Sequence record: MN850639.1 | DNA: 64,000 bases | Source of the DNA: Escherichia phage radambza | Strand: one strand, 5' to 3' | In this document: positions 1 to 64,000 of the stretch, piece by piece | How the letters are laid out: the number at the start of each line of letters is the position of its first letter | Position numbering within the stretch: the first letter of the stretch is position 1 | Made by a program: the position numbers and the translations under genes | The notes under the pieces: generated by a model | What the model saw: the letters and a program-made list of their open reading frames with translations, nothing else | What the model was told of the DNA's origin: nothing | Databases searched by the model: none

Positions 1-3359
<3,359 letters not shown>

Positions 3360-3360
<1 letters not shown>

Positions 3361-3599
3361 TACATTTTTCCTGCTCTTCTAAGTTCGTTGTAAGCAATTT
3401 CCTCTTTATACGACCTCTGAATCTCAAGAAATTGTCTCAATGATAATAAATCAGAGAATGTCATAGCAAAGAGTTGGTCAAGTGTTTCTTTACACCCTTC
3501 CATACCATAAATAGCAAGCACAAATTTCATCTCGTCTGCTTCTTCATAGGTTGCCTCTACAGCAGCATCAGTTAGTGGTGTCTGTAGAGTGTTACCCAT
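3360..3599 (-). CDS. tail assembly chaperone, frameshift extension ORF (T-like part of a G/GT pair)
   Basis: 79-aa ORF in the -1 frame relative to the upstream 132-aa ORF; the -1 frame from the slippery site runs into it without a stop. Confidence 0.6.
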
Positions 3600-3601
3600 G
3601 T

Positions 3602-4000
3602 TTACTGAGAAGTTAGGCTTTTGAAAATGCTTGCTTCGAAAAAACTTCCGAAGTTTGCCTCCAGCGCAAATGCTAAGTAATCAATAAACTCACCGTAGTT
3701 TGCTTGGAAGTACGTATCAATATTAAGTGGGAAGTCGTCAACAGTTGCCCCTTGAAATAATAAGGTAGCCATCTCTTCAAGGTTAATTTCTTCAATTCTG
3801 TCAAAACAAGCTTCAACAAGTTCTTTAAATGGAACCATTGGAGCTTCTTTCTTACCCTTGTCAGTCAGACTTGACAGCATCTGTGCAAAAGTTGGAACAA
3901 CAATTTTACCCAACTTCATAGACATCTTAATACCATCTCTTGCCCCAAGCAGAACGATATTTACTTTCTTACCATTAATTACTCTAGATTCTGTTTTCAT
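3602..4000 (-). CDS. tail assembly chaperone (G-like)
   Basis: 132-aa ORF just upstream of tape measure; slippery heptamer T TTT TTC about 35 nt before its stop. Confidence 0.65.
   Translation of the reverse strand: MKTESRVINGKKVNIVLLGARDGIKMSMKLGKIVVPTFAQMLSSLTDKGKKEAPMVPFKELVEACFDRIEEINLEEMATLLFQGATVDDFPLNIDTYFQANYGEFIDYLAFALEANFGSFFEASIFKSLTSQ
3638..3644 (-). other. programmed -1 ribosomal frameshift slippery heptamer (minus-strand T TTT TTC)
   Basis: Plus-strand GAAAAAA; zero-frame codons AGT TTT TTC; -1 frame reads RSKHFQKPNFSVN then MGNTLQ... of the next ORF. Confidence 0.6.
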
Positions 4001-4073
4001 TGTGATTCCTTAATACTTTTAAAAGAAACAAAAAAGGGGAAGACCTTTTAAAGTCTCCCCCTTATAGGATTTA

Positions 4074-4520
4074 TTAAACACTTGACGCTGGAATTGTAGA
4101 AGTGTAGTCTAGCTTCTCACAACCAAAAATCCAAGTTTTAGAGTTCTGGTCACGACCAAGTTCAATCTGCGGTAATTCCTGCAACCAAGCATTAATACCA
4201 GTTGCCAGAACAGAGCCTGATGGGTCGTAGATTACGAAGTTAGAAGAGATATCTTCTTCAAGTTCCATATTGTCTTGTTTAGCTTGAATTGCAGAAAGCA
4301 TCTGGTTAGAGAGAGAAGTCTGCATTAACTCAATCTCAATAGTACCTGTCTTGTCTGCATTTCTTGTCAGAGCAACTTGACCACCTGCACCAACAACTGG
4401 TGTCACAAGTGGTGATGTTCTCTGTAGACGCAAGAATGAATCTGGGGCAAAGCCTTCAATGGCAATACCATTCCAGCTACATACAACGTCTTTAGGGGAA
4501 TATTGCTGATACATAGCCAT
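4074..4520 (-). CDS. tail tube protein (putative)
   Basis: 148 aa, ATG start; position between sheath-sized gene and chaperones; size typical of myovirus tube proteins. Confidence 0.5.
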   Translation of the reverse strand: MAMYQQYSPKDVVCSWNGIAIEGFAPDSFLRLQRTSPLVTPVVGAGGQVALTRNADKTGTIEIELMQTSLSNQMLSAIQAKQDNMELEEDISSNFVIYDPSGSVLATGINAWLQELPQIELGRDQNSKTWIFGCEKLDYTSTIPASSV

Positions 4521-4535
4521 TCCAATTTACCTCTA

Positions 4536-5888
4536 TTATTCGTAAGCCACTGTACCTTTCAAGTCAACATCCAAGATAGCCCCTGCTAAGATACCTGCGA
4601 AGGTAACATCTTTCAGGATACGAGCTTTCTTGTCTGCCAAAGCAACTTGAGAGGCTTTAGGAACATTAACTGTGTAAGATGACAGGAAGTTTCTGTTGAC
4701 TGCTCTTTGCAGAGAGGTTTCAATGACTTGACGAATACGGGTAATACCAGTATCATCATAAGTAATCTTACCACCCTTCTGGTTAATTAGCAAGTCTCTC
4801 AGAGAAGTTTTCAGGTCTGATTCTAACCAGTCAACACCACGGATGATATCAATCCATTCCCCACCAGAAGTAATCCCTCTACGAACCACTGGAACACCAC
4901 CATCAAGGTCAATAAAGTTACAGTGACGTGCATCTAAAGCTGACTTCTGAATACTTGTCAGAGGTCTCTGATTAGAAGGTTGTAGAGAAGCTGCTACACC
5001 AGTTAGCTGAGCATTACCCCAAGCAATTGAACCTGCATCATATGGAGCACCATAAGCAATGTATGCCATCTCTGGGTAATCTTCTGCTGCTGCGTGATGC
5101 CACAAGCAAACTGTACGAGTGTACATATTCTTAGCAAGCTGTGCTGGAACATCATTTGCACTGGCTAATTCTGTCCCTTGCAGTGCTGCTACATCAGAGT
5201 TAGCTGTAAAGAAGATTTTCTTGCGAGCCTGAATCTCAGAAGCCATCGCTAAGACAAACTGTTGAGTTCTGTCTTCTGCTGCAATGAAATACCAGTCGGT
5301 AGAATAAGCTTCGATAGCTGCCAGAGCAGTTGATGCTGTATCGGCAGTTGTACTTGCAATATACACAGTCTGTGCTGTGGTTGTTACTTTCACAAAGTCA
5401 TTATCACCAGCTTTGGTAATAATCATTGTGGCAGAGCCATTGCTACCAGTTACATTCACAGAAACCTTATCTTTGATTGTTGGGTCAGCTTCAATCTGTG
5501 TTTTAAACTGTTGCAACACTACCTCAGCAGTGTCTGAATCTTGTGCTGTGTACTGGTATGGTTGAGAAATTCCACCGCCAGCAGCTACAGTAATTGAGTA
5601 GTCTGTACTTTCGGTAACGGCATCAGGAATTGATACAGTGTACTGCATAGCACGTCTACCAATATAAAGCTGAGTTACTTTAGGAGTCTGACTCCAAAGT
5701 TGTTTAGCAGCCTTATATGCAGCAGAGTTTTCATCGAAATCTTCAGCAACTTCAGTTAAGGAAGTGTAACCACGGACTCTTTCTTCAAAGTTATCTGTTG
5801 AAGCTAAGAATAGTGGCAAACCAAAACCTTCTCTTGTAGTTCCTGCGGTGTTCAATGTAATATCTACATTAACAATTGGATTCCACAT
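4536..5888 (-). CDS. tail sheath protein (putative)
   Basis: 450 aa, ATG start; immediately upstream of tube gene; C-terminal GGEWIDIIRGVDWL region is sheath-like. Confidence 0.6.
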   Translation of the reverse strand: MWNPIVNVDITLNTAGTTREGFGLPLFLASTDNFEERVRGYTSLTEVAEDFDENSAAYKAAKQLWSQTPKVTQLYIGRRAMQYTVSIPDAVTESTDYSITVAAGGGISQPYQYTAQDSDTAEVVLQQFKTQIEADPTIKDKVSVNVTGSNGSATMIITKAGDNDFVKVTTTAQTVYIASTTADTASTALAAIEAYSTDWYFIAAEDRTQQFVLAMASEIQARKKIFFTANSDVAALQGTELASANDVPAQLAKNMYTRTVCLWHHAAAEDYPEMAYIAYGAPYDAGSIAWGNAQLTGVAASLQPSNQRPLTSIQKSALDARHCNFIDLDGGVPVVRRGITSGGEWIDIIRGVDWLESDLKTSLRDLLINQKGGKITYDDTGITRIRQVIETSLQRAVNRNFLSSYTVNVPKASQVALADKKARILKDVTFAGILAGAILDVDLKGTVAYE

Positions 5889-6488
5889 TTATTTTACCCC
5901 TTTGGAGTCTACATCTAGATGGATAGTATATTCTGGTGGCTCTTGTCCTTCTTCATAAACCAACTCACCATCAACAATGACACGCTCAATAATACTTCCA
6001 CGTTCATCCTTCAGGACTGAGTTTTTTACAAGAGTTACAACAAGAGGTGCAGAATTTTCGAAATCTGTATTGAGATAAGTATAGTCATTCGGGATAGCTC
6101 CAGTGTCTAGTACTGTAGCTCCTGTTTCTTCAAGGATTAAATCTCTGACTGAACTCATCTCTAATCGTTGTTTAAGCTCAAGCATAATACTGTGAGCACC
6201 TTTACCATTCACCGTAATTAATACTGGAATCTGAAAAGCAATTCTGTAGCAAACTACATCATCCTCAACAAACTTATCAAGAACCCAACCATAAGGTGTT
6301 GCAGCATCTTGACAATATACGGTAATAAATGGCTGGTCAGGTTTTAAACCTTTGTCATTTGAGTTATCAGAAGGGTAAGCTCTAATTACATTTGGTCTAT
6401 TATTCTTATCACGAGCTAATCTGTGACCAATAACATCCACTAAGGTTCTAACTAGACCTTTTTCAAGTTCTGCTGTTTCTAACTGCAT
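5889..6488 (-). CDS. head-tail joining / tail completion protein (putative)
   Basis: 199-aa ORF between capsid and sheath genes. Confidence 0.4.
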   Translation of the reverse strand: MQLETAELEKGLVRTLVDVIGHRLARDKNNRPNVIRAYPSDNSNDKGLKPDQPFITVYCQDAATPYGWVLDKFVEDDVVCYRIAFQIPVLITVNGKGAHSIMLELKQRLEMSSVRDLILEETGATVLDTGAIPNDYTYLNTDFENSAPLVVTLVKNSVLKDERGSIIERVIVDGELVYEEGQEPPEYTIHLDVDSKGVK

Positions 6489-6864
6489 TCATTTTATCCC
6501 TTCTAATAATGATATATTCATAATGGGACGTATGAGCTAATTGCTGTGACCAATCCATAGTCATAAATACTTCATACTCATGACCATCAATCATAACAAT
6601 ATCAGACTCATTCCACTCTACATCATCTGAAGTTCTAAGTTTATATGTGGTATACAGGATTCTTGTATCGGTAAGCCTAATACCTTCCGGTAAAGCAATC
6701 TGTGTACCATTCTTTACAGAACCTTTGATATATGGCTGGATATTACCTTTGCAGTTAACCTCTACAATATCTTGTGAAGCTACCCAATCACCATCATCAT
6801 TATAATAACCATCTTCAGAGACTTTACGCTTTACTACAAAGCTGTGTCTGTTTAAGAGTCTCAT
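6463..6864 (-). CDS. neck / head-tail connector protein (putative)
   Basis: 133-aa ORF, overlapping neighbours, in morphogenesis module. Confidence 0.4.
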   Translation of the reverse strand: MRLLNRHSFVVKRKVSEDGYYNDDGDWVASQDIVEVNCKGNIQPYIKGSVKNGTQIALPEGIRLTDTRILYTTYKLRTSDDVEWNESDIVMIDGHEYEVFMTMDWSQQLAHTSHYEYIIIRRDKMNAVRNSRT

Positions 6865-7343
6865 TTCTTAATACCCTTCTTAGTAGAAATTTTATAAGCA
6901 AGGTTATCTCTTAAGTCACCTGTCTCAACAAGAGGTGCATTAAAGCCTTTTTTCTTGACTGTGGAAGGTGCGTTAGGAGGGAGGATAGCAGAATTACCAA
7001 ACCCCCTTTTAATTACCTTTTGAGTATTCTTTGCAAATGCTTCTAAGGTATTTGAAGGGTCTGTGTTGAGACTGCTAAGTTGCTTATATAGATTCTTCTT
7101 AGTCTGCTCTAACAAGGTCTGTTTGTTTAGCATCATAGTGATTTCAAACAACCTACGATATACTTTACCAGAAGCTGAAGGAACCCCAATAACTTCTTGT
7201 AAATACATTAAAGCAGGATAAGAAAAACCAGAGCTATGTTGACCTTGTTCTTGAAAATACCCAACTTGAGCATTAGCCGTTTGCAAGTTCTTCATAGCCC
7301 CGACTAATTTTGCTCTAGCGGGGTGAATAACCCTTTTAACCAT
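6861..7343 (-). CDS. neck / head completion protein (putative)
   Basis: 160-aa ORF in morphogenesis module. Confidence 0.4.
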   Translation of the reverse strand: MVKRVIHPARAKLVGAMKNLQTANAQVGYFQEQGQHSSGFSYPALMYLQEVIGVPSASGKVYRRLFEITMMLNKQTLLEQTKKNLYKQLSSLNTDPSNTLEAFAKNTQKVIKRGFGNSAILPPNAPSTVKKKGFNAPLVETGDLRDNLAYKISTKKGIKK

Positions 7344-7792
7344 TATTCATCTCGCTCGATAATAAATACGCCATTAACACGGTTGCAGTAATCTCTGCCT
7401 TCGTATCTGGCAGCATCACCATATTCTGTGTATTTCTTGACAGAGCAAGGATTCTGACGACGCATGTCAATATCACACTGATTAATACCACCTGCATAGG
7501 GTAGTCCTGAAACAGAGCTTTTAACAAGGTCGTCATAAACAGCTTTCAGAGATTTGAATCTGGAAGAGTTACGTAAATAAACACCACCAACCTTCTCATC
7601 TCCCATCTTGGCTACTTGAAAGAGTAAATATTTAAGAGCTTTGATGGCTGCTTTCTTTTCATCCTTTCCAGATTCTAGATAGAACCACTCTAGCACAGAC
7701 TGTTCAATAAGAATTTCATCATTATTGGTGTCTGTGCAGAGGATTCTTACTCTATCAAGAGGGTTATTGGCTGGGTCGCCTGTATAACACAT
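7343..7792 (-). CDS. head-tail adaptor (putative)
   Basis: 149-aa ORF directly downstream of major capsid gene. Confidence 0.4.
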   Translation of the reverse strand: MCYTGDPANNPLDRVRILCTDTNNDEILIEQSVLEWFYLESGKDEKKAAIKALKYLLFQVAKMGDEKVGGVYLRNSSRFKSLKAVYDDLVKSSVSGLPYAGGINQCDIDMRRQNPCSVKKYTEYGDAARYEGRDYCNRVNGVFIIERDE

Positions 7793-7813
7793 TCATAACC
7801 CTCCTTAAGAATA

Positions 7814-8920
7814 TTAGTCAGCTTTAGCGTCAGCGCGAACATCTACCAGCAACTGAGGACGAGTACAGTATGGCAGCATGTAAGAGTGAGCTTCGAAGTC
7901 AATACCTTCGTCACGGTCTTTTTCGTATTCGAATACGTACAGTTCCTGACCAAGTGTATTTGCGTAACCCATCTTAGGACATGGACCATATGCAACTTCG
8001 AAGATGTTGTTAGCTTCACCCAGCATAGCTACGTTAGGGAAAGCATGACCAACACCAACAGTGTCTGCTACGCTGTCAATGCTAACCAGAGTGTGAACCT
8101 TACCACGCTTGTCTTTGAACTTACCGTTGTACTGGACAAACTTAACACCACCGTAGTAGAAGGTGTTCATATGAGCCTGAACGCCGTCAGTACCACCAGT
8201 TCTCAGAGAACCAGTAATCTGTTGCCAAGCCAGTGGGGTCTGCTGTGCAAGATAAGCGTCACGAATCTTAGGATGCTTAACCAGTTTGCTGAAGAATACA
8301 CGGTCAACAACTACGTGAATTTCTTCACCGTTGATTACAGTGCCAGTCTTAGCTTCGTCTTCCATGTGCATACGCAGTTCTTCAATAGAAGCGTCAATGT
8401 CAGCATTAGGGTTGTCAAGGTCGAAGTAAACAGTCTTCTTCTCAACGTCGAACTGCTTGTACAGGTCAGCGTACAGAGTACCACGAGCATCAACAACTTT
8501 ACCCTTCAGAGCTTGCATAAACAGGAACTCACGAGTAATATCGAACTTGGTACGAATCTTCATCAGCTTCTTAGCACGTACTACAGCTTCAGTAGTCAGT
8601 TCGTTTGCAGTGCCTGGCTGACGTACACCCTGAATTTCATCAGGAGTGATGCTTTCAACTTCTTTGAAGTACATCATTGGGAAGCTGATTTGACGAACAC
8701 GCTCAGGTGCGCTAGTCTCTGCTTTACGGCTATCACGGTCTACCGCATCAAGCAAGCTAACATCCCAATCAGTCAAGTCCATAAGGAAAGTAGTTTGGGT
8801 GATTGGTGCTGAACGGAACAGACCTAAGTTGGAAATATACCCATAAGTATTTGGGATAGACTGGACTTCACCAGTCAGGTCAGCAAGGAAAAATCTGCTT
8901 TTTTCAGAATTAGTCAACAT
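7814..8920 (-). CDS. major capsid protein
   Basis: 368 aa, ATG with GGAG SD; codon usage looks highly expressed; lambda-E-like order (protease, decoration, capsid). Confidence 0.85.
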   Translation of the reverse strand: MLTNSEKSRFFLADLTGEVQSIPNTYGYISNLGLFRSAPITQTTFLMDLTDWDVSLLDAVDRDSRKAETSAPERVRQISFPMMYFKEVESITPDEIQGVRQPGTANELTTEAVVRAKKLMKIRTKFDITREFLFMQALKGKVVDARGTLYADLYKQFDVEKKTVYFDLDNPNADIDASIEELRMHMEDEAKTGTVINGEEIHVVVDRVFFSKLVKHPKIRDAYLAQQTPLAWQQITGSLRTGGTDGVQAHMNTFYYGGVKFVQYNGKFKDKRGKVHTLVSIDSVADTVGVGHAFPNVAMLGEANNIFEVAYGPCPKMGYANTLGQELYVFEYEKDRDEGIDFEAHSYMLPYCTRPQLLVDVRADAKAD

Positions 8921-8953
8921 TGTAAAATTCTCCAGAATGTCTTATTATTGTTA

Positions 8954-9331
8954 TTACAGGCCAGTTGGTACGAAATCAATACCTTTAGCAGCCAGAGCTT
9001 TCTTGACTTCAGTAGCATCAACGCTTGATTCAAGAGTTAGCAGGTCTTTCAGTTCTGCATCACGGTGGATACCTACTACTTTCAACTGACCATGATAAGA
9101 CAGTTGCAGGTCTGCGTAGAAATTAACGATACATACAGAGTCTGCTTGGGCTTCTTCTCCAGCTTGTACCTTAGTACCATCTGCTTTCAGAACTTCACCT
9201 ACACGATACTCTGTAGATGCCTGTGGAGTGTACTCTTTACGAGAGTGGCCTGTTGGGGTAATCTGTTCCCAAAGAATGATATCATTCAGAGGTTCTCTGT
9301 TACCTAACTTAGTAAAACCTTGATATGCCAT
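8954..9331 (-). CDS. head decoration protein (putative)
   Basis: 125-aa ORF between protease/scaffold and capsid genes, as for lambda gpD. Confidence 0.45.
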   Translation of the reverse strand: MAYQGFTKLGNREPLNDIILWEQITPTGHSRKEYTPQASTEYRVGEVLKADGTKVQAGEEAQADSVCIVNFYADLQLSYHGQLKVVGIHRDAELKDLLTLESSVDATEVKKALAAKGIDFVPTGL

Positions 9332-9342
9332 TATTGTGTTCC

Positions 9343-10689
9343 TTATTTGATAAGAGATTTTAGAGCATTCTGGAGAGCCAGTTTGCGTTGTTCAGCGGTG
9401 TCTTCGGAAGCATTCTTAGCTGGTTCTTTTTCTTCTTCAACCAAATCAGCTTCGCCGTCATTACCCATTTCTTCCATAGCATTAGAATGTTCAAGAACAG
9501 CACCAGCAGTTTCTTTCAGCTTGGTAATTTCTGATTCTTTTTCTTCCATTGCAGAAGCATGGGACGCGATAGTTTCATTAAGTTTCTGGTTAGCACCTTC
9601 CATAGCATTCATAAACAGAACACTCAGAGGGTTATCAAGACCAGCACCTAAAATAGTCGTTGCAGCTTCTTTTGCATCAAACCCAAAAGCTTCAGCAGAA
9701 GCAGAAATCTTATTAGTCAAATCTGACAAAGCAGCTTCCTGTTCTTTAGCTTTCATTTGAGCAACCTGAAGACGCAAAGCTTCTAGTTCTTGCTTTTCTT
9801 GTTCAGTCATTTCTTCACCTGAATTGTTAACGTTTAAACTTACAGGAGCCTCTTCAGAACCTTGTAAGTAATTTAAGAAATCATCTTGAGACATGATTGA
9901 GTTAATTAAACCAAGTTCAAGAGCTTCCTGAGCAGAATAAACATTCGCCTCAGTATTCTTTACAGCTTCTTCAGAGAGATTACGAGATTCGGCTACAAAA
10001 CCTGTAAAGGTTGCGTAGGTATCATTAATTCTCTTTTGAAGTCTTTCTTTGCTTTCTTCTGAAAGTGCTTGGAATGGTGAACCCATACCTTTAAATTCAC
10101 CAGCTTTAATGACGTTAATTGTTACGCCATTCTTTTCAAATGCCTTAGTTAATTCCTGATGAACCATGATTACACCGATAGAACCAACATCTGCATCTGG
10201 TGATGCAATAATTTCTTCAGCAGAAGATGCAAGAGCGTATGCAGCGGAACAAGCGAACTCATCTACATAAGCAATAATTTTCTTTTGGCCTCTTGAAGCC
10301 ATAATGTGACGTGCTAATTCAAAGCAACCTGAAGCTTCACCACCACCGGAATCAATATGCAGAACAATAGTCTTGATTGACTCATCTGCTAAAGCTTCGT
10401 CAAAGCCTCTACGCAAACCTTCATAAGAGCTTAATCCACCTGTACACATTGCATCAATGAATGTCATACGATGGGTTAAACCACCCATAATAGGGATAAT
10501 AGCAATGTCATCTTTTACTTTTAAAAGACTTCTTGCTTCACCTTTGGGTTTATCAAAGTTTACTGCTGCTTGGACATCACCCAGCAATCTGTTATTCACA
10601 TAAGTTGCTGCTGAGTGAGCTAATGATTCAGTGGCTAGTAAAGGTTGGTTGAATAATCTATCAGCAAGTCTGAAGATATTCGAACTCAT
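9343..10689 (-). CDS. prohead protease (S49/ClpP family) fused to scaffold-like C-terminal domain
   Basis: 448 aa; TIVLHIDSGGGEASG peptidase motif; C-terminal half coiled-coil, Glu/Lys/Ala-rich. Confidence 0.85.
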   Translation of the reverse strand: MSSNIFRLADRLFNQPLLATESLAHSAATYVNNRLLGDVQAAVNFDKPKGEARSLLKVKDDIAIIPIMGGLTHRMTFIDAMCTGGLSSYEGLRRGFDEALADESIKTIVLHIDSGGGEASGCFELARHIMASRGQKKIIAYVDEFACSAAYALASSAEEIIASPDADVGSIGVIMVHQELTKAFEKNGVTINVIKAGEFKGMGSPFQALSEESKERLQKRINDTYATFTGFVAESRNLSEEAVKNTEANVYSAQEALELGLINSIMSQDDFLNYLQGSEEAPVSLNVNNSGEEMTEQEKQELEALRLQVAQMKAKEQEAALSDLTNKISASAEAFGFDAKEAATTILGAGLDNPLSVLFMNAMEGANQKLNETIASHASAMEEKESEITKLKETAGAVLEHSNAMEEMGNDGEADLVEEEKEPAKNASEDTAEQRKLALQNALKSLIK

Positions 10690-10700
10690 TTTTACTCACC

Positions 10701-11033
10701 CTATTTGTTTAAATCTACAGAGACTGAAGAGATAACATAGATACCTTCTTCAGCAAAGAATTGAGGTTTGCTAAGAGCACCAGTTGCCACGCATTTATCG
10801 TTAGCATCCCACAAGCTATAGTGTGAGACCGTTGCAGAAGCTGGAACAGTAATGTTAACTGTGTCTTCTGAGGCAATTAAGCCATTATCCGGTTCAGAAA
10901 AATAAATAGCCACTGGCTGAGTAACCTTATTTGCTGTAGGGTCTGCCGTTGGGTCTACATTGTGTAAAATAATAGTCGTTGGGGTTAGCGTGGCGAGGAT
11001 TTTATTCTTACCATCAATAGTTAATGTTCCCAT
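10701..11033 (-). CDS. hypothetical head-module protein
   Basis: 110-aa ORF, ATG start, between portal and protease. Confidence 0.4.
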   Translation of the reverse strand: MGTLTIDGKNKILATLTPTTIILHNVDPTADPTANKVTQPVAIYFSEPDNGLIASEDTVNITVPASATVSHYSLWDANDKCVATGALSKPQFFAEEGIYVISSVSVDLNK

Positions 11034-11533
11034 TAATTAAACCTTACTTTTTGTTTAAGGACTGTTGAATGGTTACCAGATTCATCTACCACATTTACAA
11101 TCATATCATATACTTTGCCTTTGACAAGTACTTTGTAATCATTTTGTGAAAAAATGTATTCAAGTCTGTTTGTTTCTTTATTAACTGTCATTGGAGATTG
11201 AAATGCAGTGTCGAGGGTAATGAAAGCGGCTTCAATGCTATTAACATTGATACGTTTATTCTCGCAGTTATATAACTTTACACCCAAAAGGCATGAACTG
11301 TCAAATGGAATTTTAACAATTTCACTACAATTTCCTGAAATAAACGGTTTTCCACTCATTGGAGCATCAAGTAACCTGCAAATAGTGAAAACGTCAGAGG
11401 TTCCACCATCACTTACATAACCTGAAAGGCTGACCCTTGAGCCAGCCTCTACAGATAATTTGTCAGTGATAATAAGAACACCTCTATACGAATGCACCCG
11501 TGTAGCATTTGAAATAGAGATAACTTCAGCCAT
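11033..11533 (-). CDS. hypothetical head-module protein
   Basis: 166-aa ORF, ATG start overlapping portal stop. Confidence 0.4.
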   Translation of the reverse strand: MAEVISISNATRVHSYRGVLIITDKLSVEAGSRVSLSGYVSDGGTSDVFTICRLLDAPMSGKPFISGNCSEIVKIPFDSSCLLGVKLYNCENKRINVNSIEAAFITLDTAFQSPMTVNKETNRLEYIFSQNDYKVLVKGKVYDMIVNVVDESGNHSTVLKQKVRFN

Positions 11534-12999
11534 TATTTATTTGCCTTATTTGCTGTGCTTGGGTCTTTCGCTGAAGGTGTCTTTGCAGTACCTTCTCCAG
11601 CGGTCTTATAACCATCTCCTGAACGGCTTTGGCTATTTGGAGAAAGCTTTTCAGATACTGGCTGAGACTCATCAGCAGGAGGAAGACCAATATGCTCTCT
11701 AAGTTTGTTAGATAGCTCTTTGTCAACTTCCAAAGCACCTACTGCAACAGTCTTCTGAATATAAGAACCAATTGCTTCAAGGTCTGGAGTTTCGATATCA
11801 TCATATGTGATTTGTACATGCTCTTCATCATCCCACATATTAAGAGCATAAGTCTGTGCAACTAAATCACGGTTAATTACGTTCTTAATTTGCTTCAGCA
11901 GAATATCTACTGACATTGCTAATAAGCTTGTCTTAGAATCTGCAAGAGAGAATGAACCATATTTTGACTGACCCATAGCAAGAACATCTGACATAAATGC
12001 CATCATAATCTGCTTAGAATATCTGTCAATGATAGAACCTGTGTCATACGCTTTAGCACCCTGTCTAGAAACTAATGAGAACTCAAAGATATCCTCTTTA
12101 GTTTCTGGGTCGATATATCTAGGCCAGATTAAACCTGCTCTATCATTAGCAATCATATCATTAACAACAGTTTTGCAGTATTGTACGAAAGCTTTCTTTT
12201 CAGGTTCTGCATTTTCATCCAGATAATCTGGTGGTAAACCAATTTTTGGCATACCTACCAAGTCTCTTGAAACACCAACAGCTTCATACTCTTCAATCTG
12301 TACTTTATATTTCCACGGTACATAAGCATTAAGTAATGGTGAACGACCTTCTGGGTTTCCATATTCATCGTCATACTTAAACAGCATGAATTTAGCTCGT
12401 GGAAGTTTTCTTGTCAGTGGTCTTTCTCCGAGATTAATTGCTCCAGCAATATGTGAAACATTTCTCAGATTCTGTCTAACACCAGTAACTTTTCTAAAGT
12501 CTTCGTCAAAGTACCACTTATCAAGCGTTGACTGATTTCTGATTGGTAATTTAGCCCATCCAATTAGACCATCATCAAATTTTGACTGGTACTTTCCTTT
12601 CTTACCCTGACGTTTCTTATAAACCTTTTCATTAACACAGAACCCATAAGTGCAGAATGACATTACAGAGTTAATAAAATCTGCCCAATCATGCTCCATG
12701 TCATCCATTAAAGAATTAAAGAAGTCTGCTCTTTCAAGCATTTTAGGGTCTTGCTCTTTTCCCTTTGGAGGTACAAATCTCCAGTTGACTTTTCTGACAA
12801 ACATCTTAATAATATTTACAGATGCTGCTACAGCAGGGTCACGCATCATTAATTGGAAAGTTTTAATACTTTCAGGGAACCTTAGTGCCTGACGAGGTTC
12901 TTCATAGATTCTTCCATTCTTAACCTTCAGACCCAAAGAACCTACTTCACCCATTCTAAATGGTGGTAAGCTTTCTTGTGTTTCTGTAATATCTGCCAT
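11533..12999 (-). CDS. portal protein
   Basis: About 488 aa; ORF-track start is GTG at 13008, trimmed to ATG at 12997-12999 with GGTGAG SD; directly downstream of terminase. Confidence 0.75.
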   Translation of the reverse strand: MADITETQESLPPFRMGEVGSLGLKVKNGRIYEEPRQALRFPESIKTFQLMMRDPAVAASVNIIKMFVRKVNWRFVPPKGKEQDPKMLERADFFNSLMDDMEHDWADFINSVMSFCTYGFCVNEKVYKKRQGKKGKYQSKFDDGLIGWAKLPIRNQSTLDKWYFDEDFRKVTGVRQNLRNVSHIAGAINLGERPLTRKLPRAKFMLFKYDDEYGNPEGRSPLLNAYVPWKYKVQIEEYEAVGVSRDLVGMPKIGLPPDYLDENAEPEKKAFVQYCKTVVNDMIANDRAGLIWPRYIDPETKEDIFEFSLVSRQGAKAYDTGSIIDRYSKQIMMAFMSDVLAMGQSKYGSFSLADSKTSLLAMSVDILLKQIKNVINRDLVAQTYALNMWDDEEHVQITYDDIETPDLEAIGSYIQKTVAVGALEVDKELSNKLREHIGLPPADESQPVSEKLSPNSQSRSGDGYKTAGEGTAKTPSAKDPSTANKANK

Positions 13000-13015
13000 T
13001 CTTCTCACCTAGCTA

Positions 13016-14617
13016 TCAACGTCTAAGCCCCTCATATGGGTTTCCTCTCACTAAATCTGTGTGAGCACCCATTGATGGTGGCTTGAATAATTTAACTTCG
13101 TTAAGACTGTTGAAAGCATCACTGGTAGCATCCACTTGGTCATCTTTAGTTTTACCGTCACCACAAAAGCCTTCAAGTTCTTGAAAGTAAGCTTCATTCC
13201 AACTACCTCTCAAGACTTTTACAAGTCCAGCTTCAGAAGCAGCAGAAAATCCCGCAAAGCGGGTAACTTTATCTTTATTTGTTGGTTTGGCTCTTGCTCG
13301 ATAACCTTTCTCGGCAAGTTTCCTGATGAGGGATGTTGCGTAGGATTTACCAGCAGCGCCTGGGTCTTGAGGGATAAAAATACCAGTTCGCTTACCGTCA
13401 CTTTCAGCAGTCAAATTAATTTGTGTTTCGACTCCAGAGGGTCTATCTCTAAATCTTACTACATCAATGATATAATAGCAACCGTCTTTTTTAGATTTAC
13501 CCATCTTAACACCTGCTGTCCAGTCTGGATTAGGGTTAACCTCAGATGGTAAAGTTGCTGCTAAGTCCCATGCTCTAACATCAAATACATCTTCTGGGAG
13601 TGAATCAACAATCTCACACCATTGTCTTTGCCAATAGTTTGAACCTTCTGCACGAGCTTTCCAGTTACCGAAACGAAGCCTTGCAACGTTTACAGGGGTG
13701 TTGTTTTCCAACTTACCACGGTACTTAGGCTCTAAGAAGTCAAGGATTGGGTTATCATCAATCGTACCAGAGATGAAGGTGTATGTTTGAGGAATCTCAA
13801 GAGGGAACATTTCAAGAATCTTGTCTCTCTCCCAATCAGAAACCATCACACCATCATTCATTACATACCAACGAATACGACCACACTTTTCAGGGTCTGG
13901 ATAACCTTCTTCATCTAAGAATGGCTCTACCCAATCATAAATAAAATGGTCTCTGTCTGGGTTCATGGAAATTTTCATGTATGAATCACCTTCAGCACCA
14001 GAACGAAGACGTGTTTGTAGGTATGAAATCTGTGAAGCAGAGAAGTGTGTACCTTCGTCAAAGTAAATAGCTGAGTATTCAATACCCTGATGACCTTCAG
14101 CGTGCTTTTCAAGTTCTAGATAGGTAAACTTGATAGTCGCCCCAGAAGGGAATGTGATAGTCATCTTCTGCTCGTGAGGAACCCCACCAAACTTACCAAA
14201 TAGTTTCTTTGCAGCAGGCCATAAACCACCTTGTAACTGTGTTGTATTTCGACGGAAATATACAGCATTATAGTTAGGGTCTTCAATAAACCTTAAAGAG
14301 TCCATTAACAATGCAGCAGTTTTACCAGCACCAGCAGCACCACCATAGAGAACCAAGTCAGCATTAGTATTTAAAAAGACCTCTTGAGAACCCGGCTGAG
14401 GGGCTACATAATTCTTATCAGTCATCAATTTAAAGATAAGGCGAACTTGGTCTGGTGTGTATCTTAATAAAGTCAGAATTTGAGTTGGAAGGAATTTAGA
14501 GGGGTCTTTACCGAATGATTTAATAATTTCTTTTACTTCATCAGAAAGCCCCAACTCTCCAGCTAGGACTTTCCTAACATCTTCCACTCGCTTCTGCTTA
14601 ACAGCATTTAAGTCCAT
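13016..14617 (-). CDS. terminase large subunit
   Basis: Walker A LYGGAAGAGKT; nuclease-domain-like C-terminal half; ORF-track TTG start trimmed to ATG at 14615-14617 with GGAGG SD. Confidence 0.9.
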   Translation of the reverse strand: MDLNAVKQKRVEDVRKVLAGELGLSDEVKEIIKSFGKDPSKFLPTQILTLLRYTPDQVRLIFKLMTDKNYVAPQPGSQEVFLNTNADLVLYGGAAGAGKTAALLMDSLRFIEDPNYNAVYFRRNTTQLQGGLWPAAKKLFGKFGGVPHEQKMTITFPSGATIKFTYLELEKHAEGHQGIEYSAIYFDEGTHFSASQISYLQTRLRSGAEGDSYMKISMNPDRDHFIYDWVEPFLDEEGYPDPEKCGRIRWYVMNDGVMVSDWERDKILEMFPLEIPQTYTFISGTIDDNPILDFLEPKYRGKLENNTPVNVARLRFGNWKARAEGSNYWQRQWCEIVDSLPEDVFDVRAWDLAATLPSEVNPNPDWTAGVKMGKSKKDGCYYIIDVVRFRDRPSGVETQINLTAESDGKRTGIFIPQDPGAAGKSYATSLIRKLAEKGYRARAKPTNKDKVTRFAGFSAASEAGLVKVLRGSWNEAYFQELEGFCGDGKTKDDQVDATSDAFNSLNEVKLFKPPSMGAHTDLVRGNPYEGLRR

Positions 14618-14638
14618 TAAGCGCCTCCGCAAATAGAA

Positions 14639-14839
14639 TTATTCAGAGTCTGTAGCAGTCTCTTCTTTCTTAACTTCGAACTTTGCATCAACGGCATCAA
14701 GAAGTGCATCCATAGATGCTTCTTTAATATCAATACCTGTTGCTACAGACAGTCTGTCTGCAATTGCCATGATAGTATTCTGCATAAATTCTAGCTTTTT
14801 GTTAGCTTCATAAAGTTCTTTATAAACGGTCTCACTCAT
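14639..14839 (-). CDS. small hypothetical protein upstream of terminase
   Basis: 66-aa ORF with GGAG SD, follows a minus-strand terminator hairpin. Confidence 0.45.
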   Translation of the reverse strand: MSETVYKELYEANKKLEFMQNTIMAIADRLSVATGIDIKEASMDALLDAVDAKFEVKKEETATDSE

Positions 14840-14874
14840 TATGTTTTCTCCAAATAATTAACCATGTTTCTCCT

Positions 14875-14899
14875 TAAAAAAGACGGCACAGAGACCGTC
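14875..14899 (-). terminator. rho-independent terminator (minus strand)
   Basis: Plus AAAAAA then GACGG-cacagaga-CCGTC; on minus strand hairpin then TTTTTT. Confidence 0.5.
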
Positions 14900-14965
14900 A
14901 AGGAGAAACCACAATGTACGTCAGAGACATACTGTATAAGCCTTCTTATAAAGTATAACTCTGTA

Positions 14966-15024
14966 AAAAAGCCCTGTCTAAAAATACTCTTCGGTAGCGA
15001 AAGGAAGAATACTTATAGCAGGGC
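14966..15024 (-). terminator. long imperfect hairpin with T-run (minus strand), downstream of tRNA cluster
   Basis: GCCCTG ... CAGGGC with internal pairing; minus-strand TTTTTT after the stem. Confidence 0.4.
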
Positions 15025-15064
15025 ATTATTATTATTATTTTAATTGAGAGAGAGTAAAATAACT

Positions 15065-15140
15065 TGGAGAATCCGAAGGGACTCGAACCCTTATAAACCT
15101 GTTTTGCAGACAGGCACATAGCCATTTCTGTCACGGATTC
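15065..15140 (-). tRNA. tRNA-Cys (anticodon GCA)
   Basis: Manual cloverleaf: 7-bp acceptor GAATCCG/CGGATTC, T-arm with TTCGAGT loop, anticodon loop cTGCAaa, encoded CCA. Confidence 0.7.
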
Positions 15141-15144
15141 AAAT

Positions 15145-15237
15145 TGGAGGAAGATACCAGACTTGAACTGGTACACCGATTTCTCAGCTACTGGCAGTTT
15201 AGCAAACTGCTCCCTTACCTTTTAGGGTTAATCTTCC
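15145..15237 (-). tRNA. tRNA-Ser (anticodon GCT), type II
   Basis: Perfect acceptor GGAAGAT/ATCTTCC, anticodon stem GCAGT/ACTGC loop ttGCTaa, long variable arm, encoded CCA. Confidence 0.7.
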
Positions 15238-15238
15238 A

Positions 15239-15973
15239 TTATTTCTGTAATGCGCTCTTCATTTCTGGTGTTGCAATAGTGTCAATTACACCAGTTTTAC
15301 AGGCATCATCAAACCAGTCTGGTAAGATACCTGCTAAGAACCCATTGATATTCGTTTTAAGGTACTCTGCAATAAGGGCAGCTTCTTCTTCAATCATCTG
15401 CACAACTTCATCTGCATAAGCTGTAATCTTTGAGATACCTTCATTAATCTTACTAACAGCTTGGTTAGCTAAATCAGAAATAGTATCAAGACCTTTGTCA
15501 ATAGCGTCTTGTAAATCACTTAATACATCATTAACACCGTCTAGTGCACTGTTAATCGTATCAATAGCTTTTTGACCATACTCTGTAGCAACACCCATAA
15601 TACCACTAAATGGTGTACAGCCAACTTGTTCACCTGCTGCACTCATAACATTAGAATAACCTTTTGCTACCTGCATACGTGATGAAAACTCATCAATGGA
15701 CTTTTGACCGTAATCTGTCAGTGTTTTGGTGGTTGATGTAGTGCTTGTTAGACTCGTGGTAAAGCTGTTAAGCAGAACTGTTGTAAGTCCAGCAGCAACA
15801 AGCTTATCCTTTACTGTAGGGTCTGATACAGAGCTAATAGAGCTTACAAGTGATGTAGAGGCAGCTACGGTTCCACCGAGAACTGCTGCACCAGTAATAA
15901 GGGGGTTAGAAAACCCTTTACCAGTTTTTAAGAGATTAAAAATCTCCTTACCTTGTTCTGTCATCTCTTTCAT
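15239..15973 (-). CDS. hypothetical protein embedded in tRNA cluster
   Basis: ORF-track GTG start at 16036 overlaps tRNA-Phe; trimmed to ATG at 15971-15973 (MKEMTEQGKEIF...), about 244 aa. Confidence 0.5.
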   Translation of the reverse strand: MKEMTEQGKEIFNLLKTGKGFSNPLITGAAVLGGTVAASTSLVSSISSVSDPTVKDKLVAAGLTTVLLNSFTTSLTSTTSTTKTLTDYGQKSIDEFSSRMQVAKGYSNVMSAAGEQVGCTPFSGIMGVATEYGQKAIDTINSALDGVNDVLSDLQDAIDKGLDTISDLANQAVSKINEGISKITAYADEVVQMIEEEAALIAEYLKTNINGFLAGILPDWFDDACKTGVIDTIATPEMKSALQK

Positions 15974-15989
15974 TAAGCACCTTTGAAAT

Positions 15990-16066
15990 TGGTAGTCCAG
16001 TGGGATTTGAACCCTCTTCTCATGTTTTTCAGACACGCGCTTTAACCATATAAGCTACTTGGACTA
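15990..16066 (-). tRNA. tRNA-Phe (anticodon GAA)
   Basis: Acceptor TAGTCCA/TGGACTA, anticodon stem CGTGT/ACATG loop ctGAAaa, T-loop TTCAAAT; 3' end register ambiguous by one nt. Confidence 0.6.
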
Positions 16067-16071
16067 TAAAT

Positions 16072-16147
16072 TGGGGTGACCTACGGGATTTGAACCCGTA
16101 TAGACCATGTTCACAGCATGGGTCATTACCATTTATGATAAGGCCAC
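16072..16147 (-). tRNA. tRNA-His (anticodon GTG)
   Basis: Acceptor GTGGCCT/AGGTCAC, anticodon stem CCATG/CATGG loop ctGTGaa, perfect T-arm, encoded CCA. Confidence 0.7.
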
Positions 16148-16178
16148 ATTTAAGGACTCTCGTAAGAATCCTTAGAAG

Positions 16179-16254
16179 TGGCAGCGGCATAAGGATTTGA
16201 ACCTTAATAAGACAGCTTCAGAGACTGCTGCATTGCCAGTTATGCTATACCACT
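16179..16254 (-). tRNA. tRNA-Gln (anticodon CTG)
   Basis: 76 nt; acceptor with two G-U pairs; anticodon loop ctCTGaa; T-arm TAAGG/TTCAAAT/CCTTA; encoded CCA. Confidence 0.6.
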
Positions 16255-16259
16255 AAATT

Positions 16260-16338
16260 TGGTACTCCATATCGGATTCGAACCGATACATAACACAGAT
16301 TTTAAGTCTGGCCTCTCTGCCAATTGGAGTAATGGAGC
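16260..16338 (-). tRNA. tRNA with Leu-type anticodon TAA, short variable arm, 5' end ambiguous (16330 or 16338)
   Basis: Perfect T-arm ATCGG/TTCGAAT/CCGAT, discriminator A, encoded CCA; anticodon stem only 4 bp (CAGA/TCTG), loop cTTAAaa. Confidence 0.45.
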
Positions 16339-16340
16339 AT

Positions 16341-16416
16341 TGGCGGGGGATGTTGGAATTGAACCAACTTCTTCGATTTCAAAGACCGAGGTTTTAACCT
16401 TGTAAACTAATCCCCT
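16341..16416 (-). tRNA. tRNA-Gln (anticodon TTG), 1:72 mismatch
   Basis: T-arm GTTGG/TTCAATT/CCAAC, anticodon stem TCGGT/ATCGA loop ctTTGaa, encoded CCA; first acceptor pair A-C. Confidence 0.5.
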
Positions 16417-16424
16417 TTAAATCT

Positions 16425-16982
16425 TTACTTTCTCAGTGGATGAATAAAGAATGCCAACATAACTCTTTCCCTTGAGAATGCTCTTTCTTCTGGGACAACA
16501 CTTTTTAGTTTCCATCCAATATAAATTCTCCAGTAAAATTGTTTACCAAAGATTTTAATTGATGGGATAAAAGCGAATAATCCCCAAGCATTCCTGTTCC
16601 ACATTAGGAGATAACCAGTCTGATTATCTTCAGGGTTAGAACTTACGTTGATATTACCTTTCCACTTAGTAACATCTTTTACATCTCTTCCTAACACATG
16701 GTAAGAGAAGTTATAAGCTTTGTTTCTCCAGAGCCATCCAACTCTTTGCATGTAGACACCTAGTTTACCAATCCATCTAATATTAGCCCATCTTTTAACG
16801 TGACCTTCATCACCATCAATTGGGTTGTCATATGTCTCCATCCATCTGAATCCGAAAGGTAAGTGTCCTTTCTTCTCACTGTAGAATGGAACTACAAAAG
16901 GTGCTAAGATAACTGCTAAGATTGCTGCAAATGGCTCTAACAAAGCTAAGAAAATCCATGAAGCATACTTTAAGTATCTCAT
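16425..16982 (-). CDS. membrane protein (N-terminal transmembrane segment, Trp-rich), function unknown
   Basis: 185 aa, ATG start; hydrophobic N-terminus IFLALLEPFAAILAVILAPFVVPF; embedded between tRNA genes. Confidence 0.55.
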   Translation of the reverse strand: MRYLKYASWIFLALLEPFAAILAVILAPFVVPFYSEKKGHLPFGFRWMETYDNPIDGDEGHVKRWANIRWIGKLGVYMQRVGWLWRNKAYNFSYHVLGRDVKDVTKWKGNINVSSNPEDNQTGYLLMWNRNAWGLFAFIPSIKIFGKQFYWRIYIGWKLKSVVPEERAFSRERVMLAFFIHPLRK

Positions 16983-17001
16983 CTAAATAGCCTCTTAAAA
17001 T

Positions 17002-17079
17002 TGGTGTTCCAAGACGGATTCGAACCGTCACTAATACAAGGTTTGAGCTTGCATCCTCTGCCAATTGGGATACTGGAAC
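17002..17079 (-). tRNA. tRNA with Leu-type anticodon CAA, short variable arm
   Basis: Acceptor GTTCCAG/TTGGAAC, T-arm GACGG/TTCGAAT/CCGTC, anticodon stem GCAAG/CTTGT loop ctCAAac, discriminator A, encoded CCA. Confidence 0.5.
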
Positions 17080-17080
17080 A

Positions 17081-17155
17081 TGGTACTCACTAAAGGACTT
17101 GAACCTTTTTCTTCATCTTGTAAGGGTGATGTTTTACCATATAAACTAAGCGAGT
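17081..17155 (-). tRNA. tRNA-Val (anticodon TAC)
   Basis: Acceptor ACTCGCT/AGTGAGT, D-stem GTTT/AAAC, anticodon loop ctTACaa, encoded CCA. Confidence 0.6.
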
Positions 17156-17159
17156 GTGA

Positions 17160-17250
17160 AAGAGGTCTGAAGTTGTGCCGCTAACTCAACTCCGTGGAAT
17201 TTGTTACGGTCTTCAGTTGACTCAAAGCGGTCTTTCACTTGACCTCTGAA
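17160..17250 (-). ncRNA. structured non-tRNA element (candidate small RNA or processing structure), strand uncertain
   Basis: Terminal inverted repeat AGAGGTC ... GACCTCT enclosing nested stems (AGTTG/CAACT, CCGT/ACGG, GACCGC/GCGGC-like); no T-loop or anticodon arm. Confidence 0.3.
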
Positions 17251-17251
17251 T

Positions 17252-17327
17252 TGGTGCTCCCACAAGGATTCGAACCCTGATAAGTTGCTTACAAGGCAAC
17301 CGTAATAGCCAATTATACGATAGGAGC
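17252..17327 (-). tRNA. tRNA-Thr (anticodon TGT)
   Basis: Acceptor GCTCCTA/TGGGAGC, perfect anticodon stem GTTGC/GCAAC loop ctTGTaa, encoded CCA. Confidence 0.7.
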
Positions 17328-17334
17328 ATTAATT

Positions 17335-17409
17335 TGGAGCATCCAGAGGGAATCGAACCCTCAACCTCAGTTTGGAAGACTGTAATTTTCCCGTTTAAAC
17401 TATGGATGC
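17335..17409 (-). tRNA. tRNA-Gly (anticodon TCC)
   Basis: Perfect acceptor GCATCCA/TGGATGC, T-arm GAGGG/TTCGATT/CCCTC, anticodon loop ctTCCaa, encoded CCA. Confidence 0.65.
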
Positions 17410-17415
17410 ACTAAT

Positions 17416-17491
17416 TGGTGGAGAAGCAGGGAATTGAACCCTGTACTTAAGTTTGCAAAACTTATGTTTTAACCATGTAAACTACATCCCC
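17416..17491 (-). tRNA. tRNA-Ala (anticodon TGC)
   Basis: Perfect anticodon stem TAAGT/ACTTA loop ttTGCaa, T-arm CAGGG/TTCAATT/CCCTG, encoded CCA; one acceptor mismatch. Confidence 0.7.
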
Positions 17492-17497
17492 AATGTT

Positions 17498-17573
17498 TGG
17501 TACAGGTGGAGGGAATTGAACCCATCGTCTTACTGATTAAGAGTCAGCCGCATAACCATTTTGCTACACCTGC
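17498..17573 (-). tRNA. tRNA-Lys (anticodon CTT)
   Basis: Acceptor GCAGGTG/CACCTGT, anticodon stem GCTGA/TCAGT loop ctCTTaa, encoded CCA; paralogous to the tRNA at 18731-18806. Confidence 0.6.
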
Positions 17574-17580
17574 ATTAATT

Positions 17581-17657
17581 TGGTACACCTAGAGAGATTC
17601 GAACTCACACTGAGCAGATTCTAAGTCTGCTGCCTCTACCAGTTGGGCTATAGGTGC
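17581..17657 (-). tRNA. tRNA with Leu-type anticodon TAG, short variable arm
   Basis: Perfect anticodon stem GCAGA/TCTGC loop ctTAGaa, acceptor GCACCTA/TAGGTGT, discriminator A, encoded CCA; 77 nt. Confidence 0.55.
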
Positions 17658-17915
17658 ATTAAATCTTTTTAGAGAACTTCTAAGAACCTGAGCAACAAGG
17701 TTCCACAACAAGCGACTAATAACCTTAGAAGCCCTCTAAAAAGACCTAAATAGGTCTTTGCATAGTCTTGTTTAATCCGGTGACTAGAACCTTTGGAGAG
17801 CTTGATATTATCTCTTCTCCGTGACACCTACTAGGTGTTTTATCAGTGTGTACGACAATACACGAGGGATACCAAAGCAACATCCGAATGAAGCTTGGCT
17901 TTAAATCTTATTAGG

Positions 17916-18003
17916 CGGTAAGTAAAGGAGTCGAACCCTCACCGTATCTCTACAGTGGCAACTGTTTTCAAGACAGTTTGGCTACCATTAGCCGCTACCT
18001 ACC
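17916..18003 (-). tRNA. tRNA-Ser (anticodon TGA), type II, CCA not encoded
   Basis: Acceptor GGTAGGT/ACTTACC, perfect anticodon stem ACTGT/ACAGT loop ctTGAaa, long variable arm. Confidence 0.65.
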
Positions 18004-18016
18004 CCTAATAAGACTT

Positions 18017-18099
18017 TGGCATGGGACGGAGGAGTTGAACCCCTTTGAAACGGTTTTGGAGGCCGTTGCTCATGCCTTAGAGTCTTAACATCGTCCCAT
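18017..18099 (-). tRNA. tRNA-Trp-like (anticodon CCA) with enlarged D region
   Basis: Perfect acceptor ATGGGAC/GTCCCAT with encoded CCA, T-loop TTCAACT, anticodon loop ctCCAaa; 26 nt between acceptor and anticodon stem instead of about 19. Confidence 0.45.
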
Positions 18100-18242
18100 A
18101 CTATAATTCGAAGCTTACCGTATTATCTCAACACTGTAAAGCCCCTTCTCAGATTATTTACATGTTCTGGAAAACATGAGATACAGACCACCTCCTTACA
18201 CGGAGACCCGATAAGGTCGTCTAAGCAATCTGCTAACTAAAT

Positions 18243-18324
18243 TGGTCGAGGCGGCAGGACTCGAACCCGCATACTCCACTTACTCGGTTAACGGCGGTTT
18301 AGAAGACCGCTGAGATACGCCCCG
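18243..18324 (-). tRNA. tRNA-like element, atypical (anticodon-like loop TCT; no recognisable D arm; 23-nt variable region)
   Basis: Acceptor CGGGGCG/CGCCTCG, T-arm GCGGG/TTCGAGT/CCTGC, encoded CCA, perfect stem GCGGT/ACCGC with loop ctTCTaa, but only 7 nt between acceptor and that stem. Confidence 0.35.
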
Positions 18325-18572
18325 TAATTATCTTTAAAGACTCTCTTAGAAAGCCCTTAAAGATGCCCACTTTATTAATCATACCGTGGGCGAGTACGCC
18401 AAATTCTTTGATGAGGGATTGGAAGACCTCACTGGTGTTTAGCCTATCAAGCTACTGCCAGAAAAACATTGTCGTTTGCATTTATTTTAAATTTGCAAAA
18501 TAGACGCTACGCAACGAAAACTAAGGTTACTATAAAGTAGTCACATCTCAATGTCAACAACTTTATTGAAAG

Positions 18573-18647
18573 TGGTTGTAGGTGAGGGTATCGAACCCTC
18601 TTCTAACGGTTATCAGCCGTTTGCATTACCATTTATGCTAACCCACA
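18573..18647 (-). tRNA. tRNA-Ile (anticodon GAT)
   Basis: Perfect anticodon stem AACGG/CCGTT loop ctGATaa, T-arm GAGGG/TTCGATA/CCCTC, encoded CCA. Confidence 0.7.
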
Positions 18648-18649
18648 AT

Positions 18650-18726
18650 TGGAGGTTCAGGTGGGAATTGAACCCACATTCATAGGGCTTATGAAACCCT
18701 TGCATTACCTTATCTGCGACTGAACC
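18650..18726 (-). tRNA. tRNA-Met (anticodon CAT)
   Basis: Perfect acceptor GGTTCAG/CTGAACC, anticodon stem AGGGT/GCCCT (three G-C pairs) loop ttCATaa, T-arm GTGGG/TTCAATT/CCCAC, encoded CCA. Confidence 0.65.
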
Positions 18727-18730
18727 ATAT

Positions 18731-18806
18731 TGGTAGAAGTGGAGGGATTCGAACCCATCGCCTGTCAGATTAAAAGTCTGCCGCATCACCATTCTGCTAC
18801 ACTTCC
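18731..18806 (-). tRNA. tRNA-Lys (anticodon TTT)
   Basis: Acceptor GGAAGTG/CACTTCT, anticodon loop ctTTTaa, encoded CCA; paralog of 17498-17573. Confidence 0.6.
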
Positions 18807-18810
18807 ATTA

Positions 18811-18954
18811 AATTATCTTTGTAGATAAGCTACCCAGACTTGCTTAAGGTCTGTAGCGATGTGCCTTTTTGGGTTTAAATCTAGAATTTACCCTTTCACC
18901 CTTTGTGGTCGCATACTCACAGGTAAGCTTAATAACTTATCTACAAAGATAATT
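18811..18954. repeat. perfect 19-bp inverted repeat pair (18811-18829 and 18936-18954) flanking a 106-bp spacer
   Basis: AATTATCTTTGTAGATAAG and its exact reverse complement CTTATCTACAAAGATAATT; internal hairpin CAGAC-ttgcttaag-GTCTG. Confidence 0.6.
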
Positions 18955-19005
18955 ACCAGACCGTTGTTTATCATCTTAAGTGCTACCATTACACCAACTC
19001 GACAT

Positions 19006-19031
19006 CTGCCGAGTGAAGGAATCGAACCTTC
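19006..19031 (-). pseudogene. tRNA 3'-half-like fragment (T-arm plus acceptor 3' strand, no 5' partner)
   Basis: Perfect T-arm GAAGG/TTCGATT/CCTTC but no complementary acceptor 5' strand or anticodon arm within 100 nt. Confidence 0.3.
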
Positions 19032-19234
19032 GCCTTTTCTTTACCGAGAAATAGATTGTTTAAGTTTTGCTGTAAACGGTCTTCTGTAAATTTGTTGAGC
19101 CAGACCAAGTTTTAGATTTTCAAAATTAAATTGGCTTGAAATTTCATACGTTCTTGCTGTATTTGGTCTTCTGCTCCTTTAAAGAATACTCGTAAGAACT
19201 CTTTAAGGGAGGGGCTAAATAGCCCTCTCAAAAT

Positions 19235-19310
19235 TGGCGAGGTATGCGAGAATCGAACTCGCGGCTCAGGAGAGACAATCCCGTATTTTACCCATCTAAA
19301 CTAATACCCC
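19235..19310 (-). tRNA. tRNA-Asp (anticodon GTC)
   Basis: Acceptor GGGGTAT/ATACCTC, T-arm GCGAG/TTCGATT/CTCGC, anticodon loop ttGTCtc, discriminator G, encoded CCA. Confidence 0.7.
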
Positions 19311-19314
19311 AAAT

Positions 19315-19743
19315 TCATGTACCATTTCTTAGATACTTCTTCCTACGTCTTTCTGGACTATAGTTTCTTCTACTCTCAGCATTCTTAGCCAGCCTACACT
19401 CATCGCATCTACAGCCTTTAAAATAGCTATACGCAGTTCCGTGTTTAATTGTTTTATGTTTTCTTTCACTTATCTGTGCTGGTCTTGCTGCTTTCATGTT
19501 ACATTTAAGATGACTATAAGAAATATTATCTAGTGAAAAGAAAAGCTCTTTTGCATTCTCACTATGTCTCCACGGAATCTTATGCTCGATAGAGAAATCA
19601 TCCCTAGTCATTTCTTTTCCGCACTGAAAACATCTATTTTGATTTGTCTTACATATAAAATCGAATAGCAAATCTTTTACTAGTCTGTTTTGTGCAGTTC
19701 CCAAACTCATACCAAGTTGTGATTTGTATACTTCATCTCTCAT
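19315..19743 (-). CDS. HNH homing endonuclease
   Basis: CFQCGKEMTRDDFSIEHKIPWRHSEN...SHLKCN HNH motif; ORF-track start at 19836 overlaps tRNA-Tyr, trimmed to ATG at 19741-19743. Confidence 0.75.
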   Translation of the reverse strand: MRDEVYKSQLGMSLGTAQNRLVKDLLFDFICKTNQNRCFQCGKEMTRDDFSIEHKIPWRHSENAKELFFSLDNISYSHLKCNMKAARPAQISERKHKTIKHGTAYSYFKGCRCDECRLAKNAESRRNYSPERRRKKYLRNGT

Positions 19744-19765
19744 AACTAAGTATCTCGCTAAGTGT

Positions 19766-19853
19766 TGGTGTGCCGTGTAGGAGTCGAACCTACCGAGTCT
19801 CAATGACAAGGGATTTACAGTCCCCACCGCTACCATCTACGGGATAACGACAC
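19766..19853 (-). tRNA. tRNA-Tyr (anticodon GTA), type II
   Basis: Acceptor GTGTCGT/ACGGCAC, anticodon stem GGGGA/TCCCT loop ctGTAaa, long variable arm, T-arm GTAGG/TTCGACT/CCTAC, encoded CCA. Confidence 0.7.
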
Positions 19854-19864
19854 ATTTAATTTTG

Positions 19865-19938
19865 CGGTTAGTCAGGGATTCGAACCCTGTGCCATTCGCT
19901 TAACAGGCGACCGCACATACCTTATGTGCTTCCTAACC
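19865..19938 (-). tRNA. tRNA-Asn (anticodon GTT), CCA not encoded
   Basis: D-stem GCAC/GTGC, anticodon loop ctGTTaa, T-arm CAGGG/TTCGAAT/CCCTG. Confidence 0.6.
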
Positions 19939-20022
19939 ATATTTAGTATTACCAGACCGTATCTTTCAATTTTTTCCGCTAAAAATTTAATAAATGTTGC
20001 TGTAAACGGTCTTCTGTAAATT

Positions 20023-20099
20023 TGGAGGCGGGTGCAGGAGTCGAACCTGCCGATACCATGCTAATGAGACATGTGAGACGCCCTTTCTCTATACCCGCA
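20023..20099 (-). tRNA. tRNA with CAT anticodon (Met, initiator or Ile-lysidine type), unpaired 1:72
   Basis: Anticodon stem CATGT/GCATG loop ctCATta, T-arm GCAGG/TTCGACT/CCTGC, encoded CCA; first acceptor position U opposite C. Confidence 0.6.
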
Positions 20100-20190
20100 A
20101 TTCTTAATGACCAGACCAAATCTCTTCTTTGTCCGATTTACCTTCAGATGAATAAGATTAAGTTTGCTGTAATTGGTCTTCTGTCAAAAC

Positions 20191-20268
20191 TGGCGTTCCA
20201 GAAGGGATTTGAACCCTCAAATATCCACTTTGAAAGAGTGGTGACTATACCATTTTGTCTACTGGAAC
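20191..20268 (-). tRNA. tRNA-Glu (anticodon TTC)
   Basis: Perfect acceptor GTTCCAG/CTGGAAC, perfect anticodon stem CCACT/AGTGG loop ctTTCaa, encoded CCA. Confidence 0.7.
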
Positions 20269-20275
20269 ATTAATT

Positions 20276-20352
20276 TGGTCTCTGTTGGAGGACTTGAACC
20301 TCCGGCCTTACCGCCCCAAACGGAACGCTCTACCAAGCTGAGCTAAACAGAG
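20276..20352 (-). tRNA. tRNA-Pro (anticodon TGG)
   Basis: Perfect acceptor CTCTGTT/AACAGAG, D-stem GCTC/GAGC, anticodon loop ttTGGgg, T-arm GGAGG/TTCAAGT/CCTCC, encoded CCA. Confidence 0.65.
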
Positions 20353-20378
20353 ATAAACTTTTCAAACTCTATGTAACC

Positions 20379-20409
20379 ACTTTAACATTATTTTTTAGTG
20401 ATTGTCAAG
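20379..20409 (-). promoter_or_regulatory. candidate sigma70-type promoter for the tRNA cluster (minus strand)
   Basis: Minus-strand TTGACA, 17-19 nt spacer, then TAAAGT/TTAAAG, about 30 nt upstream of the first tRNA. Confidence 0.3.
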
Positions 20410-20517
20410 AACTTTTTTAAAATATTTTTCAGTATCTTAGAAAAGCTCTCGTTTCGTTTCTATGTAGAACATATTAAAGGGTATCAAACACATTGTCAAT
20501 ACCCTTTTTGAAACTTT

Positions 20518-21933
20518 TTACCAGATGTAACGGTCAATCATTACTGCTTTGAGCATTACGCTGATTGGGTCAAACTTCTCACCACCAAGCAGAGCTTTTA
20601 AAGTTGCTGGAGAGAAACCAGATACCATTGCTACACCGTTATCCTTAACAGACACTTCGCAAGTACCATTACGGTTTGCTAAGTACCAGAATACCAGTTG
20701 AGGCATTTCGTACCCAGCTTTTTTGTACTTACTCTGAATTGCTTCAAAGTTTGTACGACCGTTAGCTCCATCAACCTGATTGAACTCCATATCGGAGAAG
20801 ATGATAAGCTTACTTGGCATGTCTTTCTGAGTCAAGTTGTTTCTCTTACCTACCTCAAGAATGCGGTCAAAAGCTGCTTGTAAGTTAGTTGAGCCATATT
20901 CAACATGTCGCATCACCTGACGATGACGGTTTCGTAAATCACCACTCAGTTCGATGAAGTGAGGGTTTGTTGAATAAACCATTAACTCATCCTTGAAGCA
21001 ACCTGTATTGCGTTCTGCTACATACAAGGCAAGTGATACACCAATATCAAGGGCAGTGATTGAACCAAGATTCACCCAAGACATTGAGCTTGAAACATCA
21101 GTCATACACAGGATGTTTTCACCTTCTGCCATCCAGTTTGGTAGTGCTTTCCACTGCTCATTAGCAACATCTGCATTACCATACTTGATAGATTTAATCA
21201 CATCGTATGGGTAAACAGCACCAGCATTAATCTTAGCCTCACCTTTTGAGAGGGACTCGATGTAAGCTTTGTAACGCTCTCCATCTTTACGGTTAAACAG
21301 TTTTTGGTAACGTGCAGCAGCAAGTGAAGGAATCTTACTGTAGTCAATCTTACCAAACTCATTAGCAGAGATTTTTTGCTCAACTGTATCAGATAGTGCA
21401 GACAACAGTGTGCGGTACTCTTTCTCACTCAAGTTGGCAAACTTGCAGAAACGTTTTACAAACTGCTTATGACGTGGTTTGACTCGTGGTAACCACTTAG
21501 CCGCCAAGCCTGCTGTTGCAGGGTCTAGTAATGCTGCTTCTAAATGTTTGAAGGCATCTGTCTCGAAACGAGTACCTACAAAGATTTTGAAGTCATCAAA
21601 ACGACCAAGCTCTGCAATCTTATCCATAATGCGAAGAACCTGTGTAGGTTCTAAAACTTTATCTTCAATTGCTTGAAGTAAAACAGTTCGGAAAGCTTTA
21701 CGCTCACCCATACCTTCTCGTACATCTCGCATATGCAGTAAAATACGAACTGCAACATCAACATCCTCACGCAAAGCTTTGTAGAACAGGTCTGGTAAGA
21801 TTACTACATTGCTACGGCTCGAACCAGCAGCTTTGTAAAAGTCTACAAGAGCAGACATTGATGAAGTATGGTTTACAGCACCATTTTCAGTTCGACCTGC
21901 ATGAAGGTGCGCATGTTTAAATAATTCGCTCAT
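20518..21933 (-). CDS. von Willebrand factor A (vWA) domain protein with N-terminal helical domain
   Basis: 471 aa; MIDAS-like ILCMTDVSSSM at about residue 280 and later IIFSDMEF; N-terminal roughly 270 aa of unknown fold. Confidence 0.6.
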   Translation of the reverse strand: MSELFKHAHLHAGRTENGAVNHTSSMSALVDFYKAAGSSRSNVVILPDLFYKALREDVDVAVRILLHMRDVREGMGERKAFRTVLLQAIEDKVLEPTQVLRIMDKIAELGRFDDFKIFVGTRFETDAFKHLEAALLDPATAGLAAKWLPRVKPRHKQFVKRFCKFANLSEKEYRTLLSALSDTVEQKISANEFGKIDYSKIPSLAAARYQKLFNRKDGERYKAYIESLSKGEAKINAGAVYPYDVIKSIKYGNADVANEQWKALPNWMAEGENILCMTDVSSSMSWVNLGSITALDIGVSLALYVAERNTGCFKDELMVYSTNPHFIELSGDLRNRHRQVMRHVEYGSTNLQAAFDRILEVGKRNNLTQKDMPSKLIIFSDMEFNQVDGANGRTNFEAIQSKYKKAGYEMPQLVFWYLANRNGTCEVSVKDNGVAMVSGFSPATLKALLGGEKFDPISVMLKAVMIDRYIW

Positions 21934-21967
21934 ATTTTACTCTCTTCTCTCATTTTGTTTGTTGATG

Positions 21968-22002
21968 TGACAGACTTTAGAGCAACTTTGTAGAGTCTGT
22001 CA
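21968..22002 (-). promoter_or_regulatory. intergenic hairpin (9-bp stem, 17-nt loop) between two minus-strand genes
   Basis: TGACAGACT ... AGTCTGTCA perfect inverted repeat; no flanking U-run. Confidence 0.4.
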
Positions 22003-22015
22003 ACACCTTTTAAAA

Positions 22016-22387
22016 TTATTTTTTGAGAGTCGCTACAGCAGAGAACGTTGGTTTGTTATCTGTCTGAGACTGACCACCATTATCAGGGGTCTTCTTAGTG
22101 TCTGCTGCAATCGCTTTCATCTCACCTGCTGAGTGAGTCATGATGGTTTTACCAGCCTCCATCATCGACTTCAGGTTTACATCGTCAGTCGTCAAACCGA
22201 ACTCTGCAAGCTTAGCAGCATCCCTTGTAACAACCGCCTCAAACAACTTTGCAGCAAACTCAGCAGAATTATCAATGGTCAGTTGAGCTTTTACAAGTGA
22301 GCTTTTGTTACGAGAGCCTTTTGGTCTTCCAGATGGGTTTCCAGACTGGCCTTTTTTAAACTGGCCTTTGTTTGTTCTGTTTTTCAT
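22016..22387 (-). CDS. small basic protein with N-terminal KGQSGNPSGRPKG motif
   Basis: 123 aa, ATG start; first gene of the minus-strand block at the divergent regulatory region. Confidence 0.5.
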   Translation of the reverse strand: MKNRTNKGQFKKGQSGNPSGRPKGSRNKSSLVKAQLTIDNSAEFAAKLFEAVVTRDAAKLAEFGLTTDDVNLKSMMEAGKTIMTHSAGEMKAIAADTKKTPDNGGQSQTDNKPTFSAVATLKK

Positions 22388-22562
22388 TGGTATGCCTCTT
22401 ATAAGACCTCTTAAAAGGCTTTTAAGATAAAAGATAGATATCCAGAAAGATATCTGTTTAAATAGCCTTTTTAGAGGAACCTTTTAAGTTATCTTCTAAG
22501 TATTTATAAGCCTACACCTTGTCAAGTACTTTGTCAACAACTTTTTTAACTTGCAATAGTTC

Positions 22563-22591
22563 TTGACTTGTTGTATGGATTACTGTACCAT
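22563..22591 (+). promoter_or_regulatory. candidate sigma70-type promoter for plus-strand operon
   Basis: TTGACT, 17-nt spacer, TACCAT, about 45 nt upstream of first plus-strand ATG. Confidence 0.35.
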
Positions 22592-22636
22592 CTTACTTAA
22601 AGCTGTAGGTCTGCCTTGTTCTACAAAGGAGACTTA

Positions 22637-22798
22637 ATGAGAAAATCAAATAAACCGAAGAAAGGTAAGAATACCAATCACTGTAAGGAATCAAAAAGGG
22701 TAGAATTAATCTACTATTCATCCTCTGAAATTGGTCTGTACCTGTTCTTTCAAAATTACAGAAGACAAGAGGATTATCTATGTGTAGTTCCCAATTAG
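22637..22798 (+). CDS. small hypothetical protein
   Basis: ORF-track TTG start trimmed to ATG at 22637 preceded by AAAGGAG. Confidence 0.4.
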   Translation: MRKSNKPKKGKNTNHCKESKRVELIYYSSSEIGLYLFFQNYRRQEDYLCVVPN

Positions 22799-23013
22799 AA
22801 ATCGCAGATATTATAGATTTATATCAAACTGCAAAGAGTCATGGCTATATAACCTCAATTGGAAAGAATAGTCACTATGATGCTTTGACTGGAATGTATT
22901 TCAGGGCAATGGCTCAATCTAGTGAACAACACTTAGTGGTTTCTTCCAGTGAGTTTACTTCGTTTCTCTATTGCAGCAAAATTATAAATCGCAGGAGAAC
23001 TGAAAAATGTTAA
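22780..23013 (+). CDS. hypothetical protein
   Basis: 77 aa, ATG with AAGAGGA SD. Confidence 0.45.
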   Translation: MCSSQLEIADIIDLYQTAKSHGYITSIGKNSHYDALTGMYFRAMAQSSEQHLVVSSSEFTSFLYCSKIINRRRTEKC

Positions 23014-23597
23014 CAGTAAGTTTTAATTACAATAGTGATGGCTCTGTATCAATTAACTCACCATATGCAAATGACCTACTTAAAGAGCTAGTCAATCAGT
23101 GTGAGAGGGGTCTTCACTATGTTCAAAATTCTTTTAAACAGAAGACTATTGCTAATAACTTGATGCGTGTAACAGTGACGGCATCGAATCCAAATTATGA
23201 CTTTGATAGTGAAAGTCCGTACTCATTAGTTGCGCTTGGAGAGAGCAGCCAATTCAAACTTGTTTGCCACGACTCAGAAACATTCCTTAAGGTATTTTCC
23301 AACCTTATTCATAATAATAAGTACAGCTACGTTGATGGTAGTGTAAATTTCTATCCAGCAAACTATACATGTTTGTTGGTTGATAATATGAGAAAAAGTA
23401 AGCAAGAGCCTACAGAGATTTCATTTGATGTGAACTCTAGTCCAGACGCAGAAATAAGTAAGAACTTTGATATGAGTTACGCATTGTCACTCAGTAAGAA
23501 ATCCGAGTTCATTGATTATGTCAATGGATTTGGTTTTAAGTTTGATGAGAGTATGAATCTTAAAAAACTTAAGAACCTACTTAAGACCAAAGCTTAA
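23007..23597 (+). CDS. hypothetical protein
   Basis: 196 aa, ATG with AGGAG SD. Confidence 0.55.
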   Translation: MLTVSFNYNSDGSVSINSPYANDLLKELVNQCERGLHYVQNSFKQKTIANNLMRVTVTASNPNYDFDSESPYSLVALGESSQFKLVCHDSETFLKVFSNLIHNNKYSYVDGSVNFYPANYTCLLVDNMRKSKQEPTEISFDVNSSPDAEISKNFDMSYALSLSKKSEFIDYVNGFGFKFDESMNLKKLKNLLKTKA

Positions 23598-23644
23598 GTG
23601 TGAATAGGGGCTGATGCCCCTTTAACTATTTATAAGGATACTTA

Positions 23645-24016
23645 ATGAAAGCTAAGAGTGCAAAAGACTTTTATTGCTTCCTACAATCCTATATCAATTC
23701 CGTGCAAAATGGTGAAAGGTACAACCTTAATGATGTTATCCCAACACCTTTGACATGGAGACTCAGCAAATGGCCTGAAGAAGATATTACACCAACAATC
23801 GAACAGCGTACCTACAAACCTGAAATAAATATTCCAGATTCTGAGAACCTATTATATCCAATGTTCCATATTGTTGGACTTGGAAGATTCCTTATGGATA
23901 TCCAGTATGTAATTGGTAAAGGCTATAAGGTTAAAGGTATTGTTGTTGGTGATGTATCTCCGCATCACAAAGGTTATTTTAGACTAAACGCACATTTAGA
24001 GGCTAAAAAGAAATGA
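23645..24016 (+). CDS. hypothetical protein, paralog of the N-terminal domain of the next gene
   Basis: 123 aa; shares Y..F...Y...GERY/GKRY ... WPE.DI ... YKP ... LLY ... MD[IL]QY with 24013-24894. Confidence 0.55.
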   Translation: MKAKSAKDFYCFLQSYINSVQNGERYNLNDVIPTPLTWRLSKWPEEDITPTIEQRTYKPEINIPDSENLLYPMFHIVGLGRFLMDIQYVIGKGYKVKGIVVGDVSPHHKGYFRLNAHLEAKKK

Positions 24017-24894
24017 TTAAAGCAAAGACTTACCCAGACTTCAAAGAGTTTGTGAAGGGCTTCGTTGCGAACGTAAAGGCTGGTAAGAGATATGATTTTA
24101 GAACATATCAAGAGGCTATTTTACCACTTACCTATAGTTCGTATTGGCCTGAAGCTGATATTGCAGAAGTTAAGAAGTTTGACTACAAACCAGACTACAA
24201 AGTTCCATTTAGTGATGAGTTGCTTTACAGCGTTGGTGCTCAAATGAGAACGTCTGACTTCTTCATGGACTTACAATATGCAATTATCAATGGTAAAGAC
24301 GTTGATACAGTTTATTGTGAATGGCTGGCAAGAGTTAAACCGTTCTCAATGTTGAATGCTAAGTTGAAGGATGCTATCAAGCCACCATCAATCACTCAGC
24401 AACCAACCAATCAAACAGTAAATGAAGGGGGTACACTTACCCTAAGCGTTATTGCAACTAATGCCACTGGATATCAATGGAAAAAGGATGGTGAGGACAT
24501 CCCTAGTGCCAATTCTGCAACTTACACAAAACAGTCAGTAGCACCTTCTGACGCTGGTTCATACACTTGCGTTGTAACAGGTGCAGGTGGTTCTGTTACT
24601 TCTAGCCCTGCAACAGTTACTGTGAATGCACTTCCGGTAATCACTCAGCAACCAACCAATCAAGAAATCACTGAAGGTGAGACCTTAACACTGAATGTTG
24701 TGGCAACAGGTGCGACAGGTTATCAGTGGAAGAAAGGTGAGGAAGTCATCCCAGACGCAACTGCTGCAACTTACACCAAAGAAGGTGCAACCGCTGCTGA
24801 TGCAGGAAGCTACACCTGTGTAGTGACTGGCGCAGGTGGCTCTGTAACATCTAATGCGGCAACAGTTACAGTTAACCCAGCAGGGGAGGCATAA
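24013..24894 (+). CDS. protein with duplicated N-domain plus two tandem Ig-like repeats
   Basis: 293 aa; two roughly 90-aa repeats ITQQPTNQ...TGATGYQWKK...AGSYTCVVTGAGGSVTS; ATGA overlap with upstream gene. Confidence 0.65.
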   Translation: MIKAKTYPDFKEFVKGFVANVKAGKRYDFRTYQEAILPLTYSSYWPEADIAEVKKFDYKPDYKVPFSDELLYSVGAQMRTSDFFMDLQYAIINGKDVDTVYCEWLARVKPFSMLNAKLKDAIKPPSITQQPTNQTVNEGGTLTLSVIATNATGYQWKKDGEDIPSANSATYTKQSVAPSDAGSYTCVVTGAGGSVTSSPATVTVNALPVITQQPTNQEITEGETLTLNVVATGATGYQWKKGEEVIPDATAATYTKEGATAADAGSYTCVVTGAGGSVTSNAATVTVNPAGEA

Positions 24895-25358
24895 TGCAAC
24901 TCTCAAGAAAAGGTTTAGAAGCTATTAAGTTCTTTGAAGGTCTGAAGTTAGAGGCTTACGAAGACTCTGCCGGAATCCCTACAATCGGGTATGGTACAAT
25001 CCGTATTGACGGAAAACCTGTTAAGATGGGTATGATAATTACTGCTGAACAAGCTGAACATTATCTTCTCGCAGATGTTGAAAAGTTTGTTACAGCAGTG
25101 AACAAAGCTATCAAGGTTCCAACTTCTCAGAACGAGTTTGATGCACTTGTAAGTGAAACATACAACATCGGCATCACAGCTATGCAGGATTCTACATTTA
25201 TCAAGCGCCACAATGCTGGTAATAAGGTAGGTTGCGCAGAAGCTATGCAGTGGTGGAACAAGGTTACAGTCAAAGGTAAGAAGGTCACCTCAAACGGTCT
25301 GAAAAACAGACGTAGAATGGAAGCTGACATTTATCTTGACAGTGTATATCCAAAGTAA
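24894..25358 (+). CDS. lysozyme / endolysin (glycoside hydrolase family 24-like)
   Basis: 154 aa; N-terminal EGLKLEAYEDSAGIPTIGYGT catalytic motif; TAATG overlap with upstream gene. Confidence 0.85.
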   Translation: MQLSRKGLEAIKFFEGLKLEAYEDSAGIPTIGYGTIRIDGKPVKMGMIITAEQAEHYLLADVEKFVTAVNKAIKVPTSQNEFDALVSETYNIGITAMQDSTFIKRHNAGNKVGCAEAMQWWNKVTVKGKKVTSNGLKNRRRMEADIYLDSVYPK

Positions 25359-25367
25359 TATCTTCAT

Positions 25368-25394
25368 AGGCTCCTTCGGGAGCCTTTTTTATTT
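25368..25394 (+). terminator. rho-independent terminator / attenuator after lysozyme gene
   Basis: AGGCTCC-ttcg-GGAGCCT hairpin with UUCG loop followed by TTTTTTATTTT. Confidence 0.6.
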
Positions 25395-25409
25395 TCTAAG
25401 GAGAAAACT

Positions 25410-25808
25410 ATGAAGCTTTGGGCTAGTGACTTTGGGACTTTTAAGTACACTCGCAATGGTTCGCTTGTACGCATTGTCGGAAACAATGTGGTTTCAAGAG
25501 GCGACAAGGTGTATACACGGTTTACTGTAGAGCTTGTTGAACTGTCACCTATTGAGTCTGTGAACAATGGCCTGTTCAAGTTTGAGACTTACAATGTCAA
25601 TGAGCATGGACAATTCAACCCTCTTGGCGAAAGTGGACTCGATATTATTTCAGAACACCCGTTGACAAAAGAGCAACTTGCAGGTTATTATAAAACTGTT
25701 CTTGAAAGGCAGTTAGCAACACATGAACAAGAAGCTAACTACCATTTACAACATTGCGAAATTTTAAGAGCAAAAATCGAACAAGCAGAGAGAGGTTTTT
25801 ATGAATAA
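25410..25808 (+). CDS. hypothetical protein
   Basis: 132 aa, ATG with AAGGAG SD. Confidence 0.55.
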   Translation: MKLWASDFGTFKYTRNGSLVRIVGNNVVSRGDKVYTRFTVELVELSPIESVNNGLFKFETYNVNEHGQFNPLGESGLDIISEHPLTKEQLAGYYKTVLERQLATHEQEANYHLQHCEILRAKIEQAERGFYE

Positions 25809-26196
25809 TAACAGTCATATCCATGTTAAGGTTGATGTCAGCCGTTACAGCGAAAATGAGGAACTAGACCTGCAAGATGCTCTTCTATTTGAGAAGAATG
25901 GTAATCTCCATTTGCATTTTGAAGGTACAAACACATATCTCCACAGATGTCGAGATGATGCAGATGGTTGCCCTGTTTTTGCTTGGTATAATTTAGAGTT
26001 TCCACTTTACGCAATCCACTACCCAGATGGTGGAGAAGACTGGACAACTCAATCAATCTTTGATGAGCTTAACGGTATTCCGGTTGAGCAGGAAGAACAA
26101 GAGCCTGTTGAACTTACCTTCACCTTCGTCAAAGAAGAAACGGTTGGTGATTTGTCAGTAACTGAAGCTATTCAGGTAACACAGGTCATTTGCTAA
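25801..26196 (+). CDS. hypothetical protein
   Basis: 131 aa, ATG overlapping upstream stop. Confidence 0.55.
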   Translation: MNNNSHIHVKVDVSRYSENEELDLQDALLFEKNGNLHLHFEGTNTYLHRCRDDADGCPVFAWYNLEFPLYAIHYPDGGEDWTTQSIFDELNGIPVEQEEQEPVELTFTFVKEETVGDLSVTEAIQVTQVIC

Positions 26197-26489
26197 TGAG
26201 TAAAGTACAGGTTATTTTCCCTATTTGTGACTTCTCACTAGAGCGTGAACTTGACCTGTACGAAGAAATTACTGACGAAATCATCTGGTCTGTTGTAGAA
26301 GAGTCTATCAAGAAGCTGTATGGTGGCCTCTTAAACCCATCAAGTAAGAAGTTAAGCACTAAGCAAGTAGCTGACCCATATGTTTCATATGATGCCTACA
26401 ACAAACCTTTTGAGAATACCTGCTTTGACCTTATGGTAGGTAATAACAAAGTCAACTATTTCTTCGTCAGAGAGTTTAACGATGAGTAA
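26196..26489 (+). CDS. hypothetical protein
   Basis: ORF-track TTG start trimmed to ATG at 26196 (TAATG overlap). Confidence 0.5.
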   Translation: MSKVQVIFPICDFSLERELDLYEEITDEIIWSVVEESIKKLYGGLLNPSSKKLSTKQVADPYVSYDAYNKPFENTCFDLMVGNNKVNYFFVREFNDE

Positions 26490-26826
26490 GCTCCATGTCA
26501 CAGTGTACAAAAACTTCTCAGATATTAAAGAGTCTTTAACAAACAAGCTTGATATGCAACGTAAAAGGCTCTTTTTAATGTATGACATAGACAACTACAA
26601 CCATCCTAAAGAGTTTAACTATAAAGATGGTACAAAGATTGTCGAATTTGAAGATTCTGTAACGGTGTATGTCAAACATGACTTACCAGCAAAGTACATA
26701 GGGATGTTAGAGTATTATATATTCAGGCATACAGGTATGCGTGGTGAATCTGTCAAGATATCTTCTATAGAAGTTTTTGAGAAACCTAACACACAACTTA
26801 AAAAGTATTTAATGAGGAAACTGTAA
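26482..26826 (+). CDS. hypothetical protein
   Basis: 114 aa, ATG start, overlaps neighbours. Confidence 0.55.
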   Translation: MSKLHVTVYKNFSDIKESLTNKLDMQRKRLFLMYDIDNYNHPKEFNYKDGTKIVEFEDSVTVYVKHDLPAKYIGMLEYYIFRHTGMRGESVKISSIEVFEKPNTQLKKYLMRKL

Positions 26827-27416
26827 TGTCTGAAGAGCAACAGGATATTATCCCACAAGTAACATTAGTTCAACATTTTGGAAACATTGAAGGATGTGTT
26901 GCACTTTTTCAACCAAGTGTCAATTCTCCTGCAAAAGTTTGCAAGCTGACTATGAATGTTAATAACATTAGTGTCTGCCTTGTTGATGAAGTCCAGTACT
27001 TCAAGTTCAATGACAGAGAAGTTGATGCTGCACTATTGAAGTATCGAGCAAGCCTCGAAAAAGACATTGACCATAAAGAGCTTGTCACATTGTTTGGTGA
27101 CCTTCACAAGCTTCTTGAAAAGGTTATGAAGCGTACATACTACATGAACAATGGTTCAATTATCACCACCATGATTTCACCATGTATCTCTGAGCCAATT
27201 TTAACTGATGATGGCGGGTACTATGTTGTAGCATCAGCAGATTCTGATTGGTGGATGAAAAATACAGCACTTAAGACGGTTATTGACGCTATTCGTGAGC
27301 ATATCCCTTCATTCAGCCCGTGGAAAGGTAAAGGTGATGACTTTATCGCGTTGTTGAGTGAAGAAAGCAGCAAACGTAGTGCATTAATGCCTAAGAAATA
27401 CTCTTGCAGAGTATAA
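26826..27416 (+). CDS. hypothetical protein
   Basis: 196 aa, ATG start. Confidence 0.55.
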   Translation: MSEEQQDIIPQVTLVQHFGNIEGCVALFQPSVNSPAKVCKLTMNVNNISVCLVDEVQYFKFNDREVDAALLKYRASLEKDIDHKELVTLFGDLHKLLEKVMKRTYYMNNGSIITTMISPCISEPILTDDGGYYVVASADSDWWMKNTALKTVIDAIREHIPSFSPWKGKGDDFIALLSEESSKRSALMPKKYSCRV

Positions 27417-27478
27417 AATATTAGCTATAATGGGAGCTATCGAGAGGTAGTTCCCTTTTTAGTTTCTGGAGAATAGAA

Positions 27479-28024
27479 ATGCCTAAAGTAAAAGAACACG
27501 ATAAAATTATTTTGTATGTTAAACAGAACCCTTCTAAGAGTGTTGAGGCTGTTGTGACATATGTCTCACACAATGGCACAGTCTATTTTCGACCACTGAA
27601 GAACTTAGACTTTGACATAACACAAAGCTACACATTTAGTACCTCTGCTAGACTGTGTGCAGGGACTGTATACTCAACTTCTGAGATTGAGTCCTTATCT
27701 TTCACAGGTGCTTACAAGAACTTTATCGGGATTGCTTTAAAGGACTCTGAAGAATCTTTTAAATTTTTCATGGAGACTAATAAAGGTTGCTACGCACATG
27801 TTATGCCAGTCTATAAGAAAGTTGATACAGAACTTACCAGTAAGTGCGAAGAGATTAGTAGTGACCTGAAGGAGCGCAAAACAGCTATTCAGAATGCCAT
27901 TTACATCATTGAGAGGAACCATTTAGAAGTTCTTTTCAGAGATATGCTAAAAGCAGGGTTTACTCCAAACGAAATTACAAGAGAAACACAACGACAGTTC
28001 AGAAACGCTATGGTGAAAGAATGA
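27479..28024 (+). CDS. hypothetical protein
   Basis: 181 aa, ATG with GGAG SD. Confidence 0.55.
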   Translation: MPKVKEHDKIILYVKQNPSKSVEAVVTYVSHNGTVYFRPLKNLDFDITQSYTFSTSARLCAGTVYSTSEIESLSFTGAYKNFIGIALKDSEESFKFFMETNKGCYAHVMPVYKKVDTELTSKCEEISSDLKERKTAIQNAIYIIERNHLEVLFRDMLKAGFTPNEITRETQRQFRNAMVKE

Positions 28025-28239
28025 AAAAGTTAACTACAGTTGAAGATTACTACAAACTATCCCTGTTAGAGCAGTATCGCAGAAGCCAGAGTATCAGAAA
28101 ATGCTATGGTAAACACGCTGAAGGTGACTTTTACCGTTGTTACGATGCAGATTTAAAAGGTGTAACACCTAGAGGGAAAGTCCTGCAAAGACTTGTTGAC
28201 CTTGAGTGGAACAAACGATTGAGAGGGGTTGGAAAATGA
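28021..28239 (+). CDS. hypothetical protein
   Basis: 72 aa, ATGA overlap with upstream gene. Confidence 0.5.
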   Translation: MKKLTTVEDYYKLSLLEQYRRSQSIRKCYGKHAEGDFYRCYDADLKGVTPRGKVLQRLVDLEWNKRLRGVGK

Positions 28240-28739
28240 TTTACGAAGAAAGATACAAGATAGACTATCAGAAGACTGGTCATCATACTTCACTAAGAGT
28301 AACCAAACCAAATGGGGATACTGGTATCATAGCACATTTTGGTGGTGATTATTGGTACGGTACAGGTTGCTTTGAAGGCTACACTCAAGAATACTTGAAA
28401 GCTTTCTACAGAGACTTTACAAATGACTACAACAGGGTTGTTGAAGAGAAGAATAGGTGCATTAAGCATGAATACCATGCCAGAGGTTGTCTGAATATTG
28501 TTATGATACTAGTGTTCTTCTTAGCAACATTGATAGCCGTATCGTCAATCAGCTACATAGCTCAAGACTTGACCATTACACAGATTACTGCAAAGGTACA
28601 TGATGTTTGGTACTTGTATGCTGTTCCTTTAGCTGGTATCATCATCTCACTAATGAGGTTCAGAGTTCATAAGAAACGACTTAAGGACTCTGAAGTTAAA
28701 CTTGAAGAGGTAAGTAAAGAATGCAACCTACAATTATAG
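28236..28739 (+). CDS. membrane protein (two predicted TM segments)
   Basis: ORF-track GTG start trimmed to ATG at 28236 (ATGA overlap); hydrophobic LNIVMILVFFLATLIAVSSISYIA and YLYAVPLAGIIISLM. Confidence 0.5.
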   Translation: MIYEERYKIDYQKTGHHTSLRVTKPNGDTGIIAHFGGDYWYGTGCFEGYTQEYLKAFYRDFTNDYNRVVEEKNRCIKHEYHARGCLNIVMILVFFLATLIAVSSISYIAQDLTITQITAKVHDVWYLYAVPLAGIIISLMRFRVHKKRLKDSEVKLEEVSKECNLQL

Positions 28740-28814
28740 CTGTATGTGTTCGTTTTGCAATCGCTGAAATGATTAACAAGGCAATCTTAAAAGATGCCTA
28801 TGGAGAGACTAAGA

Positions 28815-29039
28815 ATGATTAAGACACCTGTACCAATTTTTGGATTTCCTTCTATAGAAGAGTTCAAAGTTTATCTTGACAAAAACTTCTACAACGAGCA
28901 GCCTGTTACTTTGCTGAAGAGTGACTTATCAGAGCTTCTTGATATGGTTATCAAGGCAACTCCTGAGAAGGAACCTGAGCAGAAAGCTGAGAAGAAGACT
29001 AGTAAGAAATCTGATAAGAAGACTGAAAAGTCTGAGTAG
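28815..29039 (+). CDS. hypothetical protein with lysine-rich C-terminus
   Basis: Start chosen at ATG 28815 with GGAGAG SD; upstream ATG at 28794 lacks SD. Confidence 0.45.
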   Translation: MIKTPVPIFGFPSIEEFKVYLDKNFYNEQPVTLLKSDLSELLDMVIKATPEKEPEQKAEKKTSKKSDKKTEKSE

Positions 29040-29092
29040 TAACTTGAGGGGTTACTTGATAGCCCCTTTGTAGAAACTTAGAAGGTAGCGAA

Positions 29093-29515
29093 ATGAAAGA
29101 GCTTATTGGTAAAAGATTGACAGTTTACTGCTCTAAAACAAAGAAACCACTCACTTCTGTGAAGGTATTTGATGTTGACGACACTGGTGTAGAGTATCCA
29201 ATCCAATGCACAATAATTACTCCATTCAATGCAGATGATATGGATTTTAAAGAGTGTGAAGTGATATCTTTTAATGCTGATGGGTATTGGAGAGGTAAGT
29301 TAAACAAACAATCGAAAGATTTTGATATGCAAATCCTCATCAATGAAGGATATATCGGTGTAAAAGATATCCTTGTAGAAGCCTATGAAGAAGGTATAAT
29401 AGATGTTGTGCATGATGTTGAAGAAGCTTTAAAGCTCATTATGCCACATTTAGAATCTGGAAAGCTGACTTTAGAGATGCTTAATAGGGTTATTCGGAGA
29501 GCTTATGAAAATTAA
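29093..29515 (+). CDS. hypothetical protein
   Basis: 140 aa, ATG with GAAGG SD. Confidence 0.55.
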   Translation: MKELIGKRLTVYCSKTKKPLTSVKVFDVDDTGVEYPIQCTIITPFNADDMDFKECEVISFNADGYWRGKLNKQSKDFDMQILINEGYIGVKDILVEAYEEGIIDVVHDVEEALKLIMPHLESGKLTLEMLNRVIRRAYEN

Positions 29516-29969
29516 AGAAGTCGTTCAAAAAGCCATGCTTAACAATTCAACTAAACATGAAATGTACATAGAGATTTGTGATAAGCTGAATTGTTCAAGA
29601 CATGCTGCTAAGGTTCTTGTAAGTTGCTTTATCTGGGAATGCTCAGAAGCTTATATGCAATATGTAGCGTTTGAAAGTTCTCACTTACTAGGTGATGTAG
29701 AAGCTGGTGAGAAGCTAAAAGAACCTGAAGTGAAAACAGTCCCTAAAGTTGGTAATGTATACCGTCTTAAAGACTTCAAGACTGGAAAGATTGTTGCAAA
29801 AGGTGTAGTAGAATCTGTCTATCATGATGGTAAATACCTACTTAAAATATTTGAGTATGACAGCCACTATACGCACTTATGTGGGATTACATTCTTAGTA
29901 ACAGAAGAAGACCTTATTAAGAACAACAGCAACAAGTTTGCAGTACCAGCCTACCAAGTTTTACGATAA
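29505..29969 (+). CDS. hypothetical protein
   Basis: 154 aa, ATG start. Confidence 0.55.
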   Translation: MKIKEVVQKAMLNNSTKHEMYIEICDKLNCSRHAAKVLVSCFIWECSEAYMQYVAFESSHLLGDVEAGEKLKEPEVKTVPKVGNVYRLKDFKTGKIVAKGVVESVYHDGKYLLKIFEYDSHYTHLCGITFLVTEEDLIKNNSNKFAVPAYQVLR

Positions 29970-29982
29970 TGGTGTGATAGCT

Positions 29983-30531
29983 ATGGAAAAAGATAACTTA
30001 AAAGAAGTTGAAGGTAACTACTTAGTACTTGACTGGAAGGATGTTCGGGAAGCACTCTCCGAAGAAAATCTTGACTGGTTCGAACAAATTATCTTTGCAG
30101 TACGGCATAACCGAGAAGTTGAAAATGGTAAAGAGCCACTTGAAGGAATCTTTGTAGAAAGGTCTTATCCATTCTATGAAGACACTTTGCAGAAAGTTAA
30201 GATGTACTTTAAACAGAAGAACCGTAAAGTGGTCACTATGGTATCTCTTGGTGGACAGAGTATGTCTGTGATGGAAGATATCAACCCTAAGAGACCAAGT
30301 AAGGGTGTCTGTATAAAAATCACAGGTCATGAAGAGTACATCTCAGCAAGTGATTTTAGTGTGTTCTGTAATGGTTCTGCTGTCTTTAATGGGTTTCACT
30401 ATGATATCCGAGTGTACCCAATCAAGGGAGATGATATCATGATGCAGATATTCGATAACAATAATGGGTTCACTCATTTTTACCAGACAACTAAGTCATC
30501 CTTGAAGACAGTTTTAGAAAGCCTGATTTAA
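29983..30531 (+). CDS. hypothetical protein
   Basis: ORF-track TTG start at 29938 trimmed to first ATG (MEKDNLKEVEG...). Confidence 0.5.
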   Translation: MEKDNLKEVEGNYLVLDWKDVREALSEENLDWFEQIIFAVRHNREVENGKEPLEGIFVERSYPFYEDTLQKVKMYFKQKNRKVVTMVSLGGQSMSVMEDINPKRPSKGVCIKITGHEEYISASDFSVFCNGSAVFNGFHYDIRVYPIKGDDIMMQIFDNNNGFTHFYQTTKSSLKTVLESLI

Positions 30532-30542
30532 AATATCTTAAG

Positions 30543-30572
30543 AGCCTCCTTAATTGGGGGCTTTTTAATTTT
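30543..30572 (+). terminator. rho-independent terminator ending the plus-strand operon
   Basis: AGCCTCC-ttaatt-GGGGGCT hairpin followed by TTTTTAATTTTTAT. Confidence 0.6.
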
Positions 30573-30629
30573 TATAAAATTTTATCGGTTGTTCCAACCT
30601 CTGGGTCACCATCACATGTGAATAAAATA

Positions 30630-31850
30630 TCTACCCTTCTTAACAACCTTCTTAAGCTTACTCTCTATATATAGTTATATAGTACTATATAGTATCTTAG
30701 TATCTATCTAGTGGTCTTAATAGCCCCTCTGTATAAACCTTCTAAACACTCTTCTAACAAGCCTTCTTAACAACCTATACAATCACCTTAACCATCCCTC
30801 TACACCCTCTTAGAAGCTCCTATACACCTCTTAATCTCTATGTCAGCTATGTTACCCTCTATAGGTGTTCACTAGGTATTACTAAACCTCTATATAGACT
30901 GTTTTAACAAACTTAACAGGAATATCTTTACAGACCTTATCTCACAAGGTCTAACACGGTACTAACAAGGTATCTTATAAGCCTGTTATTACCTGTATTT
31001 TTAAAAGGCTGTATAGGTAATTATTCAGAATCTTAAAATTTTTATAAAATAGGACTATCAAGTCATTTTTTAGGGTCTTTGAAGGAACTGAAAAATATCT
31101 GTAGAGGATGTATATCTGCTTGGTAGCCCTTAACAGCTCCCTTACAAGTACTTTGCAAAATTTTAAAATATCCTTAACAATCTCTTAACAGTTCTCACAT
31201 CTTCTTAACAACTCTTCAAAGGTCTTAACAGTTTCTTAACAGAACTAACAAGGGCTTAACAGTTTTCTAGGGATTGGTAACAATACCAATTAACAAGTGC
31301 TGAATAGTCTTTACAGAGGCTTAACAGATGACTAACAAGAGCTAACAAGTTAATTTTAAAGAGTTATTTTGTTAAGATAATTAACAAGTTCCTAACAAGT
31401 GTTTAATCTTTTTAACAAGCTGTTAACATGGTCACTACTCTTTTCTTATCGTTCCCTTTCCTTTCTTAGTGATTCTTTAAACATACCTCTTAAAAGCTCT
31501 GTATAGCTCTGCATAACCCCTTTTAAGTCTCTTCCTAGTATCTACAGCCCAACTATACAGACACCTCTTTATAAGGCTTTACAGAAGCTTTAAAGGCTAT
31601 GTCAAAGACTCTTACAAGGCTTTTACGTGGTCTTAACAGAGATTTAACAAGGGGCTAACAAGTTGCTAACAAGTGCCTTAAAAGCATAACTATGTAGGAT
31701 TTGTTAAGAAATTGTTAAGAAAATGTTAAGGGGGCTAGCATTTACGTAACTTTTAAGCTACTTCAAAGTAACTTTTAAGCCCCTATAACATACTTTAAGA
31801 CACTAACAAGCCCTTTTTAGTTATTCACAAGATAGCTAACGAGATGATAA
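30630..31850. repeat. iteron-like array: about 30 copies of YTAACAR, densest at 31175-31430 and 31633-31720
   Basis: Motif starts at 31175, 31186, 31206, 31226, 31237, 31246, 31257, 31278, 31291, 31322, 31333, 31343, 31382, 31393, 31413, 31424; spacings mostly 10-11 bp or multiples; inverted copies TTGTTAAG at 31691-31720. Confidence 0.6.
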
Positions 31851-31956
31851 AGCTTACACCCTTATAAGATTCTTTTAAGGCTCTGGGAAGCTCTAGGAAG
31901 GGCTTTTTAGAGTGGGTTAATATGATTGCTTAAGTTAGGTTGATAAGGCTGTTATA

Positions 31957-31986
31957 GAGCGTTTTAGAGCGTTTTAGAGCGTTTTA
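31957..31986. repeat. perfect tandem repeat, 3 x 10 bp (AGAGCGTTTT)
   Basis: agagcgtttt agagcgtttt agagcgtttt read directly. Confidence 0.8.
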
Positions 31987-32153
31987 GTGGTTGCCCTTCC
32001 CTTTCGGGTTATGGGCTTACATTTAAGGGAAAGATTAAGTTGATTTGATAAAAGGCTATAGAGTAGACTATAGAGTTATTGCTTTTTAAGGTCTGGTAAA
32101 GTTCTGACTTGTTAGGTGGGTTTTAAGATTCTGGAAAGGAATTTGATAGACGT

Positions 32154-32176
32154 AAAAAAAGCCCCATTTAAGGGGC
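32154..32176 (-). terminator. rho-independent terminator at end of the minus-strand small-gene array
   Basis: Plus AAAAAAA then GCCCC-atttaa-GGGGC; hairpin then U-run on minus strand; second hairpin GGGGCT-attt-AGCCCC at 32190-32205. Confidence 0.55.
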
Positions 32177-32215
32177 TGTAAAGGTATCTGGGGCTATTTA
32201 GCCCCGTTGCGGCGT

Positions 32216-32464
32216 TTAGTTAGTGCCTTCTTTGTCGTAGTACAGGGAGACAATTTTTTCACCCCAGTAGTGGTATGTATAACCCTCTTTGAGAGCTTCC
32301 TGTTTTGTTTCTTTCCAGAATTCATCAGAGGGGTTGTAGTCACTGATGGTCTGGCTGATAAGGCCTTTCACCATTTCAAAGGCGTTATCAGTACCTACAA
32401 GGTCAAATTTAACGTCCAGAGAGTAGAAGCCAAATTCGTTAACAGTTGCGCGGATAGTAGCCAT
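32216..32464 (-). CDS. small hypothetical protein (cassette gene 1)
   Basis: 82 aa; ATG preceded by the conserved leader. Confidence 0.55.
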   Translation of the reverse strand: MATIRATVNEFGFYSLDVKFDLVGTDNAFEMVKGLISQTISDYNPSDEFWKETKQEALKEGYTYHYWGEKIVSLYYDKEGTN

Positions 32465-32569
32465 TTTTGAATCTCCAGTTTAGGAAGTTGATTAAGGGTT
32501 TTATTTAGTGGGGAAGGTCATTCCCTCCCCGTTGATTGACAATTTACAAACTTTTGATTGTCTCGTCAA
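32465..32569 (-). promoter_or_regulatory. conserved promoter/leader cassette, type A
   Basis: Minus strand TTGACG-17nt-TAAATT, leader hairpin GGGGAGGG-aatga-CCTTCCCC (G-U pair), then GGAGATTCAAAAATG. Confidence 0.5.
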
Positions 32570-33119
32570 TATCTTTTTCAATATCTTTTAAAGTTTTTTC
32601 TAAGTTCTTGATATTGAAAGATAAGCCTTCCCCCAGTGTCTTAGAGTAACCGCTAGGACGTGAGTCATAGAGTTCGATTTCTTCCACTTCGAAGAGGCTA
32701 ACCAACTCACCGCTTACACTGTAAGCCATTGAAACAGTATTTACAGGGGCTTTATAGAACTTGTTTAAAGACTTGATAGAACGCTCGTAAGCCATTTTAT
32801 AGCCATTTAAAAGGTCTTTAACGTGGTTACGAACGTTTTTACACTCATCTAAGTAAATCTCTAAGAATAACGGTAATAATTCTGCTACAGCTTGCATAAA
32901 GTGAGAGACTACAACGGTTGCAACATTACGACGATGGATATAATAAGCCCCGTTTTCTGATTTGGTGATGGTTGCAAAGTGTACACCGTTGCAGCGGAAT
33001 TCATAGGTATCTTTAACAGGCTTAGACATTACAGCATTTGAGCGAATGTAGTTGATAGCTCGAAATTTGTTCATTTTTGAATCTCCTAGTTTAAGGACTT
33101 TGTTTAGTGGGGAGGTCAT
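32544..33119 (-). CDS. hypothetical protein (cassette gene 2)
   Basis: 191 aa; ATG preceded by conserved leader. Confidence 0.55.
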   Translation of the reverse strand: MTSPLNKVLKLGDSKMNKFRAINYIRSNAVMSKPVKDTYEFRCNGVHFATITKSENGAYYIHRRNVATVVVSHFMQAVAELLPLFLEIYLDECKNVRNHVKDLLNGYKMAYERSIKSLNKFYKAPVNTVSMAYSVSGELVSLFEVEEIELYDSRPSGYSKTLGEGLSFNIKNLEKTLKDIEKDIDETIKSL

Positions 33120-33166
33120 TACCTCCCGTTGATTAGTAATTTACTTGTTTTGATATCTGATTGCAA
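33120..33166 (-). promoter_or_regulatory. conserved promoter/leader cassette, type A variant
   Basis: TTGCAA-17nt-TAAATT, hairpin GGGGAGGT-cattac-CTCCC with stem changes that keep pairing. Confidence 0.5.
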
Positions 33167-33295
33167 GCAATTTTTTAAGTTTATCTATAAAGAATCTTTT
33201 AAGTTAATCCCTTTTAGATAAACCCCCTCGAACAAATCTACCAATGTCAAGGGGCGTTGTCAATACTTTTTTGAAAGTTTTTTGTAAGTTATTGA

Positions 33296-33637
33296 TTAAC
33301 TGATGAATATTTTTTCAGGTTTTACATAGCTGATACGCTGACTTTTTAGCAGGTCATCCCAGATTAACGCGGCGATATGGGCATAACCGGATTCACGTAA
33401 TAACTTCATCGTTTTACATCTCGTTTCAAATCGGGTTGCGTAGAACTCGCTGTTTAAAGTCGTTTTCTTCCCTTCATTGTCTACATGGATAATCTGCATC
33501 ACTTGAAAGGGGCTTGTGTCCTCGCCTTTGTTCCACTGTTCAAAGTATTTTAGGCACTGCATAGGCGACATCTTATCACTAACCTGAGTTGACCAAGATG
33601 AACCCTCTTTATCAGTAATTACGGTTACATAAGCCAT
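33296..33637 (-). CDS. hypothetical protein (cassette gene 3)
   Basis: ORF-track start at 33682 trimmed to ATG at 33635-33637 (MAYVTVITDK...) set by the conserved leader. Confidence 0.55.
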   Translation of the reverse strand: MAYVTVITDKEGSSWSTQVSDKMSPMQCLKYFEQWNKGEDTSPFQVMQIIHVDNEGKKTTLNSEFYATRFETRCKTMKLLRESGYAHIAALIWDDLLKSQRISYVKPEKIFIS

Positions 33638-33730
33638 TTTTTGAATCTCCAGTTTAGGATTTTGTTTAGTGGGGAAGGTCATTCCCTCCCCGTTGATGTG
33701 TAATTTACAGATTTTTATCAGGCTTGTCTA
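33638..33730 (-). promoter_or_regulatory. conserved promoter/leader cassette, type A
   Basis: TAGACA-17nt-TAAATT, hairpin, conserved SD context. Confidence 0.5.
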
Positions 33731-33961
33731 GTCTTTTTCTATAATTATTTCATATTGACCGTCTACACTATCGAAATAGATACCATCTTCATCTTCTGTC
33801 TTAAAGTAACATTGTATGTCATCACTGGCGGGATAGTCTTGTCTTGCTATCTGGCAAACTTGAATAGCATTTTCTTTACTTCCTGTAAACTCCTCAAGCC
33901 CTTTAAAATCACATGAATGGCCATTACAAATTGAGAGGATGAGATAAACGGTTGTTAGCAT
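33728..33961 (-). CDS. small protein with hydrophobic N-terminus (possible signal peptide)
   Basis: 77 aa, MLTTVYLILSICNGHSC...; no conserved leader; preceded by hairpin GCCCC-tacaa-GGGGC at 33980-33994. Confidence 0.45.
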   Translation of the reverse strand: MLTTVYLILSICNGHSCDFKGLEEFTGSKENAIQVCQIARQDYPASDDIQCYFKTEDEDGIYFDSVDGQYEIIIEKD

Positions 33962-34027
33962 GATTTAAGCCCTCTAAAAGCCCCTACAAGGGGCTAATCA
34001 GTGTTTATAAGGTGATTGTGTAGGTTT

Positions 34028-34570
34028 TTAGAAAAAGCTCTTTAAATCCTCTTCTGCGATGTTTCCCGTTAGTGTGTCCATGATGTCACAAAAAACCTGA
34101 ATACTGTCCGACTGTTGGACACTTTTAGCAAGAAGCTCCAGAGACTCATCAAGATAATTTAAATTTGGGTTATCCAATGAAGGAAGACAAAAAGGCGAAT
34201 ACATAGCGTTAAACTCTGTTACGTAAACCTTTTTAATCCAATTTAAATCGAAGTATTCTGTAAAACTTGCTACGCCAGACATATTATCACAAGAATAATC
34301 GTCATTTAGGTCATCCTCTGGGATATCAAGTTCTAAGATAACAATATTTTGGGTTTTCATCTGGAAAGCGGCCGTAATAGTGGCATTACCTAACGCTTGC
34401 TGGATACCTTCAGAGATTATCTCTTCCTCATCGTCGCCATAGATTTTATTTTCTGGGTACACGTAAAAATTGCCGTCCATATCCGAACAATTCCATGCAC
34501 CTGATGGCTTGTCACCGTTATTAATCAGGTTGAGGAAATTTTCTTGGGTAGTTCCGTGATAGCATTTCAT
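34028..34570 (-). CDS. acidic hypothetical protein (cassette gene 4)
   Basis: 180 aa; ATG preceded by conserved leader. Confidence 0.55.
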   Translation of the reverse strand: MKCYHGTTQENFLNLINNGDKPSGAWNCSDMDGNFYVYPENKIYGDDEEEIISEGIQQALGNATITAAFQMKTQNIVILELDIPEDDLNDDYSCDNMSGVASFTEYFDLNWIKKVYVTEFNAMYSPFCLPSLDNPNLNYLDESLELLAKSVQQSDSIQVFCDIMDTLTGNIAEEDLKSFF

Positions 34571-34652
34571 TTTTGAATCTCCTAGTTTAAGGATTGAGTG
34601 ATTAAGCTCTTTATCTGGGGCTTAAGATATCAACTTCCAAGCCCCCTGTAAA
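34571..34652 (-). promoter_or_regulatory. conserved promoter/leader cassette, type B
   Basis: TTTACA-17nt-TATCTT with hairpin GGGGCTT...AAGCCCC overlapping the spacer. Confidence 0.45.
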
Positions 34653-34657
34653 GTACT

Positions 34658-34861
34658 TTATTTGTTATTTTTGACAACTTTTAAAACTGCAAGATAACCT
34701 AAGCAATAAGAATCACCGAAGAGAGTCCTACCCATGAAAGAGTCCTCTTTGATATCCTTTGCAGTGACAGTTTTCTCTACGCCGTGGGAAAGGACTACAT
34801 CACCAACTTTAATATCTTTGATGTGAGTTGTTTCAATGTGTAAGCCGTTAATAATAGCCAT
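34658..34861 (-). CDS. small hypothetical protein (cassette gene 5)
   Basis: 67 aa; conserved leader. Confidence 0.5.
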   Translation of the reverse strand: MAIINGLHIETTHIKDIKVGDVVLSHGVEKTVTAKDIKEDSFMGRTLFGDSYCLGYLAVLKVVKNNK

Positions 34862-34952
34862 TTTAGAATCTCCAGTTTAGGATTTTATTTAGTGGGAAGG
34901 TCATCCCCTTCCCGTTGATGTGTAATTTAATCTATCTAAAAACCAGTGTCAA
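34862..34952 (-). promoter_or_regulatory. conserved promoter/leader cassette, type A
   Basis: TTGACA-17nt-TAAATT, hairpin GGGAAGGGG-atga-CCTTCCC. Confidence 0.5.
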
Positions 34953-34961
34953 CAAAATTTT

Positions 34962-35366
34962 TTAGAGTTCTGCATAAATTGCATCACAGACATCGCGAAA
35001 ATCATGATTTGTCAAATTACGTTGTAACCAAGTGGCAAAGAAATCAGCGATTGCAAAATTAGCGTCATACTCGACAGATAACCATACTTTCACGGCAAAT
35101 CGAAACATTTTTAAATCAAGCTCTTTATTCATTACCTTCGATTTGCCTAACATGTCAGCCATTTCATATTGCGCACCGTCTAGCGTGATACCTGCTGCAA
35201 CGTCAGCCAATGAACTTTTTACGTTTTCAACGTCTAAGATAACGCTTTGAATCTTTCCGATAATGTTGTGCAATGTTTCATCAGGCGCTGATGACGTCAT
35301 GATATTGATTCGATTAACGGTCAAGCGTGCTTTTAAGATTGATAATTCACGGTTATTAATAGCCAT
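34962..35366 (-). CDS. hypothetical protein (cassette gene 6)
   Basis: 134 aa; conserved leader. Confidence 0.55.
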   Translation of the reverse strand: MAINNRELSILKARLTVNRINIMTSSAPDETLHNIIGKIQSVILDVENVKSSLADVAAGITLDGAQYEMADMLGKSKVMNKELDLKMFRFAVKVWLSVEYDANFAIADFFATWLQRNLTNHDFRDVCDAIYAEL

Positions 35367-35446
35367 TTTAGAATCTCCAATTTAGGATTGAGTGGTAAAG
35401 TTCTTTATCTGGGGCTTACTTTATCGAACTATAAGCCCCCTGTAAA
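35367..35446 (-). promoter_or_regulatory. conserved promoter/leader cassette, type B
   Basis: TTTACA-17nt-TAAAGT embedded in hairpin GGGGCTTA...TAAGCCCC. Confidence 0.45.
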
Positions 35447-35451
35447 GTACT

Positions 35452-35724
35452 TTACACTAAATGCAGTTTTTTACCTTTTACTATAATGTAACTCGATGCA
35501 CTATTGCTTTGCACATCCTGATAAATTCTGCGCAAACGGCCTTCATAGTGTACTTTCCAACTGGTTGGAATCTTTTTACCGTATCCGGTAGCAGTTTTTT
35601 GGAGTCCTGCGACTTGCCAATCTAAGATATGTTGTTCAGCTTGTAAGTCTTCAAAGTGCATGACACCATCTACATAGTGACGTAGTGTGACATTTAAAGT
35701 GCGACCGTTGTTAGTAGTATACAT
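35452..35724 (-). CDS. small hypothetical protein (cassette gene 7)
   Basis: 90 aa; conserved leader. Confidence 0.5.
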   Translation of the reverse strand: MYTTNNGRTLNVTLRHYVDGVMHFEDLQAEQHILDWQVAGLQKTATGYGKKIPTSWKVHYEGRLRRIYQDVQSNSASSYIIVKGKKLHLV

Positions 35725-35816
35725 TTTAGAATCTCCAGTTTAGGACTTTATTTAGTGGGGAAGGTCATCCCCTTCCCGTTGATGTGTAATTTAATCTATC
35801 TAAAAATCAGTGTCAA
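35725..35816 (-). promoter_or_regulatory. conserved promoter/leader cassette, type A
   Basis: TTGACA-17nt-TAAATT, hairpin, SD. Confidence 0.5.
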
Positions 35817-36145
35817 GAATTTTGTTTTCGTTTGCTCAACTCTTGAACAATTACAGCATGATAGTCTTTCAAGTCACTGATGTTTAAAGCATTTATCAGA
35901 GAATTATAATCATCAACTAACTGAAAATCATCTTTGAAGATGTCACTTATCTGATAGGTTTTGGCTTTATATCTGAAGCTCATCTCTAGCCGCTTTATTT
36001 GCTCATCACTGAGACGTCCTAGAAAGCTTTCTACAAGGTTATTGCTAACCTGCTGTGTGATTGCCTTATTTGCTAGATTATAGGCTTTATATGCCTTATA
36101 TAGCGCGAAAATGGCAATGATTGCAGTGATACCAGTCATTAACAT
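35813..36145 (-). CDS. small membrane protein (N-terminal TM)
   Basis: 110 aa, MLMTGITAIIAIFALYKAY...; start overlaps upstream stop. Confidence 0.5.
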   Translation of the reverse strand: MLMTGITAIIAIFALYKAYKAYNLANKAITQQVSNNLVESFLGRLSDEQIKRLEMSFRYKAKTYQISDIFKDDFQLVDDYNSLINALNISDLKDYHAVIVQELSKRKQNS

Positions 36146-36435
36146 GGTGTTTCCTCTTTACGTGATACTTTGCCACTTACAGTTATCTCATAAGATTCTA
36201 ATAAATCGCTTTTAGACTTTACAGGGCTTTTAAAAGTATCATCGTAAATATTGACTTGCAATACAGGTTTTTTATACTCCCTGCAACTACTCCATAAGCA
36301 AATCACTACACGACGGCCTTTGATTTTTCCGTGTAACCATTCCATAACATCATGACTATTCCTTGATGTTTCAATGAAATCAATTTTATTAAGTAACTTG
36401 CTTAGATTTTCACGGACTTTATTTGATAGTTTCAT
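36139..36435 (-). CDS. small hypothetical protein (cassette gene 8)
   Basis: 98 aa; conserved leader. Confidence 0.5.
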   Translation of the reverse strand: MKLSNKVRENLSKLLNKIDFIETSRNSHDVMEWLHGKIKGRRVVICLWSSCREYKKPVLQVNIYDDTFKSPVKSKSDLLESYEITVSGKVSRKEETPC

Positions 36436-36515
36436 TTTTGAATCTCCAGTTTAGGATTTAGTGGTAAAGCTCTTTATCTGGGGCTTACTTTATCGAACTA
36501 TAAGCCCCTTGTAAA
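36436..36515 (-). promoter_or_regulatory. conserved promoter/leader cassette, type B
   Basis: TTTACA-17nt-TAAAGT embedded in hairpin; near-identical to the 35367-35446 element. Confidence 0.45.
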
Positions 36516-36523
36516 GTACTTTA

Positions 36524-36904
36524 TCAGTTAATTTTGAAGATTGTTACATAACCATCGCTCCCGATGATTTGTGATACTCCAGCTTTTTCTACTTGATAGC
36601 CCATATTTTCAAGATGATAAATAGCGTCATCGTAACCATATGCGCCACCCTGATAACGTCTCTTATCGCATCTTATCAGGTTTTTTCCACGCCCAGCAAG
36701 TGCATGTAGAATTGTTTTTTCACTTGAAAGAGTGCCATCTAACATGGTTGCCGTGTAATGGTTGATTTTATTCCCGTTGATATCATACTTAAAATTGAAC
36801 GAGTGAACAACAATCACATTACCTTTGAAATTTTCATCAAGTGACTTCTCCAGTACGCTACGAAAGTTGTCTTTGTTGATGAATTTAGGCGCACGATATT
36901 TCAT
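36524..36904 (-). CDS. hypothetical protein (cassette gene 9)
   Basis: 126 aa; conserved leader. Confidence 0.55.
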   Translation of the reverse strand: MKYRAPKFINKDNFRSVLEKSLDENFKGNVIVVHSFNFKYDINGNKINHYTATMLDGTLSSEKTILHALAGRGKNLIRCDKRRYQGGAYGYDDAIYHLENMGYQVEKAGVSQIIGSDGYVTIFKIN

Positions 36905-36997
36905 TTTTGAATCTCCAGTTTAGGACTTTATTTAGTGGGGAAGGTCATTCCCTCCCCGTTGATGCAAATACTAGATAACCCCGTTCAAAGAGTCAAG
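36905..36997 (-). promoter_or_regulatory. conserved promoter/leader cassette, type A
   Basis: TTGACT-18nt-TAGTAT, hairpin GGGGAGGG-aatga-CCTTCCCC, SD. Confidence 0.5.
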
Positions 36998-37123
36998 AAA
37001 AATTTTAAAAATATCTTTGGCAAAACTGTAATGAAACGGGCGCACACGACTACCACAAAACAGAACACAAATCAAGAATTATTTTTCAATCCGCTACAAA
37101 TTTTTCTCTTGACTTTTGGGGAG

Positions 37124-37352
37124 AGGGGGAGTAAGAGGGGGAGAGGGGTTGGTCTGGCTCTCTATAAAAACCTACCTGCACGATTCTAAAATGATTTTTC
37201 TTGCCCGACCTGAGCGGGGTCTGCACGTTTTGAAAATGAAAAAGCCCTTTGGAGATTACCTGCACAGTTTGAAAATGAATTTTCTCTTTGGAGTTCAAAA
37301 TTTTCTCTACAGATTTCTATACAGAACTCTACCTGCACAATCCTGAAATGAA
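37124..37352. repeat. intergenic repeat cluster: purine tract GGGGAGAGGGGGAG... and four copies of CTGCAC-N5-6-GAAAATGA
   Basis: Copies begin at 37176, 37221, 37260, 37333; two are followed by AAAAAGCCC. Confidence 0.6.
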
Positions 37353-37424
37353 AAAGCCCTCCTTACCTGAAAAATTTACCAGATAAGAAAGGCTTAGTCT
37401 ATTATGAATATTCTACAGAGTTTC

Positions 37425-38210
37425 TTAGTTCTTTGCGTCTAAGAAGGTAACTTCTGGTGAAGAGAAGATTGCCTCGATATCCTCATCAGTTCTTGCATAG
37501 ATATAAGCTTCTGCATCACTACCAAATGTTACAGCAATTCTGTGATTGCTCTTCGACAGGTGGGTAACTAGAGCGTTGCTTAGAGACATCTTTTCAACCG
37601 GAGGGTTACTTTGATGTATCTTACCTTTTCTTCGTCTGAAGAGGGTAACTGCATTATCCGTGAACACTGCTACACCTGCAAAGTATCCTGGCTCACAGTA
37701 GTTTTTCCAACCTGAGAGTAACTTGTGGTACATATCACCTTCATAGACATACAGATAGACATCTACACTCTTCATCACCTGATTGATGATAACTGTGACA
37801 GCTTGAGGGTCAAGTCCACCGATACCTGCACCAATCATAGGTAGACCGACTTTCTTCAACTGATTCACTTCACAGTATCTGTTAAGTTGCTTCAAAGATG
37901 ACTCTAAAGCACTGTATCGGGCATCTTTACCAGTCTTAAGCTGAGTGTAAAGGTTAGCTATACGACCTTGTTTTAAGCGTGCTACAGAGAAATTACCTAG
38001 TAAATTCTCACAAGGTTTGTGACCTATACCACCTGCATAGAGATAAACTTCTGTATCGGTCTCATATGCTTTTGGGTAAAGTTTAGAAATCTTGTCAGCG
38101 ATACCTGCACCCATTAGGTTCATGCAGTTACAACCATGACCAATGATGTCAAACTTACCTTTATCAAATGCAGCAAAGATATCACCATTGATGATTTTTA
38201 CAATACCCAT
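37425..38210 (-). CDS. macro domain protein (ADP-ribose binding/processing) with C-terminal extension
   Basis: 261 aa; N-terminal GDIF...DIIGHGCNCMNLMGAGIA and VGLPMIGAGIGGL are macro-domain glycine-rich motifs. Confidence 0.7.
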   Translation of the reverse strand: MGIVKIINGDIFAAFDKGKFDIIGHGCNCMNLMGAGIADKISKLYPKAYETDTEVYLYAGGIGHKPCENLLGNFSVARLKQGRIANLYTQLKTGKDARYSALESSLKQLNRYCEVNQLKKVGLPMIGAGIGGLDPQAVTVIINQVMKSVDVYLYVYEGDMYHKLLSGWKNYCEPGYFAGVAVFTDNAVTLFRRRKGKIHQSNPPVEKMSLSNALVTHLSKSNHRIAVTFGSDAEAYIYARTDEDIEAIFSSPEVTFLDAKN

Positions 38211-38411
38211 TTAACATCTCTCCCAAGATTCTTTATCCTCTGAAGGCTTTACACGTTGCCCTTCGTGGTCTACCCAGATGCACCCACAACCTTCACAGAT
38301 TACTGGCATTGCATAACCAGCTTTAAAGTCATCTTCAGTGATAAGACCTTTTAAGTCACCTGTATCACGTCCAAACATTTCTATAGAACAGTCTTTGCAG
38401 AAGTCAGCCAT
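38211..38411 (-). CDS. small Cys-rich (zinc-ribbon-like) protein
   Basis: 66 aa, CKDC ... CEGCGC. Confidence 0.45.
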   Translation of the reverse strand: MADFCKDCSIEMFGRDTGDLKGLITEDDFKAGYAMPVICEGCGCIWVDHEGQRVKPSEDKESWERC

Positions 38412-38423
38412 ATCATATACACC

Positions 38424-38651
38424 TTATAGTTCAGTTTCTCGTAATTCTTTGCCTTCATCATAGAAGCATTTATAGAATGTATCTATAGAAATTCTGGCAA
38501 AGGTAAGGTCTTCAAAGTATTCTTCTGGAGTTATCCCTGTAAAACTAAAGCTATCGAGATTGTAAAATGGTATCACTGTGTCGTTACTAACGAAAACACA
38601 TGCTGATGTCACTTCTCCAGTATCTTTATCAATTACCTCTAGAGCCTTCAT
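38424..38651 (-). CDS. small hypothetical protein
   Basis: 75-aa ORF. Confidence 0.4.
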   Translation of the reverse strand: MKALEVIDKDTGEVTSACVFVSNDTVIPFYNLDSFSFTGITPEEYFEDLTFARISIDTFYKCFYDEGKELRETEL

Positions 38652-38952
38652 AGTTTACCTTCTCAGTTAGCTCATATAAATCAACATGCTCAATACTGTC
38701 AATGTGGATATCAATCTTTTTGAAACGCTCCATCACTTCGTTATCAGTCATCCATATCAGACACCAATGATTATGGATGGATTCTTCAAGAAGTTCAACA
38801 CAATCTTTAAAAGTTTTTGTATCACTTCTCGTTCCAACTACTGCGATTGTTCCATATAGCCACCCACCATTGCCATAAGATACTTGCGCTACGCCAACTT
38901 CTTTACCTTTCTCGTAGTAAACGGCTACAAAGTCTCTTCCATTAATCTGCAT
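38629..38952 (-). CDS. hypothetical protein
   Basis: 107-aa ORF. Confidence 0.45.
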   Translation of the reverse strand: MQINGRDFVAVYYEKGKEVGVAQVSYGNGGWLYGTIAVVGTRSDTKTFKDCVELLEESIHNHWCLIWMTDNEVMERFKKIDIHIDSIEHVDLYELTEKVNYEGSRGN

Positions 38953-38954
38953 AG

Positions 38955-39224
38955 TTACTTCCTCGTTTTAAGAACTGCTAAGATTTCTTTAGAATCTGGT
39001 AAGAACCATGTGTAGTGATTCTCTTTGATTTCTGGATGAGTGTCAACCTTTATTTTGCACTCTTTACCAACATGCTTAAGCTGTGCTGTGACACCTTGCA
39101 TAAAGATATGACACATCACATTATCCATAATGGTTGGCAAGAAGTCAATTCGCATATAAGTTTCTTTTGGTCGTGGTAACAGTAAGTAACCTTCTACATA
39201 GAAAGTGTCTTGATTCTCTGTCAT
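38955..39224 (-). CDS. hypothetical protein
   Basis: 89-aa ORF. Confidence 0.45.
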   Translation of the reverse strand: MTENQDTFYVEGYLLLPRPKETYMRIDFLPTIMDNVMCHIFMQGVTAQLKHVGKECKIKVDTHPEIKENHYTWFLPDSKEILAVLKTRK

Positions 39225-39490
39225 TGCTGCTTATTCCCTAATAAAATCATGTCAATAAGGTTATTAGCTTTAATTGTACACTGGTAAAAGCCGTCACGGT
39301 AGAACTCAAGTGCTGCTGCTACATCACTGCCTGTGTTGCCTTTGATGATATACCGTGATTCTTCTTGAGTGTACTTATCACTCTCACTTACTTGGGAGTT
39401 TTTGAATGTACTGCTCACTTTGTTCGTTGAACACCCTGACATAATTATCAGTAACACAAACATTATAAAACTCTGGCTTAGTTTTTTCAT
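39221..39490 (-). CDS. outer-membrane spanin (Rz1-like lipoprotein), overlapped with i-spanin gene
   Basis: 89 aa; signal peptide MKKLSQSFIMFVLLIIMSGC with lipobox Cys; starts inside the upstream gene in another frame. Confidence 0.5.
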   Translation of the reverse strand: MKKLSQSFIMFVLLIIMSGCSTNKVSSTFKNSQVSESDKYTQEESRYIIKGNTGSDVAAALEFYRDGFYQCTIKANNLIDMILLGNKQQ

Positions 39491-39731
39491 ATGTTAGTAC
39501 CTCTTTTGTGTGCTTATTCTTAGCAAGCACATCTTTCAAATCATTTTTGTAATTGGTGCTCAGTGTAACTAATCCTTCCTGATAAGCATCTTTAGCAACA
39601 CTTATTAGCTTCTCATTGCTTAACTCAGCTTCAGCAACTTGGTAGTCTCTGTAAGAGTATCCTCCCCAGACACCCGCCCCAGCTAAGAAAACAATTATGA
39701 AAGTGGCTTGACAGAACTCTTTAAATGTCAT
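39384..39731 (-). CDS. inner-membrane spanin (Rz-like)
   Basis: 115 aa; N-terminal TM then periplasmic helical domain; overlapped by the lipoprotein ORF. Confidence 0.55.
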   Translation of the reverse strand: MTFKEFCQATFIIVFLAGAGVWGGYSYRDYQVAEAELSNEKLISVAKDAYQEGLVTLSTNYKNDLKDVLAKNKHTKEVLTYEKTKPEFYNVCVTDNYVRVFNEQSEQYIQKLPSK

Positions 39732-39750
39732 TTAGCAATCTCCTGAAATG

Positions 39751-39771
39751 AAAAAGGCTCCCGAAGGAGCC
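39751..39771 (-). terminator. rho-independent terminator (minus strand)
   Basis: Plus AAAAA then GGCTCC-cgaa-GGAGCC; hairpin then U-run on minus strand. Confidence 0.55.
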
Positions 39772-39783
39772 TGTATCTTAACC

Positions 39784-40248
39784 TTAACCGAGGACTTTAG
39801 CAAGGATATTCGCAGCCATCGAAGAAGCTTTTGCAGCAGCAACTACGCCAGCTTTGACAGTGCTATCCTTAATAGCAGATACCGTTGCAGCATCAGTAAA
39901 GAGATAAGTGATTGTTTTAGAACCACTTGTAAAGGAAAGCATAAGAGTAGTTTCCAGATTGAAAGAGCGATACGGAGCACCTTCTTTAACGATACCTTCA
40001 GCACCTAACTCTGAAGCCTTACCCATATCATAGATAGTCATCAGGTTTTCTTTGTGTGCAGTCGTTGAACCAGCACCTTTTACGTGTTTTTTAACATTCA
40101 ATAATGCACGATATTCACGAATGCTGCCATCAGCTTTTACATTAACAGCACGGAAAATTTTACCTTCAAAGTTACCTTGAATCATTTTACGAACTATTGC
40201 AGATTTGTTTACCGTATCGTCCAGTGCTACCGTAATGATATTGTTCAT
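39784..40248 (-). CDS. hypothetical protein
   Basis: 154-aa ORF, ATG start. Confidence 0.5.
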   Translation of the reverse strand: MNNIITVALDDTVNKSAIVRKMIQGNFEGKIFRAVNVKADGSIREYRALLNVKKHVKGAGSTTAHKENLMTIYDMGKASELGAEGIVKEGAPYRSFNLETTLMLSFTSGSKTITYLFTDAATVSAIKDSTVKAGVVAAAKASSMAANILAKVLG

Positions 40249-40258
40249 AAGTTTTCTC

Positions 40259-40954
40259 TCAATGTTTAACTAACATGGTTTTAATGTGTGGAAGGATTCT
40301 GTTCACCTTCTGCACATTCTTCTCTGTGTCTTCTATAAAACATACTATATTAAAGTAAGGCAGGATGCAAGACTGAATCATCCTCACTTTCAAACTTTCT
40401 GCACTTATAGAGTTAGTTCCAAAACCACGCATAAAAAGCATGTAGTCATGCTCTATGTTATGCCTTAAAAACATCTCAGTAGGTATTCTCTGAGATTCAC
40501 CTCTCGCTGTCAAGAGTCCAATGGCAGCATGATTAGCAATTGCATCAATAATACTAAAAACATACGTTGGTTTTGCTCTTACAGAATCAAGAAGATTAGT
40601 GTACTGTGAGAATGACCCATCAGTCAATTCCGTTGAACAATCTTCGTGATTAAAATTTGTAAGAACACCATCAATATCTGCTAAGATGAGATTCCCTTTT
40701 TCTACAAGGTCTTTATTGACTATGACTAAGCTATCACGACTTACTCCTATAGATTGTCCAGTCTCTTTGTCCACAACGTTCACAATTGGTTCTGATGTGT
40801 GGAACTCTTCAAGTGAACATACAACTTCTCTTGCAGTGTCTTCAAAATCCCTACACTGTTCTGGAGACCATACACAGGAATCAAGACCTAACTCATGAGG
40901 ATGTAAGTCATAAGCATGACACAGTACTTCATCAGACTTTCTTAATTTTTTCAT
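40259..40954 (-). CDS. HAD-superfamily hydrolase (putative phosphatase / nucleotidase)
   Basis: 231 aa; ILADIDGVLTNF matches the HAD motif I. Confidence 0.5.
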   Translation of the reverse strand: MKKLRKSDEVLCHAYDLHPHELGLDSCVWSPEQCRDFEDTAREVVCSLEEFHTSEPIVNVVDKETGQSIGVSRDSLVIVNKDLVEKGNLILADIDGVLTNFNHEDCSTELTDGSFSQYTNLLDSVRAKPTYVFSIIDAIANHAAIGLLTARGESQRIPTEMFLRHNIEHDYMLFMRGFGTNSISAESLKVRMIQSCILPYFNIVCFIEDTEKNVQKVNRILPHIKTMLVKH

Positions 40955-41480
40955 GATTTACCTTAGAAATGTTTGTTGCAAATTCACATTGAGCAATTAC
41001 TTTCATGTTGTTATAGACATCTTGAGAATACTTCTTAGCTTTAGGGATTCTGTACGAATACCCAGCATTATATGATGCTAAAACTTTTTGTAAAGTCTTC
41101 TTTGACTTTGGCTGACCATGCACCTTTGTCCAAAACTCAAGCTCTTTGTGAGTTTCCTTCGCAGCATAATCAAAGTCTCTTAAGAGTTTCTTTTTAGCCA
41201 CATTAGGACTAATTTTGTTACGCTTTACAACAGTCTTCAAGTGATTCTGGAAAATACCATAATCATGTGTCTTTTTATTTTCTACCTTCAGACCTAACTC
41301 TGACTCTTGTAAGGCTATAGCTGCTAGAGTGATACCCCAACCTTTACCCATGTTATTCTCGCCATACTGGTAAGCTTTTAACATGTTCACTTTTTGGCTA
41401 ATTGATAGCTCTGGGCAGTCAACTGCATAAGATAAGTGTGCTGTAAACATTAAGCACAAACCTAGAATCAATTTCTTCAT
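40932..41480 (-). CDS. secreted lytic transglycosylase-like protein
   Basis: 182 aa; signal peptide MKKLILGLCLMFTAHLSYA; ALQESELGL...YGIFQ resembles the SLT catalytic motif. Confidence 0.55.
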   Translation of the reverse strand: MKKLILGLCLMFTAHLSYAVDCPELSISQKVNMLKAYQYGENNMGKGWGITLAAIALQESELGLKVENKKTHDYGIFQNHLKTVVKRNKISPNVAKKKLLRDFDYAAKETHKELEFWTKVHGQPKSKKTLQKVLASYNAGYSYRIPKAKKYSQDVYNNMKVIAQCEFATNISKVNHEKIKKV

Positions 41481-41540
41481 TGGTTCTCCTGTTTAGTTTA
41501 TCGTGACAACAATTATACAGCACTCTGCACAAAATACAAA

Positions 41541-41564
41541 TAAAAAAGGCCGCCGAAGCAGCCT
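41541..41564 (-). terminator. rho-independent terminator after rIIB (minus strand)
   Basis: Minus-strand AGGCTGC-uucg-GCGGCCT (UUCG loop, one G-U pair) then UUUUUA; the plus-strand version has a C-A mismatch. Confidence 0.6.
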
Positions 41565-41581
41565 TTTAAGAGAATTACTTA

Positions 41582-42691
41582 TTAGATTTCACGTTTACGC
41601 TGAGAAATAAGTTCGCCAGCAGTACCAACGATAACATGTAGAGCTTCAGTCTTGCCATCCCATGCTTTCAGAACATTACGCTGGCTATCAACGATAGCTG
41701 CAACTTCATAACGTGATGAACGCATTTTCATATCATTGTAATCAGTTGGAACAGATACAACATCTCGTGGGTGGACACGAACTTTCAGGATTGTATCACC
41801 TGAGAAGCTACGAACATAATCCCAAGCACCAACATGAAGACCTTGAGAGCAAGTCACGTTACGGTTATTATCAACCATCCAACGTGGCATCTCTACAATG
41901 TTACCCAAATCGTTAGGAACTTTGTAGGTGTGGGAGTCAACCAGCTTACCTTCACGAGTAGATACTTTCTTCCAACCAATGATGTAGCCTTCTTCATCAA
42001 TTTCAACATCAAGGTGAGATACAAAGCCCCAAAGTTGTTCTACAGAGTCTTTAGATGGGTTTTCCATCAGTTTTTCGAAGAACATCACAAGGCGTTCAAA
42101 GCCTTTATCTCCAGTCTTCATCATGTGAAGAATACGGTCAACCAGAGTAGAACGCATCTCAACAGCACCGTAGAATAGCTTGTCACCTTTGATTGTGATA
42201 GCACCCTGAGTGAAGTTTTCGATAGACTTACGAATATTCATCAGTTCAAAGGCTTTCTTGAACTCACCTTTCACAACATGAACTACAATCTCTTGATAGT
42301 TCGGATGAGTAGACTCAACAATTTCAGATTCTGAACCATAAGTCATAATTACAGAGTCGCCAGTAATCATGTACTCAATTTTGTCATCTTTCTGCATAGC
42401 TTCATGCAGTTTATTTACTGGAGCTTTCTGTACAGCATCTTTAACGACCTTTTCAACTGGTTTGTCAGCTTTCTTTTTAAATGTCTTAGCAACTTGCTTC
42501 AAAGTCTTCGTAGCTGGTGTAGAAGTTGCCTTCTTATCCCCTTTTAAAGTTGCTTCATGACGCTCTACAGCACGACCAACTGAACGGGTTGAAGTATTAA
42601 ATTTCTGTGCAATAGCTGTTTTAGTCAGCTTACCTTCTTTAACCAGTTTGTAAATTTCTGCGTCAATCTGTGCTTTAGTTTTAGTAGTCAT
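41582..42691 (-). CDS. rIIB: rIIB protein
   Basis: 369 aa; C-terminal KVRVHPRDVVSVPTDYNDMKMR and STLVDRILH / ENPSKDSVEQLW match rIIB blocks as I recall them; directly downstream of rIIA. Confidence 0.8.
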   Translation of the reverse strand: MTTKTKAQIDAEIYKLVKEGKLTKTAIAQKFNTSTRSVGRAVERHEATLKGDKKATSTPATKTLKQVAKTFKKKADKPVEKVVKDAVQKAPVNKLHEAMQKDDKIEYMITGDSVIMTYGSESEIVESTHPNYQEIVVHVVKGEFKKAFELMNIRKSIENFTQGAITIKGDKLFYGAVEMRSTLVDRILHMMKTGDKGFERLVMFFEKLMENPSKDSVEQLWGFVSHLDVEIDEEGYIIGWKKVSTREGKLVDSHTYKVPNDLGNIVEMPRWMVDNNRNVTCSQGLHVGAWDYVRSFSGDTILKVRVHPRDVVSVPTDYNDMKMRSSRYEVAAIVDSQRNVLKAWDGKTEALHVIVGTAGELISQRKREI

Positions 42692-42770
42692 CTTATTACT
42701 CTCTCTTGTTAGTTAATAAATCATTTTGTGATGCTATTCTAAGGGGCTTCAAAGCCCCTTGTCAAACACT

Positions 42771-45137
42771 TTAATCGTAAATTGTAGTCCCTTCTGGAAC
42801 ACACTTCACATCAAAGCCTAAGAACTTACTCACTTCGATAGGCGACACTTTATTCCAATCTAAATGAGAAAGCAAGAAGTTTTCTTGTTTTCTTTTTGAA
42901 AGGTAGTTTGTCACCTTAATGACCATGCGGTCACCAGCTTTCTTAATTTTCTTGTAAAGCTTTGTATCATTGTCAAGACAGTCTTTCAAAGTTTTCAATA
43001 CACTAACAGTATAAGTGTATGCAAATGGTGCAGCAACGTATTGGATTTTACCGAACATTGCCTCTACAGCATCTTCATTGCCTTCTAGGAAGATAGTTTT
43101 GTTAGTATCTCGTGAATAGCAATAACCACGAGAAATCTTCCTGTTATTGAATGTAAAGTTTCTGGCGATAATCCAACTGCTTGTAAGGTCAAGAACACCA
43201 TTCATATAGATACGTGTCATATACCTGTTATGATTAATCCAGTGAACATCAGTTAAGCTGTCGTTCAAGAGCTTCTCATCTACTTCAATCCAGTCTTCTG
43301 GTATCTTTTTCCAATTTGCTTTTCGGAAAACATAGACTGTCTTCCCTAGAACATTAGCGACTGACTTAGCTACATCTTCTGGAGATGAGCAAAAACATTC
43401 GCCATCAACTGTGTCACCAACTGCCTTAATGTAAAGCTGAGGTTCTTCAATTGTATCAAAGTCCTCTGAAACCTCTTTATAGGAAGCTACACCTTCTGCT
43501 GGAACAGCTTTCCAGAGTTTTACAACACCCCTTACAGCTTCTTTGCGCTGGTAATGGTGCTCCTTATCAGACATTTTCACAATCTTTAACAAGCTTTTAT
43601 CAAGTTTGTGTAGGTTGATTAAGTCATCTAGCTCTTTTTCAGTCGAGAATACAAACACAATACCATTGTATCTGTGAAACAGACTTGACTCGTTGGCGTA
43701 GTCTCGACATGCACCACGCAAGATTTGATTGCGTCCTACAGTCTTCTCAGTTCCGTTTTTATTGCGACGGTCATTAATCACGAACAAAAACTGTTCAATT
43801 TGGCTTTTACGCATTGCACCAAAGATATTGAACATACTTGCCTCTTGAGTGTAGGAAAGTGCTGTTGCACGAATCTTACTCTCTAAAGAGTTGAACTTGA
43901 CATAAGCAACTGGATTGTATAGGTAGTCCACTTTAGGAATGTTGTTTCCTTTACTGTCAACCTTAATATTACCTTTACCGTCACGTTCATAAATGACTGA
44001 GCCGTCTTCTGCGTAGATAATCCCACGACGAATGTTTAGCAATTCTTCTTCCAGAGAATCAAGCTTAACGCCTCCCCACTCTAGCTTTGGACACACAGCA
44101 TTAAACATCTCTCGTGAGTTCAAACGTAACTCAGCATAAGCCTGTGCAGCATCCATGAGTGTAGGTTGGCTATTAACTTTCTTGATAACATCCTTTGTAA
44201 TGGCTTCAGTTATCTTTTTAGTAGCCTCAATGATAACATTTTTTGTCGTGTCATTCATCTGCAATGCTTCACGAGAAGCTGCAATAGCAACTGAACCAAT
44301 AGGCATGTAGATGTTTACAAGGTCTACGCTCCTACGGAAAAATTCTGGCAATACTTTGAAGAAGTCATCACCAAGTAATGCTTCCATGTTAACAGGGTAG
44401 GAAATGTTACCCATCACCACATTAAACTCTGTCCTGTTACCACTAGAACGCCAACTTTGCTTATGAATCATGGCATCATAAACACCCTCTTCACGGGCAA
44501 TGACGTTCATATCTGCTAATACATCGTCGTACACAATATTACTTTCTGGTTTTACAGCAAAGTATGAGTATACATTACCAGCTTCTTCAAAGAACTTTGA
44601 GATACGGTGGTCAGCAACTGCCACACGTACAGCTAAACCATTAGGTTCTTTTGTTGGGTTAGTTGTCAGCTTAGTTACTTGAGGGATACCATTCTCAAGG
44701 TAAACAGAGTACTTATTAACAACACCATCAACATAGCTAGATACTGTGAATGACTGAGCAATTGCAAATGGTGACTTTGAGCCGATACCCATTGCACCAA
44801 TGTAGTCATTGGAGTCATTCTTTGTAGAAGCCCCATAGTTCAGATACAAACTCATTACTTTGTCATGGGTTAAACCAGTTCCAAAGTCACGGACTTCAAA
44901 GTAAGGCTCAAATCGAGTAGGTAAATGCACATGGAATGGGATGTTCTCTTTTCCAGCTTCTTTTTGAGCATCTACTGCGTTACATGACAGTTCACGAATC
45001 ACTGCCCTTTCTTTGAATGTGTATACACCTGAACTCAAAAGGCTGAACATTTCAGGTGTCATTGTAATCTGTGCTTGAGATGTCTCCAAAGAAGTTGAAC
45101 TCTTAATCACTTCTGCGTGGTCGTTTACCATGCGCAT
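42771..45137 (-). CDS. rIIA: rIIA protein (N-terminal GHKL/HATPase-like domain)
   Basis: 788 aa; ELSCNAVDA ... VRDFGTGL ... GAMGIGSKSPF Bergerat-fold motifs; rIIA-rIIB gene order. Confidence 0.85.
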   Translation of the reverse strand: MRMVNDHAEVIKSSTSLETSQAQITMTPEMFSLLSSGVYTFKERAVIRELSCNAVDAQKEAGKENIPFHVHLPTRFEPYFEVRDFGTGLTHDKVMSLYLNYGASTKNDSNDYIGAMGIGSKSPFAIAQSFTVSSYVDGVVNKYSVYLENGIPQVTKLTTNPTKEPNGLAVRVAVADHRISKFFEEAGNVYSYFAVKPESNIVYDDVLADMNVIAREEGVYDAMIHKQSWRSSGNRTEFNVVMGNISYPVNMEALLGDDFFKVLPEFFRRSVDLVNIYMPIGSVAIAASREALQMNDTTKNVIIEATKKITEAITKDVIKKVNSQPTLMDAAQAYAELRLNSREMFNAVCPKLEWGGVKLDSLEEELLNIRRGIIYAEDGSVIYERDGKGNIKVDSKGNNIPKVDYLYNPVAYVKFNSLESKIRATALSYTQEASMFNIFGAMRKSQIEQFLFVINDRRNKNGTEKTVGRNQILRGACRDYANESSLFHRYNGIVFVFSTEKELDDLINLHKLDKSLLKIVKMSDKEHHYQRKEAVRGVVKLWKAVPAEGVASYKEVSEDFDTIEEPQLYIKAVGDTVDGECFCSSPEDVAKSVANVLGKTVYVFRKANWKKIPEDWIEVDEKLLNDSLTDVHWINHNRYMTRIYMNGVLDLTSSWIIARNFTFNNRKISRGYCYSRDTNKTIFLEGNEDAVEAMFGKIQYVAAPFAYTYTVSVLKTLKDCLDNDTKLYKKIKKAGDRMVIKVTNYLSKRKQENFLLSHLDWNKVSPIEVSKFLGFDVKCVPEGTTIYD

Positions 45138-45165
45138 AATACTTTCCTCTTAGTTTACTGTTAAA

Positions 45166-45342
45166 TTACTTATTAAACATTTTACCAGAACCACCACAAA
45201 TAGGGCAACAACCTGCTCTTGTGTACCCTTCCCCGTTGCAGTAATCACACTTCTTGTGCTCTGCATAGTACTTGCAAAGAAGGTAAACAAATACTGCTAC
45301 ACTACCAAGTGACAGTAAAATTTCTATCCAATATGCTTGCAT
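45166..45342 (-). CDS. small membrane-anchored zinc-ribbon protein (not in ORF track, 58 aa)
   Basis: ATG at 45340-45342 with GAGAGGTGAG SD; MQAYWIEILLSLGSVAVFVYLLC then CDYC...CPIC; stop at 45166. Confidence 0.35.
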   Translation of the reverse strand: MQAYWIEILLSLGSVAVFVYLLCKYYAEHKKCDYCNGEGYTRAGCCPICGGSGKMFNK

Positions 45343-45659
45343 GACTCACCTCTCATATTCTTGTAAAGGATAAAGCTTCTGTCATGGACGATACTTGTAG
45401 ACACTGCAAAGTTACTTTCAAGCATCTGTTTGTTTGGATTGTAGAAGCTTTCTTTAAACTCGTCAAGTGCAAATTGGTGATGTTGTGGAAGACCTTTTAC
45501 ACAGATTTTTATTGTGATTGCTGCTGCAATCTTGCCAGTCAGTTCTTCTTTAGCTGCTACTAAAATTTTGTTAAGGAACTTTTTACCATCTTCAGGTTTC
45601 TTAATGTTCTCCCAACGTTCTTCTAGGACAACGTTAATGTTCATTTCTTTGATTTTCAT
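45324..45659 (-). CDS. hypothetical protein
   Basis: 111-aa ORF, ATG start. Confidence 0.45.
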   Translation of the reverse strand: MKIKEMNINVVLEERWENIKKPEDGKKFLNKILVAAKEELTGKIAAAITIKICVKGLPQHHQFALDEFKESFYNPNKQMLESNFAVSTSIVHDRSFILYKNMRGESCKHIG

Positions 45660-45675
45660 AATCTTCTCCAGAAAT

Positions 45676-45698
45676 TAAAAAGGCTCCCGTAGGAGCCT
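45676..45698 (-). terminator. rho-independent terminator after Nampt-like gene (minus strand)
   Basis: Plus AAAA then AGGCTCC-cgta-GGAGCCT; hairpin then U-run on minus strand. Confidence 0.55.
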
Positions 45699-45712
45699 CT
45701 TATCATATACTT

Positions 45713-47509
45713 TTAAAGCTGCTTGTCAATATTATTTCGAATATCACCAAGAGTTGTGTAACCGAACTGCTCAGAGTCGCTAAAGACTAGACGCAAAGCA
45801 CAAGCTGGGTGTTCAAGTGCATCTGCAAAGCTCTGGAACCCATAGCCATCTACAGCTTTCAGATTTTCACCATCCCACATAGGTGCTACACCACCAAAGG
45901 CAGATTTCTTAACACCACTATCTGTTTTAGGGTCTTTTGCAAGCATAATCTCTTTACCACCAATGCTTGCAAGAGTTGCTTTGACAGCAAATGCAAAGGT
46001 GTCACGAGTCATGTACTGGTAAGTGTAAGAGCCTACACCAAACACTACGTTAGAGCTTGCAAAACCCATTTCATACAGACGCTTCAGGATTTCGTTTGCA
46101 CGTTCCAGCGTGATAGAGTCACCATAGATAAGGCCGATGTGCTCATCCAGTACCTTAAACCCTTTAGAGTTAATAGTCCCTCCGAAGATGTTGTACAGGG
46201 TCTTAATAGCCCCATCAATCTCAGCTACAGGACGTGTTACAACGTTTGCAGAACCAACCATATAAGCATTCTTCAACATCACCGTATCAGCAACTTCAAA
46301 GTCTTCTCTGTCAACAACCATTTCGTAGCCTTCTGACAGTAGCCATCCAGCAATACCATAGTTGATGTTTTCAAGCTTCATGTTCAGAACAGCATTCAAC
46401 ATTGTGTCACTAGCTTCCAGCTTGCTTAGGTGCTCATAATAAGCCTTCTTAGCACACTCTAAGTGGATTGCTTTATAGCCTGTGACAATATGTACAGGGT
46501 CTCCAGAGTCAGGGCGAATTACCAGCTTACCATCACGTTCCATAATTTCTTTACGAAGTGCTGGTAAGATTTCTGACACAGTTCTCCAGAAGTTATAAGT
46601 ATCTGAAACAATACTTGCAATACCAGTTGGGTAAGTTTCTGTTAAGAAACGACGGAAGGTTTGCAACTCACCTTTAAAGCGTCTTTCCTCTTCAATCAAT
46701 TCATTACCACCTTCCCAAGCAATGTTTGCACACATTACAGAGTGTTCAGTGGCTGGTACAGAACTACCAATATCAGAAATTGGGTAAGACTGTCCATAGA
46801 TGCGTTTAGCCGTGTATACAGCAGGGAAGCTATCAGTTCCTTTAAAGCTGGTTAAGTGACCTACAGCATTAAATGCGTCATCGGTAAAGCCGGACATACC
46901 ACGCATAGCAAAGTCATGGCACTGATAAGGTAAATGTAAGTCATTGTCGCAAGTAAGGTCAGTCCACTTCTTACAGATACGTTTGTAGTGCAATGCAATA
47001 GTTGCAATGGTGCAAGCCTTCCAAATCTCAGCAGAGAAAGCATCTTCCAGATAACCTGCTACCCAATGGAAACCTGAAACAGTGTTCTGGAAGACAATCA
47101 TTGGAACACGCATAGGAACAACTGTACCTTCTTCTACAGCGTATACTTCAACTGGTAGATAGCCTAAATCGTGAAGTGCTTCCCAATGCTCTCGACCTAT
47201 AGCATCTTTACCCAGAACACCATTCATGACTTCTAAGATTTCGTCAATTGCTTCTTTTTTATCACGTTCAAAGAAAGTGGCATTCCAGTGGTCTATCAAG
47301 TAATCTTTAACAAAACGTTGAATACCAAAAGCTACTACACCGTCAATTGCTAAGGGGCTGTTAAACCAGAGGCTGTTAAACCATTTGTCACTACGTGGTG
47401 TCAGGTTCAACATAAGATATTGCGTAGCATCTGGATACTGATATATATGTGATGCCTTGTAAGCATCTGCATTAAGACCTGCTGGTACTGCGTAAAGTGA
47501 CTTACTCAT
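45713..47509 (-). CDS. nicotinamide phosphoribosyltransferase family protein (Nampt/NadV-like; possibly a Namat-type NAD+ reconstitution enzyme)
   Basis: 598 aa; VIRPDSGDP and GLIYGDSIT motifs typical of the Nampt family. Confidence 0.85.
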   Translation of the reverse strand: MSKSLYAVPAGLNADAYKASHIYQYPDATQYLMLNLTPRSDKWFNSLWFNSPLAIDGVVAFGIQRFVKDYLIDHWNATFFERDKKEAIDEILEVMNGVLGKDAIGREHWEALHDLGYLPVEVYAVEEGTVVPMRVPMIVFQNTVSGFHWVAGYLEDAFSAEIWKACTIATIALHYKRICKKWTDLTCDNDLHLPYQCHDFAMRGMSGFTDDAFNAVGHLTSFKGTDSFPAVYTAKRIYGQSYPISDIGSSVPATEHSVMCANIAWEGGNELIEEERRFKGELQTFRRFLTETYPTGIASIVSDTYNFWRTVSEILPALRKEIMERDGKLVIRPDSGDPVHIVTGYKAIHLECAKKAYYEHLSKLEASDTMLNAVLNMKLENINYGIAGWLLSEGYEMVVDREDFEVADTVMLKNAYMVGSANVVTRPVAEIDGAIKTLYNIFGGTINSKGFKVLDEHIGLIYGDSITLERANEILKRLYEMGFASSNVVFGVGSYTYQYMTRDTFAFAVKATLASIGGKEIMLAKDPKTDSGVKKSAFGGVAPMWDGENLKAVDGYGFQSFADALEHPACALRLVFSDSEQFGYTTLGDIRNNIDKQL

Positions 47510-47531
47510 ATTTTATCTCTCTCTCTCTATC

Positions 47532-48023
47532 TTAGTTATGTCTTGCAAACTCACCATGAAGTTCTATTCGCTTTTTAATTACAGCTTCTTTTGCTTCTTC
47601 TACCGTTTTAAATCTTCCACAAAAGTATTCTTTATGGTAAAGCATGACTCTTGCTTTGTAAAGACCTGTTTGTTTACAAAAACTTACACCCTTCACACCA
47701 GTTTTATTATTCTTGTATATACCCCTATTCCTCTGATTTTGTGACTTTGTGCTAAGTCTTAAATTCTCCAACTTATTATTAGATTTATCAAGGTCTATGT
47801 GGTCTATCTCATATCCACTTGGCATCTCACCTCCAGACATAATCCATGCAATATTATGTGCATAGTACCTCTTCTTATTTATCTGGACTTGGATATAACC
47901 CTTCTTAGACCTTGTGCCAGCAACATTACCAGCAATAGCGGTATTGCAAAGGGTTACTTTCCAAATTAGTAAACCTGTCTCCGGTTCGTATATTAGGTAT
48001 TTTTCGAAGTAACCCTTATCCAT
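47532..48023 (-). CDS. HNH homing endonuclease with AP2-type DNA-binding domain
   Basis: 163 aa; YEPETGLLIWK N-terminus, IDHIDLDKSNNKLENLRL HNH motif, GVKGVSF...YKARV AP2-like domain; sits between the Nampt-like and Prs-like genes. Confidence 0.8.
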   Translation of the reverse strand: MDKGYFEKYLIYEPETGLLIWKVTLCNTAIAGNVAGTRSKKGYIQVQINKKRYYAHNIAWIMSGGEMPSGYEIDHIDLDKSNNKLENLRLSTKSQNQRNRGIYKNNKTGVKGVSFCKQTGLYKARVMLYHKEYFCGRFKTVEEAKEAVIKKRIELHGEFARHN

Positions 48024-48031
48024 TTTAATAC

Positions 48032-48913
48032 CTAATCCAAATTTGCTACAGTAACTTGACTGTAATGTGTTAAGCCACGTTCTTTAGCTTCGCCTAAAGA
48101 GTTTGTAGTGTAAATATGGTCGATACCATTGTCAAGAAGGTTTTCAACATCTTTAGAGAAGATACCATGTGTTACATAAAGCTCTACACGTTTTGCACCT
48201 GCTTCACGTAGGTGTTTAGCTGCCTCTACGAAGGTTCGACCACCATCACAGATATCATCAAGAATCATGACGGTTTTATCGGTCAAATCAACATCGTCAA
48301 GGATTTGCATACCAGTGATTTCTCCAGTCTTAAGATTTCGCACCTTAGACATTGTGATATATGGTTTATCAACCTCTTTAGCAGTCTCTGCAATCTTCTT
48401 AGAAGCACCTGCATCTGGGGCTACTAAGTAATCAATCAGAGGGTCATTTGCGTAATGGACTGCAATCTCCTTTTGAGGAATACTCTGGAAGCAATTGAAA
48501 AGGTTATCTGGAACGTAACTATGAGGGTCAACTGCACAGACTGCATCAAAACCCATTGCATTAACCTGTTGTGCAAACACTTTCAAAGCTGCTGCATCAC
48601 CTTTAAACATGTGACGGTCGTAACGTGCATTTGGCAAATAGTAAAAGATAGCAGTCTTCATAGCAAACTTATGAGGTACTAAATCATCAATTGCTTCTTT
48701 AGCCAGTGCCACAGCAAACAGTGTGTCTTTGTCATAACCCTTTACAATCATAACCACATTGTTAATAGATGATGCTGCATAAGCAGTAAAATCAACAAGC
48801 TCTTGTGAAAAGTGGCCACCAATCTCACCAGAAGGGAATTGGATGATGTTAAACTCTTCTTCATGAGTTCCTTTAGTCGGTGAATGAATTGTGACACGGA
48901 TAGATGTTTTCAT
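48032..48913 (-). CDS. ribose-phosphate pyrophosphokinase family protein (Prs-like; possibly an ADP-ribose pyrophosphokinase)
   Basis: VDPHS and ILDDICDGGRT PRPP-synthetase motifs; ORF-track TTG start trimmed to ATG at 48911-48913. Confidence 0.85.
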   Translation of the reverse strand: MKTSIRVTIHSPTKGTHEEEFNIIQFPSGEIGGHFSQELVDFTAYAASSINNVVMIVKGYDKDTLFAVALAKEAIDDLVPHKFAMKTAIFYYLPNARYDRHMFKGDAAALKVFAQQVNAMGFDAVCAVDPHSYVPDNLFNCFQSIPQKEIAVHYANDPLIDYLVAPDAGASKKIAETAKEVDKPYITMSKVRNLKTGEITGMQILDDVDLTDKTVMILDDICDGGRTFVEAAKHLREAGAKRVELYVTHGIFSKDVENLLDNGIDHIYTTNSLGEAKERGLTHYSQVTVANLD

Positions 48914-48924
48914 AGTTTTCTCTC

Positions 48925-49203
48925 TCAATCAAAAGTTACGTTTGTTACTGCCATTGCAGATTTGCATTTTACAGGGTCTACAACGTGGTAAAGTACACTA
49001 CAGTTACCTGTGCTGTCTGGTACAGGTTTTACCCATTGATGCTTTATAGTTGGCTCTCCTAAGTCTTTGTAAGAACCATCTGTAAAGTTGTTTACCATCT
49101 CAAGTGCAATTGGTTCTGGAACATGACCACGTATCATGTACATTTCACAACCATTACCACCTTCACTGACTAATGGTAAAATTTCCCACTTCTCTTTAGC
49201 CAT
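48925..49203 (-). CDS. hypothetical protein
   Basis: 92-aa ORF. Confidence 0.4.
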   Translation of the reverse strand: MAKEKWEILPLVSEGGNGCEMYMIRGHVPEPIALEMVNNFTDGSYKDLGEPTIKHQWVKPVPDSTGNCSVLYHVVDPVKCKSAMAVTNVTFD

Positions 49204-49711
49204 TGTAAGTTGCCCTATAAACTGTCTCGAACTTCAACAGGAGATATATTGCCAAATCTGTATAGTTGTTGTCAAGCACATCTGGCATATTATTTTTGAT
49301 ATATTTCTCTTGCTCTTCATAGGTCATCTTAGGTGTGCTTAGAAGGTTATCTCCCTGCTTCTGGTTATCAAGTTTAGTCTGGATAAACCAGTTTGCACAG
49401 TGATGCTCACCACCCTTTGTAACAGGTTTGTGGTGGCCTAATGTGAAGGATTGACTACCTGTGTATCTACAAAGCTTATTGAGCACTGCAATGGTGTTCT
49501 TCACAACAAAACATTCATACAGGTTATCTATAGTGTAGTGTGGGTAATAACGGAATAGTACTCTTTCACGAGTACTTTCACGATTCCAGAGAATCATGTG
49601 ATTGGAGTTTGAGGGGTCGTATTGGTGGGAGTCAATGAACTCTTGACGTTCCTCAAAGCTAAGTCTTAACACTGACATTGCAGCAGAACGTTTTAGGTTT
49701 GACAGATACAT
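49196..49711 (-). CDS. HNH-motif nuclease-like protein
   Basis: 171 aa; GHHKPVTKGGEHHCANW...N resembles an HNH core. Confidence 0.45.
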   Translation of the reverse strand: MYLSNLKRSAAMSVLRLSFEERQEFIDSHQYDPSNSNHMILWNRESTRERVLFRYYPHYTIDNLYECFVVKNTIAVLNKLCRYTGSQSFTLGHHKPVTKGGEHHCANWFIQTKLDNQKQGDNLLSTPKMTYEEQEKYIKNNMPDVLDNNYTDLAIYLLLKFETVYRATYNG

Positions 49712-49762
49712 ATCATCTCCAAAATAAAAAGGGAACTGTAAAGGTTCCCTTATAGTATCTGT

Positions 49763-50083
49763 TTACTGAGCTACTTTCAAGATGCTTGTGAATGAAATCT
49801 CACTCTCATCCATAAACTCTTTTGCTTCTCCAGTAACTTTTACAAAGTTATCTAGGCAGATAATCTTCTTATCTTTCTTGCTATAGGTTAGCTTGACCTT
49901 TTCAATATCTTTCTTAGAGTTTTTCTCTTCATTAAAGAGCTTCACAGCTTCTTTAAATGGTAGGTATGAACCATCATCATCGCTAATAAAACCTGTGCCG
50001 CAATAGTAGAAGTTATATTCTTTAGCCATAAACTGGCACAGTACGAAAATCTGTAATTTGCGAGTGTTATATACTTTGCTCAT
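49763..50083 (-). CDS. hypothetical protein
   Basis: 106-aa ORF. Confidence 0.45.
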   Translation of the reverse strand: MSKVYNTRKLQIFVLCQFMAKEYNFYYCGTGFISDDDGSYLPFKEAVKLFNEEKNSKKDIEKVKLTYSKKDKKIICLDNFVKVTGEAKEFMDESEISFTSILKVAQ

Positions 50084-50085
50084 AA

Positions 50086-50352
50086 TTATTTAACCTTCTT
50101 ATTACGTTTACGGTTACGAGCTTTCTTAGCTGCTCGTTTAATAGCTGCTGCACCAGACTGGTGGTGAGCTTGTTTCTTACCACCTTTACCACGTCCTACG
50201 TAGATGTAAGGCTGCTGTTCAATTTGGCTTGTAAGAACCTGTGCAACCGCTGAAGCATCTACACCGACCTGCTTTCCAGTCATAGAAATGATTGCTGCTG
50301 CTTTTGCCAGTGCCTTCAAGAAGCCAGCCTTCATATTACCTAAAATTCCCAT
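50086..50352 (-). CDS. small basic protein (Lys/Arg-rich C-terminus)
   Basis: 88 aa ending AAKKARNRKRNKKVK. Confidence 0.45.
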   Translation of the reverse strand: MGILGNMKAGFLKALAKAAAIISMTGKQVGVDASAVAQVLTSQIEQQPYIYVGRGKGGKKQAHHQSGAAAIKRAAKKARNRKRNKKVK

Positions 50353-50367
50353 TTTTAGTCTCTCTCA

Positions 50368-50724
50368 TTAAAGTTTAATACAGAACTTATGGAGTTCTTC
50401 TTCAGTGATACCGATTGGAGTTACACCTTCTCTGATGTTTTGAATCCTGTAGAAGTCTCCAAATTTATCTGACTCGTGTATGGCAAAGGTGACATTCTTT
50501 ACAATCGTTGCAAGAGCACATAATGAATGTGCACCAAATTTTTCTCTTGTATAAATAATCCAGGCATCTAACTTGTTGATGTCATAAGTCCACTTGCCAG
50601 AATAATCATTCTGCTCGCCATTGACAATCGCCTTGCCATCCATACTCTTTTCTCCAGAGGTTTTGGTTATCAGAACCACGATATGGTTTAACTGTTGGTT
50701 TAGACGAATCATACTTACCATCAA
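50368..50724 (-). CDS. hypothetical protein (start uncertain, overlaps nrdG 3' end)
   Basis: 118-aa ORF. Confidence 0.4.
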   Translation of the reverse strand: MMVSMIRLNQQLNHIVVLITKTSGEKSMDGKAIVNGEQNDYSGKWTYDINKLDAWIIYTREKFGAHSLCALATIVKNVTFAIHESDKFGDFYRIQNIREGVTPIGITEEELHKFCIKL

Positions 50725-51091
50725 TCACCACGTCAACATATTTCATCACATCTAAGTGGATTTTTTCGTGCAGTTGAAAACCTGTCCAAAGCCAGATAGA
50801 CTTCTCTGGGTAAACAGTTTTAATACGTTTGCATATGTTGGTAACCTCTTGAATATTTCTATCATCCAGAGGTTCTCCACCAAGTATTGACAACCCACTG
50901 ATGGCCTCATCATCCATTAACTTAATGATGCCGTAGAGGTTTGCATAAGTAAATACTTTACCAGCATTAAACTTCCAAGACTCCCTATTAAAGCAGCCTT
51001 CACAGTGATGCTTACAACCAGCTACGAAGAGGCTTACACGAACCCCTTCACCATTAGCTGTGTCAAATGGTCTAATCTCCATGTAATTCAT
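50606..51091 (-). CDS. nrdG: anaerobic ribonucleotide reductase activating protein
   Basis: 161 aa; radical-SAM CKHHCEGC (CxxxCxxC); downstream context of nrdD. Confidence 0.8.
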   Translation of the reverse strand: MNYMEIRPFDTANGEGVRVSLFVAGCKHHCEGCFNRESWKFNAGKVFTYANLYGIIKLMDDEAISGLSILGGEPLDDRNIQEVTNICKRIKTVYPEKSIWLWTGFQLHEKIHLDVMKYVDVVIDGKYDSSKPTVKPYRGSDNQNLWRKEYGWQGDCQWRAE

Positions 51092-51151
51092 CTAGTTACC
51101 TCACCAATAAATATAAATGTTCTTTAAACCTTTTTCTTCGAATTGTTTTAC

Positions 51152-51547
51152 TCATTCAAACACCACCTCACAAGGAACCTGTTTAGTAATAAACTCTTCA
51201 CAGTGTTCTTTAATAAAGTCTTGTAATGGAACACAGTCTTGCGCGCAAGTCATTAGCATAATGTACTCTGGATTCATGATGTTTTCAAGGGTGTAGAAGA
51301 CAACATCATCAGATAATTCATGACCATCTTCTTCAGACCAAGTTCCAGTGACTACAGCTAATTTATCAAGTAACTCATTAGGCAACGCTACACCGTCTTC
51401 TACGGAGTCGCTTAGAACGTTGTCGCCAACATACAATGTGAATACCGTGTGGAATGTTGAGTACCTTACGTGATTCTTTTCACAAGAGCCACACTCTGAG
51501 GCATAATCTTTAATCCACTCTAACTGTTTCTGGTTGAGCTTAATCAT
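51152..51547 (-). CDS. hypothetical Cys-rich acidic protein
   Basis: 131-aa ORF. Confidence 0.45.
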   Translation of the reverse strand: MIKLNQKQLEWIKDYASECGSCEKNHVRYSTFHTVFTLYVGDNVLSDSVEDGVALPNELLDKLAVVTGTWSEEDGHELSDDVVFYTLENIMNPEYIMLMTCAQDCVPLQDFIKEHCEEFITKQVPCEVVFE

Positions 51548-51735
51548 AATTTCACCTTAGTTGGTAATGCACTGAATGCTATAGCTAACCCTAAAAATGG
51601 TTTGAAGCATGACCATAAATCCATCTGACCATGATATGAGAAACTCCATTGTGGGTCTGAAAAACCCCATACCATAACACTAACCCCAAAGAAGAAGACC
51701 AGTATGTGTAGTATGGGTATCAACGTTTTAAACAT
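51544..51735 (-). CDS. small membrane protein
   Basis: 63 aa, two hydrophobic segments. Confidence 0.4.
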   Translation of the reverse strand: MFKTLIPILHILVFFFGVSVMVWGFSDPQWSFSYHGQMDLWSCFKPFLGLAIAFSALPTKVKL

Positions 51736-51899
51736 TTTAACTTGCCTCTTAATTCACAATAAGAGAGTCCTAAAAAGAACCCTAGTAAGACAGAACCTAT
51801 GAATAACCCAATAATACTCTCTGCCATATCTAACATCCAATAAAAAAGGTGATGTAAGCCTATCAAGACTCACACCACCTTGTCAAGTTTTACATAAGG

Positions 51900-52457
51900 T
51901 TATTTTTTCTTACAATTGTCAAAATGATATCGAGTCATGTTACCAGCACCACCAGTCATGCCACAATGAGGACAGGTTTTCTTTTCCTTTGGCTTTTTTC
52001 CGGCTTCTGACATCTTCTTCCTTGTTTCTATAGACCTTTTACAACCTTTTGATTTTGTATTTCCTATTTGGGATTCCCCTAGTCGTCTTCGATGTTCTTC
52101 AGTGAAAACCCTGCCTTTATTCACAATGGATAAAGCTTTCGCGTTCAAAGCCCTTACCTTTTCATAGTCTCTGGATGATATTTTCCTATCTAGGCCATCA
52201 TGAGCTAACCTGTGCCATGCGAACCATAACTTATGATTGTTTGGATACATCTTAACCAGTAATTTATGAGCTATATAATGCTCTCTAGGTGTAAGTAAAG
52301 CAATATTATCTCCACTAATTTTATCGCCACCTAGACATACTGGTATGATATGGTGTCTTTCATAACCCTTACCTTGACATTTGTAGTATGTCAGAGGCAC
52401 ACCCCTTTCAGAATGTGCCTTCTTAATAATTGCATTATATATTAGTTCGTAATTCAT
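51900..52457 (-). CDS. HNH homing endonuclease
   Basis: 185 aa; ERHHIIPVCLGGDKISGDNIALLTPREHYIAH HNH motif; basic C-terminal tail with Cys/His cluster. Confidence 0.75.
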   Translation of the reverse strand: MNYELIYNAIIKKAHSERGVPLTYYKCQGKGYERHHIIPVCLGGDKISGDNIALLTPREHYIAHKLLVKMYPNNHKLWFAWHRLAHDGLDRKISSRDYEKVRALNAKALSIVNKGRVFTEEHRRRLGESQIGNTKSKGCKRSIETRKKMSEAGKKPKEKKTCPHCGMTGGAGNMTRYHFDNCKKK

Positions 52458-52464
52458 TTATATG

Positions 52465-54609
52465 CTACATAGAAACCCTATCCTTAATTTCTGCCATCTT
52501 AGCGTCATTCATTCGAGACTGACCTTTAATTTTTGTGAATGACAAGTACCCGCACACCCTGTTAATCACAGAGATATCATGTGAATGGCAAACCTCACAT
52601 TCTTCAACATCAGCCTTTGGTCTGTTACCACAATGTTCACAGATTGCTAAGTCAAAGTTAAGCCCCTGATAAAAACCTTTCAACATACCTCTTGTAATAC
52701 AACCTTTAAGTGCTGTTAAGTTTTCTGGATTAGCTACCCTTACATACTGGATTCTGCCACCTCTACAGATATGGAAGAAGGGTTCTTCTAAGTCCTGCTT
52801 CTCAAATGGTGTAATGTCTGCTGCAACATTCATATGGAAACTGTTTGTAAAGTATTCCTTATCAGAAACACCCTTGATAACTCCAAACATATCTCTGAAC
52901 TGTTTTAGCTGAGTTCCACAAAGTGATTCTGCTGGAGTGCCATAGACTGCATATAAGAAGCCATCTTCATTTTTAAACTCTTCAGTCTTCATGTTGATAT
53001 ATTCCAGCACATCGTATGCAAAACTACAGCTTCCAACTTCATGAAGTCGTTTACCTTCAGCAAGAACAGACAGCTCATCAAGCGCAGTAACCCCAAAAGA
53101 AGCTGTGAAAGACTTCACAATATCCCAACCAACCCTGTCAGTAGGCTTCTTAGTTCCTTTATACAGACCACCTTGTGTAAATGCAAGAGGGTTAGAACTT
53201 GCTGGCATATTAGCAATCATTTCGTAACGTTTCTTGTGGAAGCTGCGAATCATCTCTAGGTACTTATCAAGCTCTTTCCAGAAATCTAAGCCATTCTCTT
53301 TAGAATACTGGTAAATCATTGGTAAGTTCAAAGATACAGCACCAATGTTAGCACGACCAACATAGAACTCTTCCCCATTATCGTTAAGATATGGTGATAA
53401 GAACGCTCGGCAACCCATCGGTGAAATTACCTTGCCAGAACGCTCAAAAGCCTCTGCTACAGCACCATGACCAGATACACTTAAGAAATCTGGATACATT
53501 GCTTTAGAGCAACACTCAATAGCTTTACTGTACAGGTGGCCTTGACAGATATTCTCATCGTGTCTCTTCTGGTCATAAATATAAACCAGTTTAGGGAATA
53601 CAACAGGCTTCTTGCTCTTACCTTGTCCATTCATACGAACATCTAGGAGAGTACTTGCAATCATGTATTGCAGTCGGTTATCTTCATTGGACATATCTGA
53701 GTCAAGTAACCCGAATGTCAAAGTTGTGAATGCAAAATCCCCACGGCTGCAAGGTACAGTATTGAGCTTCATTTCAAGAGACTGAAAACCTTGAGTTAAT
53801 TCAATCTGTAGCTGCTCCATGACATAATTGTGGTAATGTTCTTTAGGAATACCGTAAGACGCTGCTTTTTCAGCATGGTAATGTAGAGACTTCTTAGCAT
53901 ACGGTACAAGTACCTTATCAATCTCTGCTAAAGTAAAGCCACCAAATTGCTGTGCAGTTGCTGAAAGAACTACATCACCAATAACCTGTAAGGCTGATAG
54001 CACAGACTTTGGTTCACAATATTCAATGCCAGACATTTCAAAGCCACCTTTCAGTACTTTACCAATGTCAAACAGGCAACAGTTGATACCACCAAAAATT
54101 AGGTCTCTTAAATCATGGATATAGATAAACCCTTTTTCAATGGCTTCAAGTTCCTCTGGTGTTAAATGGTACTGTTTAAAGATTTCTTTAGTCAGATAAC
54201 CACGAATAATTGAACCTTTTGTAGAAATTAAACTACTGTCAAAGTTAGCATTCTCTCTATCACCTAAGAAGAGTGTATCTTTGGTCTTCTGGTAAAGTTC
54301 ATCCCAATTTTGAGCAACCTCTTTACGGTAATTTCTATATGTTGAGTAAGACTCATAAATCTCGTGATTGACTTCTGCCAAAGCACCCTCAACAATACTG
54401 TGAATATCATTTACAGAAATTAGCAAATTATTCTGCTTAGTGGATTTTACCAGAATCCTCATAAATGCTGACTCAAGAGCTTGGGTAACATCTGGTGGGA
54501 GTTCTTTATACCCAACCCTATTAGCTGACTTTGTGACTGCTGCTAAAACTTTTTTGATATCAGGTTCTTCGAGTGAGCCATTCTTTTTAATAATCTGTAC
54601 TTTGTTCAT
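52465..54609 (-). CDS. nrdD: anaerobic ribonucleoside-triphosphate reductase (class III)
   Basis: 714 aa; C-terminal CEHCG...CEVCHSH zinc site and RVCGYL glycyl-radical motif. Confidence 0.9.
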   Translation of the reverse strand: MNKVQIIKKNGSLEEPDIKKVLAAVTKSANRVGYKELPPDVTQALESAFMRILVKSTKQNNLLISVNDIHSIVEGALAEVNHEIYESYSTYRNYRKEVAQNWDELYQKTKDTLFLGDRENANFDSSLISTKGSIIRGYLTKEIFKQYHLTPEELEAIEKGFIYIHDLRDLIFGGINCCLFDIGKVLKGGFEMSGIEYCEPKSVLSALQVIGDVVLSATAQQFGGFTLAEIDKVLVPYAKKSLHYHAEKAASYGIPKEHYHNYVMEQLQIELTQGFQSLEMKLNTVPCSRGDFAFTTLTFGLLDSDMSNEDNRLQYMIASTLLDVRMNGQGKSKKPVVFPKLVYIYDQKRHDENICQGHLYSKAIECCSKAMYPDFLSVSGHGAVAEAFERSGKVISPMGCRAFLSPYLNDNGEEFYVGRANIGAVSLNLPMIYQYSKENGLDFWKELDKYLEMIRSFHKKRYEMIANMPASSNPLAFTQGGLYKGTKKPTDRVGWDIVKSFTASFGVTALDELSVLAEGKRLHEVGSCSFAYDVLEYINMKTEEFKNEDGFLYAVYGTPAESLCGTQLKQFRDMFGVIKGVSDKEYFTNSFHMNVAADITPFEKQDLEEPFFHICRGGRIQYVRVANPENLTALKGCITRGMLKGFYQGLNFDLAICEHCGNRPKADVEECEVCHSHDISVINRVCGYLSFTKIKGQSRMNDAKMAEIKDRVSM

Positions 54610-54628
54610 TATTGCCCCTTTACATGCT

Positions 54629-54649
54629 AAAAAGGTCTCCGAAGAGACC
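54629..54649 (-). terminator. rho-independent terminator (minus strand)
   Basis: Plus AAAA then GGTCTC-cgaa-GAGACC; hairpin then U-run on minus strand. Confidence 0.55.
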
Positions 54650-54657
54650 CTTTCATT

Positions 54658-54864
54658 TTAAATCTTTTTAGAAAACTTCGCAAAGAGTTCTCTTAGTTTT
54701 TCAGTGATACCTAACTGTATCTCTAATATTTCGAAGATAACCCATAGTAACATGGCTCCAAACAATGAACCTTGTTCAAAGTCAGTAAATAGGTTAACAA
54801 TAAGCATACCAATCACAATAGCTGGTGCATCAACAACCAAACCTTCCCAAATGCGTTTAAGCAT
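54658..54864 (-). CDS. small membrane protein
   Basis: 68 aa with two hydrophobic segments. Confidence 0.4.
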   Translation of the reverse strand: MLKRIWEGLVVDAPAIVIGMLIVNLFTDFEQGSLFGAMLLWVIFEILEIQLGITEKLRELFAKFSKKI

Positions 54865-55099
54865 TATTCACCTCTGCCATAAAATTCTGTAGCGTCCCAA
54901 CAGGTTTTAGGTTTTGTCCATCAGTTTTCATGATGAATGGCATCTGACGAACTGGCATCTGTGCAATACCCATCAGGTCTGATAGTTCATAGTCCTGCCC
55001 TAACATTCTCACAACATGGTCAATACCACGAGCTTTTGCAAAATTCTTTGCAGTCTCACACTGAGGGCATCCAGTTTTGGAGTAAATTACATAAGTCAT
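54857..55099 (-). CDS. glutaredoxin-like protein (NrdH/NrdC-like redoxin)
   Basis: 80 aa; CPQC active-site motif near N-terminus; adjacent to nrdB. Confidence 0.7.
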   Translation of the reverse strand: MTYVIYSKTGCPQCETAKNFAKARGIDHVVRMLGQDYELSDLMGIAQMPVRQMPFIMKTDGQNLKPVGTLQNFMAEVNNA

Positions 55100-56172
55100 T
55101 AAGGAACCTCTAAAAATCCACTATTCAAATCATCTACAACAGTATTCAATAGGTACGCACCATTCTGTTGCTCCTGATTAGCATTCTGCTCTTTATCAAT
55201 TTCCATCTTCTTAATCATGTACTTCAAAGGTGGTTCTTTAGGAGCTACAAAATCTCTTTGAATGCCAAACATGTCATACAGTGGGGCAGCATTATAGTAA
55301 ACCCACTCATGAAGAAGCTTTGTATTTAAGCCAACTACAGCACGTCCTTCGGAGAAGATATAATACGACCATTTCTCTTCACTTTCAACTACTTCATCTA
55401 AGATTACTTTAATCTCTGGAAGAATTTGTTGAAAAGCTTTCTGCCACTCATCATCTCTTAAAGTTTCTTTTAAAACTTCAATATCAATTTTAGTGTGAAG
55501 GATTTCGTCAAGCATAATTTTCTGTACCGCTTGAGCAATACCCTGAAATTTATCTTGAGCATCAAGTGCAAAAGTACATGCAAAGGATGCCATAAAAGAT
55601 ATACCTTCCAGTGCAGTCACTGCAAATAGACCTTTCAGAATCACTTTATGGAAGTGTAAAGGGTCTTTGTCCAGAAGTGAATCACGGACATAACTCAGTC
55701 GGTAGTTTATCCCTTCATCCAGTAATTCTTCAAGAATACGATTCACAGTTTTTAATCGGTCTTGCACAGCAACATTCTGGTTAATCTCATCTAAGATTGT
55801 TTCAGGGTTTTTAATACATTGTCTTACAATCTCTGAGTAAGTAAGAGCATGTAGGTTTTCAATCTCAGATTGCTTCATAATTGCAGTTGCATAGATGTCA
55901 TCAGAGATAAAGGGTGCAAAGGCAAATGCCAAGCTCTTAGCAACTTGAGTGTCTGCTTCCCATTGCCACTTAAGAATCTCAAGCATTACACCTGACATTG
56001 ATGCTGGGACACTCTCAAAATCAAGACGTGATTGTTCAAAAGGGAACTCATCTTCTGACCAATCTTGTGCTTTTTGTTGTTTATAAAGCTCAAAGATTTT
56101 TGGGTAGTGCTTATTAAGTGAGTCAAAAGTTTTTCTCTCACCACCTAAAAAGATTGGGTGCTGGTTAATCAT
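55099..56172 (-). CDS. nrdB: ribonucleotide reductase small subunit (class Ia)
   Basis: ORF-track TTG start at 56232 trimmed to ATG at 56170-56172 with AAGGAG SD; paired with nrdA. Confidence 0.85.
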   Translation of the reverse strand: MINQHPIFLGGERKTFDSLNKHYPKIFELYKQQKAQDWSEDEFPFEQSRLDFESVPASMSGVMLEILKWQWEADTQVAKSLAFAFAPFISDDIYATAIMKQSEIENLHALTYSEIVRQCIKNPETILDEINQNVAVQDRLKTVNRILEELLDEGINYRLSYVRDSLLDKDPLHFHKVILKGLFAVTALEGISFMASFACTFALDAQDKFQGIAQAVQKIMLDEILHTKIDIEVLKETLRDDEWQKAFQQILPEIKVILDEVVESEEKWSYYIFSEGRAVVGLNTKLLHEWVYYNAAPLYDMFGIQRDFVAPKEPPLKYMIKKMEIDKEQNANQEQQNGAYLLNTVVDDLNSGFLEVP

Positions 56173-56426
56173 AGCGTGATTTCTCCTTTCTTTATCATTT
56201 CTAAGGCTTGTTTTCTGTCTAAAACTTCCCAATTTTCTTTGTTAAACATCTCATAAGGTCTTGCATAGATTTTACCATCTGCTGTAGAGATGTAAGAGGC
56301 TCCAGTGACCCATAAGTCATTATTCTGCTTTATCATGATACCTGTGCTGCTCACATAGTACAATGCTTTGCGGGGTTTGTAGAGCAAGTATATTGGTCGC
56401 TCATGTTTTTCTATTAAATCTTTCAT
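56169..56426 (-). CDS. hypothetical protein between nrdA and nrdB (start uncertain)
   Basis: ORF-track 113-aa ORF overlaps nrdA 3' end; trimmed to ATG MKDLIEKH... with GGAGAG SD. Confidence 0.4.
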   Translation of the reverse strand: MKDLIEKHERPIYLLYKPRKALYYVSSTGIMIKQNNDLWVTGASYISTADGKIYARPYEMFNKENWEVLDRKQALEMIKKGEITL

Positions 56427-56481
56427 GGTCTCTCCAAAGTTATTTTTAGAGGGTCTTTTACGACCCTCATAGTTGTTAAAA

Positions 56482-58716
56482 CTAAACACCACATCCCTCG
56501 CAATAAGCATCTTGCAGTGCAGATTTACCTACACCAATGCGACTGTTAAGGTAGTACATGGTTTTCATACCTACAGAGTTGGCATAAATCATGTACTTCA
56601 AAGCTTGAGCCAATGATACCTTCTTAGACTTTGCATAGTCAACATAGAAGTCTGAAGAGATAGCTTGACCAGTGAACTTTTGAACAATTGCATAACAATC
56701 AATCAGGTCAAAGGTGTCAATACCCCAAGCAATTTCATATACATACTTCAACTCTTCATAATCTGGAACAATAAACAGTACGTTACCAGTTGCAGACTTT
56801 TTAGTTAAAATAAAGTCACGAATTGGGTACAAGCCATTTGTCGTATTAGTTGCTAGTGAAGAACTCTCATTAGGCATGTAAGCTTCTAATACAGAGTTTC
56901 GGATTCCACCATTTTCTTTGATACGTTGTGCTAAGTCATCCCAATCATATCGTAGTTTTGCATCATGCTTTTCATCAATCTTCTTGTTAGCTGTCTTTGG
57001 AGGAACCCAGCCTTCAGGATACTTAGTGAACTTCATGTACTCTGGAACGCCACGCTCTTTAGCAAGTCTCAGAGAGGCTTCATGCAGATAGTAAGAGTGC
57101 ATCTCTGCAAGTTCATGAAGTTTCGTTTTACCTGCTCGTGAAGAGTAGTTCACGTAGTTCTTCGCAAGGTAATGAGCCACATTTGTAAGGCCAATCCCAA
57201 CAGAACGACGCTTCTGAACATGGTTACGCATCGACGGATACGGATAATCCATAAGGTCAATAACGGAGTCAACCATTGCAAGAGCATAATAAGCAACGTC
57301 AGCGTATTCATCTTCTGAAATTCTCCCTGCAACCAAACTAGCTAGGAAGCAAAGAGCCACCTCACCATCCTCTTTCACAGCATCGTCTCTGTAAAGGTCT
57401 GTCTCTTTCTCAAAACCATACACTGGCAATACAATTTCCATACAAAGATTTGACATCTTCAATGGTTCTTTAAATGGTGTATGTGTGTTTGCATTGTTAG
57501 TGAAGAATGGATACACACGACCTGTAGCATAACGCTGTTGAATAAACAGCTTAGCAATTTCACGAGCCTTTACTCGTCTGTGCTTAACTCCTGAATGTAC
57601 TGCGTGACCAACTGCCATAGCAAACTCATCAGCAGATGCTGTGTAGAACATGTCATAGAGTTTTGGTGCATCTTTGTAAGAGAATAGCAACCAATCTGTA
57701 TCATACTGAACACACTGCCAGAAGTAATCGTTTGTGCCGAATGAGTAGTCCATCTCGTTAATACGTTTAGAAGGAACCGTTGTAGGGTGCTTCAAACGCA
57801 GTAAATCTTCAATCTGCGGGTCTAGAGCAGTGTAGAAGTTATTAGCTGAACCACCACGACTCTTCTGTTTGTTTGCCTCTACAGATGAACGTACAAGTTT
57901 GTAATAAGGTAGTTTACCCATGTGCTCAATCGTATTTTGACGGATACCATCACCAATAGTGCGAGTCTCCATCAGCATACCAATACCAGCTTGCTTTGTA
58001 GTCATATCATAAGCAACCTTTGCAGCAATACCAAGTGATTCAGCAGTATCGTTTGCCTTAATCAAGCAGCATGACGCATAACCTGATTTAGTTGCTCTTA
58101 AACCGTTTAAATAAGGCGTAGGAGCGTTAATCTTCAGGTCAGATAGGTAAGTGTACAGCTTGATAACATCTTGCAGTCTACGGTGCTTTGGTTGCTTCTC
58201 AAAAGCTTTCATAGCCATACCCATAAACATAAATTGTGGTGACTCAAAAAGTCTTCCCGTTTTAATATCACGGATACCATACTTGTCTCTGAACTGTTTC
58301 AAGACTGCATAACCGTAAGAGATATCTTTTGAGTGTACGATGTAACCTTGCAGGTATTCAAGCTCTTCCTGTGAATAATCCATCTTCTCCCAAAGTCCTG
58401 CTCTCTCCATATTTTTAACGAAGGTAACCAGCGTAGGAACCTTAGTAAAGCCTCCAAAGGCTTCTTTGTAGATAATACCCAAAAGCAGTCGTCCAGCCAT
58501 ATCTGAGTACTCTTGAGTTTGTTTATCAACACAAACATCAATCATGGCTTGGTGCATCTCTTTTGTAGTGCAACCCTCATAGACACGTTTCATGGCTTCC
58601 ATAGTGACTTCTGACCAGATAATCCCACGTTTATCTGCCCATGATGCCCACTTATTCAGTCTTTCTGGGTCAAAGCTTACTACTGTACCGTTTGATTTTT
58701 TAATTGTCTTAATCAT
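56482..58716 (-). CDS. nrdA: ribonucleotide reductase large subunit (class Ia)
   Basis: 744 aa; ATP-cone-like N-terminus, catalytic NLCMEI region, C-terminal redox Cys pair (CEGCGV). Confidence 0.9.
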   Translation of the reverse strand: MIKTIKKSNGTVVSFDPERLNKWASWADKRGIIWSEVTMEAMKRVYEGCTTKEMHQAMIDVCVDKQTQEYSDMAGRLLLGIIYKEAFGGFTKVPTLVTFVKNMERAGLWEKMDYSQEELEYLQGYIVHSKDISYGYAVLKQFRDKYGIRDIKTGRLFESPQFMFMGMAMKAFEKQPKHRRLQDVIKLYTYLSDLKINAPTPYLNGLRATKSGYASCCLIKANDTAESLGIAAKVAYDMTTKQAGIGMLMETRTIGDGIRQNTIEHMGKLPYYKLVRSSVEANKQKSRGGSANNFYTALDPQIEDLLRLKHPTTVPSKRINEMDYSFGTNDYFWQCVQYDTDWLLFSYKDAPKLYDMFYTASADEFAMAVGHAVHSGVKHRRVKAREIAKLFIQQRYATGRVYPFFTNNANTHTPFKEPLKMSNLCMEIVLPVYGFEKETDLYRDDAVKEDGEVALCFLASLVAGRISEDEYADVAYYALAMVDSVIDLMDYPYPSMRNHVQKRRSVGIGLTNVAHYLAKNYVNYSSRAGKTKLHELAEMHSYYLHEASLRLAKERGVPEYMKFTKYPEGWVPPKTANKKIDEKHDAKLRYDWDDLAQRIKENGGIRNSVLEAYMPNESSSLATNTTNGLYPIRDFILTKKSATGNVLFIVPDYEELKYVYEIAWGIDTFDLIDCYAIVQKFTGQAISSDFYVDYAKSKKVSLAQALKYMIYANSVGMKTMYYLNSRIGVGKSALQDAYCEGCGV

Positions 58717-58744
58717 TTTTGAATCCTACAGATGAAAATAGCCT

Positions 58745-58765
58745 CCGAAGAGGCTCCATAGTTTA
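58745..58765 (-). terminator. rho-independent terminator (minus strand)
   Basis: AGCCTC-cgaa-GAGGCT hairpin with flanking A/T runs. Confidence 0.5.
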
Positions 58766-59098
58766 AATCTTGAAAATTTGCTCATTCTGCCACATATCGT
58801 AAAACTTATCACTTACTTTTGTGACTGACGAGGTGTGCATACAATTTAGGAACCATGATGGTGCGCTAGCATCCATAATTGTTTCAAGTTTTTGTGTAAC
58901 GTTCACATCCATGTCTGCAACAACGTAATTACCTCTCATCTTGCAAACAATTCTTCCAAACAAGATTGCACTTCTACCTCTTCGGTCATCACAGTACATG
59001 ACTGTGTCTCCGTGCTTAACATCTTGTCCGATACTATCAACACCTAACTTAGCACCTGAGATAATGTCATCATAAGATAGCTTTTTTGCTTTAGACAC
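58763..59098 (-). CDS. hypothetical protein
   Basis: 111-aa ORF. Confidence 0.45.
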   Translation of the reverse strand: MSKAKKLSYDDIISGAKLGVDSIGQDVKHGDTVMYCDDRRGRSAILFGRIVCKMRGNYVVADMDVNVTQKLETIMDASAPSWFLNCMHTSSVTKVSDKFYDMWQNEQIFKI

Positions 59099-59423
59099 GG
59101 TATTTCTCCAAGTTTCTTTTCAGATACAGCCAACCATAGTCAGTCCTTTCTACACCCATAAAGAGCGGAGCCATCACAACTTTACCAAAAGTATTCCTGT
59201 GTTGGCAGATTTCAAAAGAATACTCTTTCTCAATGTCAATCCCGTATTTGTACAGGACTGCTTTTAAAACTTGTTCATTATCCAGAAGTGTATCTGGAGT
59301 CTCACCATACTTTTCAAGTAACGGGTCATTCATAAACACCGTCATAGAAATATTGTAGTTTGAGAAGTGGCTCTTCTGAGCCACACCCTCTTTATTAATG
59401 TTCTGTGAATCCATTATAACCAA
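59091..59423 (-). CDS. hypothetical protein
   Basis: 110-aa ORF. Confidence 0.45.
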   Translation of the reverse strand: MVIMDSQNINKEGVAQKSHFSNYNISMTVFMNDPLLEKYGETPDTLLDNEQVLKAVLYKYGIDIEKEYSFEICQHRNTFGKVVMAPLFMGVERTDYGWLYLKRNLEKYRV

Positions 59424-60150
59424 CCCCTTTTAACCAGCACTTCAGGTTATTAGCATCATAATTCAGTTTCGGGTATGAGGTTACATGGAACTGCTCACCA
59501 TCATAGTAGACAATATCTGCAATCCATAGTCCGTTCTCTTTACAGAAGTCTTTATCTGCTTTAGAGGTAATTGGATTAACTTCTACAAAACCATCTACAC
59601 CCAAATCCTTTAAGCTACCTACAATACCTTTGCAGATAACGCATGTCTCAGATACTACCACAAAAAGTTCTTGGCTTTCAAGCTCTACAATGTATTCACC
59701 AAGCTGTACTTTAGGGAGATTTGATTGCTTCATAATCTTCCCATCGGCTGCACGGACAATCGCATACCACTCTTTACCATCAACCACTGACATTCTGATG
59801 ATACACTCTTGACCAGTACGCTTCTCAACATCTGCAAGACGTTTTAAAGCTTCTTCATAGTCATCTGTGTACTTCAGGTCATTATTATGGCAAACAGCTT
59901 TCATAGCACCATTGTGGTCATGTTGTGACAGGTAAATCAAACCGTCAAGAACATATTGCAAATCTGCCTGAGCATCCAGTGTCTCAATGGGGTCTTTCTC
60001 TTCAATTGCTTTTACAAGCTCTTTTGCTTCTTCAAGCATACACAGAGATTGAGATTTTAAAGATTCCCAATACTCATTACTGTAAGGTTGCTTTTGAGTG
60101 TTTCCACAACGAAGGTTCCAGTTTTTTACTGATTCTCTTGAGTTAAACAT
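59395..60150 (-). CDS. protein with MazG-like nucleotide pyrophosphohydrolase N-domain (tentative)
   Basis: 251 aa; EEAKELVKAIEEKDPIETLDAQADLQYVLDGLIY resembles the MazG EExxE...D motif. Confidence 0.4.
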   Translation of the reverse strand: MFNSRESVKNWNLRCGNTQKQPYSNEYWESLKSQSLCMLEEAKELVKAIEEKDPIETLDAQADLQYVLDGLIYLSQHDHNGAMKAVCHNNDLKYTDDYEEALKRLADVEKRTGQECIIRMSVVDGKEWYAIVRAADGKIMKQSNLPKVQLGEYIVELESQELFVVVSETCVICKGIVGSLKDLGVDGFVEVNPITSKADKDFCKENGLWIADIVYYDGEQFHVTSYPKLNYDANNLKCWLKGVGYNGFTEH

Positions 60151-60389
60151 TCGGACTCCTTAAAATATCTGTTAACTTTTAGCTCTCGTGTTTCAATATA
60201 TTCTAGATGCTCACGTAGCTCTTGGCGTTTAAGCATTAGGTGCTGCATTTGTGATTCAACAGCTTCAACTTCTTTAATTATTGATTCTCTAGCATTTGCA
60301 AGAATGCGCTCAAGTTCTTCAATCTTACTGTCAACTTTTGCTACATGACTCACAGCTTTGCTTTTGTTAAACATTTTATTCTCTCTCAA
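60126..60389 (-). CDS. small coiled-coil protein
   Basis: 87-aa ORF, heptad-like charged pattern. Confidence 0.4.
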   Translation of the reverse strand: MRENKMFNKSKAVSHVAKVDSKIEELERILANARESIIKEVEAVESQMQHLMLKRQELREHLEYIETRELKVNRYFKESECLTQENQ

Positions 60390-60395
60390 TAGTTA

Positions 60396-60896
60396 TCAAG
60401 CACAATTTGCTTTCATTACCTTATGGATTCTTTTTTCAGCATCTTCATAAGTTTCTTTAGTAATAAACTTAATTGCTGCAATATTGGCATTGTAGAAGAG
60501 TCTGAGCTTCGAGTCAATCCTTTTTGTCATTACATCGAATTTATGTTGAAGGTTTGCTTCACCATAGACTAGGCCACCTTTTGTGTAGTAGGTCTGAATA
60601 ATGTAAAAGTCAAAAAATTCTTTTCCAAAGCTCTCAATATCTTTTTTAATATACTCAGAAGAAGTCTCATAAGTCATCCAATCACTCTCCTTAGTGACTA
60701 CCTTCTTCCGAGTCTTCCCAGCAACTTTTCTTTTGGTCACACTGTTAAGCTGTTTCTTACCCAAATAGTACTGTCCAGTCTTTTTACAGTACACTAGGTA
60801 GACAAAACCAAAGTGCTTTGCTGGGTCAACTTCACCACATAGTGAAATCCAGTGACCATAAGTGGGGCAACTCCCAAAACCTTTAACTTTAATCAT
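60396..60896 (-). CDS. GIY-YIG nuclease domain protein (homing endonuclease-like)
   Basis: 166 aa; FGFVYLVYCKKTGQYYLGKK matches GIY...YIG spacing; ATGA overlap with upstream HNH gene. Confidence 0.6.
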   Translation of the reverse strand: MIKVKGFGSCPTYGHWISLCGEVDPAKHFGFVYLVYCKKTGQYYLGKKQLNSVTKRKVAGKTRKKVVTKESDWMTYETSSEYIKKDIESFGKEFFDFYIIQTYYTKGGLVYGEANLQHKFDVMTKRIDSKLRLFYNANIAAIKFITKETYEDAEKRIHKVMKANCA

Positions 60897-61393
60897 TCAT
60901 AAGCTTCTCCGTGATTTGTAAACTCTCTATGGAGTTCTTCTCTTTTCTTTTTGACAACTGCTTCAGCCTCAGCAACAGAGTCAAATAGACCTAGATGGTA
61001 GCAAACTTTATTATGCTTAACTTGTGCAGCCCATCTACCTCTTTGCTTGTGGTAATATACACCCTTCACGCCAGACTTATTATCTCTTCTTTTGACTGCA
61101 TTACAGTTGTTGTCTGACCTACTACACTCTCTCAAATTGTCGAACCAGTTGTCGCATCTGATACAATTCTTATGGTCAACAAATTTTGGGAGGTATCCTT
61201 TCATATACAAGAATGCCAGCCTGTGTGCTGCATATCTTTTTCCGAAGAGTTTTATATAGATATAGCCGCTATGGTGTTTCAAACCTGCTACTGAGCCAGC
61301 TTTGGCCTTACCTTTTCTATCAACTAACCAAGTAAAGACCCCTGTTTCGGGGTCATAGTGCAGGTACTCTTTAAGAGTTTGTTGAGTTAACAT
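60893..61393 (-). CDS. HNH homing endonuclease with AP2-type domain
   Basis: YDPETGVFTW, VDHKN...N HNH motif, SGVKGVYYHKQRGRWAAQV AP2-like; ORF-track TTG start trimmed to ATG at 61391-61393 with GGTGGA SD. Confidence 0.75.
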   Translation of the reverse strand: MLTQQTLKEYLHYDPETGVFTWLVDRKGKAKAGSVAGLKHHSGYIYIKLFGKRYAAHRLAFLYMKGYLPKFVDHKNCIRCDNWFDNLRECSRSDNNCNAVKRRDNKSGVKGVYYHKQRGRWAAQVKHNKVCYHLGLFDSVAEAEAVVKKKREELHREFTNHGEAYE

Positions 61394-62417
61394 TTGGTGT
61401 CCACCCATACTTATCAAAAGTAAAATCGTCTTTTTTATTTCTTTCCTGATAAGCTAAGAAAAAGTGTTGCTGCATTAATTCTAAAGGTGTTCTGGTAATT
61501 GTTTGACCATCCCATGATACATAAGTGTAGGAGTCTTTCTTAGCATATAGCTCGTAAATTGCATCAAGACACTCTTTGTAAGTTGTTTTCCCTTCAAGAG
61601 CCTTCATCACAGCAGCTTTGCCAACACCCTTTAAACCAAAGTAATTATCCGCATTATCACCAGCCACAGCTTGATAGCAAAGAAATTTAAAACCTACACC
61701 AACTGTCTTCTTAGCTTTTGGTGTCGATTTTATTGGACAATCCCAAATTTCACCAACGTTGTTATCAGCAATGAAAATTAAAGGTGATTTTTCATAGGTC
61801 ATATCAATGCAGTAAGTACCTTCAGCTTGGCGAAGGTCTTTATCAATACTCATTAAGGCGGCCTTTTTTCCCATCTTTTCAGCTTTAGCGATAACGATAG
61901 AGTCAGCTTCAAATCCATCAAGAATCAATTTGAACTCTGGTCTTGACAGAAGATACTCACGACAAGCAACCAAGTGTGTTGGTGTGACAGCATCTTTACG
62001 GTTACCTTGATATTGGTGCTCAAGACCTTTAATGTCTTTATGTTTATGCACACCTTTCTCTGTTAAATAACCTACCCAAGTTCTCTCTTTACCAACAATC
62101 TTAAGCCATTCCTGAAGCACCTGTTGAGTAGCCATGATAGCTTCTTTTTCACTCTTAGCTTCTTTCCAAGTCTGTCTTTCCCATTCATCTTCATCAAATG
62201 TCAGGCCAAGTTCTTCCACAAGGATTCTCTGGTCTGCTAACCATCTTGCAGCATCTTTCGCATTATCAAATGGTTCAGATTCTTCTGCTGTGAGTTTATT
62301 GACATATTTATATTTTGCTTTCTCAACTACACAAGCACCTTTATAGGCAATACTGTCAGAGTCAATAAAGACATGTGTAACTGAATCGGGAAGCTTTGTT
62401 AATGTGTACTTCTCCAT
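61371..62417 (-). CDS. 5'-3' exonuclease / flap endonuclease (RNase H-like)
   Basis: 348 aa; VFIDSDSIAYKG N-terminal motif and AVAGDNADNYFGLKGVGKAAVMKAL helix-hairpin-helix block. Confidence 0.8.
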   Translation of the reverse strand: MEKYTLTKLPDSVTHVFIDSDSIAYKGACVVEKAKYKYVNKLTAEESEPFDNAKDAARWLADQRILVEELGLTFDEDEWERQTWKEAKSEKEAIMATQQVLQEWLKIVGKERTWVGYLTEKGVHKHKDIKGLEHQYQGNRKDAVTPTHLVACREYLLSRPEFKLILDGFEADSIVIAKAEKMGKKAALMSIDKDLRQAEGTYCIDMTYEKSPLIFIADNNVGEIWDCPIKSTPKAKKTVGVGFKFLCYQAVAGDNADNYFGLKGVGKAAVMKALEGKTTYKECLDAIYELYAKKDSYTYVSWDGQTITRTPLELMQQHFFLAYQERNKKDDFTFDKYGWTPNVNSTNS

Positions 62418-62479
62418 TATGGCTCTCCATATGAAAAAGCCCCATACTAAGTACAGGGCTTTAAAGTAACTTTTAGAGA

Positions 62480-63328
62480 TTAGTCTTCTGTATCGAAGTC
62501 TTCATCATCTGGGTCTGGCAAATCTTCATCATCACCATCATCAGACTCATTCGAAGATTTATGGTCTGTTGCGTCTTCTTCAGTGATTTCACCGTTATCT
62601 TCGACACCATCAAGACCAAGCATAGCCAGTTCGTCTTCATCCAGTTCAGGTTCACCGTTAGCACCGTTACCACCAGTGTAAGGTACAAGAGTATCAATGA
62701 TAAACTGTTCCTGAATAGGTTTTGTCAGAACATTGTTCTCAAAAGTGTAGAAGTGAGTAGAAAGAATCACACTACCAAAAGAACCGTTGCCAACTGCAAT
62801 ATCTGGATGAATTACATCATAGTTCTTATCATCTTCATGTTTATCAGATGCTTGAGCTTTGATTTTCTTCATCGGCTGCTTAACAGCTACACGCTTACCA
62901 TTTACTTCTTCAATAAGCATAACAGGGAATGACTGTTTAGCTGTCCATACAGCACCATCTTTATAAGCTGCTGCACGACTTACTTTCAAGATGTAGTAAG
63001 TGTCTGCTTCAAAAGGTGGTTTACAACCAAACTTCTCTTCGAAGTCGTCTGCATCAACTGCTTCAGTCGTGACTTTATCCCAGCCTTCTGGATTTTTCTT
63101 AGACTTAGTAAACTCTTTAAACAGTTTGTTACCGTCTTCTGCCAGAATTGATACACTGTAGTTACAGTCTTTGCCTGGGAATTTCTTATCAATAGACTTA
63201 CCTTTTCCCGGACGTGGTGAAGTGTTCAGGTAATAAAACCAGACATCTTTCAGCAGGTAACGCAGAGTTTGGCGTTCAGTACCGTTGTACTTCTCTACCG
63301 GAGCTTTCATTTTAACAACTTTAGACAT
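62480..63328 (-). CDS. putative single-stranded DNA-binding protein
   Basis: 282 aa with strongly acidic C-terminal tail (DDEDLPDPDDEDFDTED); position among replication genes. Confidence 0.4.
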   Translation of the reverse strand: MSKVVKMKAPVEKYNGTERQTLRYLLKDVWFYYLNTSPRPGKGKSIDKKFPGKDCNYSVSILAEDGNKLFKEFTKSKKNPEGWDKVTTEAVDADDFEEKFGCKPPFEADTYYILKVSRAAAYKDGAVWTAKQSFPVMLIEEVNGKRVAVKQPMKKIKAQASDKHEDDKNYDVIHPDIAVGNGSFGSVILSTHFYTFENNVLTKPIQEQFIIDTLVPYTGGNGANGEPELDEDELAMLGLDGVEDNGEITEEDATDHKSSNESDDGDDEDLPDPDDEDFDTED

Positions 63329-63400
63329 TATTTAAACCTCTATCTCAATTTATGAAGAGTACCAATTCTAGTTTGTTGATACTCTATTGTCAAATACTAA

Positions 63401-63550
63401 TTACTGGAAGTTGTGCTTATCTTTAGAAGCTGCTTTACGTGCAGTTTTTCCAGTTCTTACACGTTTTTCTTCATAGTATTTTGCTGGTTTTCCAGCAGTG
63501 GCTTTTAAGGAATCCCCAAAAACTTTTTCAAATGCTTTAGAGTGTTTCAT
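63401..63550 (-). CDS. small basic protein (49 aa, not in ORF track)
   Basis: ATG with GGAGAA SD; ATGA overlap with stop of upstream ORF; MKHSKAFEKVFGDSLKATAGKPAKYYEEKRVRTGKTARKAASKDKHNFQ. Confidence 0.3.
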   Translation of the reverse strand: MKHSKAFEKVFGDSLKATAGKPAKYYEEKRVRTGKTARKAASKDKHNFQ

Positions 63551-63828
63551 GATATTCTCCGATATACTTGATATTCAAACACATTTTCTTTCATTATAAA
63601 CAGCCAACCAATATTATGCTGAGGTATAGTAATAGTGACTGTAATAATACTGTGATGGAAGTTTTCTTCTACCTCAACGCCTCCATCACATTTCATGCAG
63701 AGCATTCTATAGAACCTATCAATCTTTGTCAAACACTCTTCCTGAAATTTATTTAAACTTTTTTCTTCAAAGAAGGGTGTGAACCCCTCTCTTTTATAAC
63801 TATCACTCAGTTTCGAACGGGCAGTCAT
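63547..63828 (-). CDS. hypothetical protein (start uncertain)
   Basis: ORF-track 97-aa ORF; several possible ATG starts; start at 63826-63828 assumed. Confidence 0.35.
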   Translation of the reverse strand: MTARSKLSDSYKREGFTPFFEEKSLNKFQEECLTKIDRFYRMLCMKCDGGVEVEENFHHSIITVTITIPQHNIGWLFIMKENVFEYQVYRRIS

Positions 63829-64000
63829 CTGCATCCTCACTTAATACAGGTGGAATCGTTGAGCTTTGACGCTGCTCTTCAGTATAGACTTCACCAGTCT
63901 CACGGTCAAACACTTCATCCTCATAATGTGGCAAAGAGTCATCGTAATGGTCTTCAGCTTCACCAATACCAAACTGCTGGCGAATGTTTTCTGCTGCACC
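63803..64000 (-). CDS. acidic protein, C-terminal part only (gene starts beyond window end)
   Basis: Minus-strand frame open from window edge to TGA at 63803-63805 (...EDADDCPFETE). Confidence 0.4.
   Translation of the reverse strand, partial: GAAENIRQQFGIGEAEDHYDDSLPHYEDEVFDRETGEVYTEEQRQSSTIPPVLSEDADDCPFETE

Follow-up and report, generated by a model that had tools for sequence, protein, structure and literature searches.

Three short elements in the tRNA array of a Felix O1-like phage, all of them with leucine anticodons and none with a long variable arm, are probably functional phage leucine isoacceptors that belong to a widespread family of armless tRNA-Leu and would be charged by the LeuRS of the host. 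The window, i.e. the whole stretch of phage DNA that was analysed, comprises 64,000 nucleotides, and it contains the following features that are relevant here:

16260..16338, minus strand: tRNA-Leu(UAA), 79 nt, called by ARAGORN, Rfam score 47.5 bits
17002..17079, minus strand: tRNA-Leu(CAA), 78 nt, called by ARAGORN, Rfam score 44.0 bits
17581..17657, minus strand: tRNA-Leu(UAG), 77 nt, called by ARAGORN, Rfam score 57.3 bits
15065..20352, minus strand: tRNA array with 24 ARAGORN tRNAs and one aberrant tRNA-like element, few ORFs interspersed
20379..20408, minus strand: promoter-like site (TTGACA, 18-nt spacer, TAAAGT, with TG), directly upstream of the array's first tRNA
20471-20499: second promoter-like site, a consensus match only
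14882..14899, minus strand: terminator-like hairpin plus T run, located downstream of the array's final tRNA (Cys); consensus match only

The three tRNA-Leu genes score above the gathering score of the Rfam tRNA model (29), and the Rfam alignment places the same anticodons in the loop as ARAGORN, namely UAA, CAA and UAG, each of which is a leucine anticodon (NAG or YAA). An earlier note on this DNA had given coordinates, lengths and leucine anticodons that match the ARAGORN calls exactly, and the anticodons also agree with Rfam. The discriminator A and the variable regions of 5-7 nt that it described reappear in the cloverleaf parse, in which the variable loop is GUUAUGU (7 nt) in Leu(UAA), AUUAGU (6 nt) in Leu(CAA) and UCAGU (5 nt) in Leu(UAG), and in which A73 is followed by an encoded CCA in all three cases. 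A long variable arm of more than 10 nt, which would represent type II architecture, is present in none of them, and a short variable loop of at least 5 nt together with a leucine anticodon, which characterizes a type I tRNA-Leu, is found in all. That a long arm or another anticodon might have been missed is ruled out by ARAGORN, by Rfam and by the alignment to E. coli tRNA-Leu. It is also correct that the window has no type II tRNA with a leucine anticodon, as its only type II tRNAs are Ser(GCU) with 93 nt, Ser(UGA) with 90 nt and Tyr(GUA) with 88 nt, all in the array. The stems were rightly graded as well: the anticodon stem of Leu(UAG) consists of five Watson-Crick pairs (elsewhere, this tRNA deviates by G1.U72 and, in the T stem, by a U50.U64 mismatch), whereas Leu(CAA) has G27.U43 and Leu(UAA) a C27.U43 mismatch in this stem. 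A permissive Rfam scan of the whole tRNA array yielded nothing further on the three tRNA-Leu genes.

The bodies of the three tRNAs share a 3-bp D stem, a 13:22 mismatch that is also flagged as non-Watson-Crick by Rfam, A14, A15, G18G19, A20a and U48. The D region is 17 nt long in all three and has the layout NNN-C13-A14-A15-Y16-U17-G18-G19-Y20-A20a-G21-A22-NNN, realized as CUC-C-AAUUGGCAGA-GAG in Leu(UAA) (anticodon loop CUUAAAA), as UCC-C-AAUUGGCAGA-GGA in Leu(CAA) (anticodon loop CUCAAAC, with C38), and as GCC-C-AACUGGUAGA-GGC in Leu(UAG) (anticodon loop CUUAGAA, with A37). The nucleotides of U8:A14 and of the Levitt pair A15:U48 are at the matching positions in all three, and these tertiary pairs can thus be expected to form; the T loop UUCGAAU contains U54, U55, C56 and A58. 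The published identity set of E. coli LeuRS consists of A73, U8:A14, A15:U48, G18G19, A20a and the T-loop contacts, and the long arm is described as characteristic of tRNA-Leu, yet not as a crucial identity element for this enzyme (PMC9976931). As far as the nucleotides themselves are concerned, the window tRNA-Leu carry what defines this set.

As the D arm has the type II/Leu layout, the three RNAs are tRNA-Leu bodies minus the arm rather than ordinary type I tRNAs. The “type-I length” that had been ascribed to them therefore applies to the short variable loops, but not to the D arm. For the same reason, we reject the idea that ordinary type I tRNAs have acquired leucine anticodons, because this D-arm layout is tied to leucine anticodons wherever it is found. 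The E. coli genes leuZ, leuW, leuX and leuQPV share the 17-nt D-region layout, and E. coli tRNA-Leu also agree with the window genes in A14, A15, G18G19, A20a, the U48 that ends the variable loop, and A73. Isoacceptors with UAA, UAG and CAA exist in E. coli, too, and leuZ even has the G1.U72. Differences are nevertheless considerable: the E. coli genes are 85-87 nt long with a variable stem-loop of 13-15 nt that is absent from the 77-79 nt window genes, just 51-54 of 77-79 positions are identical overall, position 13 is A or G instead of C, leuW has G37 where Leu(UAG) has A37, and leuX has A38 where Leu(CAA) has C38. Animal mitochondrial tRNA-Leu, e.g. human mt-tRNA-Leu(UUR), are also type I and have A73 and A14 as identity elements (PMC9976931), but they are loosely folded and served by their own mitochondrial LeuRS, and we found no specific sequence similarity between them and the window genes.

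Can the E. coli enzyme charge a tRNA-Leu that has no arm? According to the review PMC9976931, Larkin et al. 2002 demonstrated that E. coli LeuRS can charge engineered minimal tRNA-Leu without variable and anticodon arms, as long as A73 and the D/T-loop tertiary contacts are preserved; these were artificial constructs, whereas the window tRNA-Leu are natural genes. In case of the Aquifex LeuRS, removal of the arm chiefly reduces affinity (PMC2377443), and in crystal structures the arm is contacted by the C-terminal domain of LeuRS (PMC12360207), so that the affinity for armless tRNA-Leu may be lower. The closest characterized system is the type I tRNA-Leu(CAA) of Streptomyces coelicolor, which accepts leucine and requires a variable loop of at least 5 nt for charging (Fan et al., NAR 2019, PMC6614811). 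Its transcript was not charged by EcLeuRS, which the authors describe as charging type II tRNA-Leu only (PMC6614811). E. coli LeuRS has been directly assayed with a bacterial type I tRNA-Leu in this one case only, with a negative outcome.

The negative result is one reason to consider that the window RNAs are poor substrates or non-substrates of enterobacterial LeuRS and serve as decoys for tRNA-binding host factors, as regulatory or processing elements, or persist as tolerated relics, a reading that we hold to be quite improbable. The S. coelicolor tRNA resembles the window tRNA-Leu in its short variable loop (5 nt versus 5-7 nt), A73, U8:A14 and G18G19, and the D-arm motif CCAAYUGGYAGAGR is common to the window tRNA-Leu and the armless tRNA-Leu of many Actinomycetota taxa. 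However, the S. coelicolor tRNA has C48 (variable loop ACAGC) where the window tRNA-Leu have U48, and thus has no A15:U48 pair for E. coli LeuRS to use. Moreover, the S. coelicolor gene is chromosomal, is one among five tRNA-Leu there, and is served by a LeuRS with a leucine-specific domain adapted to this tRNA, whereas every tRNA-Leu of the source phage is armless and the genes reside in an enterobacterial phage. Our search of 5,426 complete E. coli genomes for relatives of the armless Leu(UAG) gene had no hit, and the host LeuRS therefore has no native armless substrate, which is compatible with non-substrates, as are the mismatches in two of the three window tRNA-Leu and the weak support from single-sequence folding (z-scores of -1.6, -1.8 and -0.2; the minimum free energy structure is the cloverleaf for Leu(CAA), but not for Leu(UAA)). 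On the other hand, A73, the A15:U48 partners and the encoded CCA have all been kept, sequences are nearly perfectly conserved between genera, compensatory changes across the family keep the full cloverleaf, the anticodons fit the codons that are enriched in the phage, and a decoy would not need strictly leucine anticodons.

Because single-sequence folding is weak and the minimum of Leu(UAA) is not a cloverleaf, structural support has to come from covariation. Among 110 distinct armless phage tRNA-Leu, 97.2% of the stem cells pair, compared to 58.7% in shuffles (0/500 reach the observed value) and 36-46% with slid partners, and compensatory changes occur at 19 of the 20 pairs. The compensatory changes across the armless family indicate that the full cloverleaf is preserved and, to judge from this covariation, maintained by selection. 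In the Ounavirinae, armless tRNA-Leu are kept across the genera Felixounavirus, Mooglevirus (Sf14) and Kolesnikvirus (SunLIRen) and in Arno18, while the Ser and Tyr tRNAs of the same arrays retain their long arms. Phage wV8 and other Felixounavirus records contain Leu(UAG) with 100% identity and annotate it as tRNA-Leu, and annotated relatives have three tRNA-Leu per genome. In Shigella phage Sf14, which has the same array gene order, the counterparts are identical at 78/78 positions for Leu(CAA), 78/79 for Leu(UAA) and 76/77 for Leu(UAG). Conservation between genera and the compensatory changes also disfavor a pseudogene status. Hundreds of related phage records already label these genes as tRNA-Leu.

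How widespread is the armless form? A search with a motif composed of the D arm CCAAYTGGYAGAGR plus GTTCGAATC, with short spacing to the T loop, detected it in at least 120 viral and at least 120 cellular contigs, the latter mostly from Actinomycetota. Among the matches listed, all 139 viral tRNAs have one of the six leucine anticodons and lengths of 74-79 nt, and 120 of the 122 cellular tRNAs have a leucine anticodon. Part of the conservation of D-arm positions in both sets follows from the search motif. At the same viral loci, 59 unique armless Leu tRNAs do not match this motif, and they, too, have the layout and A73. Minorities with “U73” or “UCGAAUC” arise because about 16 ARAGORN calls start one base early and are mis-registered by the cloverleaf parser; these rows were excluded from the alignment (A1). 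Of the 50 tRNA-Leu in phage tRNA arrays that were sampled as a control, 14 (about 28%) are not longer than 80 nt, and the lengths of the phage tRNA-Leu in this sample form a continuum from 73 to 92 nt. Armless tRNA-Leu recur in phages of many host phyla, with hosts that include E. coli, Salmonella, Klebsiella, Pseudomonas, Enterococcus, cyanobacteria and Actinobacteria, and tRNA-Leu of Mycobacterium and Streptomyces phages align with the window Leu(UAG) over 68 nt at about 81% identity. The armless form is thus common in phages and Actinobacteria and not peculiar to the source phage. The earlier reading of the three elements as leucine isoacceptors is thereby supported, while the rarity that it implied is not. 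Our literature search for a description of phage type I tRNA-Leu, whose coverage left out most subscription journals, gave only the Streptomyces paper.

Codon usage fits a role as leucine isoacceptors. The phage has a G+C content of 39%, and its host is CUG-biased. Relative to a 50-kb sample of E. coli K-12, the share of TTA among the leucine codons of the 64,000-nt window is raised (25.4% vs 10.3%), as is that of CTA (11.7% vs 4.4%), whereas CTG is strongly reduced (15.8% vs 56.9%). A codon usage comparison of phage late genes and host had been proposed before; in the present one, which covers the window, the codons enriched in the phage match the three anticodons. Mechanistically, the three genes would be transcribed within the minus-strand array; the promoter-like sites in this region are consensus matches only, and their count does not exceed the shuffled expectation. 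The transcript would then be processed to mature tRNAs with their encoded CCA, which the LeuRS of the Escherichia or Salmonella host would leucylate by reading A73 and the core of D loop, T loop and Levitt pair, but neither the anticodon nor the arm. The UAA tRNA would decode UUA/UUG, the CAA tRNA UUG, and the UAG tRNA CUA/CUG and perhaps CUU, and the charged tRNAs would thus serve UUA, UUG and CUA, which the AT-rich phage uses more than E. coli. It would also be understandable why the arm can be lost in tRNA-Leu but not in tRNA-Ser or tRNA-Tyr, since the arm is required by SerRS and bacterial TyrRS, but not by LeuRS.

It could also be that the three tRNAs are charged with an amino acid other than leucine and cause missense recoding, like allo-tRNAs that insert Ser at Leu codons, but this is highly improbable. 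ARAGORN names tRNAs by their anticodon only, which leaves room for such a deviation. The window tRNA-Leu, however, have neither the long arm and G73 of Ser identity nor the G3:U70 of Ala identity (the discriminator is A73, and the 3:70 pairs are U-A, U-A and A-U), they do not have the CAU anticodon of Ile2/Met, and their D loop is Leu-specific. By established identity rules, the other E. coli synthetases mostly depend on anticodon bases that are absent from the window tRNA-Leu. Bacterial tRNAs with leucine anticodons and Ser identity do exist (PMC5389517), and in the tRNAscan-SE 2.0 isotype analysis of Sf14 the Ile2 score of Leu_TAG (65.7) is close to its Leu score (67.4), but the Leu model has the top score for each of the three Sf14 orthologues (PMC12482277).

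What could have driven the loss of the arm, if the tRNA-Leu are functional? One idea, which we regard as unlikely, is that it is an adaptation by which the tRNA-Leu evade host defence enzymes or toxins that recognize class II tRNAs by their arm. The arm is ignored by LeuRS but required by SerRS and TyrRS, so that phages could retain a leucine adaptor which arm-selecting enzymes do not see. In a wider version, for which we see little likelihood, arm loss would be a counter-defence that only tRNA-Leu can afford, and the family would have moved by horizontal transfer between phages whose hosts belong to unrelated phyla, and also into actinobacterial chromosomes or out of them. If so, leucine decoding would continue once the host tRNA-Leu are inactivated, and the enzymes evaded would be nucleotidyltransferases of the MenT/AbiEii type and VapC toxins that cut variable loops. 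In agreement with this idea, MenT3 requires the long variable loop of tRNA-Ser, and grafting of this loop onto tRNA-Ala generates a substrate (PMC11162799), the abortive-infection toxin AbiEii appears to favor class II tRNAs with long arms (bioRxiv 10.64898/2026.01.19.700257), and phage tRNAs are known to evade anticodon nucleases by loop changes (PMC10264068). The presence of armless tRNA-Leu in phages of so many host phyla, and their share in the control sample, would fit as well. However, MenT3 activity on tRNA-Leu is below 5% of that on tRNA-Ser and has no effect in vivo (PMC11162799), and for Escherichia and Salmonella there is no known toxin that acts via the arm to inactivate tRNA-Leu. 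Many Actinomycetota, among the matches listed, have armless tRNA-Leu as single chromosomal genes, which makes a defence explanation unnecessary, and the length continuum of phage tRNA-Leu is what relaxed constraint would produce. Furthermore, T4 and T5, which like the source phage are virulent coliphages with a tRNA-Leu in a tRNA cluster, have retained the arm (87 nt in T4; 85 nt with a 13-nt variable region in case of the T5 tRNA-Leu(UAG)).

For the annotation of the window, the outcome is routine, i.e. three tRNA-Leu genes, and the wider significance, though real, is modest. In textbooks and recent papers, the long arm counts as a hallmark of bacterial tRNA-Leu, and E. coli LeuRS as an enzyme for type II tRNA-Leu only, but a sizeable share of phage tRNA-Leu have no arm and keep all other leucine identity nucleotides. 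The armless tRNA-Leu of phages are therefore a natural test set for the question whether enterobacterial LeuRS needs the arm in vivo, and likewise for the question whether loss of the arm shields phage tRNAs from arm-recognizing defence enzymes.

Among the 371 phage records matched by region 15000-20400 of the window, most belong to Felixounavirus phages of Escherichia and Salmonella; identity to Salmonella phage BPS17W1 is 96%. The 24 tRNA genes that ARAGORN calls in the window (G+C 38.9%) all lie on the minus strand at 15065-20352, and three of them combine leucine anticodons with a short variable region:

16260-16338, minus strand: tRNA-Leu(UAA), 79 nt, 7-nt variable region (ARAGORN; Rfam 47.5 bits)
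17002-17079, minus strand: tRNA-Leu(CAA), 78 nt, 6-nt variable region (ARAGORN; Rfam 44.0 bits)
17581-17657, minus strand: tRNA-Leu(UAG), 77 nt, 5-nt variable region (ARAGORN; Rfam 57.3 bits)

The gathering score of the Rfam tRNA model is 29, and in its alignment the anticodon loops carry the triplets that ARAGORN called. The earlier note had proposed leucine anticodons at exactly these positions, on short tRNAs with 5-7 nt variable regions and discriminator A; this is borne out by both tools and by a cloverleaf parse, which finds A73 and an encoded CCA in all three. It had also seen no type II tRNA-Leu, and the only long-arm tRNAs of the array are indeed Ser(GCU) (93 nt), Ser(UGA) (90 nt) and Tyr(GUA) (88 nt). 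In the parse, the anticodon stem is perfect in Leu(UAG) and, again as noted before, less clean in Leu(CAA) (G27.U43) and Leu(UAA) (C27.U43); Leu(UAG) has G1.U72 and a U50.U64 mismatch, and G3:U70 is absent from all three.

Judged from their sequence, the three genes are tRNA-Leu bodies without the arm. When E. coli K-12 leuZ, leuW, leuX and leuQPV were parsed the same way, host and phage tRNA-Leu were found to share a 17-nt D region with a 3-bp stem and a non-Watson-Crick 13:22, and following this layout both read A14 A15 Y16 U17 G18 G19 Y20 A20a G21 A22. In both, the variable region ends in GU (U48) and residue 73 is A, and G1.U72 occurs in leuZ as well. Given the shared D-region layout, which goes with Leu anticodons in the wider scans below, they are not ordinary type I tRNAs. 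Host tRNA-Leu differ in being 85-87 nt long, with a 13-15 nt variable stem-loop where the phage genes have 5-7 nt, and outside the variable region only 51-54 of 77-79 positions are identical. Further differences lie in the anticodon loop: G37 of leuW, the m1G site, is A37 in Leu(UAG), and A38 of leuX is C38 in Leu(CAA), a change that disrupts the A36-A37-A38 motif used for i6A37. The same motif is used for TrmL methylation (review PMC9976931). With A37 and C38, respectively, phage Leu(UAG) and Leu(CAA) are thus probably modified differently from their host counterparts.

The three genes are not peculiar to this phage. Sf14, a Shigella phage (Mooglevirus) of the same subfamily, has the same tRNA gene order, with Leu genes identical at 78/78 (CAA), 76/77 (UAG) and 78/79 (UAA) positions, each of which scores highest with the Leu model of tRNAscan-SE 2.0 (67.4 for UAG, 49.1 and 60.2 for the other two; PMC12482277). 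With blastn, the 77-nt Leu(UAG) gene matches 273 phage records, 241 of them over at least 80% of its length without an arm gap, and wherever any feature is annotated under the match, it is a tRNA-Leu. Hosts include Mycobacterium (76 records), Streptomyces (46), Escherichia (40), Salmonella (27), Pseudomonas (13), Shigella (12) and Enterococcus (11); further matches come from phages of Gordonia, Cronobacter, Klebsiella and Prochlorococcus and from one crAss-like phage. Variable loops of 5-6 nt were parsed in Mycobacterium phage Koguma (3 genes), Streptomyces phage Peebs (2), Klebsiella phage KaOmega (2), Pectobacterium phage Arno18 (2) and Erwinia phage SunLIRen (3). The tRNA-Leu of T5 (85 nt, 13-nt variable region) and T4 (87 nt), in contrast, are armed.

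In an IMG/VR scan, at least 120 contigs carry the D-arm motif CCAAYTGGYAGAGR with GTTCGAATC 26-56 nt downstream, and among the matches listed nearly all have a 51-nt span, corresponding to a 5-nt variable loop. ARAGORN finds 139 motif tRNAs in the listed viral loci, all 139 with Leu anticodons (tag 46, caa 42, taa 33, gag 8, cag 6, aag 4) and 74-79 nt long, whereas Ser are almost all 83-95 nt and Tyr 79-94 nt. As the search pattern included D-arm positions, D-arm conservation is partly built in; anticodon, A73, U48 and loop length lay outside the pattern, and 59 unique non-motif armless Leu tRNAs of these loci have the same architecture. Across 110 distinct armless phage tRNA-Leu, aligned to a cloverleaf with a 3-bp D stem, 97.2% of cells hold standard pairs versus 58.7% in shuffles (0/500 as high) and 36-46% with slid partners; both sides change at 19 of 20 pairs, in 824 cells versus 209 +/- 15 in shuffles. 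Single-sequence folding gives a cloverleaf for two of the three window tRNAs, with z-scores of -0.2 to -1.8.

The same scan over one genome per prokaryotic species gave at least 120 cellular loci, among the matches listed mostly Actinomycetota (Mycobacterium, Nocardia, Amycolatopsis, Pseudonocardia, Corynebacterium, Streptomyces), with some Planctomycetota and others. Leu anticodons occur in 120 of the 122 motif tRNAs in listed loci, and 121 are 73-78 nt long (one is 84 nt). As 87 of the 120 listed loci hold a single tRNA, the armless genes look like ordinary chromosomal genes. Seven cellular contigs of Actinomycetota, Myxococcota and others (L135, L137, L186, L215, L224, L226, L245) combine an armless tRNA-Leu with 17-34 tRNA genes within 8 kb, perhaps as tRNA arrays or prophage-like clusters. 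A search of 5,426 complete E. coli genomes with the armless Leu(UAG) gene turned up no relative. Related phage records already annotate these genes as tRNA-Leu, and type I tRNA-Leu are known from S. coelicolor (PMC6614811) and animal mitochondria (PMC9976931); a description of armless tRNA-Leu in phages was not found in the literature searched, which included phage-tRNA papers and left most subscription journals outside.

Why is the arm missing? In a control sample of viral contigs, selected by a type I D-arm motif unrelated to the first, 14 of 50 tRNA-Leu (28%) are at most 80 nt and 36 are longer. Their lengths run continuously from 73 to 92 nt, which fits the plain reading that the arm was lost through relaxed constraint. 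At one control locus (L269) the variable region of a tRNA-Leu(UAG) is intermediate in length (9 nt), and 4 of the 14 tRNA-Tyr calls in control loci L255-L372 are just 73-76 nt, so some viral contigs may also have tRNA-Tyr with a short arm or none. Alternatively, arm loss might evade enzymes that recognise class II tRNAs via the arm: VapC52 cleaves a variable loop, the abortive-infection toxin AbiEii seems to favour class II tRNAs (bioRxiv 10.64898/2026.01.19.700257), and MenT3 requires the long loop of tRNA-Ser, but it hardly touches tRNA-Leu (PMC11162799). In Actinomycetota, moreover, armless tRNA-Leu are chromosomal genes. Nor is any enzyme of this kind known to act on enterobacterial tRNA-Leu. 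Evasion appears improbable, and relaxed constraint remains the plain reading.

The array contains further elements:

15145-15237, minus strand: tRNA-Ser(GCU) with U73, not G73
15239-15973 and 19315-19836, minus strand: two ORFs inside the array
16425-16982, minus strand: ORF of 185 aa, DUF7338 match (E 2e-61)
17156-17251, minus strand: 96-nt tRNA-Thr to tRNA-Val spacer forming one long hairpin
18246-18324, minus strand: tRNA-like element, Rfam 31.7 bits, no ARAGORN call

G73 is usual in bacterial tRNA-Ser; U73 is shared with Erwinia phage SunLIRen. One of the two ORFs matches DUF7217 (E 6e-90; membrane protein in the Sf14 annotation), and the other is a weak match to HNH endonuclease that narrowly misses the Pfam cut-off (E 3.5e-4) and, in its longest reading, extends over the 3' part of tRNA-Tyr. 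The DUF7338 ORF lies between tRNA-Gln(UUG) and tRNA-Leu(CAA), where Sf14 has tRNA-Arg(ACG), and its 67-73% DNA identity to hypothetical genes of T4-like phages suggests a mobile insert. The hairpin (MFE -30 kcal/mol, z -3.7, 0/200 shuffles as stable) has a counterpart of the same fold in Sf14 (L254:14898-14992, z -3.3); it is, by predicted structure, an unannotated structured RNA, reminiscent of what is annotated as 'stable RNAs' in the tRNA region of T5. The tRNA-like element lacks a D arm but has a good T arm, a 7-bp acceptor stem, a 23-nt extra region and a hairpin resembling an anticodon arm, with loop CUUCUAA (UCU, Arg). It sits at the place of Sf14's tRNA-Arg(TCT), with only 43 positions in common, and probably represents a tRNA-Arg that is degenerate or aberrant.

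In E. coli, leucine identity is set by A73, A15:U48, G18G19, A20a and D/T-loop contacts; neither anticodon nor long arm is crucial, and armless constructs stay active (review PMC9976931). In Aquifex, arm removal chiefly reduces affinity (PMC2377443). However, the E. coli enzyme EcLeuRS did not charge S. coelicolor type I tRNA-Leu(CAA) and was called a type II-only enzyme (Fan et al., PMC6614811). That tRNA has the variable loop A44 C45 A46 G47 C48 (PMC6614811) and, with C48, lacks the A15:U48 pair that EcLeuRS uses, whereas the three window tRNAs have U48, as do all parsed enterobacterial-phage tRNA-Leu except one KaOmega gene with an ambiguous parse. The negative result thus does not transfer directly, although because of it our confidence in charging by host LeuRS is kept at likely and well short of certain.

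Promoter-like sites precede the closely packed array and a terminator-like hairpin follows it (consensus matches only). The three genes would be transcribed within the array and matured into CCA-ended tRNAs, which host LeuRS would charge via A73 and the tertiary core. LeuRS can dispense with the arm, whereas SerRS, with arm size as its main identity element (PMC9976931), cannot; this would account for the lack of the arm in the array's Leu tRNAs alone. The earlier note had suggested comparing codon usage, and in long non-overlapping ORFs UUA, UUG and CUA are all commoner in the window than in a 50-kb E. coli K-12 stretch: Leu-codon shares are 25.4% versus 10.3% for TTA, 13.4% versus 10.6% for TTG, 11.7% versus 4.4% for CTA, 27.4% versus 9.3% for CTT and 15.8% versus 56.9% for CTG. 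TTA and CTA usage is shifted in the same direction in Sf14 (PMC12482277). UAA covers UUA/UUG, CAA covers UUG, and UAG covers CUA/CUG and possibly CUU; the codons covered by the three anticodons are mostly those over-used by the phage.

What the first reader, a model, noticed from the sequence alone, without database searches (positions are those of the whole stretch)
17160..17250. About 90-nt element with nested inverted repeats between tRNA-Val and tRNA-Thr
Not a tRNA (no T-loop or anticodon arm), but closed by a 7-bp terminal pairing AGAGGTC/GACCTCT with at least three internal stems. It sits in a spacer that in the rest of the cluster is only 2-10 nt. Candidate small RNA, processing signal or Y-RNA-like partner.
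Basis: seen in the sequence. Interest (0 to 1): 0.45.

Follow-up and report, generated by a model that had tools for sequence, protein, structure and literature searches.

The report
Conserved structured RNA inside phage tRNA operon
A roughly 90-base stretch between two tRNA genes of a Felix O1-like phage is a strongly conserved, folded non-coding RNA of a family not yet catalogued; its job is unknown, and it is probably not the partner of the phage's Ro60-like protein.

Summary
Window 17156-17251 (minus strand, the tRNA strand) is closed by the 7-bp pairing AGAGGUC/GACCUCU and folds far better than shuffles (z = -3.7).

It matches no tRNA model, no Rfam family and no conserved ORF. It occurs in 259 phage records: 253 Ounavirinae and 6 Avunavirus-like phages. 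A 27-39 nt core is identical between the two groups, although synonymous sites of a neighbouring shared gene are only 52% identical.

S2 crosses P2, so the RNA is either pseudoknotted or switches between two folds.

The window does encode a Ro60 homolog 3.3 kb upstream. However, four better Y-RNA-like candidates sit elsewhere in the same cluster. The element lacks their CAGCAA box. It also persists unchanged in two complete Avunavirus-like genomes that have no Ro60.

Best reading: an autonomous small RNA cut out of the tRNA precursor by tRNA-processing enzymes, whose invariant core is a docking site for an unidentified partner. It is a new family of a known kind, comparable to T4 rnaC/rnaD.

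The parts
17156..17251 (-). Whole spacer holding the element (about 88 nt from P1 to P1, plus a 4-nt leader and a 5-nt trailer)
   Evidence: covariance model R1 matches 17160-17248 at 112 bits
17241..17247 (-). P1, 5' strand (AGAGGUC)
   Evidence: pair 5/85 changes G-C to U-A in Avunavirus and to G-U in L299
17161..17167 (-). P1, 3' strand (GACCUCU)
17227..17232 (-). P2, 5' strand (G-A-CCGC, with A bulged)
   Evidence: pair 17/72 changes G-C to A-U (Avunavirus); pair 21/69 changes G-C to A-U (L268, whose element differs from the window's only at these two bases)
17177..17181 (-). P2, 3' strand (GCGGC)
17187..17193 (-). S2, 5' strand (GGAGUUG); it also serves as the 3' strands of the alternative stems P3 and P4
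   Evidence: 100% paired in 20 distinct sequences, with 4 of 7 pairs varying compatibly
17169..17175 (-). S2, 3' strand (CAACUUC)
17195..17221 (-). Core GUCAACUGAAGACCGUAACAAAUUCCA, identical in the Ounavirinae consensus, the L297 lineage and Avunavirus; three Ounavirinae variants each carry one substitution
   Evidence: neutral divergence measured
17215..17220 (-). Alternative P3, 5' strand (UCAACU), which competes with the S2 3' strand for GGAGUUG
   Evidence: no covariation, only conservation
17206..17209 (-). Alternative P4, 5' strand (CCGU), closing the loop AACAAAUUCC
   Evidence: three uncompensated breaks (L015, L174, L249)
17252..17327 (-). Upstream tRNA-Thr(tgt); its 3' processing would set the element's 5' end
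17081..17155 (-). Downstream tRNA-Val(tac); RNase P cleavage at its 5' end would set the element's 3' end
   Evidence: the processing step is inferred

Best explanation
The element is an autonomous small non-coding RNA of about 88-95 nt. It is transcribed as part of the phage's polycistronic tRNA precursor and released by the host enzymes that mature the flanking tRNAs. RNase P cutting at the 5' end of tRNA-Val would make its 3' end. Endonucleolytic cutting and trimming after the CCA of tRNA-Thr would make its 5' end. A closing stem (P1) and an inner stem (P2) form a scaffold kept intact by compensatory substitutions. Inside, the strand GGAGUUG can pair with a downstream CAACUUC (helix S2, which crosses P2 and so gives a pseudoknot). 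Alternatively it can pair with an upstream UCAACU/CCGU, which gives the rod-like fold. The invariant 27-39 nt core is exposed in the first state and sequestered in the second. That core is most likely a sequence-specific docking site for a trans-acting partner shared by all carriers. The partner could be a protein or RNA of Escherichia/Salmonella-type hosts, or a phage factor common to Ounavirinae and Avunavirus. The RNA would then act as a decoy or regulator rather than as a tRNA or a Ro60 partner. Shown: existence, strand, conservation, and helices P1, P2 and S2. Inferred: biogenesis by tRNA processing. Speculative: the switch and the decoy function.
For: Fold z = -3.7 on the tRNA strand. 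G-U pairs, invariant or arising by substitution, work only on the minus strand. The element is in 259 phage records and further metagenome contigs. Within Ounavirinae, pairwise diversity is 0.032 for the element, against 0.147 for tRNA-Thr and 0.064 for tRNA-Val. Between the window and Av-05, the shared DUF7338 gene is 72% identical in DNA and 52% identical at third positions of identical codons, yet the core is 39/39 identical. P1, P2 and S2 together are 99.2% paired with four double-change pairs; only 3 of 500 shuffles reach that number of pairs. The flanks differ between clades (Thr/Val versus Gly/ORF76) while the module is kept, which argues for autonomy. There is no promoter or terminator next to it, and promoter-like sites lie upstream at 20499, 20408 and 18557 on the same strand. 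One-base indels among close relatives shift the only open frame, so it is not coding. T4 offers a precedent: rnaC and rnaD are annotated as stable RNAs in its tRNA operon.
Against: No expression or end-mapping data were available. No partner was identified. No complementary target above chance was found in the window or in Av-05, and there is no similarity to E. coli genomes. Covariation rests on few independent events, because diversity is low (20 distinct sequences). P2 and S2 cannot both be drawn without a pseudoknot whose connecting loop is only 1 nt, so simultaneous formation is unproven. Simple thermodynamics favours the rod in Felixounavirus but the S2 fold in Avunavirus and L297.
Confidence: 0.45

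Rival explanations
1. It is a Y-RNA-like partner of the phage Ro60 homolog: a miniature Y RNA whose apical purine-bulged helix docks onto the Ro60 ring.
For: ORF 20518-21933 (DUF2828+DUF7788) is predicted to fold as Ro60 (Foldseek to 2i91, TMq 0.66, probability 1.0). The element lies 3.3 kb downstream on the same strand, within the 4-kb rule of PMC4201824. Its size and terminal stem fit a Y RNA. It shares C-N-GAAGACCGU with Y-like RNAs Y2 and Y4, and shows the same order of helix, AGA-type bulge, helix, then (U/A)ACA. A preprint on Bas63 suspects unrecognised Y RNAs among the tRNA genes.
Against: Two complete Avunavirus-like genomes carry the element with an unchanged core, yet have no Ro60 (tblastn E<=1 finds nothing, while controls at 34-52% identity are found) and no Y-like RNAs. 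There is no YrlA or Y_RNA match at E<=10. It has no CGAA motif, no CAGCAA box and no T/D-arm module. R1 finds nothing in 77 other Ro60 loci. Local alignment to Y1-Y4 is not significant (69 to 623 of 1000 shuffles score as well). Four better candidates exist in the same cluster.
Confidence: 0.15
2. It is a cis-acting processing or insulating hairpin of the tRNA precursor, for example an RNase III or RNase E entry site, or a folding spacer. It would have no function after cleavage.
For: It sits inside a polycistronic tRNA transcript. In Avunavirus it lies exactly at the boundary between the tRNA part and an mRNA part. It is a long irregular hairpin, like the T7 RNase III sites (my own knowledge, not tested here).
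Against: The most conserved part is the apical or internal core rather than the basal duplex. A 27-39 nt invariant sequence is far more information than known RNase E or RNase III determinants need. Most other tRNA junctions in the same cluster do without any such element, with spacers of 1-7 nt. The flanks change while the module stays.
Confidence: 0.2
3. It is a decaying remnant of a tRNA or Y-like RNA with no present function, conserved only because the phages are closely related.
For: Most carriers are closely related Felixounaviruses. There is partial box similarity to Y2 and Y4.
Against: It is less variable than the flanking functional tRNAs. The core is 39/39 identical across a divergence at which synonymous sites are 52% identical. 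Compensatory changes occur in three helices.
Confidence: 0.05
4. It is a DNA-level or coding feature: a small ORF, a homing-endonuclease target, or a protein-binding palindrome.
For: Some GenBank records annotate a hypothetical protein over it. HNH genes are inserted nearby in some relatives.
Against: One-base indels among near-identical relatives break the only open frame. The substitutions keep G-U pairs on one strand only. The HNH insertion in BPS15Q2 lies beyond tRNA-Thr, not at the element.
Confidence: 0.03

Closest known systems
T4 rnaC (species 1) and rnaD (species 2): small stable RNAs in the phage T4 tRNA operon
   Same: They are non-tRNA structured RNAs of about 90-140 nt, encoded on the tRNA strand inside a phage tRNA cluster. 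By established knowledge they are released by tRNA-processing enzymes. Their function is still unknown.
   Different: There is no sequence or model similarity (R1 finds nothing in the T4 region with filters off). The T4 RNAs end in tRNA-like T-arm/CCA segments, and this element has none. This element has a crossing helix and an invariant internal core.
Bacterial and phage Y RNAs (YrlA, Rfam RF02553; Chen et al. 2014, PMC4201824; Thermus phage phiLo Yrl1/2, PMC12135203)
   Same: The size is 80-130 nt, with a 5'-3' closing stem. In Ounavirinae it is encoded within 4 kb of, and on the same strand as, a Ro60 homolog. It has a purine-rich bulge next to a helix.
   Different: It has no GNCGAAN0-1G or CGAA motif, no tRNA-like domain and no covariance-model match. 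It is present in phages without Ro60 and absent near other phage Ro60 genes.
CAGCAA-box Y-like RNAs next to DUF2828-type phage Ro60 genes (recognised here: Y1-Y4 in this window, relatives in Klebsiella phage FBKp34 and many metagenomic phages)
   Same: They share the cluster, the strand and the likely mode of release. They share the string C-N-GAAGACCGU and the order of helix, AGA-type bulge, helix, then (U/A)ACA.
   Different: The element lacks the CAGCAA box. Its shared string is internal rather than at the 5' end. Its 3' partner sequence differs. Its distribution is decoupled from Ro60.
T7-type RNase III processing hairpins in phage polycistronic transcripts
   Same: It is an irregular hairpin with internal loops, placed between units of a polycistronic early transcript.
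   Different: The conservation is concentrated in the core sequence, and covariation supports a crossing helix. No cleavage data exist.

Membership tests
tRNA (Rfam RF00005) | Cloverleaf with anticodon arm and T-loop, detectable by ARAGORN or the Rfam tRNA model | tested here: not met
   ARAGORN reports no gene at 17156-17251. There is no tRNA-clan match even when the element is searched alone at E<=10.
Y RNA / YrlA (RF02553, RF00019) | Match to the family covariance model | tested here: not met
   No YrlA or Y_RNA match at E<=10. The same search does detect sub-threshold YrlA next to Ro60 in FBKp34 and Krypton555.
Y RNA / YrlA | Ro60-binding motif near the 5' end (GNCGAAN0-1G in bacteria, GGUCCGA in animals, 'CGAA' in phiLo) | tested here: not met
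   The 96-nt sequence contains no CGAA. The nearest strings are GGUCAAGUG in the window and GGUCGAGUG in Suspvirus.
Y RNA / YrlA | tRNA-like domain (T-arm and D-arm mimics) | tested here: not met
   No T-loop or D-loop sequence is present. In contrast, Y4 at 19089-18953 has GAAGGUUCGAUUCCUUC.
Y RNA / YrlA | Encoded within about 4 kb of a Ro60 gene on the same strand, and co-distributed with it | tested here: inconclusive
   Met in Ounavirinae and the L297 lineage (3.3 kb). Not met in Av-05 and TH18, which have the element but no Ro60. The element is absent from 77 other Ro60 loci.
Y RNA / YrlA | Physical binding to Ro60 | not testable with these tools
   This needs RNA immunoprecipitation or a gel-shift assay with the phage Ro60 homolog.
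CAGCAA-box Y-like RNAs of DUF2828-Ro60 phages | 5' box AAGA, then a helix strand, then UACAGCAA, closed by a complementary 3' end | tested here: not met
   The element has GAAGACCGU followed by AACAAAUUCC and no CAGCAA. Its similarity to Y1-Y4 is not significant.
Small stable RNAs of phage tRNA operons (T4 rnaC/rnaD type) | Non-tRNA structured RNA on the tRNA strand inside the tRNA operon | tested here: met
Small stable RNAs of phage tRNA operons (T4 rnaC/rnaD type) | Accumulates as a discrete stable species released by RNase P and other tRNA-processing enzymes | not testable with these tools
   No transcript data are held, and the literature search found none.
Self-cleaving ribozymes (hammerhead, twister, HDV-like and others) | Match to a family model, with core elements in the right order | tested here: not met
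   No Rfam ribozyme match. CUGAAGA is followed by a helix but not by the required GAAA.
Protein-coding small ORF | A reading frame conserved among relatives | tested here: not met
   The 1-nt length variants GCUUUGAG, GCUGGUG and GCUUGAG occur among near-identical phages.

The most novel reading that the evidence does not exclude
The element is a pseudoknotted, conformation-switching decoy RNA. Phages of Escherichia, Salmonella, Shigella and Citrobacter would carry it in their tRNA operons to capture or redirect a host RNA-binding factor, such as a defence nuclease or an RNA-decay enzyme. It would work independently of the phage Ro60/Y-RNA system next to it. That would make it a new class of phage counter-defence or host-takeover RNA.
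Probability: 0.15. Interest if true: 0.8.

Novelty: new member of a known kind. Interest (0 to 1): 0.5.

Why it matters
Felix O1-like phages are widely used for typing and therapy, and are now used for genome-wide functional screens. Even so, their non-coding content is unannotated: none of the roughly 180 record rows listed across searches shows any RNA feature here other than the flanking tRNAs. This element is one of the most conserved stretches of the tRNA region. It has been kept across two phage subfamilies with a core identical in the two consensus sequences. That implies a specific interaction worth finding. Separating it from the Ro60 system also sharpens an open question raised by the Bas63 screen, which showed a Ro60-like protein countering the ppl defence and suspected unidentified Y RNAs. 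The concrete Y-RNA candidates are Y1-Y4, not this element. Both sets can now be tested directly.

Tried and rejected
- **tRNA or pseudo-tRNA:** rejected.
- **Any Rfam family**, including YrlA, Y_RNA, ribozymes and riboswitches: no match.
- **Hammerhead reading of CUGAAGA...GAAA:** the core elements are in the wrong order.
- **Kink-turn reading of the GAAGA bulge:** the opposing bases would give G-G and A-A rather than sheared G-A pairs (from the sequence itself).
- **Small ORF:** frameshifting indels rule it out.
- **Host mimic:** no similarity in 5,426 E. coli genomes apart from one chance 24-nt match. No exact core match in 185,579 species genomes.
- **Antisense target in the phage:** complementary 9- and 10-mers occur at chance level in the window and in Av-05.
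- **Link to the DUF7338 membrane protein:** the gene is shared with Avunavirus and lies downstream in both. However, R1 finds nothing next to DUF7338 in T4-like and other phages, and the L297 locus has the element without DUF7338.
- **Link to HNH homing endonucleases:** the insertion in BPS15Q2 is on the far side of tRNA-Thr.
- **Homology to T4 rnaC/rnaD:** none.
- **Homology to Y1-Y4 by local alignment:** not significant.
- **Alternative pairings:** GUGAAAGA/UCUUUCAC and CUGAAG/CUUCAG are contradicted by substitutions in relatives.
- **Loose DNA patterns** in viral and metagenome collections mostly returned chance matches.

Full report
**What the window is.** The region is 99% identical to Felix O1-like phages (Felixounavirus, Ounavirinae), such as Escherichia phages ECML-1 and JN01. 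ARAGORN finds 24 tRNA genes, all on the minus strand, between 15065 and 20352. The finding lies between tRNA-Thr(tgt) 17252-17327 and tRNA-Val(tac) 17081-17155, so the relevant strand is the minus strand.

**Checking the observation.**
- The 7-nt arms AGAGGTC (17161-17167) and GACCTCT (17241-17247) are perfectly complementary.
- As RNA on the minus strand, the 96-nt spacer folds at -30 kcal/mol, against -19.4 +/- 2.9 for dinucleotide shuffles (z = -3.71; none of 200 shuffles does as well). The plus strand is weaker (z = -2.62).
- ARAGORN, the Rfam tRNA model and all 4,227 Rfam families give nothing here, even when the element is searched alone at E<=10.
The cluster has several long gaps, and some of them hold other structured RNAs, described below.

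**Distribution.**
- BLAST finds the element in 259 phage records. Of these, 253 are Ounavirinae of Escherichia, Salmonella, Shigella and Citrobacter (Felixounavirus, Mooglevirus, Suspvirus). The other six are Avunavirus-like Vequintavirinae, including Av-05 and TH18, at about 82% identity.
- Pattern scans add IMG/VR and metagenome copies. These include a more divergent lineage (L297, an 81-kb contig) and a variant, L268.
- A covariance model built from the family (R1) finds exactly one copy per genome. It finds nothing next to DUF7338 genes of T4-like phages, nothing in 77 loci around other phage Ro60 genes, and nothing in the T4 tRNA region.
- There is no match in E. coli genomes or in one genome per bacterial species.

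**Selection.**
- Among 25 distinct Ounavirinae versions, mean pairwise diversity is 0.032 for the element. It is 0.147 for tRNA-Thr and 0.064 for tRNA-Val on either side.
- The DUF7338 gene is shared between the window and Av-05. It is 72% identical in DNA, and only 52% identical at third positions of codons for identical residues. Neutral sites are therefore heavily diverged.
- Despite that, 39 consecutive bases of the element are identical between the two clades. GUCAACUGAAGACCGUAACAAAUUCCA is also unchanged in L297.
- The flanks differ. In Avunavirus the element follows tRNA-Gly(tcc) and precedes a small ORF and the DUF7338 gene. It therefore behaves as a self-contained module.
- One-base length differences among near-identical phages (GCUUUGAG, GCUGGUG, GCUUGAG) shift the only open frame, which excludes a peptide.

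**Structure.**
- The minimum-energy rod (P1, P1b, P2, P3, P4) is 96.4% paired over 20 distinct sequences, with three double-change pairs: 5/85 in P1, and 17/72 and 21/69 in P2.
- The L268 variant differs from the window element at exactly two bases, and those two bases form pair 21/69 (G-C to A-U).
- The apical stem P4 has three uncompensated breaks (L015, L174, L249). P1b is missing in Avunavirus.
- Folding the Avunavirus and L297 versions alone gave a different inner fold, which pointed to helix S2. S2 pairs GGAGUUG (17193-17187) with CAACUUC (17175-17169).
- S2 is paired in all 20 sequences. Four of its seven pairs vary compatibly. Pair 58/78 changes A-U to G-C three times and to G-U once. 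Pair 57/79 changes G-U to G-C six times and to A-U once. The A-U case is the same L015 substitution that 'breaks' P4. Pair 56/80 changes G-C to G-U, and pair 60/76 changes U-A to U-G.
- P1+P2+S2 together are 99.2% paired with four double-change pairs. Only 3 of 500 shuffles reach that number of pairs, and every slid register falls to about 40% paired.
- S2 crosses P2. The RNA is therefore either a pseudoknot closed by P1, or it alternates between two folds in which GGAGUUG pairs with one of two CAAC-containing strands.
- Nearest-neighbour energies favour the rod in Felixounavirus (-30 against -22 kcal/mol for P1+S2 without P2). They favour the S2 fold in Avunavirus and L297 (-23.5 against -17).
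- Two other inverted repeats in the sequence are contradicted by substitutions in relatives.
- Several conserved or newly arising G-U pairs work only on the minus strand. This supports an RNA rather than a DNA element.

**The Ro60 lead.**
- ORF 20518-21933 lies directly upstream of the cluster on the same strand. It carries DUF2828 and DUF7788.
- A confident model (pLDDT 88.5) matches Ro60 over its whole length. The hits are Xenopus 2i91 (TMq 0.66), Deinococcus Rsr, and the Thermus phage phiLo Ro60.
- Homologs in mycobacteriophages are annotated 'Ro-like RNA binding protein'.
- A preprint on Bas63, a Felixounavirus, shows that this protein (gp130) counters the ppl defence system. It guesses that some 'tRNA genes' downstream are really Y RNAs.
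- Y RNAs are defined by a terminal stem, a Ro-binding motif (GNCGAAN0-1G, or CGAA), a tRNA-like module in bacteria, and a position within 4 kb of Ro60 on the same strand.
- The element meets only the size, the terminal stem and, in Ounavirinae, the position.

**Better Y-RNA candidates in the same cluster.**
- Four paralogous RNAs lie on the minus strand: Y1 about 20186-20108, Y2 about 20019-19949, Y3 about 19176-19097 and Y4 about 19089-18953.
- All begin (A/G)CAGAAGACC-NN-UACAGCAA and end NN-GGUCUGG.
- Each folds as a 4-bp outer helix, an AGA/G internal loop and a 7-8 bp inner helix. There are compensatory differences between paralogs, and between the window and L297.
- Y4 carries a T-arm-like hairpin, a second hairpin and a D-arm-like hairpin. 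This is the YrlA layout, although the Rfam YrlA model does not report it.
- The same ACAGCAA box occurs next to the Ro60 gene of Klebsiella phage FBKp34, where one copy is a sub-threshold YrlA match.
- The box is three-fold enriched on the Ro60 strand in 83 Ro60 loci: 171 occurrences against 58 on the other strand, with about 53 expected.

**Does the element belong with them?**
- It shares C-N-GAAGACCGU with Y2 and Y4, and a similar order of helix, purine bulge, helix, then (U/A)ACA. It lacks CAGCAA, however, and local alignment to Y1-Y4 is no better than shuffles.
- More decisively, Av-05 (120 of 120.9 kb examined) and TH18 (the complete 133.9 kb) have the element with an unchanged core. They have no Ro60 homolog: tblastn at E<=1 finds nothing, although controls at 34% and 52% identity are found easily. 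Pfam finds nothing relevant in the large unassigned ORFs tested. They also have no CAGCAA RNAs.
- The element's function therefore does not require the phage Ro60.

**Most likely mechanism.**
- No promoter-like or terminator-like site adjoins the element. Promoter-like sites lie upstream on the same strand at 20499, 20408 and 18557. It is therefore transcribed within the tRNA precursor.
- By the established pathway of polycistronic tRNA maturation, RNase P cutting at the 5' end of tRNA-Val, and endonucleolytic cutting with trimming after the CCA of tRNA-Thr, would release it. This step is inferred, not shown.
- The pattern is a compensated scaffold (P1, P2, S2) around a long invariant sequence, kept while the flanks change. 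That fits a trans-acting RNA whose core is recognised sequence-specifically by a partner common to all carriers. It fits a cis-acting cleavage site less well.
- I could not identify the partner. No antisense target exceeds chance.

**Comparison with known systems.**
- The closest known kind is the pair of small stable RNAs in the T4 tRNA operon, rnaC and rnaD. They occupy the same genomic niche and are also unexplained, but they are unrelated in sequence.
- I file the element as a new family of that kind. It is not a Y RNA, because defining features of Y RNAs were tested and not met.
- Searches of the held literature found no description of it.

**Verdict.** The feature is real and under strong selection. 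It belongs to no catalogued RNA family, and its function is unknown. Interest is moderate for the element itself. The Y-like RNAs noticed alongside it may be of more immediate use.

Noticed in passing
window 20186-20108, 20019-19949, 19176-19097, 19089-18953 (all minus strand): Four paralogous small RNAs (Y1-Y4) share the 5' box (A/G)CAGAAGACC-NN-UACAGCAA, the 3' end NN-GGUCUGG, a bulged terminal helix and compensatory differences between copies. Y4 also has T-arm-like and D-arm-like hairpins (the YrlA layout), yet it is not reported by the Rfam YrlA model. They are the concrete Y-RNA candidates for the adjacent Ro60 homolog.
   Followed up: partly
window 20518-21933 (minus strand): This 471-aa ORF (DUF2828+DUF7788) is predicted to fold as a Ro60 ring plus a vWA domain (Foldseek to 2i91, 1yvp, 2nvo, 9l5y). 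It is the homolog of Bas63 gp130, which a preprint reports to counter the ppl defence.
   Followed up: yes
L245 6540-6850; L244 5471-5673; loci L375-L449, near positions 4900-4960 and 6400-6900: The heptamer ACAGCAA, usually preceded by AAGA and a 5-7 nt helix strand, is three-fold enriched on the coding strand next to DUF2828-type Ro60 genes of very diverse phages (171 against 58; about 53 expected). It often occurs as two copies about 60 nt apart, just after the stop codon or just before the start. This looks like a family-wide signature of their Y-like RNAs.
   Followed up: partly
window 18246-18324 and 18023-18097 (minus strand): Two tRNA-like sequences are missed by ARAGORN. The first scores 31.7 bits with the Rfam tRNA model, above the gathering score, and appears to carry a UCU anticodon with a long extra arm. 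L297 has a normal tRNA-Arg(tct) at the matching place. The second scores 23 bits and appears to carry a CCA anticodon.
   Followed up: no
window 17658-17913 (minus strand): This 256-nt gap between tRNA-Ser and tRNA-Leu holds a long hairpin (about 17654-17753, picked up as a spurious microRNA-precursor match). It also holds a terminator-like hairpin, AAAGACCUAUUUAGGUCUUUUU. These may be further non-tRNA RNAs or an internal terminator.
   Followed up: no
window 18326-18572 (minus strand): A near-consensus promoter-like site (TTGACA, 17 nt, TATAGT at 18557-18529) lies inside the tRNA cluster. It is followed by about 200 nt with weak tmRNA-like matches (17-32 bits, below threshold). This region is unexplained.
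   Followed up: no
window 16425-16982 (minus strand); L001 1697-2239: A 185-aa DUF7338 (PF24027) gene sits inside the tRNA cluster; its N-terminus looks hydrophobic, so it may be a membrane protein. It is shared at 78% identity with Avunavirus and at 55-60% with T4-like phages. It lies downstream of the element in both clades but is not generally linked to it.
   Followed up: partly
window 17081-17155 and 17252-17327; alignment: tRNA-Thr and tRNA-Val each exist as two clearly different alleles that are shuffled among Felixounavirus, Mooglevirus and Suspvirus genomes, while the element between them stays almost constant. This suggests recombination within the cluster.
   Followed up: no
window 19315-19836 (minus strand); L249 630-1043: An HNH endonuclease ORF lies inside the cluster, and its listed start overlaps tRNA-Tyr. 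In Salmonella phage BPS15Q2 another HNH gene is inserted between tRNA-Gly and tRNA-Thr. Free-standing homing endonucleases therefore seem to move within these tRNA clusters.
   Followed up: no

What the first reader, a model, noticed from the sequence alone, without database searches (positions are those of the whole stretch)
18017..19031. tRNA-like elements with canonical acceptor and T arms but aberrant cores
Three elements in the tRNA cluster have good acceptor stems, T arms and (for two) encoded CCA, yet do not fold as standard cloverleaves: 18017-18099 (anticodon loop CCA, about 7 extra nt in the D region), 18243-18324 (perfect stem-loop with TCT, essentially no D arm, 23-nt variable region), and 19006-19031 (T arm and acceptor 3' strand only). 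They could be divergent functional tRNAs, decaying tRNA genes, or tRNA mimics.
Basis: seen in the sequence. Interest (0 to 1): 0.5.

Follow-up and report, generated by a model that had tools for sequence, protein, structure and literature searches.

The report
Rewired phage tRNAs plus Y RNA
In the tRNA gene cluster of a Felix O1-like phage, two "broken-looking" elements are conserved arginine and tryptophan tRNAs with a rewired core, and the third is a circularly permuted tRNA mimic (a Y RNA-like RNA) lying near a previously unrecognised Ro60-like gene. None of the three is a decaying gene.

Summary
The window is a Felixounavirus, with its tRNA cluster on the minus strand. All three elements exist at the stated coordinates, and ARAGORN calls none of them.

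**E2 (18324..18243)** belongs to a widespread phage family in which the D arm is replaced. A 3-bp helix forms between the usual D-stem 5' strand and a segment after the anticodon arm.
- Across 29 distinct sequences, 99% of cells are paired and 15 of 20 pairs show compensatory changes.
- 59 distinct scaffold members carry only arginine anticodons (UCU 49, CCU 6, ACG 4).
- In Felixounavirus, E2 is allelic with a canonical tRNA-Arg(UCU).

**E1 (18099..18017)** is an Ounavirinae-specific tRNA-Trp(CCA)-like molecule with 8 extra nucleotides before the D stem. It is also supported by covariation. Arg and Trp are exactly the two amino acids missing from the 24 canonical tRNAs.

**E3** is not a fragment. 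Its complementary 5' acceptor strand and a D arm follow immediately, giving the T arm, acceptor hairpin, D arm order of YrlA-type Y RNAs. The acceptor pairs covary across genera.

A gene 1.4 kb upstream on the same strand (Pfam DUF2828 plus DUF7788) folds like Ro60. The same gene-RNA pairing recurs in an unrelated 143-kb phage.

Aminoacylation and expression are inferred, not shown.

The parts
18243..18324 (-). E2: non-canonical tRNA-Arg(UCU). Layout: acceptor 18324-18318 / 18253-18247; U8 A9 U10; D-like helix CUC 18314-18312 with GAG 18285-18283; anticodon stem-loop 18310-18294 (anticodon UCU 18303-18301); linker CGUUAACC; UAAGUGGAGUAU (GG-A, candidate G18 G19 A20); T arm 18270-18254; A73; CCA 18245-18243.
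   Evidence: Sequence and fold. Rfam tRNA 31.7 bits with the D arm deleted. Family covariation. Family covariance model 103.5 bits. Only Arg anticodons in the scaffold. Allelic with canonical tRNA-Arg(UCU).
18017..18099 (-). E1: non-canonical tRNA-Trp(CCA)-like. Layout: acceptor 8 bp 18099-18092 / 18028-18021 (or 7 bp plus an A.C pair); invariant linker AUGUUAAGA 18091-18083; D-like stem CUC 18082-18080 / GAG 18071-18069 with loop UAAGGCAU; anticodon stem 18067-18063 / 18053-18049; 9-nt loop CCUCCAAAA (anticodon CCA 18059-18057; the 31:39 position is always a mismatch); 4-bp T stem; G73; CCA 18019-18017.
   Evidence: Fold. Restricted to Ounavirinae and never annotated. Variants. Covariation (98.6% of cells paired, 8 pairs with double changes, none in slid controls).
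18953..19089 (-). E3 module: circularly permuted tRNA-like domain (YrlA-like). Layout: closing bulged helix UUAC-AGA-AGACCGU (19089-19076) / ACGGUCU-G-GUAA (18964-18953); V hairpin; T arm 19031-19015; acceptor hairpin ACUCGGC-AGAU-GUCGAGU 19014-18997; UG; D arm 18994-18980.
   Evidence: Sequence. Fold. Cross-genus comparison. RNAalifold consensus with double changes in acceptor pairs. Same order as YrlA: PMC4201824 and bioRxiv 10.1101/312249.
20518..21933 (-). Ro60-like protein gene (471 aa; Pfam DUF2828 + DUF7788). It lies on the same strand, about 1.4 kb 5' of E3 and directly 5' of the tRNA cluster. It is the proposed protein partner of the E3 RNA.
   Evidence: Pfam. AlphaFold2 model with pLDDT 88 and pTM 0.88. 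Foldseek top 12 PDB matches are all Ro60/TROVE proteins, E 2e-8 to 2e-6, full length. Same gene followed by two YrlA-like modules in an unrelated phage (L333).
19098..19175 (-). Second copy of the bulged-helix motif (AGC-AGA-AGACCAA / UUGGUCU-G-GCU) closing a plain hairpin. It may be a second, YrlB-like Y RNA module.
   Evidence: RNAalifold consensus, pairs 67-73/130-136. Sequence. Conserved but without covariation.

Best explanation
The window is a Felix O1-like phage (Felixounavirus).

E2 and E1
- They are best read as working elongator tRNAs with non-standard cores. E2 would decode AGA/AGG as arginine and E1 would decode UGG as tryptophan.
- In E2 the D arm is replaced. The normal 5' part (acceptor, U8, A9, D-stem 5' strand, A14) runs straight into the anticodon arm.
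- The D-stem partner (GAG) and a GG-A loop (UAANUGGAG) come after the anticodon arm.
- The result is a three-way junction in which a 3-bp helix stacks on the anticodon stem and the GG-A segment can reach the T loop and ArgRS.
- E1 keeps a small D arm but carries 8 invariant extra nucleotides before it. It has an 8/4 acceptor/T arrangement and an anticodon loop closed by a conserved mismatch.

E3
- It is a circularly permuted tRNA mimic of the YrlA (Y RNA) type.
- It is probably the RNA partner of the phage's own Ro60-like protein, encoded 1.4 kb upstream.
- Its 7-bp acceptor hairpin makes it a likely RNase P substrate.

Shown versus inferred
- Shown: the structures, their conservation and covariation, anticodon restriction, allelism, gene context, and the Ro60-like predicted fold.
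- Inferred: transcription, processing, aminoacylation, ribosomal use, Ro60 binding, and why a rewired core is advantageous. Evasion of host enzymes that target canonical tRNAs is the favoured guess.
For: Identity of the window: Felixounavirus, 306 phage records at 80-99% identity.

E2
- 262 phage records hold E2-like sequence. They include FelixO1, Asteriusvirus, Sugarlandvirus/Demerecviridae, Justusliebigvirus, Vequintavirinae, Kolesnikvirus and Vibrio phages, usually inside tRNA clusters.
- In 29 distinct sequences, 99.1% of cells are paired and 15 of 20 pairs have double changes. The covariation score is 0.759 against 0.188 in shuffles (0/500) and at most 0.14 in slid controls. The linker helix pair is U-A 26, G-C 2, A-U 1.
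- The family model gives members 96-106 bits (window E2 103.5), two divergent relatives about 55 bits, and ordinary tRNAs 34 bits or less.
- Anticodon-agnostic scaffold scans give 59 distinct structurally filtered sequences. Their anticodons are UCU 49, CCU 6 and ACG 4, all arginine. The discriminator is a purine in 54 of 59.
- Bacterial Arg identity is A20, C35, U/G36 and A/G73 (PMC9976931).
- In 19 Felixounavirus loci the slot holds either E2 (9) or a canonical tRNA-Arg(UCU) (10), with identical flanks.
- Canonical Arg(UCU) almost never co-occurs with E2.
- AGA makes up 34.6% of Arg codons in the window's long ORFs.

E1
- It is present in 235 Ounavirinae records.
- The anticodon stem changes compensatorily: AACGG/CCGTT, GTAAG/CTTAC, GTAGG/CCTAC. 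The D-like stem changes CTC/GAG, CAC/GTG, ACA/TGT. The T stem changes G-C to U-A.
- 98.6% of cells are paired and 8 pairs have double changes.
- E1 has CCA, G73 and A1-U72, which the review names for Trp identity; it also has G5-C68, listed there as a minor element for B. subtilis.
- The 24 canonical tRNAs cover 18 amino acids and lack only Arg and Trp.

E3
- The acceptor hairpin takes three forms: ACTCGGC/GTCGAGT, ACACGTT/GGCGTGT, and ACCCTTC-G-CCA-AACA-GAAGGGT. The last has an encoded discriminator and CCA.
- The order V, T, acceptor hairpin, D, closed by a kinked helix, matches YrlA.
- The adjacent ORF has a Ro60-like fold.
- An unrelated 143-kb phage has the same gene followed by two T/acceptor-hairpin/D modules and then a tRNA cluster.
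Against: - There are no expression, end-mapping or charging data for any element, and I could not retrieve published tRNA-seq of related REP phages.
- Single-sequence folding energies of E1, E2 and E3 are no better than shuffles (z = -1.4, 0.0 and -0.2).
- The E2 linker helix has only one covarying pair, with few independent events.
- No solved or modelled 3D structure shows that the scaffold reaches an L shape.
- E1 covariation rests on about 4 lineages. Some Felixounavirus variants carry uncompensated changes: G.A in the anticodon stem and U.U in the T stem. The Pectobacterium-phage version needs a bulge in the acceptor stem.
- E3 lacks the GNCGAAN0-1G motif proposed for Ro60 binding, and the closest candidate is not conserved.
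- No Rfam family, Y RNA included, scored on E3.
- Ro60 similarity of the ORF is at fold level only: TM 0.5-0.65 and 12-16% identity, with sequence and profile searches not significant.
Confidence: 0.65

Rival explanations
1. The elements are decaying tRNA genes (pseudogenes) left over in a recombining, homing-endonuclease-ridden tRNA cluster.
For: - ARAGORN misses all three and Rfam scores are low.
- The cluster holds HNH endonuclease genes.
- A few Felixounavirus E1 variants carry uncompensated mismatches.
- One MAG copy of the E2 scaffold (L084) has a destroyed T arm.
Against: - Compensatory double changes keep every stem paired across genera and across unrelated phage families.
- Loops and linkers are invariant while stems vary, which is the signature of purifying selection on a structure.
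- E2 homologues occur in at least 8 phage lineages.
- Anticodons are restricted to Arg.
Confidence: 0.04
2. E1 and E2 are tRNA-shaped decoys or regulators that are not used on the ribosome. Examples would be sponges for host anticodon nucleases or other tRNA-targeting defence enzymes, or binding sites for a phage protein.
For: - Host defences that cleave tRNAs, and phage tRNAs that counter them, are documented (PMC10264068 listed; PMC12916289).
- The cores are abnormal enough that EF-Tu and ribosome compatibility is unproven.
- E1 and E2 share a GUUAA motif next to the D-like helix, which could be a protein site.
- They sit beside a genuine mimic, E3.
Against: - A decoy need not keep an encoded or addable CCA, a purine discriminator and the GG-A element.
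- Nor need it switch only among Arg anticodons from two different codon boxes, UCU/CCU and ACG.
- E2 occupies the slot of a canonical tRNA-Arg(UCU) and is mutually exclusive with it, in an AGA-rich genome.
- E1 and E2 fill exactly the two amino-acid gaps of the cluster.
Confidence: 0.2
3. E2 is charged with serine through its long 'variable' region, as in type II tRNAs and the D-armless mitochondrial tRNA-Ser(UCU). It would then recode AGA.
For: - There are 23 nt between the anticodon and T stems.
- Metazoan mitochondrial tRNA-Ser for AGY/AGN lacks the D arm and can carry UCU (PMC7609411; PMC4013460 listed).
Against: - Part of the region pairs with the 5' linker rather than forming a long extra arm.
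- Other family members have linkers of only 3-5 nt.
- Members with anticodon ACG (CGN codons) make sense only if the shared identity is arginine.
- The purine discriminator and GG-A fit ArgRS.
Confidence: 0.03
4. E3 is only the junction of two truncated tandem tRNA copies. Alternatively it is merely an RNase P/RNase Z processing signal that punctuates the long cluster transcript, with no trans-acting role.
For: - The authors of the YrlA survey warn that tRNA dimers mimic the T-then-D order.
- E3 lies in a tRNA cluster.
- A 7-bp acceptor hairpin is a good RNase P determinant.
Against: - The two acceptor strands pair with each other and covary as a pair in three versions.
- A conserved kinked helix closes the domain.
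- The module is 97-99% conserved within the genus.
- A Ro60-fold gene lies 1.4 kb upstream on the same strand.
- An unrelated phage repeats the gene-plus-module arrangement twice over.
Confidence: 0.1
5. E3 is the tRNA-like domain of a split (two-piece) tmRNA system whose message part is the tag-encoding RNA at 18527..18330.
For: - Permuted tmRNA genes have the same order: 3' half first, then 5' half.
- The Michonne version encodes the discriminator and CCA.
- A tmRNA-like tag frame, ANDNVFLAVA, lies about 500 nt downstream.
Against: - Three canonical tRNAs (Lys, Met, Ile) and a promoter separate the two.
- E3 has no G3.U70.
- The tag RNA occurs in hundreds of phages and phage-plasmids that lack E3.
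- E3 is explained by the Ro60-like neighbour.
Confidence: 0.05

Closest known systems
Canonical bacterial and phage tRNA-Arg(UCU) (Rfam RF00005 cloverleaf)
   Same: - 7-bp acceptor, 5-bp T arm with a UUCGA loop, and 5-bp anticodon stem.
- The anticodon loop CUUCUAA is identical to that of the canonical allele in sister phages.
- Purine discriminator and CCA.
- Same genomic slot.
   Different: - There is no D arm.
- The D-stem 3' strand and the GG-A loop are relocated to the 3' side of the anticodon arm, so the fold is a three-way rather than a four-way junction.
- ARAGORN does not call it.
Metazoan mitochondrial D-armless tRNA-Ser(GCU/UCU)
   Same: - An elongator tRNA without a D arm.
- It can carry anticodon UCU.
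- It shows that translation can use such molecules (PMC7609411).
   Different: - It is organellar, shortened, degenerate in sequence, and specific for serine with adapted factors.
- E2 is longer than a normal tRNA, highly conserved, keeps a canonical T arm, and points to arginine.
- E2 would have to work with unmodified bacterial EF-Tu and ribosomes.
tRNA-Sec and allo-tRNAs (8/5, 8/4 or 9/3 acceptor/T arrangements)
   Same: - E1 can be read as 8-bp acceptor plus 4-bp T stem, supported by a G-C to U-A double change.
- Its best Rfam match is tRNA-Sec.
   Different: - E1 has no long variable arm and no 6-bp D stem.
- It has a Trp anticodon and Trp identity elements.
- It has an extra 8-nt linker seen in none of those classes.
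- The score is far below threshold (23 bits against 47).
YrlA-type bacterial Y RNAs with Ro60/Rsr
   Same: - The same order: stem, V, T arm, acceptor-like hairpin, D arm, stem.
- The 'anticodon' stem is kinked.
- It is encoded within 4 kb and on the same strand as a Ro60-fold protein.
- The acceptor hairpin is 7 bp, as in M. smegmatis YrlA, which is cut by RNase P and receives CCA.
   Different: - There is no conserved GNCGAAN0-1G motif and no Rfam hit.
- The protein is a divergent family filed in Pfam as DUF2828/DUF7788, not TROVE.
- The RNA sits inside a phage tRNA cluster.
- There are longer linkers between the closing helix and the tRNA-like core.
Two-piece (permuted) tmRNA
   Same: - Permuted order of the tRNA-like halves.
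- The Michonne version encodes the discriminator and CCA.
- The neighbouring tag RNA resembles the tmRNA message domain.
   Different: - E3 has a true D stem, no G3.U70, and no tag directly attached.
- Rfam tmRNA models score below threshold.
- ARAGORN finds no tmRNA.

Membership tests
Canonical tRNA (RF00005 / ARAGORN cloverleaf) | Four-arm cloverleaf with a D arm between positions 10 and 25 | tested here: not met
   - E2: the Infernal alignment deletes the D arm, leaving 4 nt in place of 15.
- E1: a 3-bp D-like stem, but with 8 extra nt before it.
- E3: permuted order.
- ARAGORN calls none of the three.
Canonical tRNA (RF00005 / ARAGORN cloverleaf) | Score at or above Rfam's gathering threshold (29 bits) | tested here: inconclusive
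   E2 scores 31.7 bits, just above the threshold. E1 and E3 fall below it: the best for E1 is tRNA-Sec at 23 bits, and E3 gives only an 11-bit partial match.
Canonical tRNA (RF00005 / ARAGORN cloverleaf) | Acceptor stem, T arm with a T-loop consensus, 7-nt anticodon loop with U33 and purine 37, and an NCCA end | tested here: met
   - E2 has all of these features.
- E1 has all of them if the conserved C.A or C.C at 31:39 is counted as closing a 7-nt loop CUCCAAA. Otherwise its loop is 9 nt.
- E3 has no anticodon loop.
Canonical tRNA (function) | Aminoacylation and use in translation | not testable with these tools
   Only indirect evidence is available: identity elements, anticodon restriction, allelism with a canonical tRNA, and codon demand.
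D-arm-rearranged phage tRNA-Arg scaffold (family defined here, model R1) | GUAUCNC linker, anticodon arm, GN'GUAANUGGA, T arm, with N pairing with N' | tested here: met
   The window's E2 scores 103.5 bits against R1, while ordinary tRNAs score 34 bits or less. E2 was one of the 29 sequences used to build the model.
D-arm-rearranged phage tRNA-Arg scaffold (family defined here, model R1) | An arginine anticodon | tested here: met
   The window's E2 has UCU. Across the family the counts are UCU 49, CCU 6 and ACG 4 of 59 distinct sequences.
Mitochondrial D-armless tRNA-Ser | Organellar origin, serine identity, shortened body | tested here: not met
   E2 is phage-encoded, 82 nt long, and has Arg-type features. 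The resemblance is only in lacking a D arm.
tRNA-Sec / allo-tRNA | Long variable arm and Sec/Ser-type features, with a score above 47 bits | tested here: not met
   E1 has a 5-nt variable loop and scores 23 bits. Only the 8/4 arrangement is shared.
YrlA-type Y RNA | A tRNA-like domain in the order T arm, closed acceptor-like stem-loop, D arm, enclosed by a stem formed by the flanks | tested here: met
   The RNAalifold consensus, with double changes in the acceptor hairpin, shows this order. The comparison is with PMC4201824 and bioRxiv 10.1101/312249.
YrlA-type Y RNA | Encoded near (within 4 kb) and on the same strand as a Ro60 orthologue | tested here: met
   ORF 20518..21933 on the minus strand lies 1.4 kb 5' of E3. 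The top 12 PDB fold matches of its AlphaFold2 model are all Ro60/TROVE proteins. The caveat is that the similarity is at fold level only.
YrlA-type Y RNA | A GNCGAAN0-1G motif near the 5' end (the proposed Ro60 contact) | tested here: not met
   The only match, GGCGAAG, lies at the T-stem junction. It becomes GGAGAAG or GAGAGAAG in relatives. A different conserved bulged helix carrying GGUCUGG is present twice.
YrlA-type Y RNA | Binding to Ro60, and modification by TruB and DusA | not testable with these tools
   This needs immunoprecipitation and modification mapping.
tmRNA (for the neighbouring tag RNA and for E3 as a possible tRNA-like domain) | A tRNA-like domain with G3.U70, chargeable with Ala, joined to a tag reading frame, and detected by ARAGORN or Rfam | tested here: not met
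   - A tag frame and a helix-5-like hairpin are present.
- No tRNA-like domain is joined to them.
- E3 has no G3.U70.
- Rfam scores of 17 and 31.7 bits are below the threshold of 47.
- ARAGORN is negative.

The most novel reading that the evidence does not exclude
Phages of enterobacteria, vibrios and many uncultured hosts encode a natural class of arginine tRNAs whose D domain is topologically rewired. These tRNAs are nevertheless charged by the host ArgRS and used by ordinary bacterial ribosomes. This would be the first non-organellar elongator tRNAs that break the cloverleaf.

The same Felix O1-type cluster packs further tRNA-shaped devices:
- a rewired tRNA-Trp;
- a Ro60-like protein with its Y RNA;
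- a stand-alone tmRNA-like tag RNA.

Together these suggest a coordinated phage toolkit. It would keep translation running, and handle damaged RNA, while host defences attack canonical tRNAs.
Probability: 0.45. Interest if true: 0.9.

Novelty: new variant of a known kind. Interest (0 to 1): 0.8.

Why it matters
[quoted passage not shown] A conserved, widespread phage tRNA-Arg scaffold with a relocated D domain would be a natural counter-example working with bacterial ArgRS, EF-Tu and ribosomes.
- That makes it a ready test case for how much of the tRNA core translation really needs. It is also a possible orthogonal scaffold for genetic-code engineering.
- Gene finders miss or mislabel these genes, for example as 'tRNA-OTHER' or as nothing at all. 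As a result, phage tRNA repertoires, including those of therapeutic Felix O1-like phages, are undercounted.
- If the altered core protects against tRNA-directed host immunity, it extends the known anticodon-loop escape strategy to the tRNA body.
- Recognising DUF2828/DUF7788 proteins as Ro60-like, with adjacent YrlA-like RNAs, would place Ro-Y RNA particles in several thousand further phage sequences.

Tried and rejected
**Standard detection**
- ARAGORN on the window found no call for E1, E2 or E3 and no tmRNA.
- Rfam was run at gathering and at E-value thresholds. Only E2 passes, marginally, and nothing matches a Y RNA, GOLLD or ROOL.

**Single-sequence folding**
- The energies do not distinguish E1, E2 or E3 from shuffles, so I relied on comparative evidence instead.

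**Alternative readings of E2**
- I first modelled a 3-bp stem inside the E2 'variable' region (YCG/UGG, the RNAfold minimum-energy structure). I dropped it in favour of the CNC/GN'G helix, because only that helix covaries.
- I considered E2 as the tRNA-like domain for the upstream tag RNA. I rejected this because canonical tRNA-Arg alleles sit in the same place, and because E2 occurs in phages without the tag RNA.
- E2 has no match in 5,426 complete E. coli genomes, so it is not host-derived.

**Alternative readings of E3**
- I considered E3 as the acceptor piece of a two-piece tmRNA, and rejected it as described under the rivals.
- The Ro60-binding motif GNCGAA is not conserved.
- Sequence and profile searches of the DUF2828 protein against the PDB were not significant. 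Only the fold comparison gave Ro60.

**Wider searches**
- A pattern search for E1-like scaffolds outside Ounavirinae returned only chance matches.
- Literature searches for D-armless or non-canonical phage tRNAs, phage tmRNA-like RNAs and DUF2828 found nothing relevant.
- The Nyerges et al. paper on REP phages was not held, and the YrlA supplementary alignments were not available.
Full report
**What the window is.** A 1.7-kb query around the finding matches 306 phage records at 80-99% identity, nearly all Felix O1-like myoviruses (Felixounavirus, Ounavirinae) of Escherichia, Salmonella, Shigella and Citrobacter. The tRNA cluster lies on the minus strand, from 20352 down to 15065. ARAGORN tRNAs there for 18 amino acids, and the only two amino acids without a tRNA are Arg and Trp.

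**Checking the observation.**
- E1 (18099..18017) has a perfect acceptor stem, G73, an encoded CCA, a T loop UUCAACU and a loop containing CCA. It also has 8-9 extra nucleotides after the acceptor stem.
- E2 (18324..18243) has acceptor CGGGGCG/CGCCUCG, A73, CCA, a perfect anticodon stem with loop CUUCUAA, a normal T arm, only UAUCUCA where the D arm should be, and 23 nt between the anticodon and T stems. The Infernal alignment to the tRNA model simply deletes the D arm.
- E3 (19031..19006) is a T arm plus a 3' acceptor strand.
- None of the three is called by ARAGORN. E1 reaches only 23 bits against tRNA-Sec (E 0.12), and E3 gives only an 11-bit T-arm match.

**E2 is allelic with a canonical tRNA-Arg(UCU).** Phages Andreotti and SLAM_phiST56 annotate a normal 77-nt tRNA-Arg(UCU) at exactly this position. 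Alignment shows identical flanks but an unrelated tRNA body. Among 19 Felixounavirus loci, 10 carry a canonical Arg(UCU) (two subtypes) and 9 carry E2, including the window. The two E2 variants differ by a compensatory G-C to U-A change in the anticodon stem.

**E2 belongs to a large family.**
- BLAST finds E2-like sequences in 262 phage records. These include FelixO1 itself, the jumbo Asteriusvirus group (PBECO4), Sugarland-like Demerecviridae, Klebsiella and Proteus 145-kb phages, phi92-like and rV5-like phages, an Erwinia Kolesnikvirus and a Vibrio phage.
- The element is usually inside tRNA clusters. It is either unannotated or labelled 'tRNA-OTHER'.
- Pattern scans of IMG/VR added dozens of environmental contigs.
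- In 29 distinct sequences the acceptor, anticodon and T stems differ freely but stay paired. 99.1% of cells are paired and 15 of 20 pairs have changes on both sides. The covariation score is 0.759 against 0.188 in shuffles (0/500) and at most 0.14 when partners are slid.
- The loops and linkers are nearly invariant.
- The middle base of the 5' linker (UAUC[U]CA) covaries with a base after the anticodon arm (CG[A]GUAA): U-A 26, G-C 2, A-U 1, and A-U again in a Vibrio phage left out of that alignment.
- This defines a 3-bp helix that encloses the anticodon arm. The 5' third of E2 (acceptor, U8, A9, positions 10-13, A14) therefore has canonical spacing. The partner of the D-stem strand and a GG-containing loop (UAANUGGAG) lie on the other side of the anticodon arm.

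**The scaffold is specific for arginine.**
- A covariance model of the family scores members at 96-106 bits (window E2 103.5). Two divergent relatives score about 55 bits, and ordinary tRNAs score 34 bits or less.
- One of the 55-bit relatives has anticodon ACG.
- Anticodon-agnostic scaffold patterns were pooled and filtered for acceptor, anticodon-stem and T-arm pairing. This gave 59 distinct sequences with anticodons UCU 49, CCU 6 and ACG 4.
- All three anticodons are arginine, drawn from two different codon boxes.
- The discriminator is a purine in 54 of 59, and CCA is encoded in 39 of 59.
- Bacterial arginine identity is A20, C35, U/G36 and A/G73 (PMC9976931). That the GG-A in UAANUGGA supplies G18, G19 and A20 is my inference.
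- Canonical Arg(ACG/UCG/CCG) genes often accompany the element. A canonical Arg(UCU) accompanies it only once, or when the element itself is CCU.
- AGA makes up 34.6% of Arg codons (13.8 per 1000) in the window's long ORFs.
- E2 has no match in 5,426 complete E. coli genomes.

**E1.** E1 occurs in 235 records, all Ounavirinae (Felixounavirus, Mooglevirus, Suspvirus and Pectobacterium phages). It is never annotated as a tRNA, and a pattern scan found nothing comparable elsewhere.
- Across genera the anticodon stem is fully re-written but stays paired: AACGG/CCGUU, GUAAG/CUUAC, GUAGG/CCUAC.
- The D-like stem changes CUC/GAG to CAC/GUG to ACA/UGU.
- One T-stem pair changes G-C to U-A, which favours an 8-bp acceptor plus 4-bp T stem.
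- The linker GAUGUUAAGA is invariant.
- 98.6% of cells are paired and 8 pairs have double changes, with none in slid controls.
- The loop reads C-[Y U C C A A M]-M, with a C.A or C.C mismatch always at the closing position.
- E1 has the CCA anticodon, G73 and A1-U72 (G1.U72 or G1-C72 in variants), which the review names for Trp identity. It also has G5-C68, listed there as a minor element for B. subtilis.
- The evidence is thinner than for E2. It rests on about four lineages, a few variants carry uncompensated mismatches, and the Pectobacterium version has a bulge in the acceptor stem.

**E3.** I compared the Asp-to-Lys spacer in the window with Sf17, Sf15, Michonne and EcSzw-2.
- The T arm and D arm are invariant, while the hairpin between them takes three fully compensated forms: ACUCGGC-AGAU-GUCGAGU, ACACGUU-AC-GGCGUGU, and ACCCUUC-G-CCA-AACA-GAAGGGU. 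The last encodes a discriminator and CCA.
- RNAalifold on seven sequences places a V hairpin, the T arm, the acceptor hairpin and the D arm inside a closing helix with an internal loop: UUAC-AGA-AGACCGU / ACGGUCU-G-GUAA.
- This is the architecture of YrlA-type bacterial Y RNAs, described by their discoverers as circularly permuted tRNAs with a closed acceptor stem and a kinked 'anticodon' stem. The M. smegmatis YrlA, which also has a 7-bp stem, is cut by RNase P and receives CCA (PMC4201824; bioRxiv 10.1101/312249).
- The proposed Ro60 contact motif GNCGAAN0-1G is not conserved in E3, and no Rfam family matches.

**A Ro60-like neighbour.** YrlA genes lie within 4 kb of a Ro60 gene on the same strand, so I scanned the window's large ORFs.
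- The gene immediately 5' of the cluster (20518..21933, minus strand, 471 aa) matches only Pfam DUF2828 and DUF7788.
- Sequence and profile searches of the PDB are not significant, although the top profile hits are 'TROVE domain-containing protein'.
- An AlphaFold2 model built from 26 homologues is confident (pLDDT 88, pTM 0.88).
- Its 12 best PDB matches are all Ro60/TROVE proteins from Xenopus, human, Deinococcus and a Thermus phage. They align over the full length with E 2e-8 to 2e-6 and TM 0.5-0.65. Only isolated vWA domains follow.
- In an unrelated 143-kb phage contig, a 51%-identical homologue is followed by a gene-free stretch. That stretch holds two further T-arm / 7-bp acceptor-hairpin / UA / D-arm modules that ARAGORN does not call, and then a 13-tRNA cluster.
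- A second distant homologue, from a Vibrio jumbo phage, showed no such module within 5 kb.
- I therefore read E3 as the Y RNA of a phage Ro60-like particle. Binding itself is inferred.

**How it most likely works.**
- E1 and E2 would be transcribed with the cluster. A weak promoter-like site also lies just 5' of E1.
- They would then be matured by RNase P and 3' trimming, charged by the host TrpRS and ArgRS, and used to complete the phage's own set of tRNAs for all 20 amino acids. E2 would meet a heavy AGA demand.
- Why the core is rewired is open. The favoured idea is escape from host enzymes that recognise the canonical D arm or elbow, extending the known escape of phage tRNAs by anticodon-loop changes. 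A shared GUUAA motif in E1 and E2 could instead be a site for a phage factor.
- The main rival is that these RNAs are decoys rather than adaptors. That reading is hard to square with the Arg-only anticodon switching, the allelism and the identity elements.

**Limits.** There are no expression or charging data and no 3D model. Covariation counts are not independent-event counts. The first retrieval pattern fixed the UCU loop, although the later ones did not. The literature check covers only open-access papers and bioRxiv.

**Also in the finding's span.** Between tRNA-Ile and E2 lies a strongly structured RNA (z = -4.5).
- It has a near-consensus promoter and a tmRNA-style tag frame without a start codon (ANDNVFLAVA, followed by two stop codons inside a hairpin loop).
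- It is conserved in hundreds of unrelated phages, prophages and SSU5-like phage-plasmids, and is unannotated.
- It is reported under 'noticed in passing'.

Noticed in passing
window 18330-18557, minus strand (promoter 18557..18529; tag frame 18479..18450; stops 18449..18444): A stand-alone tmRNA-like 'tag RNA'.
- It has a promoter TTGACA-17-TATAGT (11 of 12 matches) and a 5' GUUUUCGUU that resembles the tmRNA GGAUUCGAC.
- The frame GCA AAC GAC ... encodes ANDNVFLAVA, followed by UGA UAG in the loop of a helix-5-like hairpin. There is no in-frame start codon.
- The folding z-score is -4.5. Rfam tmRNA models score below threshold and ARAGORN is negative.
- The same element, with 12 tag variants of the form AN[DE]xx[FYV]L[AM][VA]A, occurs in Ackermannviridae, about 47-kb siphoviruses, N4-like phages, 691 of 5,426 E. 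coli genomes and 754 SSU5-like phage-plasmids, always unannotated.
- No joined tRNA-like domain is found in Felixounavirus. Some other phages have tRNA-like pieces downstream.
- I found no literature on it.
   Followed up: partly
window 20518-21933, minus strand: A 471-aa protein matching Pfam DUF2828 + DUF7788 has a predicted Ro60 (TROVE + vWA) fold. At least 2,838 homologues were found at E <= 1e-5, the listed ones largely from phage or phage-sized contigs, including jumbo Vibrio phages. A few are named 'RNA-binding protein'. The family does not seem to be recognised as Ro60-like in Pfam.
   Followed up: yes
L333:6730-6800 and L333:7042-7095 (143-kb phage contig, Logan SRR10097265): Two further permuted tRNA-like modules lie directly after a DUF2828/Ro60-like gene and before a tRNA cluster. 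Each has a T arm, a 7-bp acceptor hairpin, UA and a D arm. ARAGORN calls neither.
   Followed up: partly
window 19098-19175, minus strand: A duplicate of the bulged-helix motif that closes E3 (AGC-AGA-AGACCAA / UUGGUCU-G-GCU). Here it encloses only a hairpin, and it may be a second, YrlB-like Y RNA. The repeated GGUCUGG resembles the GGUCCGA contacted by Ro60 in vertebrate Y RNAs, but it lies on the opposite strand of the helix.
   Followed up: partly
window 18811-18954, minus strand: A 19-bp stem (AAUUAUCUUUGUAGAUAAG / CUUAUCUACAAAGAUAAUU) encloses a domain of about 105 nt. The stem covaries between Felixounavirus and Mooglevirus. Within the domain, the hairpin CAGAC-CUUAAGCAA-GUCUG (18853..18835) keeps its loop while its stem covaries, even in Pectobacterium phages. 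The function is unknown.
   Followed up: partly
window 18100-18242, minus strand: The conserved spacer between E2 and E1 holds a perfect Shine-Dalgarno sequence (UAAGGAGGU, 18198..18190). It is followed by a 7-codon ORF, AUG UUU UCC AGA ACA UGU AAA UAA (18177..18154), which overlaps a 6-bp hairpin and contains an AGA codon. A promoter-like site, TTGAGA-17-AATTAT (18131..18103), ends 4 nt before E1.
   Followed up: no
E1 18091-18083 and E2 18292-18286, minus strand: E1 (GAUGUUAAGA-CUC) and E2 (CGUUAAYC-GAG) both carry an invariant GUUAA two nucleotides before one strand of their D-like helix. Other subfamilies of the Arg scaffold use shorter linkers without it, such as UGAAA, AGCC and UCA.
   Followed up: partly
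L081:13347-13429 and L065:2688-2766: These are divergent subfamilies of the rewired Arg scaffold. One has anticodon ACG with a 3-nt linker. The other has UCU with a different 5' linker (UAUGCCG). They show that the design extends beyond the E2 subfamily.
   Followed up: partly
L025:113-197 (Klebsiella phage Roth39); L073:475-546 (phage St11Ph5); L068:788-869 (Pectobacterium phage Arno162): Three other odd tRNA-like genes turned up in related loci.
- Roth39 has a second, unrelated 'tRNA-OTHER'.
- St11Ph5 has a 'tRNA-Ala(CGC)' that scores only as tRNA-Sec (30 bits), lying about 100 nt upstream of its tag RNA.
- Arno162 has an 82-nt tRNA-Ala with an expanded variable region, in the slot that holds E3 in Felixounavirus.
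   Followed up: no
window 15239-16036, 16425-16982, 19315-19836, minus strand: ORFs of 265, 185 and 173 aa interrupt the tRNA cluster. The last corresponds to genes annotated as HNH homing endonuclease in relatives. In the window the 185-aa ORF occupies the place where sister phages have tRNA-Arg(ACG). Endonuclease traffic may explain the cassette-like exchange of tRNA alleles.
   Followed up: no
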